Assembly (NCBI RefSeq): GCF_009914755.1
Contig: NC_060932.1
DNA from: the human T2T-CHM13v2.0 reference genome, Homo sapiens
Strand: one strand, 5' to 3'
Length of the DNA stretch: 64,000 nucleotides
A program made the translations under genes and the position numbers. Every line of letters starts with the position of its first letter. The first letter of the stretch is position 1. Below, piece after piece: positions 1 through 64,000 of this stretch. The notes below the pieces were generated by a model. It made no database searches. It was not told where the DNA came from and saw only the letters and a list, made by a program, of their open reading frames with translations.

Positions 1-802
1 GGATGTAAATTGTGGCAGTATGGTGCAGTGGTTACTGCTTGGCCTCTGGGGAAACATTGCCTGCATTTGAACCTGAGTAAGTGACTTAACATTCCTATGC
101 TTATTTCCAAGAATAACCTCTTGCTTCTCAACCTCTTATTAAGGATTTGATAAATGAATATATGCAAATATGCTCAGAACAGAGCCTCATACATAGTGCT
201 CAATAAATCTTAGTTATGCTTAATAATTTTGGGCAGAGATTTAATCTCACCAGACTGCAGTGTCATTGTCTGTGAGTGAGTAAAGTAGAAATGCCTCTTT
301 CCTGCTGTAGTTGTGAGAATTTCAGGATATAGTGTGGGCAAAATTCTTAATACCATATCTGACACATAGTAAGAGGTCAGTAAACATTACCTATCATCAT
401 TTTAGCAGCTTGAGGAGCCAAGATGTGCTTCCAGAATGGAAAGACATTTGAGTTAAACCTTGTAGGATGGGTGGAATTAAGACATCAATTCTGCCCTGCT
501 GAAATAATTATTTTGACTGCCATTTATGGTGATATGTATAGGCTTTTTACTAGGTGCTCGACATGAATGATATCATTTCTGCCCCTTCTCCTCCCTGAAA
601 GCCCAATGATGGTGGTTATTTCACAGGTGAGGAACGTGACACTCAGAGAATAGACATGATTTGCTTAAAGTCAATCAGCCTCGGAATGGAAGGGTTGAGA
701 TTTGAGGAAGGGTTTGTTTGTCTGACTCTGGATCCTGAAATTCTTCTCTGGGCTACATGGCCTACATTCCCTCCAGGTCTCTTAGTAATTCCTTGTTTTG
801 TG

Positions 803-922
803 GTTTTTATTTTTAGCGACAGAGTCTTGCTATGTTACCCAGGCTGGTCTCAAACTCATGGGCTCAAACGATCTTCCCACCACAGCCTTCCGAGTAGCTG
901 ACACTACAGGCCACCACACCCA
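803..922 (-). mobile_element. Alu monomer (FLAM-like)
   Basis: Reverse-complement Alu left-arm sequence with T-rich tail, flanked by tgtggtttt on both sides. Confidence 0.75.
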
Positions 923-2455
923 ACTTCTCTCTGTGGTTTTTAACCTCCTCCTAGAGAGTAAACTCAGCCTCAGGAAGGTGAGATAGGAGGCTAGTTAATA
1001 GTCAGTGGATAGAGTGGTAGGAGGAGGGTATGCTCAGTGACTAAGATCCAGCACTGAGCCTCACCCTGTTCGACATTTTCTGGTCACTAGGAACATTTCC
1101 TAGGAAGACTGGCACCACAGCAGCTTCTGTATGAAAGAAGGGAGTATCCTTCACCTAATGATATGGAAACCCTTTGGTTCTCTGAGGCAGCTGTCTAGGA
1201 CTCTCAACTCAATGGAGCTCTTGATCCCCGGGGCCACAATTGCTTTATTTCCTTAGATTGTCCTTATGGCTGCTTCTGCAGAGTTCAATCAATCCAATTG
1301 CAAAACCAGGAAGCACAGAATGTATGGGTCCAGTTGACTCAGCCTCTTAGCTCAGAAATGTAATGCTGTGTCAGTGGGTCCAGCAACATCTGTTCCCTGA
1401 AGCATCAGCCTTTTCCTTGTCAATAAGAGACATTTGCAAATAATTGTGTATTCCCTTGTGATGACTCCTGTCTTATGACTTGTTATAGTCTAGTCCTCCA
1501 GACTGTGGACTCCTTGAGAAGGCAGCCTTGTTGGAAACCAGGCCTTGAGTCTTGGCTGACTTTAATTTGCTGTGTTTGACCTTGGGAAGCTGCTTAGTAT
1601 CTCTGAGCATTAGTTTATTCAGGTAAAATGTGGAGGTTGGAGTAGATGAACTCGAAGGTCCTTTTTAATATGAAGGCACCTGTGATTCTGGGACCTGTGT
1701 ACCCTTCACAGCAGCAACCACATTGCATGTAGCCCACCCTGGATACATATGATTGCCCAATGCTTGTACATGTGACTAATCTGCTATTTGTTTTTATCTG
1801 GGCTTGCTTATTTGGGGAAGTAAAGTTTGATTCTGGTCAGTGTTAATGCATTGGGTGAATACATGTTCAAGTTCAAAGAGCACTGGGTCTGTGGTGAGTA
1901 TACTTGGCGAAGTTACTTGACAACCTCAAGCTTTAGTTCCCTCAGTTTCCTTATCTGTTAAATGGGAATGATCCAAATTTTGACCTCTTAAGGTTGCAAG
2001 GAGGAACAAATAACGTATCTGACTACCCTGTGTAAGCCATAAAGTTGTGCTCAAATCTAAGGATTTTATACTGTAATTCTGTTTCTTGTCTTTGATTTTC
2101 TGTTTTCTGAAACCCCAATCTCCAGAAGGTAATTCCAAACCCGTGTTTCACCAGCAGCATCCTAGAAAGATACGCACACCAAGTTTATATGTTAAAATAA
2201 AAGGAGTTTTGTTTTAAGGTAGAAGCTCAGAAGGTTGAGACTGCATCATTCTAGATGAATGACTAAATTTGGATCTGCAGTTTGCAGATCCTGATTCATA
2301 CATGTCTTATTTGGGGGGAAACGCTGTGCCATTTCAGGCTGAAACAGAGACCCAAATGTTTATAAATTATGCTGGATGAGGCCAGCATCACAAAGTCAGC
2401 TTCCTAATGAGAGAAAAAGCCAGTTCTGCCTAATAATTTTGTTTTCTTTCTGTAG

Positions 2456-2575
<120 letters not shown>

Positions 2576-4217
2576 TAAGCACAGTGCCAGGCACATAGCA
2601 TGGATTTAGTATCTATTTCTTGAATAAATGAGTTAGTGCCTTACATGAAGATAATAGCACTCTGGTGGAGGTTTGCATCTCAGAATGAGATGAACAATTC
2701 CTTGTCTACTCTATTGTCAATATATAAGGGATAGATTTATTTTCTTTTAAATTTAAATTTGAAGTTTTGTGGGTACACAGTAGGTGTATATATTTATGGG
2801 GTACATGAGATTTTGATATAGGTATACAATATGTAAAAATCCCACTAGGGTATATAGGGGATCTATCACCTCAATCATTTATCCTTTCTTTGGTTACCAA
2901 CAATCCATATTACACTGTTTTAGTTACTTAAAAACGTACAGTAAGTTGTTGTTGACTGTACTCACCCTGTTGTGCTATCAAATACTAGATCTTATTCTAT
3001 TGAACTCTATTTTTGTACCCATTAACCATCTGCACTTCTCCCCTGCCTCCCACTACCCTTCCCAGCCTTTGATAACCATCATTTCACTCTCTATCTCAAT
3101 GAGTTTAATTGTTTTAATTTTTAGCTTCTCCACCAGATAAGTGAGAACATGTGAAGTTTGTCTTTCTGTGCCTGGCTCGTTTCACTTAACATGATAACCT
3201 CCTGTTCCATCCATGTTGCTGGAAATGACAGGTTCTCATTCTTTTTCATGGATGAATAGTACTCCATTGTGTATCTGTATCACATTTTCTTTATCTATTC
3301 ATCTGTTGATGGACATTTAGGTTGCTTCCAAATCCTAGCTATTGTAAATAGTGCTGTAACAGACATAGGAGTGCAGACATCTCTTCGATATACTGACTTC
3401 CTTTCTTTTGGATATACACCCAACAGTGGGATTGCTGGCTCATATGGTAGTTCTATTTTTAGTTTTCTGAGGAACTGTCAAACTGTTCTCCATAGTGGTT
3501 GTATTAATTTGCATTCCCATCAACAGTGTATGAGGGTTCGCTTTTCTCCACATCCTCACCAGCATTTGTTATTAGCCTGTTATTTGGAGACAAGCCATTT
3601 TAACTGGGGTGAAATGATATATCATTGAAGTTTGATTTATGTTTCTCTGATGGTTAATGATGCTAAGCGCCTTTTCATATGCTTGTTTGCCATTTGTATG
3701 TCTTTTTTTGAGAAATGGCTATTCAGATCTTTCACCTATTTTAAAATCAGATTATTGGATTTTTTTTTCCTATACAGTTGTTAGAGCTCCTTATAGCTTC
3801 TGGTTATTAATCCCTTGTCAGATAGATAGGATGCAGATATTTTCTCCTGTTCTGTGGATTGTCTCCTCACTTTATGAATTGTTTCCTTTGATGTACATCA
3901 GCTTTTTAACTCGATGTGATCCCATTTGTCCATTTTTGTTTTGGTTGCATATGCTTGTGGTGTATTACTCAAGAAATCTTTGCCCAGATCAATGCCCTGG
4001 AGAGTTTTCCCAATGTTTTCTTGTAGTAGCTTATAGTTTGAGGACTTAGATTTAAGTCTTTAATCCATTTTGATTTGGTTTTTGTATATGGTGGAACATA
4101 GGGGTCTAGTTTCATTCTTCTTTATATGGCTATCCAGTTTTCCCAGCACCATTTATTGAAGAGACTGTCCTTTTCCCAACACATGTTCTCGATACTTTTG
4201 TAAAAAATGAGTTCACT

Positions 4218-4517
<300 letters not shown>

Positions 4518-6374
4518 TCAGTATAGATGAATAGATTTATTTCTGGGTTCTCTATTCTGTTCCATTGTCCATGTGTCTGTTGTTATGCCAGTACCACACT
4601 GTTGTGGTTACTACAGCTCTGTAGCATAATTTGAAATCAGGTAATATGATTCCTCCAGTTTTGTTCTTTTTGCTTAGAATAGCTTTGGCTATTCTGCGTC
4701 TCTTGTGGTTCCATGTAAACTTTAGAATTTTTTTCTATTTCTATGAAGAATGTCATTGGTATTTTGATAGAGATTGCATTGAATCTGTAGATTGCTTTGG
4801 GTAGTGTGGATGTTTTAACAATACTGATTCTTCCAATCCATGAACATGGAATATGTCTCTCTTTTTTTGTGTCCTCTTCAATTTCTTTAACCAGTGTTTT
4901 ATAGTTTTCGTTGTGGAGATCTTTCACTTCTTTGATTAAGTTTATTCCTAGGTATTTTATTTTATTTGTGGCTATTGTAAATGGGATTACTTTCTTGATT
5001 TCCTTTTCACATTGTTCACTGTTGGCATATAGAAATGCTACTAATTTTTAAATGTTGATTTTGCATCCTGCAACTTTACTGAATTTGTTTATCAGTTCTA
5101 ACAGGTTTTTGGTGGAATATTTAGGTTTTTCCAAATATAAGATCATATCATCTGCAAACAAGGATTATTTGACTACTTCATTTCCTATTTAGATGCCCTT
5201 TGTTTCTTTCTCTTGTCTGATTTCTCTCTCTAGGACTCCCAGTATTATGTTCAGTAATAGGGATGAAAGTGGGCATCTTTTTCTTCTTCCAGATCTTAAA
5301 GGAAAGGCTTTCAGTTTTTTTTCCATTTGGTGTGAAACTAGCTGTGGGTCTGTCATATATCGCTTTTATTGTATTGAGGTATGTTCCTTCTGTACTTAGT
5401 GTTTTGAGAGTTTTTTTAATCATGAACGGATGTTAAATTTTATCAAATGCTTTTTCAACATAAATTGGAATGATCATATGGTTTTTGTCCATTCTGTTGA
5501 CGTGATGTATCATATTGATTTGCATACATTGAACTATCTTTGCATCCTTGGTACAAATCCCACTTGGTCATGATGAATGATATTTTTAATGTGTTGTTGA
5601 ATTTGGTTTGCTAGGATTTTGTTGAGGATTTTTGCATCAGTGTTGATCAGGGATATTGGCCTGTAATTTTCTTTTTTGTGTCTTTGTATGGTTTTGGTTT
5701 CAGGGTAATACTGGCCTTGTAGAATGAGTTTGGAAGTATTCCCTCCTCTTCCATTTTTTTGTATTGGAATTCTTTTTTAAAAATATTTTTAAAATATCAG
5801 TAGCTTTTGTAATACAAATAGTTTTCGGTAACGTGGATGAATTGTATTCATCCTTGGTGAAGTCCATGATGAAGTCTAGGATTTTACTGCACCTGTCACC
5901 CAAGCAGTGTACATTGTACCCAGTATATAGTTTTTTATCCTTTGTCCTCTCATACCTCTTCCTTCTGAGTCTCCAAAGTCCATTATACCACTCTGTATGA
6001 CTTTTCATACCCATAGCTTAGCTCCTGCTTATAAGTGAGAACATATGGTATTTGGTTTTCCATTCCTGAGTTACTTCACTTAGAATAATGACCTCCAGCT
6101 CCATCCAAGTTTGCTGCAAAAGACATTATTTTATTCTTTTTTATGGCTAAGTAGTATTCCATGGTGTGTATATACCACATTTTCTTTATCTACTCATTAG
6201 TCAATGGGCATTAAGGTTAGTTCCATATCTTTGCAATTGTGAATTGTGCTGCAACAAACATAAACATGCAGGAGTCTTTATGATATAATGACCTTTTTTC
6301 CTTTGGGTAGATAACCAGTAGTAGGATTGCTGGATTGAATGGTAGATCTACTTTTAGTTCTTTAAGAAATCACT

Positions 6375-6681
<307 letters not shown>

Positions 6682-9548
6682 TCATCATATGGTTTTCCAT
6701 AGAGATTGTACTGATTTACATTCCCACCAGCAGTCTGTAAGCATTCCCTTTTCACCACATTCACGCCAACATCTATTGTTTTTTGACTTTTTAATAATGG
6801 CCCTTCTGGCTGGGGTAGGATGGTATCTCACTGTGGTTTTAATTTGCATTTCCCTAATCATTAGTGATGTTGAGCATTTTTTTCATATGTTTATTGGCCA
6901 TTTGTATTATCTTCTTTTGAGAAATGTCTATTTATGTCATTTGCCAACTTTTTGATGAGATCTGTTTTCTTGCTGATTTGTTTGAGTTCCTGGTATTCTG
7001 GATATTAGTCCTTTGTTGGATGCATAGTTTGCAAAGGTTTTCTCCCATTCTATGGGTTGTCTGTTTACTCTGATTATTTCTTTTGCTGTGTGGAAGCTTT
7101 TTAGTTTAATTAGGTCCCACTTATTTATGTTGGTTTTTGTTGTGTTTGCTTTTGGGGTCTTAGTTATAAATTCTTTTCTTAGGACTGTGTCGTGAATAGA
7201 TTGTTCTATGTTTTCTTCTAGGAATTTTGTGGTTTCTGGTCTTAGATTTAAGTCCTTGATCCATCTTGAGTTGATTTTTGTATACGATACAGATCCAGTT
7301 TTATTCTTCTACGTGTGGCTATCCAGTTTTCCTAGCACCATTTATTAAATAGGGTGTTCTTTCTCCAAATTAATGTTTTGTATGCTTTGTCAAAATTCAG
7401 TTGGTGGTAAGTATTGGCTTTATTTCTGGGTTCTCTGTTCTGTTCTATTGGTCTATGTATCTGCTTTTATACCAATACCATGCTGTTTTAGTAACTATAT
7501 CCTTGCAGTATAACTTGAAGTCAGGTAATGTGATGCTTCCAGATTTGTTCTTTTTGCTTAGGATTGCTTTGGCTATTTGTGCTCTTTTTTTGGTTTTACA
7601 TGAATTTTAGGATTGTTTCTAATTCTGTGAAAAATGATGTTGGTATTTTGATAGGAACTGCATTGAATTTGTAGATTGCTTTGAGAAGTATGGTCATTTT
7701 CACAACACTGATTTTTCTAATCCATGAGCATGAGATGTGTTTCCATTTGTGTCATCTATGATTTCTTTCAGCAGTGTTTTGTAGTTCTCCTTGCAGAGAT
7801 ATTTCACCTCCTTGGTTAAGTATATTCCTAGTTTTTTTTTTCTTTTTTGCAGCTATTGTAAAAGGGATTGTGTTCTTGATTTGATTCTCAACTTGGAAGT
7901 TGTTGGTATATAGCAGTGCTACTGATGTGTGTACATTGATTTGTAACCTGAGATTTTGATGAATTTGTTTATCAAGTCGAGGAGTCTTTAGGGTTTTCTA
8001 GGTATATCATCATATCATTAGCAAACTGCAATAGTTTGACTTCTTCTTTTCCAATTTGAATGTCCTTTATTTCTTTCTCTTGCCTGATTGCTCTGGTTAG
8101 GACTTCCAGTATTAAGTTGCATAGAAGTGGTGAAAGTGGGCTTCCTTATCTTGTTCCAGTTCTTAGGGGAAATGCTTTCAACTTTTCCCCATTCAATATA
8201 ATGTTGGCTGAGGGCTGAGGGTTTTTCATGTAGGGCTTTTATTATTTTGAGATATGTCCCTTCCATGCCTACTTTTTTGAGGGTTTTTTTTTAAATCATA
8301 AAATGATGCTGTATTTTATTGAATGCTTTTGCTGCATCTTTTGAGATGATCATATGGTTTTTAATTCTGTTTATTTGATGTATCACTTATATTGACTTTC
8401 ATACATTAAACCATTCCCGCATCCCTGGAATGTAATGCACTTGATCATGGTGTATTTTCTTTTTGATGTGCTGTTGGATTTGGTTTGCTAGTATTTTGTT
8501 GAAGATTTTTGCATCTGTGTTTATCAGGGATATTGTTCTGTAGTTTTCTCTTTTTGTTATGTCCTTTCCTGGTTTTGGAATCAGGGTGATATTGGCTTCA
8601 TAGAATGAGTTAGAAATAATTCCCTCTTTCTCAATCTTTTGGAATAGTTTCAGTAGAATTGGTACTAACTCTTTTATGAATGTCTGGTAGAATTCAGCTG
8701 TGAATCCATCTGGCCCTAGGATTTTTTTGTTGTTGGCAATTTTTTTTACATTGCTGACTCAATCTCACTGCTTGTTATTGGTCTCTTCAGGGTTTCTATT
8801 TCTTCCTTTCTTAATCTAGGAATGTTGTATATTTCCAGGAATTTATCCATTTCCTCTAGATTTTCTAGTTTGTGTGCATAGAAGTATTCATAGTAGTCTT
8901 GAATGATCTTTTGTATTTTTGTTGTATCAGTGGTAATGTCTCCATTTTAATTTCTAATTGAGATTATTTGCATCTTCCATCTTCTTCTTTTCTTGGTTAA
9001 TATAGATAATGGTCTATTGATTTTGCTTATCTATTTAAAGAAACAATTTTTTGTTTCATTGATCTTGTATATTTTTGGTTTCAATTTCATTTAGTTTTGC
9101 TTTTATCTTTGTTATTTCTTTTCTTCTGCTAACTCTTTGAGTTTTGTTTTTTTCCTATTTTTCTACTTCCTTGAGGTGCGACATTGGGTTGTCAATTTGT
9201 GATCTATCAGACTTTTTGATGTAGGCATTTAGTCCTTCCTCTTAGCACTGCTTCTGCTGTATCTGAGAAGTTTTGATAAGTTGTGTCACTATTATCATTT
9301 ATTTCAAAGAATTTTTAAATTTCCATCTTGATTTCATTGTTAAACCAAAAATCATTCAGGAGCAGACTAATTTCCATGTATTTTTAGTTTTGAGGATTCC
9401 TTTTGGAATTGATATCTAGTTTTATTCTGTGGTCTGAGAAGATACTTGATATGATTTCAATTTTTAAAAGTTTGAGATTTGTTTTGTGTCCTATCATATC
9501 GTCTATCTTGGAGAATGTTCCCTGTGCTGATAAGAAGAATGTATATCC

Positions 9549-9964
<416 letters not shown>

Positions 9965-12900
9965 TTAAAAGAAACTTCCCACCAGCAGAAAGTTCTGGGA
10001 CTCAAGGCCTGCTATGTGGATTTTTTTGTCCCACAGGGTGCTCCCTTAATATGATGCACTGCCCCTTTCCCTCAGAGTAGGAGTCCCTGAGAGCCAAACT
10101 ACAGTGAATGTTGCTGTTCTTCTGGGTCTAGCCACCCAGAGGGGCTGCCACAATCCAGGCTTGTTTGTGAAAATGCCAACAAATGATCCAGTGATGTGGT
10201 CTGTCCTCAAGTCTCCCAGCAGTGGCTACCAGTACCAGTTCTAATGAGGGTGGTCAGGGGAGTGATGTAGACTCTGTGAGATTCTCTGATTATAAATAGC
10301 CTTAGTGTGTTGGCTTTCTCAAATGCCGGTTGTAGTAGTAATGAGCTGATCATGTAGGCAGACTTAGGACCTCCTGTTTATCCAGGGTGCTCAGCAATGC
10401 TGTTAGTTAAGGCCATGCACAAGTTTTCTCCTTCCTGGATGCTGTTATTCTACCTGAAGGTGCTGTAATAGACTGTGTCGGTTGGCCTCCAGCCAGGAGG
10501 TGGTGCTTGCAAAAAGGTATCAGCTGCAGTGGTGGTGGTGGGATTTGTGCTTGCCTTATGCTGCCCAGAGGAGGTACTCTGGCATCTCAGGCAATGAGTG
10601 GAACCACAGAGCTTCCAAATTTTGTCCTTTGTGTTATGTTATCAGTGTGGGTGGAGGCTCAAAGACAGGTGGGGTCTGGGTCTGGGCCTGTCAAGTCCAT
10701 GCTCTGGCTCTTCACATGCAGGGCAAGCAGCAGCTCAAATGGGGAGTTAGGGAAACAGTTCTCTGACCACTGGGGCAATGCTTCAAGAAAGAGCACAGCT
10801 GCCTTTTCTGTACGGAAGAGTCCAGAGAAGGAGTGGGGGGTAGCATGCAGCAGTAAGCCCCACCCAGCTCCTACACATTGGCGAGACATATCTTTCACCC
10901 ACGGTATTCCACCAGCAGCAGCTAGCTAAGTTCCAGGCAGTCTCTGCTCAGAACTTACAACTGCCCCAGGTCATAAGCCTTCCCTGGTGGAGACAGCAAC
11001 TGCAGCTTGCAGGCCACACACCTCCCAGTTCACCCGCAAAACCCAGGCTCCCAGCTCTAGCACTTGTGGCTGCAACACGTTTCCCACTTGTCCCCCAGTT
11101 CTGGCCAAGGGAGTTTGTCCCCACTTGAGATTATTTTGTACCTCTCAGCTGGGGGCTTCTGTAAACCTGCAACCATCACCTGAGTTAGCTGGCAGGCTTC
11201 TACAAGGTCCCCTGTGAGGTAGGATCAGGAATGGCTTCCCTCTATCTGTACTGGAGATTGGGAATGTATGCATAACTTGTGGTTGCTTCTACTTTTATGT
11301 TTCTCTTTGCTCCCTAAATAAGTTAGCACTTGTTAGGGTTAAGGTCTTCCTCCATGGCCTGGATTGTGAGATTCTCTGGTGGGAGTGTATATCCCAGAGG
11401 CAATTTATCTCCTTCTCACAGTCTGGGGACTTAAAATATTCTGCCTGGCTCACAGTTTAGGCTGCAGCCCACTGCTTCTTTCAGAGGGTCTGTAGTTTCT
11501 TTCAGAAAGTTTTCCTGTTAAGTTCCTGCATTGTTTCTTGAAGAAAAGCTCACAGCATGAATCTCTACACACTATTTTGTCTTTCCAAGTGGGAGAGTCA
11601 TGGTAACCATGCCTTCAGTCCACCATCTTGAAAAAACTTGTGTTTTTCTTTAAATGTTTGGTGAATTTCAGCACTGAAGCCATGGGGTCCTGGACTTTTC
11701 TTTGTGAGGAGACTTTTTATTATGATTTTGATCACATTACTTATTACTGGCCAGTTCAGGTTTTGCATTTCTTTATGATTCAATCTTGGTAGGTTGTTTA
11801 TGTCTAAGAATTTATCCATTTCTTCTAGGTTTTCCAATGTATTGGCACATAGTTGTTCATAGCAGTCTCTAATGATTCTTTGAATTTTTGCAATATGTGT
11901 TGTAATGTCTCCTTTTTATCTCTGATTTTATTTATTTGGGTCTTCTCTTTTTTTTTAGTCTGGCTACAGGATTGTCAATTTTATCTTTTCAAAAAACCAA
12001 TTTTTCATTTTGTTGATCTTTTGTATTGTTTTTATGTTGTTGTTTAGATTTCATTTAGTTCTGCTCTGCTCTGTATTTCTTTCCTTATACTAATTTTGAA
12101 TTTGTTTGCTCTTGCTTTTTCAACTCTTTAAGATGCATCGTTAGGTTGTTTATTTGATGTTTTTCTAGTTTTTTGATGTAGGTGCTTATTGCTATAAACA
12201 TTCCTCTTAGTACTGCTTTTGCTGTATCTTATGGGTTTTGGTATGTTGTGTTTCCATTATTTGTTTCAAGAAATTTTTAAATTTCCTTCTTAATTTCTTT
12301 ATTGACCCACTGGCATTCAGGAATATATTGTTTATATGTGCTCATATAATTTCCAAAATTTCTCGCGTTACTGATTTCTAGTCTTATTCTATTGTAATCA
12401 GAGAATATACTTGATATAATTTTAATTGTTTTGAATTTTTAAAGACTTGTTTTGTGGCCTAACATATGGTCTGTCCTTGAGAATGATCCATGTGCTGAGA
12501 AGAATGTGTATTCTATAGCCATTAGAAGAAATGTCCTATAAATATCTATTATGTCCATTTGTTCCATGGTGCAGATTAAGTCCAATGTTTTTCTGTTGAT
12601 TTTCTGTCTGGATGATTTTTCCAGTGCTGAAAGTAGGGTATTGAAGTCTCCAGCTATTATTGTGTTGCGGTCTATCTTTCTCTTTAGCTCTAATAATAAT
12701 TCCTTTATAAATCTGGGTGCTTCAGCATTGGGTGCCTTTGTATTTTCAATTGTTATATCCTCCTGCTGAAATGACTCCTTGGTCTCTTTTCATAATTTTT
12801 ATGTTGAAATCTACTTTATGTGATATAATTATATCTACTCCTGTTTTTTGTTTGTTTCCATTTACATGGAATATCCTTTTTCATTTTTCTCAGTCTCTAT

Positions 12901-14757
12901 GTGTATTTATAAGTGAAGTGTGTTTCTTGTAGGCAGCAGATCATTGGACCTTGTGTTTTTATTTATTCTGCCACTGTATATTTTTTGATTAGAGAGTTTA
13001 TCCACTTACATTCAATTTTATTATTGATACATAAGGACTTACTTCTGCTATTTTGTTATTTGTTTTCTGGTTGTTTCATGGTCTTCCTTTTCTTCCTTCC
13101 TGTCTTTCTTTTATTGAAGGCAATTTTCTCTGGCATGTTTTAATTTCTTGCTTTTAATTTTTTGTGCATCTGTTGTATGTTTTTTGATTTGAGGTTATCA
13201 TAAGGCTTGAAATACGATCTTGTAACCCATATTTTAAATTTATGATAACGCTGATTGTATAAAGAAGCAAAAAAAGCAAAGAGAAAATGAATAAAAACTC
13301 TACACTTTAATTTCATCCACTCACTTTTAAGTATTTGTTGTATACTGTCCATGTCTTAAAGTTGTTGTAGTTATTTGTTTTTGATAGGTTCGTCTTTTAG
13401 TTTTCTACTAAAGATACAAGTAATTTAGACACCACAATTACAGTGTTATAATGTTCTATGTTTCTTTGTGTACTTACTATTACCAGTGAGTTTTGTACCT
13501 TCAGATGATTTCTTGTTGCTCATTAACATCTTTTTCTTTCAAATTGAAAAACTTCCTTTAGCATGTCTTTTAGGATAGGTCTAGTGTCAATGAAATCTCT
13601 CAGCATTTATTTGTCTGTGAAAGTCTTCATTTCTCCTTCATGTTTAAAGAATATTTTTGCTAAATATACTATTCTAGGATAAAAGGGTTTTTGTTGTTAT
13701 TGTTTAGCACTTTGAATATGACATGTCACTCTCTCCTGGCCTGTAAGGTTTCCACTGAGAAGTCTCCTGACAGATGTATTGGAGCTTCTTTGTATGTTAT
13801 TTCTTTTCTCTTGCTGCTTTTAGGTTCTTTATCCTTGAGTTTTGGGACTTTGATTATTAAATGTCTTGAGGTAGTCTTCTTTGGATTAAATCTGCTTGGT
13901 GTTCTATAACCTTGTACTTGAATATTGAAATCTTTCTCTAGGGTTGGGAAGCTCTCTGTTATTATTATCCCTTTGAATAAACTTTCTACCCTGATCTCTG
14001 TCTTTCTACCTCCTCTTTGAGGCCAATAATTCTCAGATTTGCCCTTTAGAGGTGATTTTCTAGATCTTATAGGCATGTTTTATTCTTTTCTATTCTTTTT
14101 TTCTTTTGCTTCCTCTGTGTATTTTCAAATAGGTTGTCTTCAAGCTCACTAATTCTTTCCACTTAATTCTGCTGTTAAGAGACTCTGATGTATTCTTCAG
14201 TATGTTGGTTGCATTTTTTAGCTCCAGAATTTCTGCTTGATTCTTTCTAATTATTCAATCTCTTTGTTAAATTTGTCTGGTAGTATTCTGAATTGCTTCT
14301 CTGTGTTATCCTGAATTTTATTAAGTTTCCTCTATACAGCTATTTTGATTTCTCTGAAAGCTCACATATCTCTGCCTTTCTGGAATTGGTCACTAGTGCT
14401 TTATTTAGTTTGCCTGGTGAGCTCATGTTTTCCTGGATGGTCTTGATGCTTGTGGATATTATTTGGTGTTTGGGTATTGAAGAGTTAGGTATTTATTGTA
14501 GTCTTTGTAGTCTGGGGTTGTTTGCGCCCATCCTTCTTAGGAAAGCTTTCTAGATATTTGAAGGGACTTGGGAGTTGTGATCTAATCCTTTGGTTACTGA
14601 AGTTGCATCTGAATTAGAGGGAACTTCAAGCCTAGTAACACTGTGGCTCTTGCAGAGTTGTAGAGGTACTGCCTTGGTGATCTTGGGTAAGATCCAAAAG
14701 AATTCTCTTGATTAATAGGCAGAGACACTTGTTCTCTTAGTTTCCCTCAAAAAGAGG

Positions 14758-14761
<4 letters not shown>

Positions 14762-14815
<54 letters not shown>
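14762..14815 (+). repeat. (TC)n microsatellite inside the L1 5'UTR
   Basis: Uninterrupted ct run of ~54 bp. Confidence 0.97.
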
Positions 14816-14818
<3 letters not shown>

Positions 14819-15632
14819 CTGAGTTGCCTGGAGCTGGGGGAGGGGTGACACAAGCACTTCTGTTGCTACCACCACTGGGACTGGGCTGGGTCAGACCCAA
14901 AGCCAGCACATCCCTGGGTCTCGCCTAAGGCCCATGATGACCACTGTCTGGCTACTGCCTGTGTTCAGTCAAGGACCAAGGGCTGTACCTCAGCAGGTGG
15001 TTAATCCAGCCAGGTGCCTGTCCTTTCCTTCAGGGCAATGAGTTCACCCCTGGCCCCAGATGGGTCCAGAGATGTCATCTGGGAGCCAGGACTTGGAATC
15101 TAAAACCTTAGAAATCTACCTGGTTTTCTATTCTACTGCGGCTGAGCTGGCATCCAAGTTGCAAGACAACATTCTTTCCACTCTTCTCTCTCCTTTTCTC
15201 AAGCAGCTGAGTCTCTACCCATGACCACTGCCGCCCTAGCCCCACAGCAAGTACTGCCTGGCGATTAGCAATGTTCACTCAAGGCCCAAGGGCTCTTTAG
15301 TCTGCTTATGATGAATCCAGGCTTAGGTCCCTCCCTTTGTGACAATGGGCTCCTCTCTGACCCAAGACAGGTCCAGAAATGCTGTCTAGGAGAGTGAAGG
15401 CCTGAAATCAGGGGCCCTGAGAACCTGCCTGGTGTTCTACCTCATTGTGGCCAAGCTGGAATCTCAGCTGTGAGACAAAGTCCCCTTTATTCTTTCCTCT
15501 CCTTTCCTCAAACAGAAGGGGTTTCTCCCCATAGTTAACACCGCTGGGAATGTGTTGGGTCACACCTGAAGCCAGCATGGTGCTGAGTCTCACCCAAGGA
15601 CAGTGGTGAGTACTGCCTGGCTACCACTGCTA

Positions 15633-16083
<451 letters not shown>

Positions 16084-19000
16084 AGAAATGTCATCTGTGG
16101 GCTAGGGCCTGAAATGTGGATCTTACAACTCTGTGTGGTGCTAATTCTGAGCTGGTATCCAAGTTGAAAGACAAGGTCGTCTTTACTCTCCTCTCTCCCC
16201 TCCTCAAGCAGAGGGAAGGAGTCCCTCCTAGAGCTATGAAGTGTTGGGGGAAGAGTGAAAATTCCTTGGCTGCCCCAGCTTATGTCTCACTAGGGCATGT
16301 GCACCCCAAGTCCACTGTCTCTGAGCCCAGCATAGCACCAGGACTTTTCCAGAAATTGCAGTCCTTGTGGCCTAGACTACCTTTCAAGTTTATTTAGGAC
16401 CACAGAGCACCTCAGCCTGCAGTGGCAAAGCTTGCTGGAACTTAGGATGGATGATTTGCTTCTGGCTAAGTCTGGTCTAGATGCTCCCTCCTTGGGTGAC
16501 GGCTGAGTTCTGCCTGGTGTTGCTTTCCACTGTGACAAGGCAGCACTGAATTCCAATGCAAAATCCCACAATCACTGCATTTTTTTCATCCCCAAGTGCT
16601 CAGATTTTCTTTCCACACCATTTGGCCACTGCTAGGGGATGGAGAAGAATGAATCACCTTTAGGCAATTCAAGACTGTTTTTCCTACCTTCTTCAGTGCT
16701 TCTTTCCTTAATATGATGTTAAAACCAGGTACTGTGATCACTCACCTGATTGCTGGTTCTTATGAAGGTGCTTATTTTGTATGAAGAGTTGTTTAATTTG
16801 GTCTTTCTGTGGGGGGTGATCACTTCAGGGTTCTATTGGCCATCTTGCTCCACCTCTAGATTTATTTTCATACTTCACAAAAGTGATTAAGACTGTAGGT
16901 TTAGATTCAGACATACTTGGATTCCTAATCCTGGTTGCATTACCCAGAGTTCACTTAATGTCTCTGAGTCTCGGTTTCTTCATCTGTGAAATGAATTCCT
17001 CATAGAGTTGCAAAGTTTAAGGAGTTAAGGCATACAAAGTGCCATGCATACAGTAGATGTTATTATGTAACTCTCCAAATCTTCTTGGGCTATTATGCAA
17101 CTGGGAAAGCCATTCCCAGAAAGAGCATTCCATCACAGAAGGTCATGATTTATATTCAGGAAGCTCTCTTTCAACAGGGCAGAAAAAAATAGAGATGAAA
17201 TACATCCCTTTTAAGCCGTACAGCTGGAAGCCTAACAAAGAATCTCCTGTCTGCATGACGAGAAAATGGAGATACATTTTGGGAACATGTATCTTTATAG
17301 AGAGGGCAGAGGGACCCAGGAGGGTTAGCTCTAAGAAGAGAGGTTTGGGTGGGGACTGAGAGAGACCTGGCAGCTGGCTTCAAGCATCAAAGGACCAGAG
17401 AAGAGGAAGGAGACTTATGAGGTGGGGCTCTAGGATGGGCCTAAGAACACATGGTCATACGTGAAAAAATGGGATGATTTGGGGTCTATCCAAGGAAGAA
17501 CTTGCCCATAGGCAGTAAATTCCCTTAGTGGACTGGGATCCACAGGGAGGTAGTGAGCTGCATATGGGAGTGTCCCCACCTCTGACCTTCTCTCCAATAG
17601 CCTATTCTCTGGCCCTGCCCTCCATTCTTCTCATTGTCTCTTACTATAATACCTTCCTTTTGACTCATGAAGATACCCAATCCTTTCTTCTGTTTCAGTT
17701 TCATCTCTGTCCATCTCAGACTACAAGTTTCATCCCTTTAGCCATACTCTTCCCAGCTGTCTCAATTCTCTTCCCTGTTTTACTATTAAAAACCCCATCT
17801 AATTATCCTGCTTCTCTGCTCTCATGCTCTGCCTTTGTGATTGATTTACCACAAATTCAATGGTTTCAGCCATAGTGGATATCCAGAGAGGTCAAACAAC
17901 CACCTCAGCTTATATAGCTGGTGAATTTTAAAAAGAGGACTCAAACAAAACCTGCTAACTCTAAGTCTCCTTCTTTTTCTAGGATATTATTATGCCTCTC
18001 TCAGGTATTTTAGTATTATTCCTAAGGTAAGAATAATGAAGAAGGGAAGAAAAGAATGAACTGGAATGAACTGGGAGAAAGACTCTTAAGGACATAGAAA
18101 CACATTGAGGTCACTGATTCACTAAATATGAATCAAGACCCTCCCTGTGTTTATTCCACGACCAGTGGAGACACAAAAATTAGCAAGATACTATTTTCAT
18201 TCTCAAGACATTTGCAGACATCTAAGTAAATTATTTGAAAACAAGATGGTAGAGGAATGATGGGAATATGATGTGACTTTAGGGACCTGTTTAGCTTAGG
18301 TTCCCAGAAACGAAACTTGGGAAGATTCTCATACATGTAAGGTTTGGGTGGCATGCTCTCAGGAGAAGTGGGTGACGGAGCATAGGGCAGGTCTCTGAGG
18401 TCAGGGAGACCAGCTACAGCCTGATCCTGTGAGGCGCTCTCAAGTGAGTGGCATCACAGACTTGGCCCCACTTTGAGGCATGTGGGCTGGGCTTTTATAT
18501 CCCCACACGAAGCTGTGAGTGGCTTCAGGCACAAGAAGGGGGCCTTATAATCTTCTGTGGAGAGACAGACTCCATTAGTAGAAGGCAATTCTGTACGGAA
18601 GGTGGCTGTTGTAAGCTATTAGCAGTGATCTCAGTATCTGGGGTTTGGGGGCTCCTTCCTGGTAAAGAGGATCTGGGTGGGGCACCACCAATGACTATTG
18701 CAGGGAGACAGAGTAGTGACACCTGGCCTGCCTGGAGAGGAAAGGCAGGGGTCAGGAACGAAGAAGTTAGGAAGGCTTCCCAAGTTAAGAGGTCCTTGTG
18801 ATTATGGGCATTTGATCCTGAACCTTTCTTGATTTGAACAGTCAACAAACTCTGTAACATGGCTAGCTTTGGAGCTCCTTCCAAAAGAGAGGAATGTTCA
18901 TCTAAATCTTTTAAAGCATTTGAAATTAGATTACAAAATGGAAAGATCAATGACACCAGTATGCCTGCAGTGAATATCTATTCCTATACAAAGATATTTA

Positions 19001-19513
19001 TAGCACAAAAGCTGCCCTATTTGTAGGGGAAAAAATGATGTTTTCCTTCCCTCTCTCCCCACTCTGCTTCTCTCTCTCTCTCCCCACCCCCCGCCCTTAA
19101 TTGGGGATTTAGACAAGAAGTCTTCTCTTACAGAAGAAGCAGGTTTGGAAAGGTGTTCATGATATTTAGTGAAAAAGGCAGGTTACAAAATGACGTATCT
19201 ATGATTCTTTACCAACATCTCTATAGTGCAAGGTTCTCAGGGACACTGCAAGGTTATACACTATAATGTTTAAAATGGTTATAACAGTTTTGTGATTTCT
19301 AATGACTCTTTTTTTAGTTGATGGTATTTTCTAATTTGTCATTTGTGTAGTTATTACAAAAGAGAAAATAAGATGGATAGAGATGATAGCTCATCATCAT
19401 TGTCAGTCTTGTTGGTCTGATCATTGCTCTTTCTACCTTCATAATGGGAGCTTACCTTATTGCTGTGGGAGAACATGAGTTTGGATCCTTTATGCCAAGC
19501 AGACTGATTCTGA

Positions 19514-19738
<225 letters not shown>

Positions 19739-19839
19739 TAGGAGACATAGCCTGGGAGAACAGTCAAGGATTTTGCTGGTGGAATTTTGTCCAGTTTCTA
19801 GGACTGTTTTCTTCAGTTCTTCACTAAAATCAGAAATGT

Positions 19840-19841
<2 letters not shown>

Positions 19842-19870
<29 letters not shown>

Positions 19871-20154
19871 GAGACGGAGTCTTGCTTGGTCACCAGACTG
19901 GAGTGCAGTGTGCAGTGGCACGATCTCAGCTCACTGCAACCTCTGCCTCGTGGGTTCAATGATTCTTCTGCCTCAGCCTCCCGAGTATCTGGGACTACAG
20001 GCACACACCACCATGCCCGGCTAATTTTTGTATTTTTAGTAGAGATGGAGTTTCACTGTGTTGGCCAGGATGGTCTCAATCTCCTGATCTCATGATCCTC
20101 CTGCCTCGGCCTCCTGAAGTGCTGGGATTACAGGCTTGAGCCACTGTGCCCGGC
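19842..20154 (-). mobile_element. AluS with long T tract ~105 nt downstream of exon B
   Basis: Reverse-complement Alu dimer. Confidence 0.93.
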
Positions 20155-20578
20155 CAGAAACATAATTTTTTAATCTCAGCTATGAGAACAAGGTGCAAAT
20201 AGGAGCAAGAAGGTAAGTACCACTCAACTGAATCTTTAGCAACATGACAACCCTCCAGATACATCTAGGTAATTCATTTAAGGGCAGAGCAATGATGATG
20301 GTGGTGATCATATCTGAAGTACCCTTTATTCTATAACTGAAGCAAAGTAAGATAGGAAGGTCAGAACTTACAATTTCAATCCAAATCCTCTTATTATATT
20401 CATCTGAGTCCTGTGCTATTATGTAAATTCAATTTGATGGGATTATTGAATACATCATTTCTTATCTTATTTTTGACACAGTCATTTGCAAAACTGAAAG
20501 ACTCAAAAAAAAAAAAAAAAAAAAACAATTGTCAGGCACCAGAAAAGATAATTTCAGAAAACAGCTGGGGGCACTTAC

Positions 20579-20621
20579 ATGTACTCTCACTGATCTCCTT
20601 TAATCCATTCAAAGTTTCAAC
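20579..20621 (-). ncRNA. Candidate 43-nt antisense micro-exon
   Basis: Minus strand ttttacttctatttgcag| acceptor and CAT|gtaagt donor. Confidence 0.4.
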
Positions 20622-21106
20622 CTGCAAATAGAAGTAAAATTACAGAATTTTTTAAAAGAAAGTGGTGTCAAGCACCAATCAAACAAGAAGGGATAGTGTA
20701 CTGAGAGTCTTTTATTGCCAGATCTTGAAATATGTATGATCTCACTGGATTCTCATAATAGAATATTTCTTCCCCCATTTTGTATGCGAAGAGAATGAAG
20801 ATGTTGTATGGCCCTGACACAGCTACATCTCTACGCTCCTCAGTCCCTCTGCTCTTTTCAATCTAGACACTCTCTGGGGACTGAACCATGACTACTCTCA
20901 GGATAACAGGGACTCCCAAATCTATTTTCCTAGACAGCCCTCTTTCCTGAGCAGCAGATCTAAGCACTTCTGCTTGGATGTCCCACAGATTACTCACCAG
21001 GCTCATTGTCTTCACAGACAACTTTTCTTCTTTCCCTATTTTTCCTATCTCTCAGCCCACCATTCTGAGTCCTCCAAGCCACAGACAAGAAAATTGTCAA
21101 CTGTTG

Positions 21107-21440
<334 letters not shown>

Positions 21441-24324
21441 TCAGTGATGAAGCCAGTCAATACAGTTCTTAAGTATTTCTCATATATAGATATACAGATA
21501 TGCCATTTAAAAATTCTGGCCATTGGCACCTTCACCTTACATTACTAGAAAACAACAACAGCAACAACACCTCCTACCTGGTTTGAATCTTATTCAAGAC
21601 CTTCGCTAAACTATGAGAACCAGTTACTCTCCTGATTCACATCACTCATTGACTCCCTGTGGCTTTCAGGATTAATTCCGGAGGCCGTAGCTTATGGATT
21701 TGATCCTAGTCTACTTCTCCACCTTCATTTCTGGCCACTCCACAAATTCTTTCTTCTATTCCAAACTGCAGTGCCCCATGGCAGTATCCCAATATGTCCT
21801 GCTGTGTGCTGCTTCTGGACCTTAGAACACACTCTTCCTTACGCCTGGCAATAATCTCCCTCCTCAGAACTGCTAGGTTCAAGACAAAGCCCAATTCCAT
21901 TCCCTGAATCCCCAGTCTGATTTAGACTTTGTCCTCACCTCCCCCAAGCACTGATTGAAGACTTTTTACCTGTCTCTCTCCTCTGTTAAACTGGGAGCAT
22001 GTTGAGGCCAGGGACTATGCCTTATTCACACACATATCTGTTCATCTCTGTGACCAGTGAATGGCAGTAGATGCTCATAAGTGTTTTTGAATAAGTTAAG
22101 GAATTACTATAACTGGATTGGGTACAGAGTACTATGGGAACAGAGTCAGGTGAGTAATCCCACTGGGGAGGAGGTAAGGAGTTGGGGAAAGTCACAGAAA
22201 GAGTAACATCCTAAAGGATGAGAATGTGCTTAAGGGATTGAGGGAAAGCATTTAGGACAAAGCAGAATGGAGTCCATTGAAATAGTCTTAGCTGTTTGTC
22301 CTCTTGTTTTTGAGCATTCCCTGAATTTTCTAAACCCTGTCCTTCCATGGGCCTTCCAAGAATCACCTTCTTTGGGGTAATTTTTCGTTCCCTGAAAGCC
22401 ATACTTGTTTATCTGTCGTTCTTCACAACACCAGAGAGAACCCAAAATTCCTCTGTCTTTTAACTTCATTCTCAAAACTGAGGCCATCAGTGAGGGAACA
22501 GCTGGATCTGCAGTTCTGGGGGACTGTTCTGAGACTACTCAGAGGTACTCTGCATCTTTGCACTGGGGCCAGGCAGTGAAGACATTCTCTACCTTGATGG
22601 ATTAGCCATTGTTGACTATTGGTGGGGGTTTCAGGGGAAGATGGTAAGGGAAGGGTTTAGGAGGAGATGAGAGGTCTCAAAGCATCCTTGGATGCACCTC
22701 ATATCAGTGCTGTCCTGCTGGCTCAAGGAGATCAAAATAAGTCATGCTGGTATTTTTTTTTGGTACAGTTGGGCTTTCTGTACATTCTTCAGTCACCATA
22801 TTGAGGCTCTGTCTATATAGTGGCAAGCCAGGGAGGCAGCAGCTGAGTTGGAAAATTCTATGTCTACAAACAACCCCTATACATGTGTGCACATATATGC
22901 ATGCATGTGCACATATATATGAACACACACAATTTATTTGTTGCCCCCATTAAAATGTCACCTTGGATTTGTTCTGGGCTTTCCAGTGTTGCAAAGCACA
23001 TGCATTCACATGCAGCTTATTTACTAGGCTGGAGCTCCGGAATGGGACTGGAGAATAAGATATCCAATGACAGGTCATCATGTGATGACCCAAAGTCACA
23101 AAGCTGGTCCTGTATCGGGACAGCCATTTAGACTGGCAGTCTCCTCTTTCCACAAACAGCACAGCACCTTGCCATCTGCTGCCCTCCAGCTGCACTGCAG
23201 TTTGCCTAAGAAGCCACAGCATCCTTGTCCATGTAGACACACTAAGACTAGGAGGTCCCTGAGAACCAAACAGACAAAGGCCTTGAACATCATTAGCACG
23301 AGATGATCCAAACCAAAGAAACCTTGAGACAAAGCAAAATTTGGGGTGGGAATTTATCTATCTGCAGGATTCTTAGTGCAATAATTTTTTAAGAGATAAA
23401 GTAGAGCAGTTTGGTTTCTAAACTTGTTTTTGTTCTCCTGCTGTAATAACAACCTCAGTTTCTGCCAAAAACTTATGTGGCTTCTCTTCTGAGTAAACAC
23501 CTGCTGGTCTGTTTTCTGCAGAGCAGACCACGGGGCACCTTCACTAATTTTATTGTCTCCTTCAGAGGAAATTTGCGTGGAAGAGCTAAAAAGAATAACC
23601 ATCCATTCTTTCAGGCTGAAGTTCTCTTTAGCTTTTTGGAATGAAAACAAATGTCTCTCTCTCTCTTTCTCTCTCTCCCTCTCTCCCTCTCCCCCCCCTA
23701 CTTTCTAGAGGCTTCTTCCTCCATATGCCATCCTGTCACACCCATTCCATGGACTTTAGTCTTCTACAGTTCTCTTCACACAGTCCCAGGTGTTTGGGAA
23801 AAAATTACATGGGGTTTGGGGGAAAACCTGGTCAAAACAATAGCTGTCATTAGGCAGGGAACTTCTTCAACTTTTTGTTATATTTCTCCCCCTTTAGCTA
23901 CCTCCACACCCACCCACTTCCTTCTTGGAATTAAAATCTATAAATTAACTGCTGCTTTTCTGTCATCTCTCTCACACTGTTAACTGCCTCTTATCAGCAT
24001 GCTCACATTTCCAACTGCCATCTTTAAATATTCCTTCTGGCTCCACAGCTTCCCCTTTTAGCTACTTTGCTATCCTCCTCTTGCCATTTTTAGCCAAGCA
24101 GGTAACCTACTAGCATTAATTCCTGGCAACAAAAAATATCAGATGGATGGATGGAAGAAAAGAATGGAAGAAAAGTGGATGGAGGGAAGGGTGGTTAGAT
24201 GAGCAAGCCATGAAATGCCAAAGTTTAGTTTGGGACACAGGCCTTTACCCTCATTGATAGTATGATTATTTTTTTACATTTCTCTAGTAATTTCAGCTTA
24301 TATAATGCACTTACATCTGTTATC

Positions 24325-25503
24325 TTTTTTAAAATTGCCTTTTTCCATAGGTTTTGGTGGAACACATGGTATTTGGTTACATGAGTAAATTCTTTAGTAG
24401 TGACTTGTGAGATTTTGGTGCACCCATCACCTGAGCAGTATACGCTGAACCCAATTTGTAGTCTTTTATCCCTCACTCCCTTCCTACCCTTTCCCCTCCG
24501 AGTCCCCAAAGTCCACTGTATCCTTCTTATGCCTTTGCATCCTCATAGCTTAGCTCCCATTTATGAATGAAAGCATACGATGTTTGGTTTTCCATTCCTG
24601 AGTTGTGTCACTTAGAATCATAGTCTCCAATCATGTCCAGGTTGCTGCAAATGCCATTAATTCATTCCTTTTTATGGCTGAGTAGTATCCCATCATATAT
24701 ACGCACACACACCACAGTTTCTTTATCCACTCATTGATTGATGGGCAATTGGGCTAGTTCCACATTTTTCCAATCGTAAATTGTGTTGCTATAAACATGC
24801 GTGTGCATATCTTTTTTGCTTAATGACTTCTTTTCCTCTGGGTAGATATCCAATAGTGGAATTGCCAGATCAAATGGTAGTTCTACTTTTAGTTCTTTAA
24901 GACCTGAAACTATAAAAATTCTAGAAGATAACATCAGAAAAACCCTTCTAGACATTGGCTTAGGCAAAGATTGTATGACCAAGAACCCAAAAGCAAATGC
25001 AACAAAAACAAAGATAAATAGGTGGGATTTAATTAAACTAAAGAGCTTTTGCACAGCAAAAGTAACAGCAGAGTAAATAGACAACCCACAGAGTGGGAGA
25101 AAATCTTCACAATCTATACATCTGACAAAGAATTAATATCTAGAATCTACAAGGAACTCAAATTAGCAAGAAAAAAAACTCATCAAAAAGTGGGCTAAGG
25201 ACATGAATAGACAGTTCTCAAAAGAAGACACACAAATGACCAACAGACATATGAAAAAATGCTCAACATCACTAATGATCAGGGAAATGCAAATCAAAAC
25301 CACAATGCTCAAAATGCACAAATGATCAAAATGCACAAATGCAAATCAAGACCACAATGCTCAAAATGCACAAAGCCACCTTACTCCTGCAAGAATGACC
25401 ATTATCAAAAAAATAAAAAAAATAGATGTTGGCATGAATGCAGTGAAAAGGTAACACTTCTACACTGCTGTTGGGAATGTAAACTGGTACAACCACTATG
25501 GAA
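24325..25503 (-). mobile_element. 5'-truncated L1PB-type element with 5' inversion (24325-24900 minus, 24900-25503 plus)
   Basis: L1 3' end on minus abuts ORF2 sequence on plus; approximate TSD tacat.t.ttatctt. Confidence 0.85.
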
Positions 25504-25608
25504 TACATTTATTATCTTGACTTTCACATATGCCTGGCACATAGAGACTAAAAAGGAAAAGTTACTTTTCTTCCTGTTTTCCCTCTCTCATTTAAAACCA
25601 TCCTCCTT

Positions 25609-26695
25609 CTGCACTCCAGCCTGGGTGATGGAGCAAGACCTTGCCTTTTAAAAACAAATTAAGTACTTTTTTTTTGAAAGGAAAACATTTATTTATTTAC
25701 TTCCTCTGCAGTTTTCCTGACTGCTACATTTCATAAGAAGGGATTGTTTATGAGGGTCAAGGAGCTGGAGGCCTGGGGAGGAGCTGGTGTTTTTGTTCAA
25801 GTTTGAGGGTCCTGGAGCTGGAGCCCAGGGGAGGAGCCGGTGCTGCACTGATGTTGCAGGGTCGTGGAGCTGAAGATCCCAGAGGAGCCGGTGCTGCTAT
25901 TCTAGCTTGAGTTTTGTAGAGCTGGAGACCCAGGGAGAAGATGGTGCTGCTGTTCTAATTTAAGGATCATGAAACAGAAGAGCCACACAGGAGCTGGTGC
26001 TGCTGCTGTTCAGATCTGAGGGTGCTGGAGCTGGAGCCTGGGGGTGGAACTGGTGCTGCCTTTGAAGTCTGAGGGTCATTGATCGGGAGGTCCAGGAAGG
26101 AGCTGGTGCTGCTGTTCTAGGGTGAGAGTTGAGGAGCTGCAGACCCAGCGAGGAGCCATGTTGTTGTAGTTCCAGGGTCAGGAAGCTGGAGACCCAGGGA
26201 GGAGAGGTCTTGTTCTAGTTTGAGGTTCATGGAGCTGCAGACCCAAGGAGGAGCAATGTTGTTGTAGTTCGAAGGTCAGGTAGCTGGCAACCCGGGCAGG
26301 AGAAGTCTTGTTCTAGTTTGAGGGTCGTGGAACTGCAGACCCAGGGAGGAGCAATGTTGTCGTAGTTTGAGGGTCTGCAAGCTGGCGACCCGGGGAGGAG
26401 AGGTCTTGTTCTAGTTTGAGGGTCGTGGAACTGCAGACCCAGGCAGCAGCAATGTTGTTGTAATTCGAGGGTCTGGTAGCTGGCAACCCGTGGAGGAGAG
26501 GTCTTGTTCTGGTTTTAGGGTCGTGGAGCTGCAGATCCAGGCAGGAGCAATGTCGTTGTAGTTCAAGGGTTCGGAAGCTGGCGAGTCAGGGAGGAGGAGA
26601 GGTCTTGTTCTAGTTTGAGGGTCGTGGAGCTGCAGACCGAGGCAGCAAATTAATTACTTAATTAAATTAATTAAATAAAAATAAAGCCATCCTTC
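25609..26695 (+). mobile_element. Severely 5'-truncated Alu 3' end whose A-rich tail is split by the satellite insertion
   Basis: ctgcactccagcctgggtga...gcaagacc; tail resumes at ~26660; approximate TSD aaa.ccatcct.ctt. Confidence 0.6.
25669..26645 (-). repeat. D20S16-like satellite array (~7 x 53-bp units then ~10.5 x 49-bp units as 98-bp dimers) with retroposition hallmarks
   Basis: gagggt-anchored periodicity measured directly; family name inferred from recalled 53-bp and 98-bp unit sizes and the CAGCT/AGCTG core. Confidence 0.75.
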
Positions 26696-26866
26696 TTGAA
26701 AAAGGCCTGCCTAAAAAAATCCCGCCCTCTAGTGATCATTTCTAAGCTTTGTTCTGGTTCTGATGGTAGCTGTTAATACCTCTCCATTGTAGCCATCTAA
26801 CTGTTCATTGTTCATTGCTCACAGGTCCCCAATTATAGATCAAAGATGGTGTTAAAAGTTTGATAG

Positions 26867-27121
<255 letters not shown>

Positions 27122-27496
27122 TGATGGATTAGAGAATTGGGAAGCTGGTGGGGGAAGGGATTTTTAAAATCCACCTAGTAGAGGATGTTGACCTCAGTTC
27201 AAACACAAATAAATTGAGGATGCTGCATTTGGAGGGCACGTGGATCCTACTATGCAAATCTAGGGGAATGAGACCTCATTTTGCAAAATCCCTGGACTTG
27301 AATCAAACTACCTGAATTCAAATCCCTGCTCTGCTTCTGGCTGTTATAGGATCTAGGTATGGGCTGTTTTTCTAATCTCCAAAGGGCAGGAGTTGACAAC
27401 TTTCTCACAAAATTGATAGATCCTGGCTTCAACTAATAAAAAATCCTAAGTCCCTGGCATAGTGGACAACTGCCTACAAGATCAGGCCCTGCCTAA

Positions 27497-28172
<676 letters not shown>

Positions 28173-29754
28173 CAACACCCTGTTATTTTCCTTTGGACCT
28201 CTTATCATACTTTACAATATATTTGTGTGTTTATTTGTTCAATAACTATTTGCCACTGTTTCTATAGCATTTAGCATAATACCTGGCACGTGATAGCCAC
28301 TAAATAATTATTCAGGGAATTGAATGTCTGAAAGTATTTTATACTGTAAACAGTGCCAATCAATATCCAATCAATGCTAGATTTTCCCACCTAAGCCCAA
28401 GGAGGGAGAGAAAGCTGGGACCTCTGTTTCTCTGACATCTTGCACCTCCCCTTTATAAATTCTTCTCTCCTACTCCCGTGCTCCCTCTACTCCGTCCCAC
28501 ATGCCTTACCAGATCATCTTTGTCTTGACCCTCCTGTTCCGTTAAAACCTATGCTAAGTCAAGAACAAATTTCTCTGTCCCATTTGCTTTATAATCCTTG
28601 TCTCTCAATTTGTAAAACAAAGTATTGTCTCTGACCATGGGGATTCCAGGCAACATGGAGATAAACTCTGAAAGTGGTCAGGAGGCCTAGTCTGGGGTCA
28701 CAGCACATGGAGGTCACAGACTGTCTTGGTTGAGCTGGTCTTACTTCTCTTCAGACAGAACAGATCGTTTATCTCCAAGAGTCTTGACAAAGCAAATCAG
28801 AATTTTTTCCTAGAGGCCATAGTGACATTCATTTCTAATTCCTTTCTCAGTGTTGGCATCCCTGCCATGCTTGGCATATCATGGCTAACCACCATGAGAG
28901 ACATGACTGAATGTTTACTAACTACCAAGCACTGTTTGAAGATATCCATACCCCCTATAGTGTTGTAGGTGGGTTCTGTTATTATTCCATTCCACAGATA
29001 AAGAAATTGGGCATAAATGGATTAATTCACTTGTAAGTGATAGAGCCTGGATTTGAACCAAGGCAATCTGACTCTGGAGCCCAAATCCTTAACTATGCCA
29101 CAATGTTTCCTATTATAGTGAATGTGTAAAGAGGGGAACATATGTCCCTAGGCACGAGACTTTGGGATATGGTAGAGAATATAGTTTCGTAAATTCTAGC
29201 AAAGGAGTAGTAACACATATACTTCCCCTTAGGTGCCATTTTCCTCCAGGCCACTAAATAGAATTCTAGAATTTAGGCCCAAAGGAAAAGTGTGATTATT
29301 AAGTATACAAGCATAGGGCCATTGCCATATACAATCTGTCCCATTATCTGGCCCAAAACTCATGCAATCAGAAGAATGGGGAACCCTTTAATTTCAGGGA
29401 TTATTCAATATGATTATATCCCTATGTAAAAAAATTGACTTGAACATTACTTTTGAAGTTTTGGGTAATTATATCTAATTACTCTACATTGTTAGCTATT
29501 TCCCACGTTATTAGGTTTCCCCAGAGGGTAGATTCTAAATAAATGGTACCCATTAGGGAATGGATCTATAACAGAAACAATGAGTTTGAACAGTATGGGA
29601 GAAGACTTGTATGTGGACCAATTCCACTTACTAAAAGAAAAGTTCAAAGTTAGAATGCAGTAGCATTTTCCAATTCAAGTACAAGAAAACTAGATAAATC
29701 CTCCTTCATTGCCAAAACAAAAAAAAAATAGCTGTTATTTCTAGTACATTATAA

Positions 29755-29943
<189 letters not shown>

Positions 29944-30400
29944 TAGGCGGAGCTGAGCTTCTGTGGTCTCAGCTTTTAATTACCTTGAGAAAGTCGTCGA
30001 TTTCACATGCATTCAAATGGGTGTTTTAGAGTGCTGTATCCATCTTAATTTTGTTCAGTAATTTCACTCGTGCTTGTGGACTAACTATTGCTTCTTGACA
30101 CTGTAACAACTCAAACATAAATCAAAGGTAGGAAAAAGCAAAGGAAGACTTACTACAGAGACTCTGTAGGAAACAAGAAAAATGCTAGTAGTGTTAGTGT
30201 ACCAGCATAGTGCTGTGCATGTGGTAGACACTCAGCAACTATTTGACACTTAGATGGGCAGAAGAATAAGCTATTAATATATAAAATACCATAGTAGGGC
30301 TGAGGGAAAACATCTCTTCTCTGAAGGCTCACTGAAAATCAACTATTTTCAGTGAAATATACTATTCAGTGAGCCTGAATAGTATATTTGAATATACTAT

Positions 30401-31065
30401 TGTGGGGCTGAGGGAAAACCTTCCCTCCTCTCTCTGAAGGCTCACTGAAAATCAACTGACAAAAAGTAGATTAATAGGAGAAAAGGCATGCAAATGTATT
30501 AACGTGCACAGGGGAGAATCACAGAGTGATTACTCAATTACCCAGTGCAGTACAGAAGCTTATATATATCCTTCTTCAGAGGGGACGGGGGAGATGGAGA
30601 ATGTAGACAGTTCTTTTGAGGGACAGTAAATCACTAGGAAGAATGAATGGACCAGGGAGAAGGGAGGCCGACCTTAGGGAAAGATGAGGGATGAAGCTGC
30701 ACAGGAACACAGGTTGTCTTATTTTTTATACAAAGTCCCCCAGGTAATCTCTTGGAGCTGTCCTTAGAAGAATAGATGAAAAGTCTTTCTGGGCAGATGA
30801 TTCCAGTCTCTTCTCTGTTGGTTGGTCTTTCCTGGTTATTTGATGAGATCTCTAGGGAGGGAGTCTTAAGACAATCACATTTAAGCTTTCTTAGTCTGAT
30901 AGGAAAATTTAAAGAGTCTCTCTTGGTGCTTTGGAAAAGAGGGTCAGAGAGACAGGGAGACATGGAAAAGGTTAGAGAGAAACCCTGGTTCTGAGTCTTA
31001 TTTCTGAGGCCTTGCAATTTTCAAAGCACTCAGTATTTTGGGGAATTGTTTTCTGTGTCCCAACA
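30401..31065 (-). mobile_element. ERV1 solo LTR, MER34-like
   Basis: Minus strand begins tgttgggacacagaaaacaattccccaaaatactgagtgctttga and ends ...cagccccaca; shares its 3' part with the 47535-48172 LTR. Confidence 0.75.
30673..30864 (-). ncRNA. FER1L6-AS1: Predicted antisense exon exonised from an ERV1 LTR (TPSLEISS...SFPK)
   Basis: tgtcttaag| acceptor; AAG|gtcggc donor; 192 nt, in frame with the 32271 donor. Confidence 0.5.
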
Positions 31066-31159
31066 CTATTTAATGAAATTTTTATACAACATATTGAGTA
31101 CCAATTAGTAACCCTTATTCTAGAGGGCAGACAATATAAAAAAAGATAAAAAATAGGGT

Positions 31160-31706
31160 ACATAGTTATCTTTTACTGAGAAACAAATTTCCCCAAAACT
31201 CAGTGGCTTAACATCATAGTTATTATCTCACTGTTTCTGTGGGTCAGGGGTCCAGGTGTGGCTCAGCTGAGTCCTTTGGGTCAGAGTCTCTCCCTGGCTG
31301 CAGTCATATCAAGGTTCCAATGGGATGGATTCACTTCCAAGATCACTCACGTGGTTATTTGCAGAATTCAGTTTTTCATGGGCCATTGGGCTGAGGACTT
31401 CAATTTCTCACTAGCTGTTGGTTGGAGGCCACCCTCAATGCCTTGCCACGTGAGCCTCTCTAAGCTGCCTCTCATGACAGAGCAGCTGGCTTCATTAGAG
31501 CCAGCAAGCACAAAGAGTCAGAACATCCTAGCAAGACAGAAGTCAGAGTCTCCCATGCCTAGTCTTGGAAGTGACAGCCCATCACTCTTGACGGTTCTGT
31601 TAGAAGCAAGTCACTAGGCCCAGCCCACCTTCAAAGGGAGGGGATTACACAGTGGCATGAATTGCAGGAGGTAGGACTCACTGGAGCCATCTTAGAGGCT
31701 GCTGAC
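31160..31706 (-). mobile_element. MaLR LTR (MLT1F/G-like)
   Basis: ccccaaaactcagtggcttaa...tgtttctgtgggtcagg and ggagccatcttagaggct MLT1 signatures. Confidence 0.7.
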
Positions 31707-31960
31707 CCTTTAAGGAAACAACTTGGACTAACCCTTGAAATTAAGTAGTTTAAGATTTGAGCAAATATGAGAACTTGTCATAATGGAACTAATGGAAAAG
31801 GAGTGGAAATTCATCTGATGAGAGGCAGGGAGTAGCTGAATTCTGGTGTTCAGGTTTTTAAGTTCTGCCTCCCCAGTCTCTCAACTACTCTACAATTTTT
31901 ACTTCACAAAAAAAGTAAAGAAAAGAAATAGTTTTTGTTTCTTGTTTTTCATTATAAAAG

Positions 31961-31961
<1 letters not shown>

Positions 31962-32012
<51 letters not shown>
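31962..32012 (+). repeat. (TA)n microsatellite
   Basis: Direct reading; one G interruption. Confidence 0.97.
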
Positions 32013-32014
<2 letters not shown>

Positions 32015-32270
32015 TACTCCTGCTGTGAGCTGTTTAGTGCCACCTGCAATTCCCTTTAAGCATTTTTAAAAGCTTCACAATCCACACTTTTAGAAACTGT
32101 TTATGAGCAAATTAAAAGCTCAATAACTTCTCTATGTTAGGAGATTACTTGGGATGATAGCTAATCATTCCCCCTTTTTCAAGTTTACAACCAACTGAAA
32201 AAAATATTAGGATAAGACAGAGATAAAAATGTTAGTTTTATATCTGGAAAAGTTAGGTTTGAGAAAGCAC

Positions 32271-32440
32271 CTTGGACCCGAGGTCAAGGCAAGCTTCCTG
32301 TTCCCCCAAACTGTTCATGGCCAAGCAGCTCAACAGGGCTTCTCCCTCCATCTCACCCTTGCCCCTCACCAGGAGAGGGCACTTGCCATGTGACATGTGA
32401 AGGTAAGGGAGGATGTCCATAGCCAGCAGACAGGTTGGGT
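32271..32440 (-). ncRNA. FER1L6-AS1: Predicted antisense exon containing the ATG of MDILPYLH...LGSK; probably part of the antisense lncRNA FER1L6-AS1
   Basis: Minus-strand tttctgttcattcttcatctttcag| acceptor and AAG|gtgctt donor; the gene assignment is from recall that an antisense lncRNA overlaps this part of FER1L6. Confidence 0.6.
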
Positions 32441-33996
32441 CTGAAAGATGAAGAATGAACAGAAACATGTGCTATGGTCATTTACCCCAATGTTAACGAG
32501 GAAACAAATTATTTCTCCCTGTGGGGAAAGGAAAGGGATCAGAAGTGATTATGTCTACCTGCACTGATCCATTCTGGAGAGTGAAATGGAATTCCTTCTG
32601 CCACAAGAAAAGGCAGGAATGGGGCAACAAGATTCCCTCCTCAAAATATAATCCTTTTTATTCTTTTTAAAAAATTTAAAGAAAATGTAACATTACTAGT
32701 GTGTCCAAGGAGGATTTCTGGTGAGACTTTCAACTGCCAGTGGGTAGAGCCTGGTATGGGACCTTGGGCTGGGTGGTGTGGCATCTTAGACTTTCCTTTT
32801 TGTTTCCTTTATAATTGATTTTTTTCATCAGAAGTGCTCATCACTGAAATGATCATGCTCATCATTTAAAAAAAATAAATATACCAAGTAGGAAATTTCT
32901 TCTCAATTCTCTCTCCAAACCTACTCTCCAGTGAGAAGAGTTTGATTTGTCCTCCTGGACTTTTTTCTGTGCATTTGGGAACATACACCCTCATGTCCAC
33001 ACTCATACCATATTCCTTCACAAATGATATCACACATTTGCTCAGCAGGTTGCCTTTTCATTCAGCAAAATATCACAGGCATCTTTCTACAGGTGCACAT
33101 AATAGATATCCTGAATATTCAATTGCATGTATGTGTCATGATATATTTAACTAGTCCCTAATGACATTTAAGTTGTTCCCACTTATTTTGCTACTATGAA
33201 CAGTGCTACAATACATATGATTATGTAAACATAATCTTGTCAAATTGTTCAATTATTTTTGAAGGGTAAGAATTCTAGTGTAATTTAGTTTAATTTTGAA
33301 TCAAATTTAAATTTTGATAGGTGCTATCAAATAGCCTCTAAAACACTAAGAATTTACACCCACCTTCCATAGAGTAGAAGAGTGACTATCTCCCAACATC
33401 TTCACCAACTTTGAATATTATTCATTTTTATAGGTAAAATGTTATTAATTTTAATTTGCATTTAAGTTATCACTAGTGAGGGCAATATCTTATTTCCCCA
33501 AGCGTTTAGTCCATTTACATTTTTCTTCTTGAATGGCATTCACAATCTTTACTATTTTCCTATTTAACACATTTTTAACTTTACCTCCAAAAAATGTTAC
33601 TACTCAGTCTTTCCTATTGTTTTTAAATGGTGGGGACACATCTAGGTATTGAATCTAAAATATTTGTTTTACATACAACTTTTCAGCAAACTTTTGGTGT
33701 GTGTTAAATTTGTAAGATGAAGGAAAACAGTATTTTGTGGGTTTTGTTATGAATTTTTATAGCAATCACAATGGATTGTACTGAAAGAAAGTGGAAAAAA
33801 AAATCTGTTCCCCAAAACTAATGTTGGGTCTGGGCATCATTTCCAGTTATCATTTTGTCTCTTGGAAAAGTTAATACATAGTTGCTTAATCCTAAATTAA
33901 AAATATTGGTTTTATGGCTTCAAAAGCTTTCCACTGTATTGCAGAAACAATATTTGCAAACCTCTGGAATTATATAAATGGATTTTCACTAAGTAG

Positions 33997-34152
<156 letters not shown>

Positions 34153-35039
34153 TAAAAATAAACCTCACGGATGAGGCATAGGTCACAGACCAAATGAGGT
34201 TGAGGTTTAAAGGTCATACATTTTTGGGATGCAGAGACAAGAGTGAAAAGGGACTATTTGTTAAGTTGGAAAGAAATGAACATTTATTGAAGGTTTATAA
34301 GGATGAACTAGAAGCCCACTGGTCCTACTTCCTACTCTGATGGAGAATAGGTGACCTCTTGCTCATTTTCTTGACCTTCATATTTTGTTAAAGGCGGTAG
34401 ACTCGCTTGGCCCTCTGACTCACAAGTCAAGAGATCAAAAGAAATAACTATGCTCCTTGACTTCAGGTTCCTCCTATTGAGAATTGTGTTAAAATTTAAA
34501 AGTGCTTCTTGAGAGCAGGTCAGTAGTTGTTACCCCTCTGTGTCCTGGGAACCTGCATGTGCTAGGTGCCTAACAGTTGCTCAGTTCTTCTTCAGTGACT
34601 GGTGACTAGAATTGCCAGACCAAGTCAGGCCCTGGATTATCTCAATTGAAAATGTCAGTGCCAGCAAGGGCACCAAGGGACATTTCATGTGAGGCCAGGA
34701 TAATTCTGCAAAGAAAAATTACTCAGTGCTTGACTTCTCAGGGACATTTTAAAGTATGAGTGGGACTCAGAGATATTAAATGACTTTTTCTAAAGATCAC
34801 AGCCAGTTAACTGTAATCCAAAAACTAAAACCCAGGTCTCCTAACTCCTCATCCATCCTTCGTCCCAGAATGCTTCTTTTCTGTCCTCTGGAACATTTCA
34901 GGGAGGCTAGATTCCCACCATCAATAAGACCTTCTTCCTATGCTGGCTTTTCTCAGCACCTCTGGCTGAAGTGCTATCTCTGCAGCTTCCCTCTACTCCA
35001 TGTTTTCTGCAGAGTTCTGTCTTCACATTGTCTGACAGC

Positions 35040-36360
35040 CCTTGGCCTGATTATTTCAATATCTTTTTTTAGTGGCCTAGGTCTCCCTCCTCATCTCTAG
35101 ACCTGCATTTCCAGCCTCCTAATGGGCATCTCCATGCTTATCTCACATCACTCCAAACTCTGAGCCCATCACCTTATCTCAACTTGTTCCACATCCTGCA
35201 TTGGCACTGCCAGCTAGACTTACTGCTCAAACAAGAAGGCTAAGTTTCAACATTGGCTCTTTATCTCTCACCTTAAGTAGCCATTTGAATACTAGGTCCT
35301 GCAGATTCTGCCTCTTAATGACTCTGGAACGAACTCCACTTCTTCATCTTCAGAGTCACTGTCTAAACTGAGTTTCTTAGCACCTCTGTTCTAGAGTATG
35401 GCAAAAGTCTTCCTCTAATCCATCTTCTGTATTACAACCAGCATGGTCTTTCTAAAACACAAGCCTGATTAGATCATTATTGTTTAAAAAAATCACTGGG
35501 TTATCTCAATCATTCATAGGATAAAATCTAAATCCCTTTTGCATGATACATTGGGCTATTTACTATCTGGTCCCAACCTAGCATCCCAACCTTATCCGTC
35601 TTTAGTTCGTTCCTATGTATCTATGCTCTGACAATTTTGAATCCTTGATGATTATGTATATTCATATGTAACTCTTCCCTCTGTCTTCTTACTCTCTGAT
35701 GAATTCTATTCACATTTTAAAATTCAGCTCAAATGTCATATTCTCCAGGTAACCAGCTTTGCCCCTGTCTAGTACCACAGTGCTTCATACATTTTAATTA
35801 TGTGCATGTATTGTTTTCACCTCACCATGTATTGTTTTCACCTCGCCAAACTGTCAATGTCTCAGGAAAATAAAGCATTATTTCTTCTCCCTGTCCCAGA
35901 CCTGGGCTCCAAGCATAGTGCCTGGTGTATAACATTAGCAGAGGCTTCCTATGTGCCACACACTCCTCTAGATGCTGGGAACAAAGCTAGAAGAACGTGG
36001 TGCTTGTCCTTGAGGAATTTCTAGATTGAGTAGTTCATTCATTCCATAAACATTTATTTAACACCTATGTGCCAGGAGCTCTGTTAGACACTGAGCATAC
36101 AATAAGGACAAGACAGAGGAGGTCCTTGTCCTACTGAAGTTTACACATTAATGATTAAGACAGAAGATAGATAGGTAAACAGAAAATACATAAAAATTAT
36201 TACAGATTGTGATTCAAAAGGAAATTCTAAGAAGCCACTGGGATCAGGAAAACATGGGGGAATGTAATACAGTGGTGACATTTAAGTTGAGGCCTGAAAG
36301 ATGAGAAGAAACCAGCCATGTAGAGTCTAGGAAGAACATTTGAGCAAGAGGAAACACCAG
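35040..36360. mobile_element. Degenerate L2 fragments in both orientations
   Basis: ttcattcattc...aacatttatt...tgtgccagg and gcatctcca...ctcaaact L2 motifs. Confidence 0.55.
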
Positions 36361-36370
36361 GCATACCAGC

Positions 36371-36732
36371 TAATATGGTTTGGCTGTGTCCCCACCCAAA
36401 TCTCATCTTGAGCTCTCACGTGTTGTGGGAGGGATCTGCTGGGAGGTAATTGAATCATGGGGGCAGGTCTTCCCATGCTGTTTTCATGATAGTGAATAAG
36501 TCTCATCAGATCTGATGGTTTATAAAGGGTAGTTTCCCTGCACAAGCTCTGTTTATTTGCCTGCTGCCATCCATGTAAGACGTGACTTGCTCCTCCTTGC
36601 CTTCCCCATGATTCTCCCCATGAGTCCTCCCCAGCCATGTAGAACTGTGAGTTCTCCATTAAACCTCTTTCCTTTATAAATTACCCAGTCTTGGATATGT
36701 CTTTATTAGCAGCACGAGAACAGACTAATACA
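36371..36732 (+). mobile_element. THE1 (MaLR) solo LTR
   Basis: atatggtttggctgtgtccccacccaaatctcatcttg...cagactaataca; TSD ccagc/ccggc; TATAAA at 36521. Confidence 0.92.
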
Positions 36733-37286
36733 CCGGCTTTAGGATGGACAAAGTTTGTCATGTTCTAGGGCTTCTGAGGACCAGTGTGCCTGAGGCACAG
36801 TGAGTGAGGAAGGAATATTATAAGATGAAGCAGACAGTGGCAGGGCCAATGCACACAGGGCCTTAGAAGTCACTGTAAATATTTTTTTTCCCTAAGCACA
36901 TAAATGTGAGCTGAACAAATGAATCAAAATAAACACTTTTGGGTTTTCCAACCACTTATACTGAGCTTTCTGGCAGCATTTCTCATACGATGTCTTCTTG
37001 GTCTGAAAGCAGCAACCATACCTCTGGGAAGAGGTGGTGAGTGCAGTGGTTAAGCATGTAGACTCTGGATGCAGCTGGGGGTCAGCTCTGGCTCTGCCAT
37101 TCAGTAGCTGCGTTACTGCTTCCTCAGCTGTAAAATGGGAAAAATAGAACCTACCTCATAAGGCTGTTATGAGGAGTAACAAAGGATTAATACAGTGGTT
37201 AGAATGTTGCCTGGCACAGAGGAACAGCTCAGTACACCTTAAGCTGCTATTATCATAGCAGTTGTTGTTAAATATCAGAAAGCCTG

Positions 37287-37660
37287 TGTGTTAGTCTGTT
37301 CTCACGCTGCTAATAAAGACATACCCAAGACTGGGTAATTATAAAGGAAAGAGGTTTAATTGACGCACAGTTCCACATGGCTAAGAGGCCATGGTGGCCT
37401 CCAGTCATGGTGGAAGGCAAGGAGGAGCAAGTCACATCTTACATGGTGGCAGGCAAGAGAAGTGCCAAGCAAAAGGGGGAAAAGCTTCTTATAAAACTAT
37501 CAGATCTCATGAGAACCTTACTCACTATCACGAGAACAAAATAAGGGTAAACACCTCCATGATTAAATTACCTCCCACTGGGTCCCTCCTATGATATGTG
37601 GGGATCATGGGAATTACAGTTCAAGATGAAATTTGGGTGGGACACAGCCAAACCATGTCA
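37287..37660 (-). mobile_element. THE1 (MaLR) solo LTR
   Basis: Reverse-complement THE1 ends; TSD gcctg/gcttg. Confidence 0.92.
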
Positions 37661-37947
37661 GCTTGGATTCAGGTGCTGGTTAATAAGCCATGTGACCTTG
37701 ATAAACCTGTAGCCTTTCTGGGCTTCAGCTTCTCATCTGTCAAGCAGAGGTGAGATGATATTACGGCCTCCATAATCCTGTGAAATTTCCACCAAGGAGG
37801 CAGCATGCACGGTGGCAGACCCTGGAACAGTCCACATGAGTGACTCAGTGTGGAGCTCACCAGGACCTTCAGGTCTCTTCAGCAACAGGACGCTGCTTGT
37901 TGTCCAGATCTCTCGAAAGACCCACACTGACTCTTGTCTTGTTTTAG

Positions 37948-38103
<156 letters not shown>

Positions 38104-39303
38104 TAGATGGAATGTCTTCCAGGGAGGTTTGAATGGTTGGTACGGGTGAAATATGAATCAATGTTTTTCTCCCCAGCCCTAGTGGGCTACGCAGGCACTC
38201 CTAGTTTAGAGAAGAGATTTTTAAATTAAACCAAACAAGTACAGCTTTATTCATTTTTTTTTTCACAAAGCCTGAACATTCAGCAAAATAAAAGGCACAT
38301 TCGCTAATGGGCTCAAGTGAAGTCAACGTAAGCCCAGGAACTTTGATAGGTTTTCAACTATAAAAGGATTTAAATTCGTGCCCAGTAAAGGGCACGGCAG
38401 CTTCTGATTTTAAAGTTAGTTGTAAACGGTGTCTTCTGGTGACTTCTAGAATGACCTGTTTAAAAACGGCCCTCATATTTGCATCTGTCAGATACTGACA
38501 CTCGTTCTTGAAGCTTGCAAATGTGTAGAAACTTCTAAAACAGGGTTTGATGTGGGAAGATTTCAGGAAGCGAGATTTACTGCTTCTGTTTTTCTTGAAA
38601 GTTGTAGTTCTTGTTGCAAATCAGTCATTCCCTGGAGGCATATTACTCGGTGAGACAGGCAGTCAGTAGACATAGGAATTTGAATAAGCACTCAGAAGAG
38701 AGAAGGGATGTCCTCTTTGGGGATTAGTTTTACCTGATCACTAGGGATTGGAAAGACAGAGCATCTGCTTCCAGTCCAGGAATGTCAAACCCTTGTTTAA
38801 AACAATATACTTCCTTTTTGTTTTGAGAGTTTTGTTTGTTCAGAAATGTGAATTTCAAACACCCATAACATAATGGGCCACTTGGCATGGAATTCTACTC
38901 TTCCTATCTTAATTAATTCGACTTTAAATTCTAATTTCCTGTGCAATTTAGCTGAGTTCCTGCTGAATAACCACTTAAAATGGAACTAAAATATCTTGCA
39001 ATCATATTATAGGTACACAGTTCCTTGTAGAAATACTTGCCTAAGAGCAAGTGTAAGGAAAGTCATTCAAAGACATTCATAGATTTTTGTTTTTGTTGTT
39101 TCATTTGAATATTCTGGAAATGTTATCTGACTCTGAGCAGTGCTTAAAACTAAATCATTATTACAAGATTGGAAAAAAAATCCATGGGAAGTTGTGCAAA
39201 AGTGTTTGTCCTGCAGATGAGAAAAGGCTACCAAAGATGCCAAATCACAGATCCAGCTTGCATGTTCTCATATGAGCAATTTGGCATGTGGGTTTGTAGG
39301 CAC

Positions 39304-39602
39304 TTTATTTATTTTTTTGAGATGGAGTCTTGCTCTGTCTCCCAGGCTGGAGTGCAGTGGCATGATCTCGGCTCACTGCAACCTCCTCCGCCTCCTGGGT
39401 TCAAGCGATTCTTCTGCCTCAGCCTCCTGAGTAGCTGAAACTATAGGCAAGTGTCACTACGCCCAGCTAATTTTTGTATTTTTTAGTAGAGATGTGGTTT
39501 CACCATATTGGCCAGGATGATCTCGAACTCCTGACCTCATGATCCACGTGCCTTGGCCTTCCAAAGTGCTGGGATTACAGGCATGAGCCACTGCCGCCCA
39601 GC
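39304..39602 (-). mobile_element. AluS
   Basis: Reverse-complement Alu dimer. Confidence 0.92.
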
Positions 39603-39681
39603 TGTATGCACTTTTAACTCATGACCTAAGTAAGGCTTTCTCTTCTCTAGGAAACTGCACTTAATTTGCTTGATGGCATAA

Positions 39682-40005
<324 letters not shown>

Positions 40006-40257
40006 TAAAAGAAGGGAGATTTCTGTTTCTCTAGGGTGGCTCAGACTTTCTAGTGTGTGTCCATGGCTCTGACCATTCCCCAGTGCTTTCAAAGGTAGGA
40101 GGACAACTAGAACACCTTGGTGCCTCTTGGTTCAAATTGCAATTCAGTAGACCACCTTTAGGTGGAATTTTTTCAGTTTTTTTAACTGTTACATCACCAG
40201 ACACACATAAGTTTCTTTTTTTAATCTAATGGGTTACTTCAATTTTTACCTCTTTGA

Positions 40258-40582
<325 letters not shown>

Positions 40583-40584
40583 AA

Positions 40585-42242
40585 TTTTTTTTTTTTTTAT
40601 TTCAGTAGCTTTAGGGTTACAAGTGGTTTGTGATTACATGGATAAGTTGAATAGTGGTGAAATCCAGAATTTCAGTGTAACTGTCACCTGAGTAGTGTAC
40701 AATGTATGAATAGGTAGTTTTTTGTCCCTCATCCCCATCCCACCCTCCCCCTTTCTGAGTTTTCAGTGTCCTTTATACCACTCTGTATGACTTTTCATAC
40801 CCATAGCTTAGTTCCTGCTTATAAGTGAGAACATACAGTATTTGGTTTTCCATTCTTGAGTTACTTCACTTAGAATAAGTAATGGCCTCCAGCTCAATTC
40901 AAGTTGCTGCAAAAGACATTATTTCGTTCTTTTTATGACTGAGTCATATTTCATGGTGTATATATATCACATTTTCTTAATCCAGTCATCAGGCAATGGA
41001 CACTTATGTTGTTGATTCCATATCTTTGCAATTTTGAATTGTGCTACAATAAACATATACGTGCTGGTGTCTTTTTGATCTTTTTCTTTGGGTAGATACC
41101 CAATAGTGGGTAGTGGGATTGCTGGGTTGAATGGCAGATCTATTTTTAGTTCTTTGAGAAATCTCCATACTGTTTTCCGTAGAGGTTGTGCTAATTTACA
41201 GTCCCATCAGCAGTATAAAAGCATTCCTTTTTAGCTGCATCCATGCCAACATCTATTGTTTTTTGACTTTTTAATAATGGCCATTCTAGCTGGGGTAAGG
41301 TGGTATCTCAATCATTGTTTTAATTTGCATTTCCCTGATGATTAGTGATGTTGAGCATTTTTTTCATGTTTGTTGGCCATTTGTATATTTTTTCTGGGAG
41401 GTGTCTATTCATGTCTTTTATGCAGTTTTTAATGGAATTATTTTTTTATGTTGATTTGTTTGAGTTCCTTGTAGATTCTGGATATTAGTCCTTTATGGAA
41501 TGCATAATTTGCAAATCTTTTCTCCCATTCTCTAGGTTTCTGTTTACTCTGATGATTCTTTGGCTGTGCAGAAGCTTTTTAGTTTAATTAGGTACAATTT
41601 ATTTATGTTTTTGTTGCATTTGTTTTTGGTGTCTTAGTCATAAATTCTTTGCCAGAAGAGTTTTTTTCTAGGTTTTCTTCCAGAGTTTTTATGGTTTCAG
41701 GTCTCAGATTTAAGTCTTTAATCCATCTTGAGTTAATTTTTTTGTATATGGTGAGAAATAGAGATCCAGGTTCATTCTTCTACATGTGGCTATCTCATTT
41801 TCCCAGTACCATTTATTGATAAGGCATCCTTTCTCCAATTTGTGTTTTTGTATAGTTTGCTGAAGATCAGTTGGTTATAAATATTTGACTTCATTTCTAG
41901 GTTCTCTATTCTATTCCACTGGCCTATATATCTACTTTTATAGCAGTACCATGTTGTTTTGGTAACTATAGCCTTGTATAATTTGAAGTCAGGTAATGTG
42001 ATGCCTCTAGATTTGTTCTTTTTCTTTAGGATTGCTTTGGCAATTTGGGCTCTTTTTTGGCTCCATATGAATTTTAGGATAGTTTTTTCTAATTCTGTAA
42101 AAAATGACGTTGGTATTTTGATAGGAAGGGCATTGAATCTGTTGATTGTTTGGGGCAGTATGCTTATTTTCATGATATTGATTCTTCCAATCCATGAGCA
42201 TGGGAGGTATTTGCATTTGTTTGTGTCATCTATGATTTCTTA
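40585..42242 (-). mobile_element. 5'-truncated L1PB-type element
   Basis: L1 3'UTR and ORF2 C-terminal remnant (41790-42173). Confidence 0.88.
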
Positions 42243-43213
42243 GAATGAACATTTTTCTATCAGTTTCCTCATTACCTTTTCACTTGTGTAATTTGTCCAT
42301 GGCATCTTCTCACATGAGTTAATCTGTATTTTAAAATAGCTTCAAAGAAAATTAGAAGAAGGACAGAACAGCTAGTTCAGGATTCCTTGTGACTTTAAAT
42401 TGTAAAAATATAAAATTTTCAACTGGGGGGTCCTGCACCCTTCATCAAGACAGAGTCCCCAGATGCCTTCTGGGTGGGCCCTTATAGACATGTATCTCTG
42501 GACAGATTCTACTGTCTCTAACTCAAGATTTGAGCTTTGCTTGGAGGCCCTGGGTATTTTACCTCCACTACAAATACATTTTTATTCCAGTGAGTAGAAA
42601 TGAATGAATAAGAGGAAAATGTGTCCAAAGCCTTTACCCCCACCAGCAACTGACTAGAGTACAAGTTGACTGATTAACTTTTCCTAACTCATAGCTGACT
42701 GTCCTCCCAATATCAGTTCTGGTTTCTTGCTATAAAATAATTATTCCTTTACTAACTCAGGGAGGGTGAAAAGGCTCAAAATCATGCCATAGAGGAACAG
42801 GTAAAGAGATAGCAGTTCTTAGCTGAGGAGATTTGACAGCATGAGAATGTAGTTTCAGTGTTTGTGGGGCAGTATATAGATGGAGGGGAGGTATAGGAGA
42901 GAGAGAGATCCAGCAGGTAAAATCAGGCCCTACAAAGACATTACAGGGAAATAGTTTCCTCAATGGAAGTCCATAATGCATTCCTCATCCTTAGAGGTGT
43001 TAACACACCCTGGGCAACTATTTGATACAAACGTGGCAGCCGGTAGCTAAATTAAATAGCCTCTAAATGCTGTCTAACCTCAAGAGTTTACTATAGAGGT
43101 GATTTATTTTTAAATGTTGCAGACAGAAGGGCCCTATTATTAAGCATAAGAAGCAGTGTGGGATAATGGTTTAAAGCATGGACTTTGAAATAAGGTGAAT
43201 TTGGGCTGGAATT

Positions 43214-43649
43214 TGTATTAGATCACTAGGGCTACTGTAACAAAGTAGCATAAACTGACTGGCTTAAACAACAGAGATATATTATCTCATGGTTCTGAAG
43301 GTTAGAAGTCCTAGGTCAAGGTGTTGGCAGGGCCACGTTCCCTTGAAGGTATTAGGGAAGAGCATGTTCCAGGCCTCTCTTCTAGCTTCTGGTTGGTTCC
43401 ATGGCTTTTACTAGAATGGCGCCAATCTCCATATGACATTCTTCCTCTGTGTCTGTCCCTTCATATGATATTATTTTTGTGACTCCAGTCATATGGGATT
43501 AGGGACCTACCCTACTCCAGTACAATGTCATTTTAACTTAACTAATTATATCTGCATTGATCCTATTTCCAAATAAGGTCATATTTTGGGTGTTGGGGAT
43601 TAGAACTTCAACATAAAAATTTTGTGGGACCACAATTCAACCCATAACA
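43214..43649 (-). mobile_element. MaLR LTR (MLT1C-like) inserted in a MIR
   Basis: tgtattag...ccataaca termini; 5-bp TSD gaatt. Confidence 0.85.
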
Positions 43650-43957
43650 GAATTCCAGGGCCAATATATACTAGTTGTATGACCTTGGGCAATTTAACAT
43701 TCTTCAACTTTCAAATGGATAAAGAATGTTCATCCTATCTTTCATTCATTAAATGGAGATCATGGTGAGGAAAAAGTGAATAAATGCAAGTAAAGAACAT
43801 GTAGTTGTGCCTCACAGAGTAATCACTCAATAAATGCTGGCATTTGAACAACTAGACATCCACATTCCCAGAGGACATTGCTGTAATTTTGTCCCCCTCA
43901 TGTCCAGCGAGTTGTCTGAGGCTCTCCGTGTTATTTTCTGTCATGTATGTAAAATGA

Positions 43958-44251
43958 TTTTGTTTTAGAGACAGCACCTTATTCTATTGCCAAGTCTGGA
44001 GTGCAGTGATAAAATCACAGCTCACTGTAGCCTTGAACTCCTAGGCTCAAGCAATCCTCCCACCTTAGCCTCCTGAATAGCTAGGTCGACAGGCATGTGC
44101 CACCACATCTGGCTAATTTTTATTTCTCATAGAGATGGGATCTTACTATGTAACCCAGGCTTATCTCAAACTCCTGGCCTCAAGTGATTCCTCTGCCTTC
44201 CTTGGCCTCCCAAAGCACTGAGATTACAGACGAGAGCCATTGTGCCTGGCC
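43958..44251 (-). mobile_element. AluJ
   Basis: Diverged reverse-complement Alu dimer; taaaatg flanks. Confidence 0.88.
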
Positions 44252-45156
44252 TAAAATGGCTTTTAAACCCACTCCAGTAAAACTATAACTGAAAAACAAA
44301 GTTTTTCACCCAAGTCATTCACCACAATTATCAAGAATTTTCTTTAACTTTCTCCATTCAAAGAATGCTAAGGAGGCAAGAAATATTTATATTAAAAATA
44401 GCAAAACACTTCAGAAGGCCCTGTGCTAAAAATACTAGAAAGGTGGTATAAAGTTACTCACTTCTAAATATTTTGATGTATCCTGGCACTATTTAAAATT
44501 AGAACAAAGAACAGCTGTCAAATAAAGTCAGAGGTTAGAAGAGTTGAGAATGCAGAACTTTTGCCCTGGAGCATTCATCATCTGAATATTATCTTCATCT
44601 GTAAGCCTTAGCTTATTTCTTTATTTGTATTTTCCTTTTGCCATTGGAATTGCTCTGGGCAGTAGCTTTCTGGATCTTGTTGAATCCAGTTATATAAACT
44701 TGATAAAATATCTTGATAAGATGATTCAGCGAGACCATTTTCATTCCTGTTTTGATTTTCACTCCTGACTTTAAGTCCCCTCTCACCCACCATCTCTCTT
44801 TATGCCCCTTTCTCTTCACTGAATGGGCAAGATCAGAAAAAGCAAAGGCTGCACCAGGGACACTGAGTATTCCCTCATCTGCCACTCACTCCAGTTTTTT
44901 AGCTGGGAAATAGGAAGTGAAGGTGGGCGGGGGTGGGGAGGGGAACATAGAATGTAAATCTCTAAACTCTCTAAGCTAAAGTTTCCTCAAGCTTTATTCT
45001 GTAGAGCTGCTGTTCTTTGAGTGGCTCTGTAAATGTTCCATGTTCAAATGCTTTTAAGAAGTTGCAGTTGTAACCTTGGAAACTCTTGCAGTGTCACAGT
45101 GCCCATTAACCAGTGGAAGGTTCCAAGAAGTCCTGCAGTTGGGAAACAGCTTTAAC

Positions 45157-46540
45157 TTTTTTATATTTTATTATTTTACTTTAAGTTCCGGGATACATGT
45201 GCACAATGTGCAGGTTTGTTACATAGGTTAACGTGTGCCATGGTGGTTTGCTGCACCTATCAACCTGTCATCTAGGTTTTAAGCCTTGCATGTATTAGGT
45301 ATTTGTCCTAATGGTCTCCCTCCCCTTGTCCCCCATCCCCTGACAGGCCCCGGTGTGTGATGTTCCTGTCCATGTGTTCTCATTGTTCAACTCCCACTTA
45401 TGAATGAGAACATGCAGTGTTTGGTTTTCTGTTCCTGTGTTAGTTTGCTGAGAATGGTGGCTTCCAGCTTCATCCATGCTCCTGCAAAGGACATGATCTC
45501 ATTCTTTTTTATGGCTGCATAGTATTCCATGGAGTGTATGTGCCATGTTTTCTTTATCCAGTCTATCATCGATGGGCATTTGGGTTGGTTCTGTGTCTTT
45601 GCTATTGTGAACAGTGCTGCAGTAAACATACGTGTGCATGTGTCTTTATAGTAGAATGATTTATAATCCTTTGGGTATATAGAGAGTAGTGGGATTGCTG
45701 GATCAAATGGTATTTCTGGTTCTAGATCCTTGAGGAATCGCCACACTGTCTTCCACAGTGGTTGAACTAATTTACACTTCCACCAACAGTGTTCCTATTT
45801 CTCCATAGCCTTGCCAGCATCTGTTGTTTCTTGACTTTTTTATAATTGCCTTTCTGACTGGTGTGAGATGGTATCTCACTGTGGTTTTGATTTGCATTTC
45901 TCTAAAGATCAGTGATGTTGAGTTTTTTCATGTTTGTTGGCTGTATAAATGTCTTCTTTTGAGAAGTGTCTATTTATGTCATTTGCCCTCCTTTTAATGG
46001 GGTTGTTTTTTTCTTGTAAATTTGTTTAAGTTCTTTGTAAATTCTGGATATTAGACCTTTGTCAGATGGGTAGAATGCAAAAATTTTATCCCATTCTGTA
46101 GATTGCCTGTTTGCTCTGATGAGAGTTTCTTTTGCTTTGAAGAAGCTCTTTAGTTTAATTAGATCTCATTTGTCAATTTCTGCTTTTGTTGCAGTTGCTT
46201 TTTGCATTTTCATCATAAAATATTTGCTCATGCCTATGTCCTGAATGGTATTGCCTAGGTTTTCTTCTAGGATTTTTATGGTTTTGGGTTTTACATTTAA
46301 GTCTTTAATCCATCTTGAGTTAATTTTTGTATAAGGTTTAAGGAAGGAGTCCAGTTTCAGTTTTTGGCATATGGCTAGCCAGTTTTCCCAGCACCATTTA
46401 TTAAATAGGGAATTATTTCCCCATTGCTCGTTTGTGTCAGGTTTGTCAAAGATCAGATGGTTGTAGATGTGTGGTGTTATTTCTGAGGTCTCTATTCTGT
46501 TCCATTGGTCTATATGTCTGTTTTGGTACCAGTACCATGT
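45157..46540 (-). mobile_element. 5'-truncated L1PA element
   Basis: L1PA 3'UTR, ORF2 C-terminus (45387-45746); TSD gaaaca.ctttaac. Confidence 0.92.
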
Positions 46541-47534
46541 GAAACATCTTTAACTTTTTAAGCCCACATTTGTCAAGCTTATGCATCCAGAATGGCTATT
46601 TGTAAGTTTTAGGAAACTTCTCTTCCTGGAAACTATTAATACAGAGGAAACAAAGTGCCTCATCTGTAGTCACACGGCTAAGTAATGATTGATCAGTAAC
46701 AGCAATGAAGGTTTTGCGGTCCCGGGTTGCATGATCTTCCTTTTTCTCTAATTTAAACATATTCATGATGCTACTAAAAATGATGGAACAGAATTTGCAG
46801 AACTCAGCCCAACTCACCACTCAAAAGTTTACGATCCTCTCCTTTTAGTCTTATCCCCACTGTGCTCCTGATGGCTGGAAATGTGGAAATGGAAATTCAT
46901 CACCGAAAGGAAACCCTTCCTAAGGAAGGAGCTAGATGCTCTCAGAGCCCAGAGGGTGGCGCTCAACCTTCCTCTTCTCCTTGAGTTAGCTCTGGGCTGA
47001 GTCCACTCCTCACTCCCATCGCCATCCCTATCCTACCTTCTCTCCACAACAGGGAGTCCATCTCCTGTTCTCCAGGTTCCAGCTTTCCATCTAGCTTTTC
47101 CTAGGATGCAGCAGGAAGTGATGGCTAAATAGCACCTTTCTCTGTCCTGCCACAGAGTAAAACCTCTACCACATAAACAAACCTCACTCTCACTAATACT
47201 GACCAACTCCAACACAGTTCATGTGAGTTACTACCTCTCTCTCTCCTTCTCTCACTTGCCAAGACTTCCTCTTCCTTTTGAGCCGGCTGTCTTGCACCAG
47301 GACCCCGTGGGAGGTGGGGAAGGCACAGGGGAGACTGAGCCTTTAGTATTCTGTCTCATGCAATATTTATATATGGATGATCACAGCTTTTTGATGCATT
47401 TTTGCATTCTTAATTGTTTTTCTCTGTTGTGTTTTCTTTTTTCCTACCTTTCCATGCTATTCTCAGAGGGAAATACCTTGCTGTGGTTGGTGAAGCTTCA
47501 GGGGCACATGAGAGAGGAAGGAGAGTGGGGAAGC

Positions 47535-48172
47535 AGGTGTAGGAGCCAAGGGAGAGCTTTCCCTTGGCCCTCTGAAGCTTCGCTGAAAAATCAATTCACA
47601 AAAGGTAGATTAATAGGAGAAAAGGCATACAAATTTATTTAATGTATATATTAAATATACACATTAATATATGGGAGCCTTTAGAAGGAAGATCCCAAAA
47701 TAGGGGGAAATCATCCATTTTTATGCTTAGGTTCAACAAAGCATGGATGGACATGTAGAAATACGATTCAGTAAAAAGGGTATAATCTAATGCTAGTGGA
47801 CTGAGTGGGGAAACAGCAAGGCCTGTCTGCCTAGCTGCTTCTTGGCCTCTCTGTAGCATTCTTTCCTTCTGGATGTGGAGTAGAACCCTCTCTGGAATGG
47901 GCTACAGTTACACAAGATAGGTCAGATAATTTCTTTATGGCCAATTTTTACATAGAAAGGCAGAGGGAAAGTTAGAGTCATATTTTTAGGTTTTATAGCT
48001 GGCTTTGGGGAAATGGGGTTCTGGTTTCTGTGACCTGCACTAGGGAAGAGAGATTCTAGTTTCTATGGCTAACCTGGGGGTGAATGGGACTGAGAGATAA
48101 GAGGGCAGGAGGTCAGAGAAACACTTTTGCTTCTGAGGCTTTCATTTGGGGGTATTGTTTTCTGAGCCCCAG
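47535..48172 (-). mobile_element. ERV1 solo LTR, MER39-like
   Basis: Minus strand begins ggggctcagaaaacaatacccccaaatgaagcctcagaagcaaaag. Confidence 0.78.
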
Positions 48173-48513
48173 TTGAGGGAAGGCAGGGGCAGACATGTAA
48201 CCAGGCTGAAAGTACACATGAAATTAAAAATGGGATCCTGTTCCTGAAAGCACCTAGGAAGGTGCTCGATAATGTTGAATGAATCCAACTTAGATACTTA
48301 AGTGAGACACTGCATTATCTTGCCAGCAATTCCAATTTGCATATATTTTTTTAAATGTACAAGTTGCTAACTTTAGGAGTGCAGCAACAGTCTTTGTGGA
48401 ACACTTTCACAAGACATTAGCTGAGTCTTTCGTTTTAACCATGAGTTTAAACACCCATTTATTGTTTAGTAGCAGTAGAAATGAATGATGTTTTTTGTCA
48501 TTGTTTTGTTTTA

Positions 48514-49125
<612 letters not shown>

Positions 49126-50799
49126 ATGGGGGCAGGGTGGGAGGGGGATAAAAAGAAAAGAAAACCCTGCAGAATCTCAGATGTGCTTTGCTTAGGGCAA
49201 TGTAGCACACTAAGTTAAGAGCATTGCTGCACAAATACTTAAAACTGAGATCTGTAGACCAGCAGGATTAGCGTCCATCAGGAGAAATCAGATTCTCAAA
49301 ATTTCCCAGAGACCAGTTGAATTTGAGTGTGCATTTTAACCAGATGCCCTGGCAATCCATGTGCTCACAGCAGTGTGTGAGGAGCATTGGCTGAGAGTCT
49401 GGGCTCTAACCCTGATAACCTATGATTTGGTGATAGCTTGCAGGCAATAGAACATTCTGTGTGAAGAAAGAAACATTAGACCAGGGCCTAGAATGATAGA
49501 AGTGCTCAACATGTGTTAAATATTATTATTGTTAGAAAAGTAAATAAAGGATATTCACTCAACCTATATTTACCACATGCTTCCTGGGTGCCAAGAACTC
49601 TTTTAGGCACTGGGGACACGGCAGTGAAGCAACAGACAAAAATTCCTTTCTTTATGAATTGATGTCTTAGTGATGTCTACAAATGGCAGAGGGATTGCTT
49701 TTATTATAGGAAAATAATCTTAGGCTTTCAATACGTATTAATTTTATTTTACAAATGTATTCCCCAATACATTTTGGCTATTATTATTAGAGAAGTGATA
49801 AGTTGAGGGTGATTTGTCTTATAATTTTGTAAATTACAGGTTGTAGAGTGGTTGCCTTTACCAACAACAAAATAAACTTACTTGATTTTTTTTTTTGAGC
49901 TCAACAAACACTGGCATCCTACTGCTTAAAGAATACAGTCCCAGCTCCTCCACATACTGAGCAGGATTCTTCAGCTTCATCTGTGTCATTCTCTGTCTAG
50001 CTCTTATGCTTACTGGTTGTGACTTCTTTCCCAAAAGCTCTTAGCATCATTCCTGGCACAGAGTAAGCACTTGCTAAATATTAGCTCATATTACCTAAAT
50101 CTTTGTTCACATGCTTTCCTCTCTTTTTGGGATCCAACTAAAGTGCCCATTAAAGCCCAGCTAAATATTTGAATCCTAAAGGAAGGATGGAAATCACTGC
50201 TGCTACTTCTCAGTTTCCTCAGTACTTTCTGTCTTTGCATTTGAGTAGGTGAAGGTAAGTGGCCAAGTGGAGTGGCCTCTTTGTGAGCCCTGGAGGGAGG
50301 GCCAGGACTGAGTCTTCTGGCCCCACTCCCTCAGCAAGGGCCTAGCAGCACTGGCAGTAGTTGCTAAGCTGAGTTGCTCAAAATCCATTTGTGGAACCCG
50401 CAGAGCACAATAGAAAGGCAAACAGCCATGCTCAATTTCGGATTCAGAGACTCTCCATGGGGTCCTTGGAAATTGTCAGAGCAAGTTGTGGCCTTTCATA
50501 ATAGGATTTTGTGACTCTCAATGGAAAGGAAGTGATGTTAAAAAAAAAAAAGAAGAAGAAGAAGAAAATTACTGACAGGAAATTCTAAGAAACACCAGGA
50601 AGAGGAACTTAGAAGAAGAGTTGACAACATTTTGAGAGGTAGCAGCTAAGTGCCATAGGTTACTCTCAGAATGATGGCCTTGCTGGCAACAGCCAAGACT
50701 GGGTCCTGGGACTCCTTAGAGGGGTAAGGGAGTACCCTTATCCTGGTGACTGAGAAATAAAGGAGCCACACTGCCTACATTTTGTCTTTAGATTCTGAG

Positions 50800-50940
50800 A
50801 ATACATGCACCCCTATGCAGGCATATACACACATATACATAAGTACATGCACACACAGGCGTATGTACACACATACATGTGGACATGCACACACTCCCTG
50901 TGCATACTAATACTACCCCACTCATACAGACATAAACATA
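50800..50940 (+). repeat. Degenerate (CA/TA)n low-complexity tract
   Basis: catacacaca-type alternating purine/pyrimidine run. Confidence 0.8.
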
Positions 50941-51621
50941 GAAATTAAAGCAAACATAAATAAAAATACAAATCTGAGCACATTCAAAAGAGAGAGAGCA
51001 GAGCAGTAAGGGAATCTGAGACCACACTGCATGAGGAAGCGGTGAAGGTGTTTAGCCAGGAGGAAAGTGCATGGCAGGCCAGGTAGATTCTTCTAAGTCA
51101 TAGAGTCCTGACTTATGGAAGAAGTACTAGGATTCTTCTACATGAAACAAAGAGGTAAAAAGTCAGGTTGGAACTCCAGACAGTTGGAAGTTCCAGGAAG
51201 AAGATTTCAGCTCAGAGTGACAGTCAGGCTATGGGGTTCAGAGTCTAGAGTCTAAATTTGGAATCATCTCTTTTATTTTTGACTTTCGTCTCTGTCACTT
51301 AAAAACTGAGCCATCACAGGCAACTTACTTTATCTCTCTGAGCCTGTGTTTCCCCATTTATCAAATGGTGGCAATAAACACACCTACTACCTATTAAGTT
51401 TAAATGACCCACGGCTTGGAAGAGCTTATCACAGTGCAGGTTTAAGCTTTAGGTCCCACTAGACCTGGATCTTCCTCTGGAGATATGGAGTTGTGCATCA
51501 AGGCAATTGGGGCCATTGCCTTTATTTTGATTTAAGAGGAGCTCTTGAGAACTGCTCTCTGAACATACTTCCAGGTGTGTCTCCAGGAAGGACCTCTTTT
51601 CTCAAAAGGGGAGGCCTATAA

Positions 51622-51903
<282 letters not shown>

Positions 51904-54900
51904 TAATAAGGAGGGCAGCATGCATGAGTTTTTTGCACATTATTTTAGGGCCAACTTATTGGTCTTCTTAAGTAAAGTACAGTTTCTAAGTGTTCTACCT
52001 TACCTTTCATTGTCCCATCTAAAAAGAGTAAAATCATTAAACACATCTGGAATAAACACTTATGTTTCTCTGTTAATAGAGAGGAAGTAATTTGAGTTTC
52101 TTTGTAGGCAGATTATGTAGGTTGAGTTTGCGTTTTAAGCAAAAAATGTCAGAATGTCAATATGTTCTTGTGCTTACATGATCTGTGGAATTAAGGCAGA
52201 TTTTACTTTTATGTGGCATTCGAGTTTTGACATATCAACAGCAGATATTCACATTTCCTAGTAGTAACCCAGTGGAGACTGGTATCAGTAGGTTCACTTA
52301 TATTTCTCCAGCTTGGTTCTTGGCTCGGCTGCTTTTAAAATTCAGCATGCTTTATGGAATCCTTTTTCTATGTAGTTATTTTCTGTAAGTGCCATCATGT
52401 TTATGTTTTGATACATTTTTGAGTTTTATTATAAATATTCCTTACACTTGCATTTTGCTTTCTGCTTCCAAATTACTTCCATTTATGTTATCTCTTGCTG
52501 CTGAGTTCAGATAAAGCAGCCTGCAGTTTTACCTTCATTTCTGCTGAAGTTGAGTTTTGGGTTGAGCCAATGTTGGAAACACTGGAGAATTGTCTGTAGA
52601 GTCAGGTCTTCTCTGTGGCCCAAGGCTCCTCTGAGGTTGGTTGAACTTAGACTGCCAGTGGAATCGAAGTTGCTCAATAGTCAGAGAATACAAGGTTCTG
52701 GAAATACATATCCAATGGTTCAGCTCATGGTTTCTGTACCCCATATAAATGCGTAAGAGCATTGTCTTTGGAAAATGCATAATACCACATGCCAAGCATT
52801 GTGCCTTACACTTTATGCATAAGATGTCATTGATTTCTCAAATCAACCCTGGGAAGACTCTTCATCTTTCAGATGAAGAAAATTATGTAGCAAAGATGCT
52901 TAAAAATTGCCCAAGGACACATAGCTAGTAAATGATGGGGAAAAAAATGTCTCCAAACCCTGCTTTCTTTCTACTGTCTTCCACCATACCTTGAGAGAGT
53001 TTTCATCTTTGGGTAAAAAACATCCACATTAACTTGATAGGAAAAAATAGGAACCTCACTTGGCTTCCTATTTTTATCGACTATCTCTAGAGACCCAAGG
53101 ACCTGGATGTGATTGCTATCCCAGCTACTAACAATTCAGAGAAGAGGAAAGACTTTTCCTAGTGCTTTCTGATCCTCTGCAGTGTGTTTTCATAGAGTGA
53201 CCTAATAAACTTTTCCTGCTGTGCACTGGCATTGATGGCTTTGGCTGCCTTCCACACCTACTGGAGAATTTTGTGCTCCAGAAAATACCTGTTCAGCAAA
53301 TAATTAGTTTGCACCTATATATGTAAGGCATGGTGGAAAAACTAGTGGGTGACATAGAGATGAGTGAGAGGTGATTCTGGCCCTCAAGTGGGGATAACAG
53401 ACACATCTCTCATAACCACAAGTAAAAAGCAAGCCATAGCACAAGAGGTGTACCAATAAAGTGTGAGGAGGGTGACTAGATTAGTCCCAGGAACATAACT
53501 AGTAAGACTCAAGGTTTCAGAAAAATGAAAACTCACACTGAGTAAATGGTGCTCCCTGGTGTTGTGCAGTGCACAGCTTGTGTGGCTGCCATTGGGAGGT
53601 CTGCTAAAATTACAGGGTTAGCCATTTCAAGGGCAGCTGATGAACATTTTCACCGGATGAACCATTTCCAAGTTCACTGTCAGCTGAGAAATTTGCCAAA
53701 CTATGTAGCATGCTAAGGAACACGTGGGCCATCTCTAGAAACACTCCTGTCGGGAAATCCCTGTGCCATCTGCTGAACATTCCATCATTTACTGTTGCCA
53801 TTTTAAGGGGCTCCCTTGCCAGCAGGGCCCAGCCTGTTTTGTGAGGGTTTATTGGTGTATGTGGCAGTGGGGACAGAGGGACAGTGGGGACAGACTTAGA
53901 ATTGAGTCCAAAGCAATCACTTCTCTGGTTCTCCCTGCCTTGACAGAATGTGGAGAACTTTCACCGCAAATACCTGGACTTAACTGGGAAGTGTGCAGAG
54001 CTCAAGTTTCCAAATCCTTTGCAGGATTAGAGTGGGTCTGATATGGTTGCTGTGTTCTCAGGCTCCATATTGGTCCCCATGCAGCCAGACAGTGGCATGG
54101 GGTGGAGGGTAGAGGGACAGAAACGTGTGTGAGCCTCAAGACAATCAAGTAAGGAGTTGTCTTTGGCACCCCCTGCCTTTCCTGTCCCTCCTCACCCTGC
54201 CAATCAGGGGTCAAGTCCTATAGCAACAAGGGCTGCCATGTCCCTCCCACCCCCTCATTTCCATCCCCTCCACCAGTGCCTAAACTCTGGTCCTTAAACT
54301 TCTGGCCTAGAGGGGGCAGTGTTGTCTCCTTGTTGGTTCTTCTCCCTGACACCTCTTCTGTCCATGGCTAGCTTGACTCAGTTTTATCGTCCTGAGGCTT
54401 TGCTCTGCTAGCACCAGCTCCTGTGCACAGACTTTCAAGAGTTTCCAATTGCCTCGTTCAGGCCTCCTAGGTCCTCAGTGATATGACTACAGCTGTCTGT
54501 GTCCCTAGACTCTAGATAAACTGGACTACATTCTTGCCCCATGTGGCCTAGTGTTTTTGACCCTGTCTTGACTCATCCTGCTCCAGTGTCTTGGCACCTC
54601 CACCTCTGTCTCTCAAATGTTACCATCCTTTAGGGCTCTGCTCAAAGGGCAGCACCACCTCCGCTATGGTCTGCCCCTTTTTCTTTGAATGTGCTTTGGT
54701 GAATGTGAATGATTGCTTTGCGTGCACATATTCTTATTTTACATGAATAGTACTGTCTCCTATCTCACTAAGCACTTAGATTCTTGAGATCCATCCATTT
54801 TGCCATGTGTACCTCTAATTCGTTGCCCCTAACTGCTTTCCCGAACTTCCTGACATTTTTCCTTTGCACTACCCCAGTGATGGACATGCAGGTTGCTTCC

Positions 54901-55958
54901 AGGTGCTCACCACAGGCTCACATTGCAATGAGCAATAGTAACAACACTCCAGCCTCTTCACCCCACTTTTAGAGTTCTTCCTATGGGCCAGGCACCATTC
55001 TGAGCCCTTCAGTTCTCTTCAATAACCCTATGAGGAACTATTATTACCTCGATTTTACAAATAAGGAGATAAAGGCACACTAATAAAGGATTAGTAGTAG
55101 CCATGTACAAGTCCCCACATGGATCTGTGTGAGACAAGTGTAGGGATGGCATTGTAGGGGGTGGAGGAGTTCACAGGGTATTTGTACCCTTAATTTAACT
55201 AAGTAGCGTTATTCAAGTTAGTCCACAAGAGCTTCTGTATACCACTCCCCAAGTCTGCACAAAAACAGACACACTGAACACAGTGGCTTTGGGGGAGTCC
55301 GTGAAATGGGAGTGGGTAAAGAAGTAAAAAGGGATAAGTGAATATAAAAACCAAGAGGCGCCCTGCAAGGGGCAGTGATCAGAAAGTACCATGGACCAAG
55401 GACTGTGATGAACTCAACTCTTACTTGAGGTTTCCCCACTGAACCCTGAGCTGCCCCAACCTGAGGCCTCCTATCCCAGCACAGTGTGCTCACTCCTGTC
55501 CTTTACCCCTGTGTTCCTTGCCAGCATTCTCACAGGACACTTATCCCTGACCCCCTGCCTGTGATGTGGGTGCTTGTCTTATCTTCTGCCTTCTCCCAGG
55601 AGCTCTCCAGGGGCAGGGACTGTCTTGTTACCACAGAATCCTCAGAGATCAAGACTGTACACAGTAGGTGCTCAGAATGACCCTGGCTGGCTGAATGGAA
55701 AATGAGTGAATGGATGACTTGAGACATATATTGTGTTTACTGAAGTGAAAACTATGTGGAGCAGCCCCTTTCACACACACAGGCACACACCCACACATGC
55801 CCACATGCACACACATGCACACACTCATGCCTGTATAAACAGGAGAATTACTGGGGAGTAAAATGTGATATTTTAGAAAGAGAAGAGGATTTTAGAATCA
55901 GAAATAAAATCGATGCTCCGGCATGGGTTAATTGTGCAAACTTTTGAAAGTCTTTTAA

Positions 55959-56444
<486 letters not shown>

Positions 56445-56935
56445 TGACCCACAGAAGATCCCAGGAAAGAAACAACGGGGGCATGTTGCAAATACCTGCA
56501 TCTTTGGGTGTGTAGATGTTTCAGACTGAAAAGCGAATATGTGCCCAGAAGGACTGGTGTGGGGAAGGTCTATTGTTTCAGTGTGATTCATTGTCCTAGG
56601 GCAAAGGATGCAAGTCCCTGAGGCGAAGGAAGGCTGGGAGAAAAAGAGGAATGAGGAGGAGAAGGCTAAAGTGCCAGGCACGAGGCCAAGTGCAGTGGGG
56701 AAGGAGCAAATGAGGAAACAGCACAGATCAACCTGCAGGAGGTTTATGATCCAATCATTATGAAGGGGTCTCAGTGGGGAGAAACATTTTCCAGTTTTGT
56801 GGTCAAGATGCGCTAGACTTTGCACTCACCAGCTGGGGAGCTTCGCATGCTTTTAACATCTTTATGCTTCACAGTCCCCCTCCTCTGGAAAATACTACTT
56901 CATAATGGATATTGTGAGTATTAAGGGAGATGGGT

Positions 56936-57345
56936 TGTCTTAATCCATTTAGCATTGCTTATAACAGAATACCTGAAACTGGGTAATTTCTAAAGAAAAG
57001 GAAATTATTTTTTACAGTTATGGAGGCTGGAGGTCCAAAGTTGAGGAGCCGTATCTGATGAGGGCCTTCTTGCTGGTGGGACCCTGCAGGTTCCGAGGCA
57101 GCACAGGGCATCACGTGGCAAGGGGGTGGAGCATGCTAATATGCTCGCTCAGGCCTCTCTTCCTCTTCTTCTGAAGCCACCAGTTCCCCTCCCATGACAG
57201 CCTATTAATCATAGATTAATCCATTTGTGAAGGCAGATCCTTTATGACCCAAACACCTCTTAAAGGTCCCGCCTCTCAATACTGTGACATTAGGGATTAA
57301 ATTTCAACATGAGTTTTGGAAAAGACAAATATGCAAATCATAGTA
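56936..57345 (-). mobile_element. MST-type (MaLR) solo LTR
   Basis: tgtcttaatccatt...aaatcatagta termini; 5-bp TSD tgggt. Confidence 0.88.
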
Positions 57346-58086
57346 TGGGTCTGTGCCTGTTTCCTCTGTCTTTCTCCCTATCCTATACAACTAGTACTAA
57401 AATGTGAAAGGATTCCTAATCAGCAAAAATCCAGTAGGATGCTTGTCTCATTAGATTCTGTTCTTTAAACATTTATTCTGTTCTCTGATTTGTGGTTTGA
57501 AAAGAGGAAAACTCAGTAAAGAATTGCCCATCTCAGGGAGTTAAGCACCATGGGTTAGCACACACAGTGCCCTAAGGTTACTTTCTAGCTCATCTCCTCT
57601 TTGGCTGCATGTCTTTGGGCAAGTAACACAACTCACTAAACCTCAGGTTTGTCATTTTAAGATGGGACTGTCATGAAGAAGCAGATATTTAAGTTTATAA
57701 AATGATTGATAAATGATGGCCATGACATTGGCTGATGTTGAGAGGGCTAACATTGTTCTCCAGGGCAAAGCCCATGACCTGGATGATAGAGTAGACTGCA
57801 TTTTGATTTATGACTCGCACACTGACAGCGTGATGTGAACCAGCCTCACATTCATTGAACCAGTGCCTGTCGGGTGCTGGCTTTTTGCCAGGCCACATGC
57901 TGGGCTCTGGAGGATGAGAGGAACCAGACTCTGCTCCAGTGTAATATACAATCCAGGCATGGATGCAGGCCTCATGACACACGAGTCACTACACTATGAT
58001 AAGCCTCAGGGTGCAGGGCTGTACAGAGTCCTACAAGAGCCAGGTAGAGAAAGGGTTAGTTCTACCTGGGGGAGAAGTCAGGAGAC

Positions 58087-58358
58087 ACCTCAGAAGGAAG
58101 GTGACTTCATCCTCATTCAGTGACTGAGCATAAAAATGAGAAGACAACAGACTGCTTTCTCTTTCCTGTGTTTTGAGAGTTAGTATAGAGCATGGTGATG
58201 ATGAGTATAGACTCTGGAGCTGCGCTGTCTGGGTCAAAATCCACGCTCTTCCATTTATCAGCTGTGTGACTCTAAACAAACCTCTGTTTGTGCCTCAATT
58301 TCTTTATCTGTGAAATAGGGATGATAACCTTGTACATTCCTTCCAGAGGATAAAATAC
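58087..58358 (+). repeat. Left arm of 272-bp inverted duplication (non-repeat-like sequence + MIR)
   Basis: Hand alignment to the reverse complement of 59919-60190: ungapped, 19 mismatches. Confidence 0.96.
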
Positions 58359-59918
58359 CCAGGACAGTACCTTGCTTAAAACTAAGGCCTATGTGACTGC
58401 TTGTTGTTGTTGTAATTGAGGCTTCCTTCCTACAGCAAGGGAGTTCTCATAGGATGGACCCCTGGAGCCCTCCTCCACCTGCCACAACACTGTGGAGTTC
58501 CAGGGCCTTAGTGCAGTACAGGATTTGGACTAAATCCTTGGTCTGCTGTGTAATTATCCTTGTATTTTGTATCTCCATACAGCATCTTCATTTGATTTAC
58601 ATCCATATCTCAAAGGAACAGATGGCTTTTATTTGTCAAATAATTATTTGAAAGGGAAAATAGGTTCTGTTGAGTTCTGGACTCTGTCTCCATAATTTTA
58701 AGCCAAGTACCTCATTTTTGTTAATAATAATAGCTGCTATTTACTAAAAGCTCCCCACGTGCTGGGCACAATGCTTAGCATTTTATATGCATCATTTGCT
58801 ACATCTCACTGCAGCCCAAAGCTGGATGTTATTAGTGTCTTCATTCTACAGATGAGGAAGGTAAGGCTCGGAAGTGATATAGCTAGAAGATGGTGGAGCC
58901 AAGATGGAAACCCAGGTTTGTCCAATTCCAGAGTCACTTTGCTTAACCACTCCACTTCCATTTTCATAAGAAAGGGTACCAATTTCCCTCTCCTGTTTCA
59001 CTTCTGCGCTAACACAGAGGGACTTGTCTGCAGGTGACATGCCCCCTTTATGTATTTTTAATGATGAGGAAAGCTGAACCTGGGCCCCTGCAGTCATAGC
59101 CGAGTGCCACTGTTCAGCTGGTAGCACTCACCTGACCACGCGGGGCTCAGGGAGAAAAAGCCTCCGAAGGCTGTTCCTGAAAAACCAGTGCTTTATAAAG
59201 TGACTTAATGGAATGAAATATTTCAAAGAGGGGAATCCAGTCATTCCCAACATCACTGGGGATATGGGACATAGAAATCTTGTGATTGAAATACAAAGGG
59301 AAGGAGAGAAAGCTCCGACAGAGAAAGGCTTCTGGGATGAAAGAGGGAAACAGACTAAGTGGCTAAGAGGGAGCATTAGAGGAGAAGGGGAGGAAATCTT
59401 AAGAGGGTGAAGCACGGAACCTGCCATTTGCAACAACCAGGCTGGGGCTTAGTCCTGAGGACATGAATGGTCTCTTACCCCAGTGCACCAAGGCTGCCAT
59501 GTGGCAGGCGTTCAGTAAATGTTTACTCATTTATAAAAGAATATGGGCTGGGATCGGGTAGGATGGGTAACAAGCAATTATTGAGCACCTGATGTGTGCC
59601 AAGCACTTAATATTCTTGGACAATGCTCATAACTCCGCAGGGTAGGTGCTAACCCCATTTAAATGAGGAAAACTAAGGTTTGGAGGGTTAATATCCAACG
59701 TGCCCAAGTCCAACATCAGGTAGGTAATGAAACTAGAATTTCCCTCCAGAGTTATTTGATTCTAAAGCTATACTCTGTCCATGACAGCTGGCTCCATCAT
59801 CAAAATGTTAGCTAAGTGCTACCATAACTTCCAGATAATGTCATTTAACTCAGTTATAATGCATAACTCTTTAAGAAAGCCCTTAAGAAATGAGGCGAAT
59901 TATAGGCACCTTGGCAGA

Positions 59919-60190
59919 GTATCTTATCCTCTGGAAGGAATGTACAAGGTTATCATCCCTATTTCACAGATAAAGAAATTGAGGCACAAAGAGAGGTTTG
60001 TTTAAAGTCACATGGCTGATAAATGGAAGAGCGTGGATTTCGACTGAGGCAGTGCAGCTCCAGAGTCTATATTCATCATCACCACTCTCCATACTAACTC
60101 TCAAAACATAGTAAAGAGAAAGCAGTCTGTTGTCTTCTCATTTTTATGCTCAGTCACTGAATGAGGACGAAGTTACCTTCTTTCTGAGGT
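59919..60190 (-). repeat. Right arm of 272-bp inverted duplication
   Basis: Reverse complement of 58087-58358, 93% identity. Confidence 0.96.
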
Positions 60191-62090
60191 AGGTAGGAGA
60201 ATGTATGTTTGTTTGGGTGAACCTTTTAGTACCTCCTGGAGGTGGTCATGCAGTCCTTTTACTCATGGGAGCAACTCCAAGGACAGGTCGATACGCACTT
60301 ATTCATGCAAATAGCTATTGAGCATCTGCTATGCACAGAGTGCTGTGTTAGTGTCTAATACTGTGCCTAGCACATTGTAGGTCCTGAATCCTATATTTAT
60401 ATAATGAATGAGTGAATGAACAAATGCTGGTCTCTGGAATCTTATTAAGTGGTATTTACAGCCCAGTGCCAAAGAAGATACCGAAATATTTCTATAGGAA
60501 AGATGCTGTGAAGATCACAAATTGCTTTGGTATTACGCTGTCAAGTGCATGCTACAAGACACATCACATTTCTATTTTGAAAAGCATCATAAAAACACGG
60601 TTCTTTGTGATGTCACTGACACAGGGTAACTTTGCATTGCAGCTTTTTAACTTCTGTTATTAGTTGGTTGAAGTCATTCATTTCCTATTGGAAAAGTTAG
60701 ATTTTCTCTGAAACGTTTAAAATCTTGTTGTGTCTCAGACATAAAGTACCCTAAAAGTGAAAAAGCAAGAAGAGAAGGAAATTGTGAAAATGCACAATAT
60801 TTTTATGACCCACATAAAGAAGAGCAATAAAAATATTCCTTTGTGACCACAGGGCAAATGACTTAATGCTGTGACTAGAAATGACTCGATGTAAAACGCT
60901 GAGATGACAGTTGATACGAGTTTTGGAGTCCAGGCCAGGTCTCCCTCTAGACTTTCCTCCTAGATTGAACAGTGACAGACAAAGGCACAGTTCAGAAACT
61001 TCCCCTGGACCCAGCAGCTGCTGTGATACATTCACCTATGAAATCACTCATTTGCCTGGAAGAGAAAGAAATGTGGTTTTGAACTCTTTCCAGGACTAGT
61101 CTCCTGCATTAATGGAACAGCTTCTTCCCAGGTGCAGAGTCCACTTGCCCCGCAAACAACTCCAGTCTTCGGCTGTGTGAAATTGGCAGGTTTCCAAACA
61201 TCCAATTAAATAGAGAAGAAAATGCAAGACCAAATATGCCCTCCCTTCTGAGGGCACCACTTAAATGGCCTAGGAGGGGGCTGTAAGCCACTTCTAGGCA
61301 AGATGCTCATGGTCTGAGGGCAATTATGCAGATTATTATCCTCTGTATCCATTGACTGCTCCAACTGTATAATGGTACAGTCTACTATCAGTGTAAGAAA
61401 GTTGTCATGCAAAATGGTGAGAGCAGTTTTGAAAACCTTGATCTATTTAATTCAGTCAATAACCACAAAACAGTAGAATTCCACATAAGGAATATTAGGT
61501 CAAATACCCAACTTCAGGATATTTGATGACAAAATTTTATTTGCTCCTAAGTCAAGAATCATGTAATCTCCCCAATCCTCCGTGTTCTCATTCATAAAAT
61601 GGGGATAATATTAGCATCTACATGGCGAGAGTGGGTGAGGTTAGCAGCCTGCCTGGGCTTTGCTGCCAGATGGTCCAGGTGGAACCTCAGTTCTGCCACT
61701 TGCTGGCTCTGGACAAGTGAGCCTCAGTTTCCTGATCTGTAAAATGTGTGTAAATAACTGAACCTACCTCCCAGAATTATTGTGAGGGTTGAATGAGACA
61801 GTGCATGTGAAATTCAGCACACCATAAATGCTCAAAAAAGTGGCTAGTGTTATCATTGGCACTACTGTGAGGACTGGGCTGAAAGTATGTATGCAAAGAG
61901 GGTGTTAAACATGTAGGGGCTCTGCTCATGAAACTTAAGAATGTACGCTTCTCCACGGTTGGGAGTCTTTGTGTTCCCTAGCATTGTTTAGTACATAGTA
62001 GCTGCTCAGTTTACATAGTCACTTGAATATTGAATGGTGAGCAATCACAATGATGATGTGTTCTCTTTCCCCTGTATAAGTATTTGATGA

Positions 62091-62315
<225 letters not shown>

Positions 62316-63937
62316 TGACCACACCTCATAAAAAATGCCACGTTGAACTCACTCACTTTATTTTAAAGTAAATAAAGTCCTGACGCTGTGAGTGGTGAGA
62401 ACACTAGATGTACCTAGAGGCAAACTTGACCTCTGAAAACAGTTCACAGAACCAAAAAGATTGGTGATGATCATTTGCTTTACTAAAAGAGTTTTTCACT
62501 GACTTCCATTTAAATGGCAATTAAAATTGGATCTGGTTTACAGAACGTCAGTCTACACACTTCTTCAGGAATGTGATACTTGTATAAAGCAACCTGCAAC
62601 TGTACCCAGCCTCCAGCTAATTCCAGGTCCTATTGCTGTTTAATAAAAATGTCCATGCTTTTTGGAGACAGGAGGTTTTTACTGATCTCCCCTGGCTGAA
62701 AAGAAATGGATGGGTATTTTCTCAGCCTTTCTGTGCTTCTTTCTCTCTTGCTTGTTGCTTCGACGCCTTTCACAACACTTTAATCTCTATCCCTTTTCTT
62801 TTATGATGTGAACCAAACCTCTTGTTCTCCAAAGACGTTTGTGTGCTGAACCCTTGGATAGAGTCAAAAGCTTACTGGAGGATTTTTTTAACTTACACAA
62901 ATATTCTTTTCTTAAATTAGGTAGTCTAAAATGAAAGGAAAGGGTTTGTTTCTTTATTTAATATCTCTACCTCCTCATGAGGTTGCAGAAGCACAAATAT
63001 ATTAAGTAAAACAGTAGTTCCAGGAAGCCTGCCTAAAGCTTCCCCACCTCCTCGCAGTACTCCTGACAGCCCCTGTCTTTGGGTCAAGGTCAGGAGGGAG
63101 TCAAGAAGTGAGCATCACAGAAGGGGAGCAGAGACCTTGGAGACCATGAAGTTCCCATCTTGCTTCCTAGAGGAGGAAACAGACACAGAAAGCTCAAATA
63201 CCTTCTTTAAAGCCATAGTTGGTTGGAGGCTGAACCAGGTCCCCTGTGCCCACTTTTGCCTGTACAGGTGGTGGAGGCTAGTGTAGCAGTCTATACATCC
63301 ACATTCTAGCCCTCCAAGCCACTCCCTCCCTCTGGGCCCCATTCCCCTATCTATAAATTGGGGATAGATGTGTATATTTATGGAAGAGGATTTCTACTAT
63401 TTAGCATGTAGTATAGATGCTCTGTAGGGAAGACCACAAAATCATTACCTTTTCAATTTTGTTCTTAACAACATGCTTTCAATTGTTAGTGTTTATTTTC
63501 TATGCAGAAAACAATAATAGCAATAGAGCGTCTTTGAACACTCTACTAGGAAAAATCAGGTGACAGCAAACATTCCAAAGATCTGCAGGGCAGGGTACCA
63601 TTGTGGTTAGGAGCACAAACTTTGGAGCCAGGCAGACTTCAGTTTGAGCTCTCACATCTGCTACTTTCTAGCTCTATGCCCTTGGGCCAGCTGCTCAACC
63701 TCTGAACGCCTCATGCCTAAAAAAGAGTTAAAAATAATACCTTTCTATAGGATCATGAGGACTAAAGGAATGTTGTATAGGCTTTGCATAGTGACTGGTA
63801 TACAAGTGCCCAATACGTAGTAATGATGAAGATGATTGATATGTTTAAGTGATGAGGGAGTCCTGCCCTATTTTTCTTGGTAGTAAAAAAGGATATTAAA
63901 ATATTTTTGTATGTTTGTATGTAGGTCATAGTCCTGT

Positions 63938-64000
63938 TACACTAACCTGCTGAGCTGGCTGTGTTTCCCTTTGCTGTCCCATTGCTTTCCATTTCCCTTC
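63938..64000 (+). other. FER1L6: Probable branch point (acactaac) and polypyrimidine tract of the next exon, which lies just beyond the window
   Basis: CTAAC near 63942 followed by a pyrimidine-rich run to the window end; the C2 domain is incomplete at exon J. Confidence 0.55.

What the first reader, a model, noticed from the sequence alone, without database searches (positions are those of the whole stretch)
25655..26659. A satellite array that appears to have arrived as a retrocopy: D20S16-like repeat with poly(A) signal, poly(A) tail and TSD
Seen: a ~900-bp GC-rich tandem array (25752-26645). Read on the minus strand it is followed by a short non-repeat 3' segment, AATAAA (plus tttatt 25688-25693) and an A9 tail (T run 25667-25675). 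The insert is bracketed by caaattaagtactt (25655-25668) and caaattaattactt (26646-26659), a 14-bp duplication with one mismatch, inside the A-rich tail of a truncated Alu. Known: these are the hallmarks of L1 target-primed reverse transcription, and D20S16 is a dispersed primate satellite with 53/98-bp units. Inference: this family spreads via a polyadenylated satellite RNA mobilised in trans by L1. It would be a non-autonomous VNTR retroposon, analogous in design but not in sequence to SVA, implying a germline- or embryo-expressed source locus.
Basis: partly seen in the sequence, partly recalled or inferred. Interest (0 to 1): 0.82.

Follow-up and report, generated by a model that had tools for sequence, protein, structure and literature searches.

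The report
One-off retrocopy of D20S16 satellite RNA
A 1-kb piece of the D20S16 satellite in a FER1L6 intron is an old, dead copy made by LINE-1 machinery from a polyadenylated satellite transcript, but most of this satellite family spread by ordinary DNA duplication, not as a new mobile element.

Summary

**This copy is a retrocopy.**
- Its closest relatives are four arrays on chr20 and one on chr7. Homology to them covers exactly window 26645..25673.
- All five run on past a shared AATAAA/CA site into a common flank.
- The window copy stops there, carries a short A run and is bracketed by a 13/14 duplication.
- It is a 5'-truncated, LINE-1-type retrocopy of the 3' end of a polyadenylated D20S16 transcript, inserted in the tail of a truncated Alu.

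**The family-level claim fails.** I sorted the 20 D20S16 loci in this genome:
- 15 share at least 280 bp of flank beyond the poly(A) site.
- 2 more share the upstream flank only, so 17 of 20 are DNA-level duplicates of a unit of at least 8 kb.
- 1 other locus, chr2:188.36 Mb, is a second, independent retrocopy from the other subfamily.
- 1 locus, on chr9, is ambiguous.

So this is not an SVA-like retroposon family. It is rare processed-pseudogene-type copying of a germline-expressed satellite RNA. The useful by-product is the RNA's strand and poly(A) site. I could not test primate empty sites or RNA-seq.

The parts
25610..25654 (+). 3' end of a 5'-truncated Alu and the start of its A-rich tail. 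This is the host of the insertion.
   Evidence: It matches the 3' ends of 6 other Alu-sized repeats in the window. The Alu has its own 16-bp flanking repeat, aaaaccatcctccttc at 25594-25609 and aaagccatccttcttg at 26683-26698, a 13/16 match read by eye.
25655..25668 (.). Target-site duplication, copy next to the poly(A) tail (caaattaagtactt).
   Evidence: It abuts the A run.
25669..25675 (-). Remnant poly(A) tail, seen as T7 on the + strand. The whole T run is 25667-25675.
   Evidence: The paralogs read TTGATG... here instead.
25676..25751 (-). Non-repeat 3' segment of the D20S16 transcription unit. It holds two overlapping AATAAA (25688-25693 and 25692-25697 on +). The cleavage site CA lies at 25676/25675, 13-15 nt after the last hexamer.
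   Evidence: The segment plus the first array unit (25676-25800) is 97.6% identical to chr7:57.46 Mb over 123 nt. A 115-nt version is 98% identical to three chr20 loci. The segment lies at the same array end in 17 loci.
25752..26112 (-). 3'-proximal, degenerate D20S16 units. Each aligns one-to-one with the matching unit at the end of the source arrays.
   Evidence: Together with the 3' segment it differs from the chr20 trio and from chr7 by 7.0-7.2% over 456 nt.
26113..26645 (-). 98-bp-period D20S16 array. Its 5' end is truncated inside a unit.
   Evidence: TRF. It is collinear with the chr20 and chr7 arrays, which continue upstream. TTG is shared between target and source at the 5' junction.
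26646..26659 (.). Target-site duplication, copy next to the 5' end of the insert (caaattaattactt).
26660..26682 (+). Rest of the Alu's degenerate A-rich tail.
   Evidence: The rebuilt empty site reads as one continuous Alu end plus tail.

Best explanation
Window 25669-26645, read on the minus strand, is a 977-bp, 5'-truncated processed retrocopy.

**Proposed sequence of events**
1. A D20S16 unit of the chr20q13/chr7 clade was transcribed on its C-rich strand, through the array.
2. The RNA was cleaved and polyadenylated at a CA 13-15 nt after AATAAA, just past the array.
3. LINE-1 endonuclease and reverse transcriptase, acting in trans, nicked the + strand at tactt/aatt inside the degenerate tail of an older truncated Alu.
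4. The enzyme primed on the poly(A) and copied about 1 kb before stopping.
5. Second-strand repair left a 14-bp target-site duplication.

**Consequences**
- The copy has no promoter and is inert.
- It lies in a FER1L6 intron, antisense to that gene.
- The event is old. The terminal branch is about 0.047 changes per site, which I take to mean tens of millions of years.

**Shown and inferred**
- Shown: the homology limits, the poly(A)-site break, the duplication and the truncation.
- Inferred: the LINE-1 enzymes, expression of the source RNA in the germline, and the age.
For: 1. **Homology limits.** Homology to the five nearest loci spans exactly window 26645..25673. Identity is 89.3, 88.6 and 88.5% to chr20:50.286, 49.643 and 49.583, 84.5% to chr7:57.46 and 81.8% to chr20:49.89. 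The window copy is collinear with the last ~910-970 nt of their arrays plus the 3' segment.
2. **3' junction.** In the MAFFT alignment all 5 paralogs read ...AAATAAATAAATG(T/G)TTTCCTTTCAAA|TTGATGTTTCTTTTCTG. That is a U/GU-rich downstream element. The window copy reads ...TTTCAAA|AAAAAAGTACTTAATTTG.
3. **Flank in the other loci.** The 298 bp beyond the site in chr7 recurs at 14 other loci, 15 in all, each next to a 3' segment. It never recurs at the window locus.
4. **Duplication.** A 13/14 duplication abuts both homology limits.
5. **Target.** On the insert's sense strand the target reads TT/AAGT. That is compatible with the LINE-1 endonuclease preference TT/AAAA, which I recall rather than tested.
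6. **Empty site.** Removing the insert and one duplicate restores a continuous Alu end and tail.
7. **Second case.** A locus of the other subfamily, chr2:188.36 Mb, breaks at the same site into a 23-nt A-rich tract and an unrelated flank. The site has therefore worked as a real poly(A) site twice.
8. **Expression.** D20S16 RNA is reported in oocytes, cleavage embryos and testis (PMC12287470, abstract and sections 6 and 9 read; PMC6545021, passages read).
Against: - The certainly untemplated tail is short, at 4-7 A.
- The endonuclease site is only an approximate match.
- No empty site in another primate could be examined.
- No source locus closer than about 7% survives. The window copy sits in an unresolved three-way split with chr7 and the chr20 trio (support 84/86).
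- The 98-bp array part is 14-15% diverged from every paralog, so unit-by-unit correspondence there is uncertain.
- I saw no data on strand or polyadenylation of the present-day RNA.
Confidence: 0.88

Rival explanations
1. D20S16 is a non-autonomous VNTR retroposon family, comparable in design to SVA, that spreads through a polyadenylated RNA mobilised by LINE-1.
For: Two loci from two subfamilies are retrocopies that use the same poly(A) site. A third locus, chr9:149.01 Mb, lacks the upstream flank and starts in an Alu tail. The source RNA is expressed where LINE-1 is active, according to PMC12287470.
Against: 17 of 20 loci share upstream and/or downstream flanks and an internal inverted piece, so they are DNA-level duplicates. 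A genome search with the 115-nt 3' end scored all 26 candidates and found no further tailed copy. Only 2-3 events are visible across the history of both subfamilies, which is processed-pseudogene frequency. There is no sign of retrocopies giving rise to further retrocopies.
Confidence: 0.06
2. Orphan LINE-1 3' transduction. A LINE-1 upstream of a D20S16 unit read through to the unit's poly(A) site, and severe 5' truncation left only the transduced satellite.
For: The end product would look identical: a poly(A)-site end, a tail, a duplication and a 5' truncation.
Against: In the fetched source-clade loci the array is preceded by at least 0.8-1.5 kb of shared non-A-rich flank and 4-6 kb of array. 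A transduction would therefore have to exceed about 6 kb. The 3.8-kb chr2 copy holds no LINE-1 sequence at its 5' end. I did not scan the upstream regions for LINE-1.
Confidence: 0.05
3. A DNA-level event, either a partial segmental duplication or filler DNA captured at a double-strand break. On this reading the repeat of the flanking 14-mer is a chance match in low-complexity Alu tail.
For: The flanks are AT-rich, low-complexity sequence, and the tail is short.
Against: The break falls at the same nucleotide (within 3 nt) as in the independent chr2 copy, 13-15 nt after a conserved AATAAA. A 13/14 match has a chance of about 2 in 100,000 per random pair. It also abuts both homology limits.
Confidence: 0.01

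Closest known systems
LINE-1-mediated processed pseudogenes and retrocopies of cellular RNAs, including noncoding RNAs. I recall the mechanism. A snoRNA example, PMC1687206, was seen only in a search listing.
   Same: Ends at the source's poly(A) site, carries an A tail, has a 14-bp target-site duplication and an approximate TT/AAAA-type target, is 5'-truncated, occurs as sporadic low-copy events, and is dead on arrival.
   Different: The template is the transcript of a tandem satellite array, not of a gene. There are no introns whose loss could confirm processing.
SVA composite retrotransposons, and the gibbon LAVA element. Structure is recalled.
   Same: A GC-rich VNTR followed by a unique 3' part, AATAAA and an A tail, mobilised in trans by LINE-1.
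   Different: The insert contains only D20S16 array plus the 76-nt 3' segment, so it has no hexamer repeat, Alu-like part or SINE-R. It has no sequence similarity in the VNTR as far as I recall. There are 2-3 copies rather than thousands, and most family members are DNA duplicates.
D20S16 satellite. Sources are PMC12287470 (sections 6, 9 and 11 read), PMC6545021 (passages read) and Bowden 1995, which I know only from a reference list.
   Same: 98-bp dimer period, 88.5-89.3% collinear identity to the chr20q13 arrays, and one of the 20 clusters on chr2, 3, 5-9 and 20.
   Different: It is the shortest cluster. It is one of only two that lack the unit's flanks and end in an A tract.
Orphan LINE-1 3' transductions (recalled).
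   Same: The anatomy of the insertion would be indistinguishable.
   Different: No LINE-1 is known upstream of the source units. This was not properly tested.

Membership tests
LINE-1-mediated processed retrocopy | Homology to the source ends at the source's poly(A) cleavage site, and the genomic downstream flank is absent. | tested here: met
   In one search the flank is present at 15 loci and absent at the window locus.
LINE-1-mediated processed retrocopy | Untemplated poly(A) tail. | tested here: met
   There is an A9 run, of which 4-7 A's are certainly untemplated. It is short, as expected for an old copy, and weak taken alone.
LINE-1-mediated processed retrocopy | Target-site duplication of about 7-20 bp abutting both ends. 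| tested here: met
   14 bp with a 13/14 match.
LINE-1-mediated processed retrocopy | Endonuclease-type target, TT/AAAA on the sense strand. | tested here: inconclusive
   The target reads TT/AAGT. The consensus is recalled from memory.
LINE-1-mediated processed retrocopy | Empty site in an outgroup species. | not testable with these tools
   No primate genomes are held. Only an in-silico rebuild of the Alu tail was possible.
SVA-like VNTR retroposon family | Many copies with the same 3' end and tail, each with different flanks and duplications. | tested here: not met
   2 of 20 loci qualify, and 1 is ambiguous. 17 of 20 share flanks.
SVA-like VNTR retroposon family | Composite body with a hexamer repeat, an Alu-like part and SINE-R. 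| tested here: not met
   The insert holds only D20S16 array plus the 76-nt segment. SVA structure is recalled.
D20S16 satellite | 98-bp dimeric unit. | tested here: met
   TRF finds a 98-bp period with a 49-bp half-period. PMC6545021 states '98 bp dimers'.
D20S16 satellite | Homology to the chr20q13 arrays that bear the name. | tested here: met
   The chr20 loci lie within 49.571-50.286 Mb, the interval given in PMC12287470.
D20S16 satellite | RepeatMasker or Dfam assignment. | not testable with these tools
   No repeat library is available.
Orphan LINE-1 3' transduction | A sense-oriented LINE-1 directly upstream of the source sequence. | not tested
   Only 0.8-1.5 kb upstream of the arrays was read. 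No A-rich LINE-1 end was seen there.

The most novel reading that the evidence does not exclude
D20S16 units are not just transcribed satellite. They are a conserved family of polyadenylated lncRNA genes, with three defining features:
- **Strand:** the RNA is C-rich.
- **Poly(A) site:** an AATAAA-CA-U/GU-rich site kept in all 12 3' ends I inspected.
- **Start:** possibly a fixed start near the internal inverted piece. The chr2 copy begins at the start of that piece, and the ambiguous chr9 locus about 50-110 nt inside it.

The RNA has been present in the germline of both subfamilies for tens of millions of years and has repeatedly fed LINE-1. On this reading it is a retroposon in the making.
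Probability: 0.12. Interest if true: 0.6.

Novelty: new member of a known kind. Interest (0 to 1): 0.38.

Why it matters
D20S16 is described as poorly understood (bioRxiv 10.1101/2025.10.09.681516, passages read). It has recently been linked to oocyte and cleavage-stage expression and to telomere contacts in ALT cells.

The two retrocopies are fossil cDNAs and they show three things:
- which strand was transcribed;
- that the RNA was polyadenylated at a defined site just outside the array;
- that this happened in the germline or early embryo in both subfamilies long ago.

This gives a concrete 3' end to look for in present-day RNA data. It also corrects the idea that the family disperses by retroposition, because it disperses mainly by segmental duplication.

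In my searches and the passages I read, no paper links D20S16 to retrotransposition. The supplements of PMC12287470, which list the 20 elements, could not be opened and may bear on this.

Tried and rejected
- **Target-site duplication for the chr2:188.36 Mb copy.** The best local match between its flanks is 9 of 10 nt but does not abut the insert, so none is accepted.
- **Residual homology of the chr2 downstream flank to the paralog flank.** Smith-Waterman scores of 11-13 equal the shuffle mean of 11.5-12.3. The paralog-to-paralog control scores 242. Rejected.
- **chr9:149.01 Mb as a third retrocopy.** Its 5' junction lies in an Alu tail, inside the inverted piece. Its 3' end is lost at an unrelated sequence, and no repeat of its 5' flank lies downstream. 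Left ambiguous.
- **The flank as a high-copy transposon or LTR.** Only 15 genomic copies were found, so it is not a common repeat at this sensitivity.
- **The similarity of D20S16 to MLT2B4 reported in PMC12287470.** It could not be tested because no repeat library is available. Whether the AATAAA descends from an ERVL LTR stays open.
- **Dating by paralog divergence.** The chr20 trio differ by only 0.4-2%. Yet all five chr20 elements are reported in macaque (PMC12287470, section 9). That points to gene conversion between them, so only the terminal branch of the window copy was used.
  - No primate orthologues or RNA-seq data are held.

Full report
**1. The observation**

The window is T2T-CHM13 chr8:125,116,001-125,180,000, and the finding corresponds to chr8:125,141,655-125,142,659.
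- caaattaagtactt at 25655-25668 and caaattaattactt at 26646-26659, a 13/14 match;
- a T9 run at 25667-25675;
- tttatt at 25688-25693 and again at 25692-25697;
- a 76-nt non-repeat segment at 25676-25751;
- a tandem array at 25752-26645.

Tandem Repeats Finder (TRF) scores a 98-bp period (5.4 copies, 85% matches) and its 49-bp half-period over 26113-26642. The 25752-26112 part is made of more degenerate units. The array is 53-59% GC against 34-41% in the flanks.

The 14-mer pattern occurs only at those two places in the window. The expected number is 0.17, and 3 of 100 shuffles reached 2. Random pairs of window 14-mers match at 13/14 or better in 4 of 200,000 draws.

The left flank from about 25610 is the 3' end of an Alu. 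It matches the ends of 6 other Alu-sized repeats in the window. Removing the insert and one duplicate restores one continuous Alu end plus degenerate A-rich tail.

That Alu is itself 5'-truncated and has its own flanking repeat: aaaaccatcctccttc at 25594-25609 and aaagccatccttcttg at 26683-26698, a 13/16 match read by eye. This is therefore a nested pair of insertions.

**2. What the rest of the genome shows**

A search of the whole assembly with the 1005-bp stretch gave 156 matches in clusters on chr2, 3, 5, 6, 7, 8, 9 and 20. Together, I count 20 clusters:

| Chromosome | Positions (Mb) |
|---|---|
| chr2 | 188.36, 242.53 |
| chr3 | 0.85, 198.35, 198.41, 198.72, 200.37 |
| chr5 | 0.27, 1.53, 26.33 |
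| chr6 | 151.25 |
| chr7 | 57.46 |
| chr8 | 69.75, and the window at 125.14 |
| chr9 | 149.01 |
| chr20 | 49.58, 49.64, 49.89, 50.24, 50.286 |

This matches the 20 D20S16 elements and the chromosome list in PMC12287470 (section 6 read). That paper places the chr20 elements at 49.571-50.286 Mb. The D20S16 assignment therefore holds, although no repeat library was available to confirm it.

The other clusters are 2-8-kb arrays. All 11 that I fetched share one higher-order structure: forward array, then a 141-273-bp inverted piece, then forward array.

The 76-nt "3' segment" is not private to the window. It sits at the same end of the array in 17 loci, the window included.

**3. The decisive comparison**

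I printed the sequence around the 3' segment for ten loci, the window included. In all 9 others, the sequence beyond the segment continues into one shared flank.

The 298 bp beyond the site in chr7 recurs at 14 further loci, 15 in all. Matches are 260-298 nt long at 80-94% identity, and each lies next to a 3' segment. The window locus has none.

The upstream flank of chr7 (about 0.8 kb) is shared by 8 of the 10 other fetched loci. It is absent from chr2:188.36, chr9:149.01 and the window.

Downstream homology runs for 1.3-2.2 kb in several loci. Most family members are therefore DNA-level duplicates of a unit of at least 8 kb.

Homology of the window copy covers exactly window 26645..25673 and is collinear with the last ~910-970 nt of the paralog arrays plus the segment:

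| Paralog | Identity to the window copy |
|---|---|
| chr20:50.286 | 89.3% |
| chr20:49.643 | 88.6% |
| chr20:49.583 | 88.5% |
| chr7:57.46 | 84.5% |
| chr20:49.89 | 81.8% |

In the alignment all five paralogs read, on the sense strand...GAAGTAAATAAATAAATGTTTTCCTTTCAAA followed by TTGATGTTTCTTTTCTGTTCAC. The window copy reads the same up to ...TTTCAAA and then AAAAAAGTACTTAATTTG.

The break therefore lies at a CA 13-15 nt after the last AATAAA. In the paralogs a U/GU-rich stretch follows. This is the textbook layout of a poly(A) site, which I state from memory.

At the 5' end the window copy starts inside a repeat unit, whereas the paralogs continue with more array. TTG is shared between target and source at that junction. 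The 14-bp duplication abuts both limits.

On the sense strand the target reads TT/AAGT, close to the recalled LINE-1 endonuclease preference TT/AAAA.

Of the nine A's, up to three may be templated by the source's CAAA, and two belong to the duplication. The certain tail is therefore 4-7 A, which is weak on its own.

**4. A second, independent case**

The cluster at chr2:188.36 Mb (about 188,355,181-188,359,036, 3.8 kb) lacks both shared flanks. It breaks at the same site...AATGAATAAATGTTTTGTTTTCAAAT, and continues with AATAAAAATAAAAATAAATAAAA and then unrelated sequence.

Smith-Waterman scores of its downstream 320 nt against four paralog flanks are 11-13. That equals the shuffle means of 11.5-12.3, against 242 for a paralog-to-paralog control. 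I found no convincing target-site duplication for it.

In a tree of the last 460 nt before the cleavage site, built from 12 loci, this copy falls in the chr5/chr8:69.75/chr2:242.53 clade (support 100/100). The window copy falls in the other clade, in an unresolved three-way split with chr7 and the chr20 trio (support 84/86). Their terminal branches are 0.058 and 0.047.

So two events, from two subfamilies, used the same poly(A) site.

chr9:149.01 Mb also lacks the upstream flank and begins next to an Alu tail. Its 3' end is missing, so it stays ambiguous.

Final tally of the 20 loci:
- 15 have the downstream flank;
- 2 have the upstream flank only (chr3:0.85 and chr20:50.24);
- 2 are retrocopies;
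- 1 is ambiguous.

A genome search with the 115-nt 3' end scored all 26 candidates and found no tailed copy outside these clusters. That search missed the chr8:69.75 segment seen, so its sensitivity is not complete.

**5. Mechanism**

The best-supported reading is an ordinary trans-mobilisation by LINE-1. A polyadenylated RNA transcribed through a D20S16 array on its C-rich strand was reverse-transcribed at a nick in an Alu tail, with 5' truncation after about 1 kb.

- Shown: the homology limits, the poly(A)-site break in two independent copies, the duplication, the truncation and the restored target.
- Inferred: the enzymes, the tissue (germline or early embryo) and the age.

For the age, the 3' 456 nt differ by 7.0-7.2% from both the chr20 trio and chr7, which differ from each other by 4.6-5.0%. 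The lone copy's branch is about 0.047-0.049, which I take to mean tens of millions of years.

Paralog distances are unreliable as clocks. chr20:49.58 and 49.64 differ by only 0.4-1.2%, although all five chr20 elements are reported in macaque (PMC12287470, section 9). That suggests gene conversion between them.

The 98-bp part is 14-15% diverged between the window copy and each paralog, and between most paralog pairs; only the near-identical 49.58/49.64 pair differs (1.2%). This fits array turnover at the source loci.

The insert is antisense to FER1L6, in the intron between exons 19557-19737 and 26983-27103. It is in the same orientation as FER1L6-AS1, within that transcript's intron (hub table). 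I see no reason to expect a function.

**6. Rivals**

- **SVA-like family.** Contradicted by the flank sharing in 17 of 20 loci and by the absence of any SVA parts.
- **Orphan LINE-1 3' transduction.** It would look the same but needs a read-through of more than about 6 kb from a LINE-1 that I did not see in the 0.8-1.5 kb read upstream. This was not properly tested.
- **DNA-level capture with a chance repeat.** Very unlikely, given two independent breaks at one poly(A) site and the 13/14 match abutting both limits.

**7. Comparison and novelty**

The insert works like a processed pseudogene and meets that definition on the features I could test. It resembles SVA only in having a VNTR before a tailed 3' end.

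The event type is known, so I file it as a new member of a known kind.

What is modestly new is what it says about D20S16:
- a defined transcribed strand;
- a poly(A) site kept in all 12 3' ends inspected;
- germline presence of the RNA in both subfamilies long ago.

This fits the reported oocyte, cleavage-stage and testis expression (PMC12287470; PMC6545021, passages read).

Searches for D20S16 alone (23 papers), D20S16 with retrotransposition (4 papers) and a wider term set, plus passages from three papers, turned up no statement that D20S16 copies arose by retroposition. The supplements of PMC12287470 could not be opened.

**8. Verdict**

Interest is moderate to low.

Noticed in passing
window 25594-25654 and 26660-26698: The host Alu is only a ~45-bp 3' stub plus its tail. 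It has its own 16-bp flanking repeat with a 13/16 match, so the locus is a nested pair of LINE-1-type insertions.
   Followed up: partly
window 25200-25500, with tandem repeat at 25293-25374: A LINE-1 ORF2-like fragment lies just upstream. I recognised it from memory. It carries an internal short tandem duplication of period 17 and 4.9 copies.
   Followed up: no
L031-L041 (G000 chr7:57.46, chr20:49.89 and 50.24, chr6:151.25, chr8:69.75, chr5:0.27 and 26.33, chr2:188.36 and 242.53, chr9:149.01, chr3:0.85): Every fetched D20S16 cluster holds one 141-273-bp inverted piece inside the forward array. The chr2:188.36 retrocopy starts within about 10 nt of the beginning of that piece. The chr9 copy starts about 50-110 nt inside it. 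This could mark an RNA start site or a place where reverse transcription stalls.
   Followed up: partly
G000 chr20:49,583,714-49,584,123 (+) and chr20:49,642,898-49,643,307 (-): Two D20S16 3' ends about 60 kb apart lie in opposite orientation and differ by only 0.4-1.2%. This looks like a young or actively converting inverted duplication.
   Followed up: no
all 12 D20S16 3' ends in /scratch/sense.fa (loci L031-L036, L039, L041-L044 and the window): The AATAAA, the spacing to CA and the U/GU-rich stretch after it are kept in all 12 3' ends inspected, across both subfamilies.
   Followed up: partly
G000 chr5:0.27 Mb, chr5:1.53 Mb, chr3:198.35-198.72 Mb, chr3:200.37 Mb: These clusters are almost identical in the 3' segment and flank. 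From memory, they lie in the regions of the SDHA/SDHAP segmental duplications. I did not check this.
   Followed up: no

What the first reader, a model, noticed from the sequence alone, without database searches (positions are those of the whole stretch)
58087..60190. Ungapped 272-bp, 93%-identical non-Alu inverted duplication around a 1.56-kb spacer
Seen: 58087-58358 aligns without gaps to the reverse complement of 59919-60190 with 19 mismatches. About 100 bp does not look like a repeat and the rest is MIR-like. Known: independent MIR copies are far more diverged than this, so the identity needs local inverted duplication and/or arm-to-arm gene conversion. In the sense pre-mRNA, 9 of the 19 mismatches are G-U wobbles and 6 are A-C. 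Inference: a near-perfect ~270-bp dsRNA stem within the intron splitting the C2 domain (ADAR/Dicer/dsRNA-sensor substrate), and a substrate for recurrent inversion of the spacer.
Basis: partly seen in the sequence, partly recalled or inferred. Interest (0 to 1): 0.75.

Follow-up and report, generated by a model that had tools for sequence, protein, structure and literature searches.

The report
Intronic inverted duplication forming RNA hairpin
A 272-base piece of a FER1L6 intron was copied backwards about 1.6 kb downstream some tens of millions of years ago, so the intron RNA should fold into a long hairpin that buries a cryptic exon; this is a known kind of feature, and two similar copies lie just downstream.

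Summary
58087-58358 pairs without gaps with 59919-60190 (19 mismatches; 9 G-U, 6 A-C). The homology stops sharply at both ends.

In the whole T2T genome the arm has only these two copies. Its first 99 bases occur nowhere else, and the rest is the 5' part of a MIR. It is therefore a local inverted duplication, not two independent MIRs. Arm divergence (K2P 0.074) suggests a date near the ape/Old World monkey split.

In a 2.3-kb fold, 262 of 272 arm positions pair in register.

- The right arm contains a whole annotated alternative exon (59970-60188). Its acceptor comes from the antisense MIR, its donor straddles the duplication edge, and it has an in-frame stop after 11 codons.
- Two more non-Alu inverted duplications of similar divergence (384 nt, 92%; 313 nt, 94%) lie within 9.7 kb. 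This points to a replication or repair template-switching episode.

Wobble and A-C mismatches are 26:26 when pooled, so there is no sign of selection for pairing. Recurrent inversion is unlikely, because the longest identical run is 67 nt. Editing, small RNAs and primate orthologues could not be tested. This is a new member of a known kind, of moderate interest.

The parts
58087..58358 (+). Left arm of the inverted duplication (sense-orientation MIR part plus unique flank)
58087..58185 (+). Unique (non-repeat) segment of the arm. MIR-like sequence starts by eye near 58181; the profile match starts at 58203.
   Evidence: Only the two arms match in the whole genome. In the whole-arm search, 2 of 22 other matches reach back to arm positions 74-83.
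58203..58349 (+). MIR part of the left arm (profile positions 8-153 of 269)
   Evidence: nhmmer with a profile of 17 independent window copies, arms masked, E=6e-17
58359..59918 (.). 1560-nt spacer, which is the loop of the predicted hairpin. It holds two older antisense MIR copies (58687-58949 and 59565-59776).
59919..60190 (-). Right arm, the reverse-complement copy (antisense MIR part at 59929-60074)
59970..60188 (+). Annotated alternative exon (219 nt) lying wholly inside the right arm. The acceptor ...TTTCACAG|A comes from the antisense MIR. The donor GAG|GTAGGT straddles the arm end at 60190.
   Evidence: Exon coordinates come from the hub's RefSeq table. The acceptor corresponds to the conserved MIR stretch aligned.
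60003..60005 (+). First in-frame stop (TAA) if the 219-nt exon is spliced between the coding exons 56272-56396 and 62157-62291
56953..60188 (+). Annotated long alternative exon that contains both arms and the spacer and uses the same donor
   Evidence: Hub's RefSeq table; acceptor TTTAG|C and donor checked
56272..56396 (+). Upstream coding exon (start of a C2 domain). The intron 56397-62156 (5760 nt) holds the structure.
62157..62291 (+). Downstream coding exon
   Evidence: Hub table; open frame confirmed
63548..63930 (+). Left arm of a second non-Alu inverted duplication (384 nt aligned, 92%). Its partner lies outside the window at 64925-65308 (L027:925-1308). The arm contains a full MIR with unique flanks.

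Best explanation
Origin. A 272-bp stretch of intron, made of about 95 bp of unique DNA plus the first two-thirds of an old MIR SINE, was copied in reverse orientation to a site 1.56 kb away. The most likely cause is a replication or repair template switch (a templated inverted insertion). The most likely date is in an anthropoid ancestor, near the time apes and Old World monkeys split. It is probably a neutral by-product of a regional episode of such switches. Two further non-Alu inverted duplications of indistinguishable divergence sit within the next 7.6 kb.

RNA consequence. The left arm is transcribed first in the FER1L6 pre-mRNA. When the right arm emerges, the two should zip into a 272-position duplex: 253 Watson-Crick pairs, 9 G-U pairs and 10 unpaired positions, with uninterrupted helices of up to 67 bp. 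Such a duplex is a good candidate for A-to-I editing by ADAR.

Splicing consequence. The duplex also encloses a MIR-derived poison exon (59970-60188). The exon's acceptor lies 221 bp deep in the stem. Its donor sits at the stem's open end. Folding should therefore suppress the cassette form of that exon, while the shared donor stays usable.

What is shown and what is inferred. Shown: the duplication, its uniqueness, its sharp ends, the predicted fold, the splice motifs, the stop codon, and the cluster. Inferred: the mechanism of origin, the date, folding in vivo, editing, and any effect on splicing.
For: The duplication is real and local:
- It is ungapped at 93%.
- There is no homology beyond the ends.
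- There are only two copies in 3.1 Gb, and the 99-nt flank is found nowhere else.
- Independent MIR matches of 74 nt or more are 69-78% identical (13 of 22 other matches).

The fold:
- 262 of 272 positions pair in register in the minimum-energy structure of 2304 nt.
- The arm duplex is -469 kcal/mol, against -72 and -61 for the arms folded alone.
- The stem exceeds the medians that a human dsRNA survey reports for edited dsRNAs: 297 bp long, about 85% paired, 31 contiguous pairs (section 7 of PMC11838218).

The exon:
- Both the AG and the GT are present at the annotated ends.
- The exon is 219 nt, with a stop after 11 codons in the frame set by the ten coding exons.

Neutrality:
- G-U versus A-C mismatches are 9:6 (p=0.61).
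- Pooled over the three duplications they are 26:26.

The cluster:
- A self-BLAST of the whole 269-kb gene finds 4 low-copy local inverted pairs and 1 direct pair at 88% identity or more.
- The three long ones lie within 9717 bp (p=0.004 for 3 of 3, p=0.015 for 3 of 4; post hoc).
- Their divergences are homogeneous: 19/272, 30/383 and 16/311 (chi-square p=0.36).
- Each has only two full copies genome-wide.

Polarity of the third pair:
- 39 of 52 independent repeat copies run across the inner edge of the upstream arm.
- 0 of 39 do so in the downstream arm.
- The downstream arm is therefore a truncated copy.

Mechanism:
- Template switching is documented to create inverted repeats in the human lineage (passages of PMC5453318).
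- The MMBIR model predicts low-processivity synthesis with multiple template switches (abstract and passages of PMC2621351).
Against: - No outgroup genome, RNA-seq, editing catalogue or small-RNA data could be consulted. The date, in-vivo folding, editing and the splicing effect are all unverified.
- The cassette acceptor at 59970 is annotated as used. The stem therefore cannot be formed, or cannot be inhibitory, in every transcript.
- Which arm is the parent could not be resolved for this pair. Neither inner flank scores as the MIR continuation (local alignment p=0.10 and 0.12).
- Mismatches are not evenly spread: 12.3% in arm positions 78-199 against 2.7% elsewhere. The top-two-gap test gives p=0.013, the sum of squares p=0.027 and the largest gap p=0.075. 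Some later arm-to-arm conversion may therefore have occurred, and the true age may be greater.
- The cluster statistic is post hoc and rests on one gene. A wider control sample could not be fetched.
- Microhomology at the junctions cannot be read without the ancestral empty site.
Confidence: 0.6

Rival explanations
1. The duplication, or a pair of inverted MIRs, is much older. The 93% identity is maintained by repeated arm-to-arm gene conversion or quasi-palindrome correction, so the divergence does not date the origin.
For: Mismatches are clustered. There are two identical runs of 55 and 67 nt, and the central 122 nt is 12.3% diverged against 2.7% elsewhere. [quoted passage not shown]
Against: The arms include about 95 nt of unique sequence outside the MIR, so they were not two independent MIR insertions. 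The identity drops to background within one base at both ends. The clustering is only marginally significant and the block boundaries were chosen after seeing the data. Two neighbouring duplications have the same divergence without needing the same conversion history.
Confidence: 0.15
2. The structure arose as a 1.56-kb micro-inversion with a staggered break at one end, or as a single template-switch event that inverts the spacer. The spacer was turned over at birth and the arms are the duplicated break region.
For: The geometry (arm, spacer, inverted arm) is what such events produce. [quoted passage not shown] For the third neighbouring pair, only continuity between the upstream arm and the spacer is shown. 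Both models predict that.
Against: Nothing in the single genome distinguishes it from a simple templated insertion. The events in that paper are tens of bases long, not hundreds.
Confidence: 0.15
3. The hairpin is a selected regulatory RNA structure. It might be an editing-inducing or splice-masking element that tunes a poison exon of FER1L6.
For: Both splice sites of the annotated exon lie in the stem, and the 67-nt perfect run covers the acceptor. There is a precedent of an exonized antisense Alu paired with a sense Alu 731 bp away whose splice site depends on editing (passage of PMC2879366).
Against: There is no excess of pairing-preserving changes: G-U versus A-C is 9:6 here and 26:26 pooled. 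Ten positions are already unpaired. Two neighbouring duplications of the same age suggest mutation rather than selection. No expression data are available.
Confidence: 0.15
4. The arms act as substrates for recurrent inversion of the spacer by non-allelic homologous recombination.
For: Inverted orientation and close spacing.
Against: The arms are 272 nt at 93%, with a longest identical run of 67 nt. In the inversion study I read, repeats were defined at 1 kb or more and 97% or more, and breakpoints fell in high-identity tracts (passages of PMC3961182). A search for FER1L6 plus inversion listed 10 of 11 matching papers. None was about this site by title or abstract start, and the one I opened reports a 3-kb deletion elsewhere in the gene.
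Confidence: 0.04
5. The whole 2.1-kb unit is a mobile element with long terminal inverted repeats.
For: There are inverted termini. A shared hexamer AGGAGA lies 1 nt and 4 nt outside the two arms.
Against: There are only two copies of the arm in the genome and none of the unique part elsewhere. The spacer is ordinary old DNA with two MIRs. The hexamer is not adjacent to the termini, and 3% of random flank pairs from this intron share one.
Confidence: 0.01

Closest known systems
Intronic inverted-repeat dsRNAs (typically inverted Alu pairs), the main A-to-I editing substrates in human
   Same: Two reverse-complementary copies lie in one pre-mRNA a few kb apart and are predicted to form a duplex of about 270 bp. 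Such inverted duplicated sequences are common in pre-mRNAs and are tolerated there far more than in mRNAs (passages of PMC7006430).
   Different: The arms are not Alu. They are a two-copy local duplication of unique DNA plus part of a MIR. At 93% identity they pair better than the Alu pairs in this gene (77-91%). At 272 nt and 93% they fall below the 'longer than 300 bp, above 96%' class that paper treats as dangerous. Editing was not shown here.
Exonized transposable elements whose exon pairs with an inverted partner (the editing-dependent Alu exon of NR_024561)
   Same: An antisense repeat supplies the acceptor of an alternative exon, and an inverted partner nearby can form dsRNA over it (passage of PMC2879366).
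   Different: Here the repeat is a MIR and the partner is a duplicate of the exon region itself. The donor lies at the duplication edge. The acceptor AG is already genomic, so editing is not needed to create it.
Template-switch mutations that create inverted repeats and hairpins (four-point model); MMBIR/FoSTeS complex rearrangements
   Same: A reverse-complement copy of nearby sequence, with sharp ends, that creates a hairpin. Several events are clustered, as expected from low-processivity synthesis with repeated switches (passages of PMC5453318, and PMC2621351).
   Different: The published short events are tens of bases long, and MMBIR events are usually tens to hundreds of kb. These are 272-384 bp copied over 0.3-1.6 kb. 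Junction microhomology could not be examined.
Inverted repeats that mediate recurrent human inversions
   Same: Inverted orientation flanking a unique segment.
   Different: These arms are far shorter and more diverged than the repeats described for such inversions.

Membership tests
MIR SINE (part of each arm) | Significant match to a profile of independent MIR copies | tested here: met
   E=6e-17 (left) and 6e-18 (right) against a profile of 17 window copies with the arms masked, covering profile positions 8-153 of 269. The family name MIR is my recognition of the sequence; no repeat library was available.
Local inverted segmental duplication | Shared non-repeat sequence, exactly two copies, discrete ends | tested here: met
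Inverted-repeat dsRNA / ADAR substrate | Both arms in one transcript, with a long stable predicted duplex | tested here: met
   Both arms lie in intron 56397-62156 and in the annotated exon 56953-60188. 262 of 272 positions pair, and the duplex is -469 kcal/mol.
Inverted-repeat dsRNA / ADAR substrate | Clusters of A-to-G mismatches in RNA over both arms | not testable with these tools
   No RNA data were available. A search for FER1L6 plus 'RNA editing' found 3 papers, none relevant by title or abstract start.
Repeat-derived alternative (poison) exon | Canonical AG and GT at the annotated ends, and a premature stop in the main frame | tested here: met
   Acceptor TTTCACAG|A, donor GAG|GTAGGT, TAA at 60003-60005. 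That the exon is expressed rests on the hub's RefSeq table only.
NAHR inversion substrate | Long, highly identical inverted repeats (kb scale, tracts near 100%) | tested here: not met
   272 nt, 93%, longest identical run 67 nt, against the passages
NAHR inversion substrate | Both orientations found in populations or related species | not testable with these tools
   Only one human assembly is held.
DNA transposon with long terminal inverted repeats | Multiple copies in the genome and adjacent target-site duplication | tested here: not met
   Two arm copies only. The shared hexamer is offset from the termini and has a chance probability of 0.03.
Known structured RNA or miRNA family (Rfam) | Match at or above the gathering score | tested here: not met
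   3 sub-threshold matches in 56000-62500 and none in the arms. The best is mir-95 at 26.4 bits against a gathering score of 67.5, located in the spacer.
Template-switch / MMBIR product | Reverse-complement copy of nearby sequence, clustered with other switches | tested here: met
   polarity of the third pair
Template-switch / MMBIR product | Microhomology at the junctions relative to the ancestral empty site | not testable with these tools
   This needs an outgroup sequence.

The most novel reading that the evidence does not exclude
One ancient multi-switch replication-repair episode left three hairpin-forming inverted duplications within 10 kb, and these now act as RNA-structure switches on both strands. 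The first masks a duplication-born poison exon of FER1L6, with ADAR editing or helicases deciding how often the exon is seen. The second brackets exon 63947-64083 of the antisense lncRNA FER1L6-AS2, with the donor 16 nt from one arm. That geometry favours exon skipping or back-splicing into a circular RNA.
Probability: 0.1. Interest if true: 0.6.

Novelty: new member of a known kind. Interest (0 to 1): 0.35.

Why it matters
Long intronic duplexes are the raw material of human A-to-I editing and can change splice-site choice. Almost all known ones are Alu pairs.

This one is a cleaner case. It has two copies only, a known extent, and an annotated premature-stop exon sitting inside one strand of the duplex. 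Deleting one arm would give a simple test of whether RNA pairing hides an exon.

The cluster of three like-aged inverted duplications may be a fossil of a multi-switch replication-repair event in the primate germline. Primate assemblies could date it and settle which arm is the copy.

None of this suggests a medical or large functional effect. FER1L6 itself is little studied.

Tried and rejected
- Rfam scan of 56000-62500 at a permissive threshold: 3 sub-threshold matches, none in the arms.
- Looking for the MIR 3' remainder beyond each arm's inner edge, to tell parent from copy. Whole-genome searches across both edges found only the locus itself plus one short piece. The profile search of the flanks found nothing. 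Local alignment to the profile consensus tail gave p=0.10 and 0.12. The question stays unresolved.
- Polarising mismatches with the MIR profile as outgroup: the emission probabilities are too flat to call ancestral states.
- CpG island or internal promoter around the annotated start at 56424: observed/expected CpG is 0.38 or less from 55800 to 60399, so there is no island.
- Target-site duplication: only an offset hexamer, chance probability 0.03.
- Literature. FER1L6 plus RNA editing gave 3 papers. FER1L6 plus inversion gave 11 (one opened). FER1L6 plus isoform, C2 domain and expression gave 16. FER1L6-AS2 gave 7. Nothing about this structure appeared in the titles or abstract starts listed. 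Supplementary tables of the dsRNA surveys were not opened and might list this site.
- A wider control sample of chromosome 8, to measure how often such duplications occur, could not be fetched.
Full report
**1.
- The repeat finder reports one inverted pair in 57000-61500: 58087-58358 and 59919-60190, 272 nt, 93% complementary, 1560 nt apart.
- Base-by-base comparison gives 19 mismatches and no gaps, with 15 transitions and 4 transversions. Three mismatches are in CpG context.
- A permissive BLAST of each arm with 500 nt of flank finds nothing beyond the arm ends (arm E=6e-96; next-best hits E>=0.25).
- Ungapped identity of the 60 nt outside each end is 20-25%, which is background.
- It is the strongest inverted pair in the 64-kb window. 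The other three pairs of 120 nt or more are 77-83%.

**2. What the arms are made of.**
- The window's assembly is held, so I searched all 3.1 Gb. The arm gives 24 matches: the two arms, 13 MIR-like pieces of 74 nt or more at 69-78%, and 9 short pieces of 40-53 nt at 85-93%.
- The first 99 nt (58087-58185) match only the two arms.
- I built a MIR profile from 17 independent copies in the window with both arms masked. It matches 58203-58349 and 60074-59929, at profile positions 8-153 and 8-142 of 269.
- So each arm is about 95 nt of unique DNA followed by the 5' two-thirds of a MIR. Shared unique sequence excludes two independent MIR insertions. This is a local inverted duplication.
- No repeat library was available. 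The name MIR is my recognition of the sequence.

**3. Age.**
- The Kimura two-parameter distance between the arms is 0.074.
- From recalled knowledge, human-macaque neutral divergence is about 6-7%. The arms therefore last shared a sequence roughly when apes and Old World monkeys split.
- This is an inference from recalled calibration and could not be checked against other primates.
- Mismatches are somewhat uneven. Identical runs of 55 and 67 nt flank a central block with 12.3% divergence, against 2.7% elsewhere.
- By simulation, the top-two-gap statistic has p=0.013, the sum of squares p=0.027, and the largest gap p=0.075. The block boundaries were chosen after seeing the data.
- Some later conversion between arms is possible but not demonstrated.

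**4. Which arm is the copy?**
- If one arm were the parent, the MIR should continue past its inner edge.
- Whole-genome searches across both inner edges returned only the locus itself and one short piece.
- The profile found nothing in either flank.
- Alignment to the profile consensus tail was not significant (p=0.10 and 0.12).
- The question is unresolved for this pair.

**5. Predicted RNA structure.**
- In the minimum-energy fold of 57987-60290 (2304 nt, sense strand), 262 of 272 left-arm bases pair, all with the right arm and all in register.
- The two arms alone co-fold at -469 kcal/mol, against -72 and -61 for each arm by itself. The antisense strand gives -455.
- The ten unpaired positions split the stem into helices of 22, 55, 21, 3, 38, 4, 35, 13, 67 and 4 pairs.
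- A survey of human dsRNAs reports medians for edited repetitive dsRNAs of 297 bp length, about 85% paired and 31 contiguous pairs (section 7 of PMC11838218). This stem is comparable in length (272 against 297 bp), more fully paired (96% against about 85%), and has longer uninterrupted helices (up to 67 against 31 bp).
- Another survey shows that inverted duplicated sequences are common in pre-mRNAs and strongly depleted only from mRNAs. It treats duplexes longer than 300 bp and above 96% identity as the rare, risky class (passages of PMC7006430). This stem falls below both cut-offs.
- So the structure is a good but not exceptional candidate ADAR substrate. No editing, small-RNA or expression data could be consulted.

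**6. No sign of selection for pairing.**
- A transition in a stem gives either G-U, which still pairs, or A-C, which does not.
- The counts are 9:6 here (binomial p=0.61) and 26:26 when the two neighbouring duplications are added.

**7. An annotated exon sits inside the right arm.**
- The hub's RefSeq table lists exons of other transcripts at 59970-60188 and 56953-60188. The first lies wholly inside the right arm.
- Its acceptor (…CCCTATTTCACAG|A) is the reverse complement of the conserved MIR stretch aligned.
- Its donor (GAG|GTAGGT) straddles the arm end. The GT is the last two bases of the duplication (60189-60190), and the next four bases are flank.
- The exon is 219 nt. In the frame fixed by the ten coding exons it brings a TAA after 11 codons, at 60003-60005. 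By the usual rule (recalled) such an exon marks the transcript for nonsense-mediated decay.
- In the predicted stem the acceptor AG (59968-59969) pairs with 58308-58309 inside the 67-bp perfect helix. The donor sits at the open end of the stem.
- The long exon 56953-60188 uses an acceptor outside the stem and the same donor, and it carries both arms in one exon.
- My inference is that folding suppresses the cassette form and leaves the donor usable. Since the cassette form is annotated at all, masking cannot be complete.
- A precedent exists: an exonized antisense Alu that pairs with a sense Alu 731 bp away and whose splice site depends on editing (passage of PMC2879366).

**8. The structure is not alone.**
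- I rebuilt the whole FER1L6 gene (269 kb) from the window and 22 fetched stretches and compared it with itself.
- Of 28 inverted pairs of 150 nt or more within 10 kb, four are 90% identical or better.
- One of the four is an Alu pair (71 matches in the gene). The other three have only two or three matches in the gene. They are:
  - this finding;
  - 63548-63930 / 64925-65308 (384 nt aligned, 92%, about 994 nt apart);
  - 66874-67185 / 67493-67804 (313 nt, 94%, about 307 nt apart).
- At a looser setting the gene holds 4 low-copy local inverted pairs and only 1 direct pair at 88% or more.
- Each of the two new pairs also has only two full-length copies genome-wide, sharp ends, and K2P distances of 0.084 and 0.054.
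- The three mismatch counts are homogeneous (chi-square p=0.36).
- The three structures span 9717 bp of 269 kb. By simulation p=0.004 for 3 of 3, or 0.015 for 3 of 4 counting the fourth, an 80-nt low-copy pair. Both figures are post hoc.
- The second pair contains a full MIR with unique flanks. The third contains unique DNA plus part of a different high-copy old repeat, not MIR.

**9. Polarity of the third pair.**
- When I searched across the inner edge of its upstream arm, 39 of 52 independent repeat copies aligned straight across the edge.
- Across the inner edge of the downstream arm, 0 of 39 did.
- The upstream arm is therefore collinear with the spacer, and the downstream arm is a truncated copy with a novel junction.
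- This fits either a templated inverted insertion or a micro-inversion with one staggered break. One genome cannot tell these apart.

**10. How it most likely arose.**
- The facts to explain are three reverse-complement copies of nearby sequence, each 272-384 nt, each placed 0.3-1.6 kb from its source, of one apparent age, within 10 kb.
- The simplest explanation is replication or repair synthesis that switched templates repeatedly.
- Template switching is known to create inverted repeats and hairpins in the human lineage, at the scale of tens of bases (passages of PMC5453318).
- The MMBIR model proposes low-processivity synthesis with multiple switches after fork breakage (abstract and passages of PMC2621351).
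- The size range here lies between those two literatures. This step is inference.

**11. Inversion.**
- The arms' longest identical run is 67 nt.
- In the human inversion study I read, repeats were counted from 1 kb and 97% upward, and breakpoints lay in high-identity tracts such as 782 bp at 99.9% (passages of PMC3961182).
- From recalled knowledge, homologous recombination in mammals needs a few hundred bases of near-identity.
- I therefore rate recurrent inversion as unlikely. It was not tested.

**12. Other readings rejected.**
- A transposon with long terminal repeats is excluded by copy number. The shared hexamer outside the arms has a 3% chance expectation and is offset from the termini.
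- No Rfam family matches the arms.
- There is no CpG island near the annotated internal start at 56424.

**13. Verdict.**
- The duplication and the predicted stem are solid. The biological consequences (editing, small RNAs, splice masking) are plausible but untested.
- Recurrent inversion is improbable.
- The kind of feature, an intronic inverted-repeat dsRNA born by local inverted duplication, is known.
- Three particulars are new as far as my searches show (titles and abstract starts only): the non-Alu content, an annotated poison exon enclosed in one strand, and membership of a three-fold cluster.

Noticed in passing
window 63548-63930 and L027:925-1308 (= window coordinates 64925-65308): Second non-Alu inverted duplication: 384 nt aligned, 92%, 1 gap column, about 994 nt apart, only two full copies genome-wide. 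It contains a full MIR with unique flanks. Predicted duplex -646 kcal/mol.
   Followed up: partly
L027:2874-3185 and L027:3493-3804 (= window coordinates 66874-67185 and 67493-67804): Third non-Alu inverted duplication: 313 nt, 94%, about 307 nt apart. It is unique DNA plus part of a high-copy old repeat that is not MIR. The upstream arm is collinear with the spacer and the downstream arm is a truncated copy.
   Followed up: yes
window 63947-64000, continuing to L027:1-83 (exon 63947-64083, minus strand): An exon of FER1L6-AS2 with good splice sites (TTTAG|A and CAG|GTTAGT) lies inside the loop of the second inverted duplication. Its donor is 16 nt from one arm. This geometry favours exon skipping or back-splicing.
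   Followed up: partly
L025, window coordinates -5198..-5120 and -4327..-4249: A small low-copy inverted pair (80 nt, about 89-91%, 793 nt apart) upstream of the window.
   Followed up: no
L013-L014 region, window coordinates -124082..-123700 and -123655..-123274: The only low-copy local direct duplication in the gene: 383 nt, 96.3%, copies 45 nt apart (near-tandem).
   Followed up: no
window 56914-56952: The annotated exons 56424-56913 and 56953-60188 are separated by only 39 nt, bounded by GT and AG. That is very short for a human intron and may be a gene-model artefact. 56424 has no AG before it and looks like a transcript start 28 nt after the coding exon.
   Followed up: no
window 58080-58085 and 60195-60200: The hexamer AGGAGA lies just outside both arms, 1 nt and 4 nt away. 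3% of random 15-mer pairs from this intron share a 6-mer, so this is probably chance.
   Followed up: yes
whole window: MIR copies are frequent: 17 independent profile matches in 64 kb besides the two arms. These include two antisense copies in the spacer (58687-58949, 59565-59776) that could compete weakly for pairing with the left arm.
   Followed up: partly
window 59498-59598: Weak sub-threshold Rfam match to mir-95 in the spacer (26.4 bits against a gathering score of 67.5, E=0.08). Probably chance or repeat-derived.
   Followed up: no
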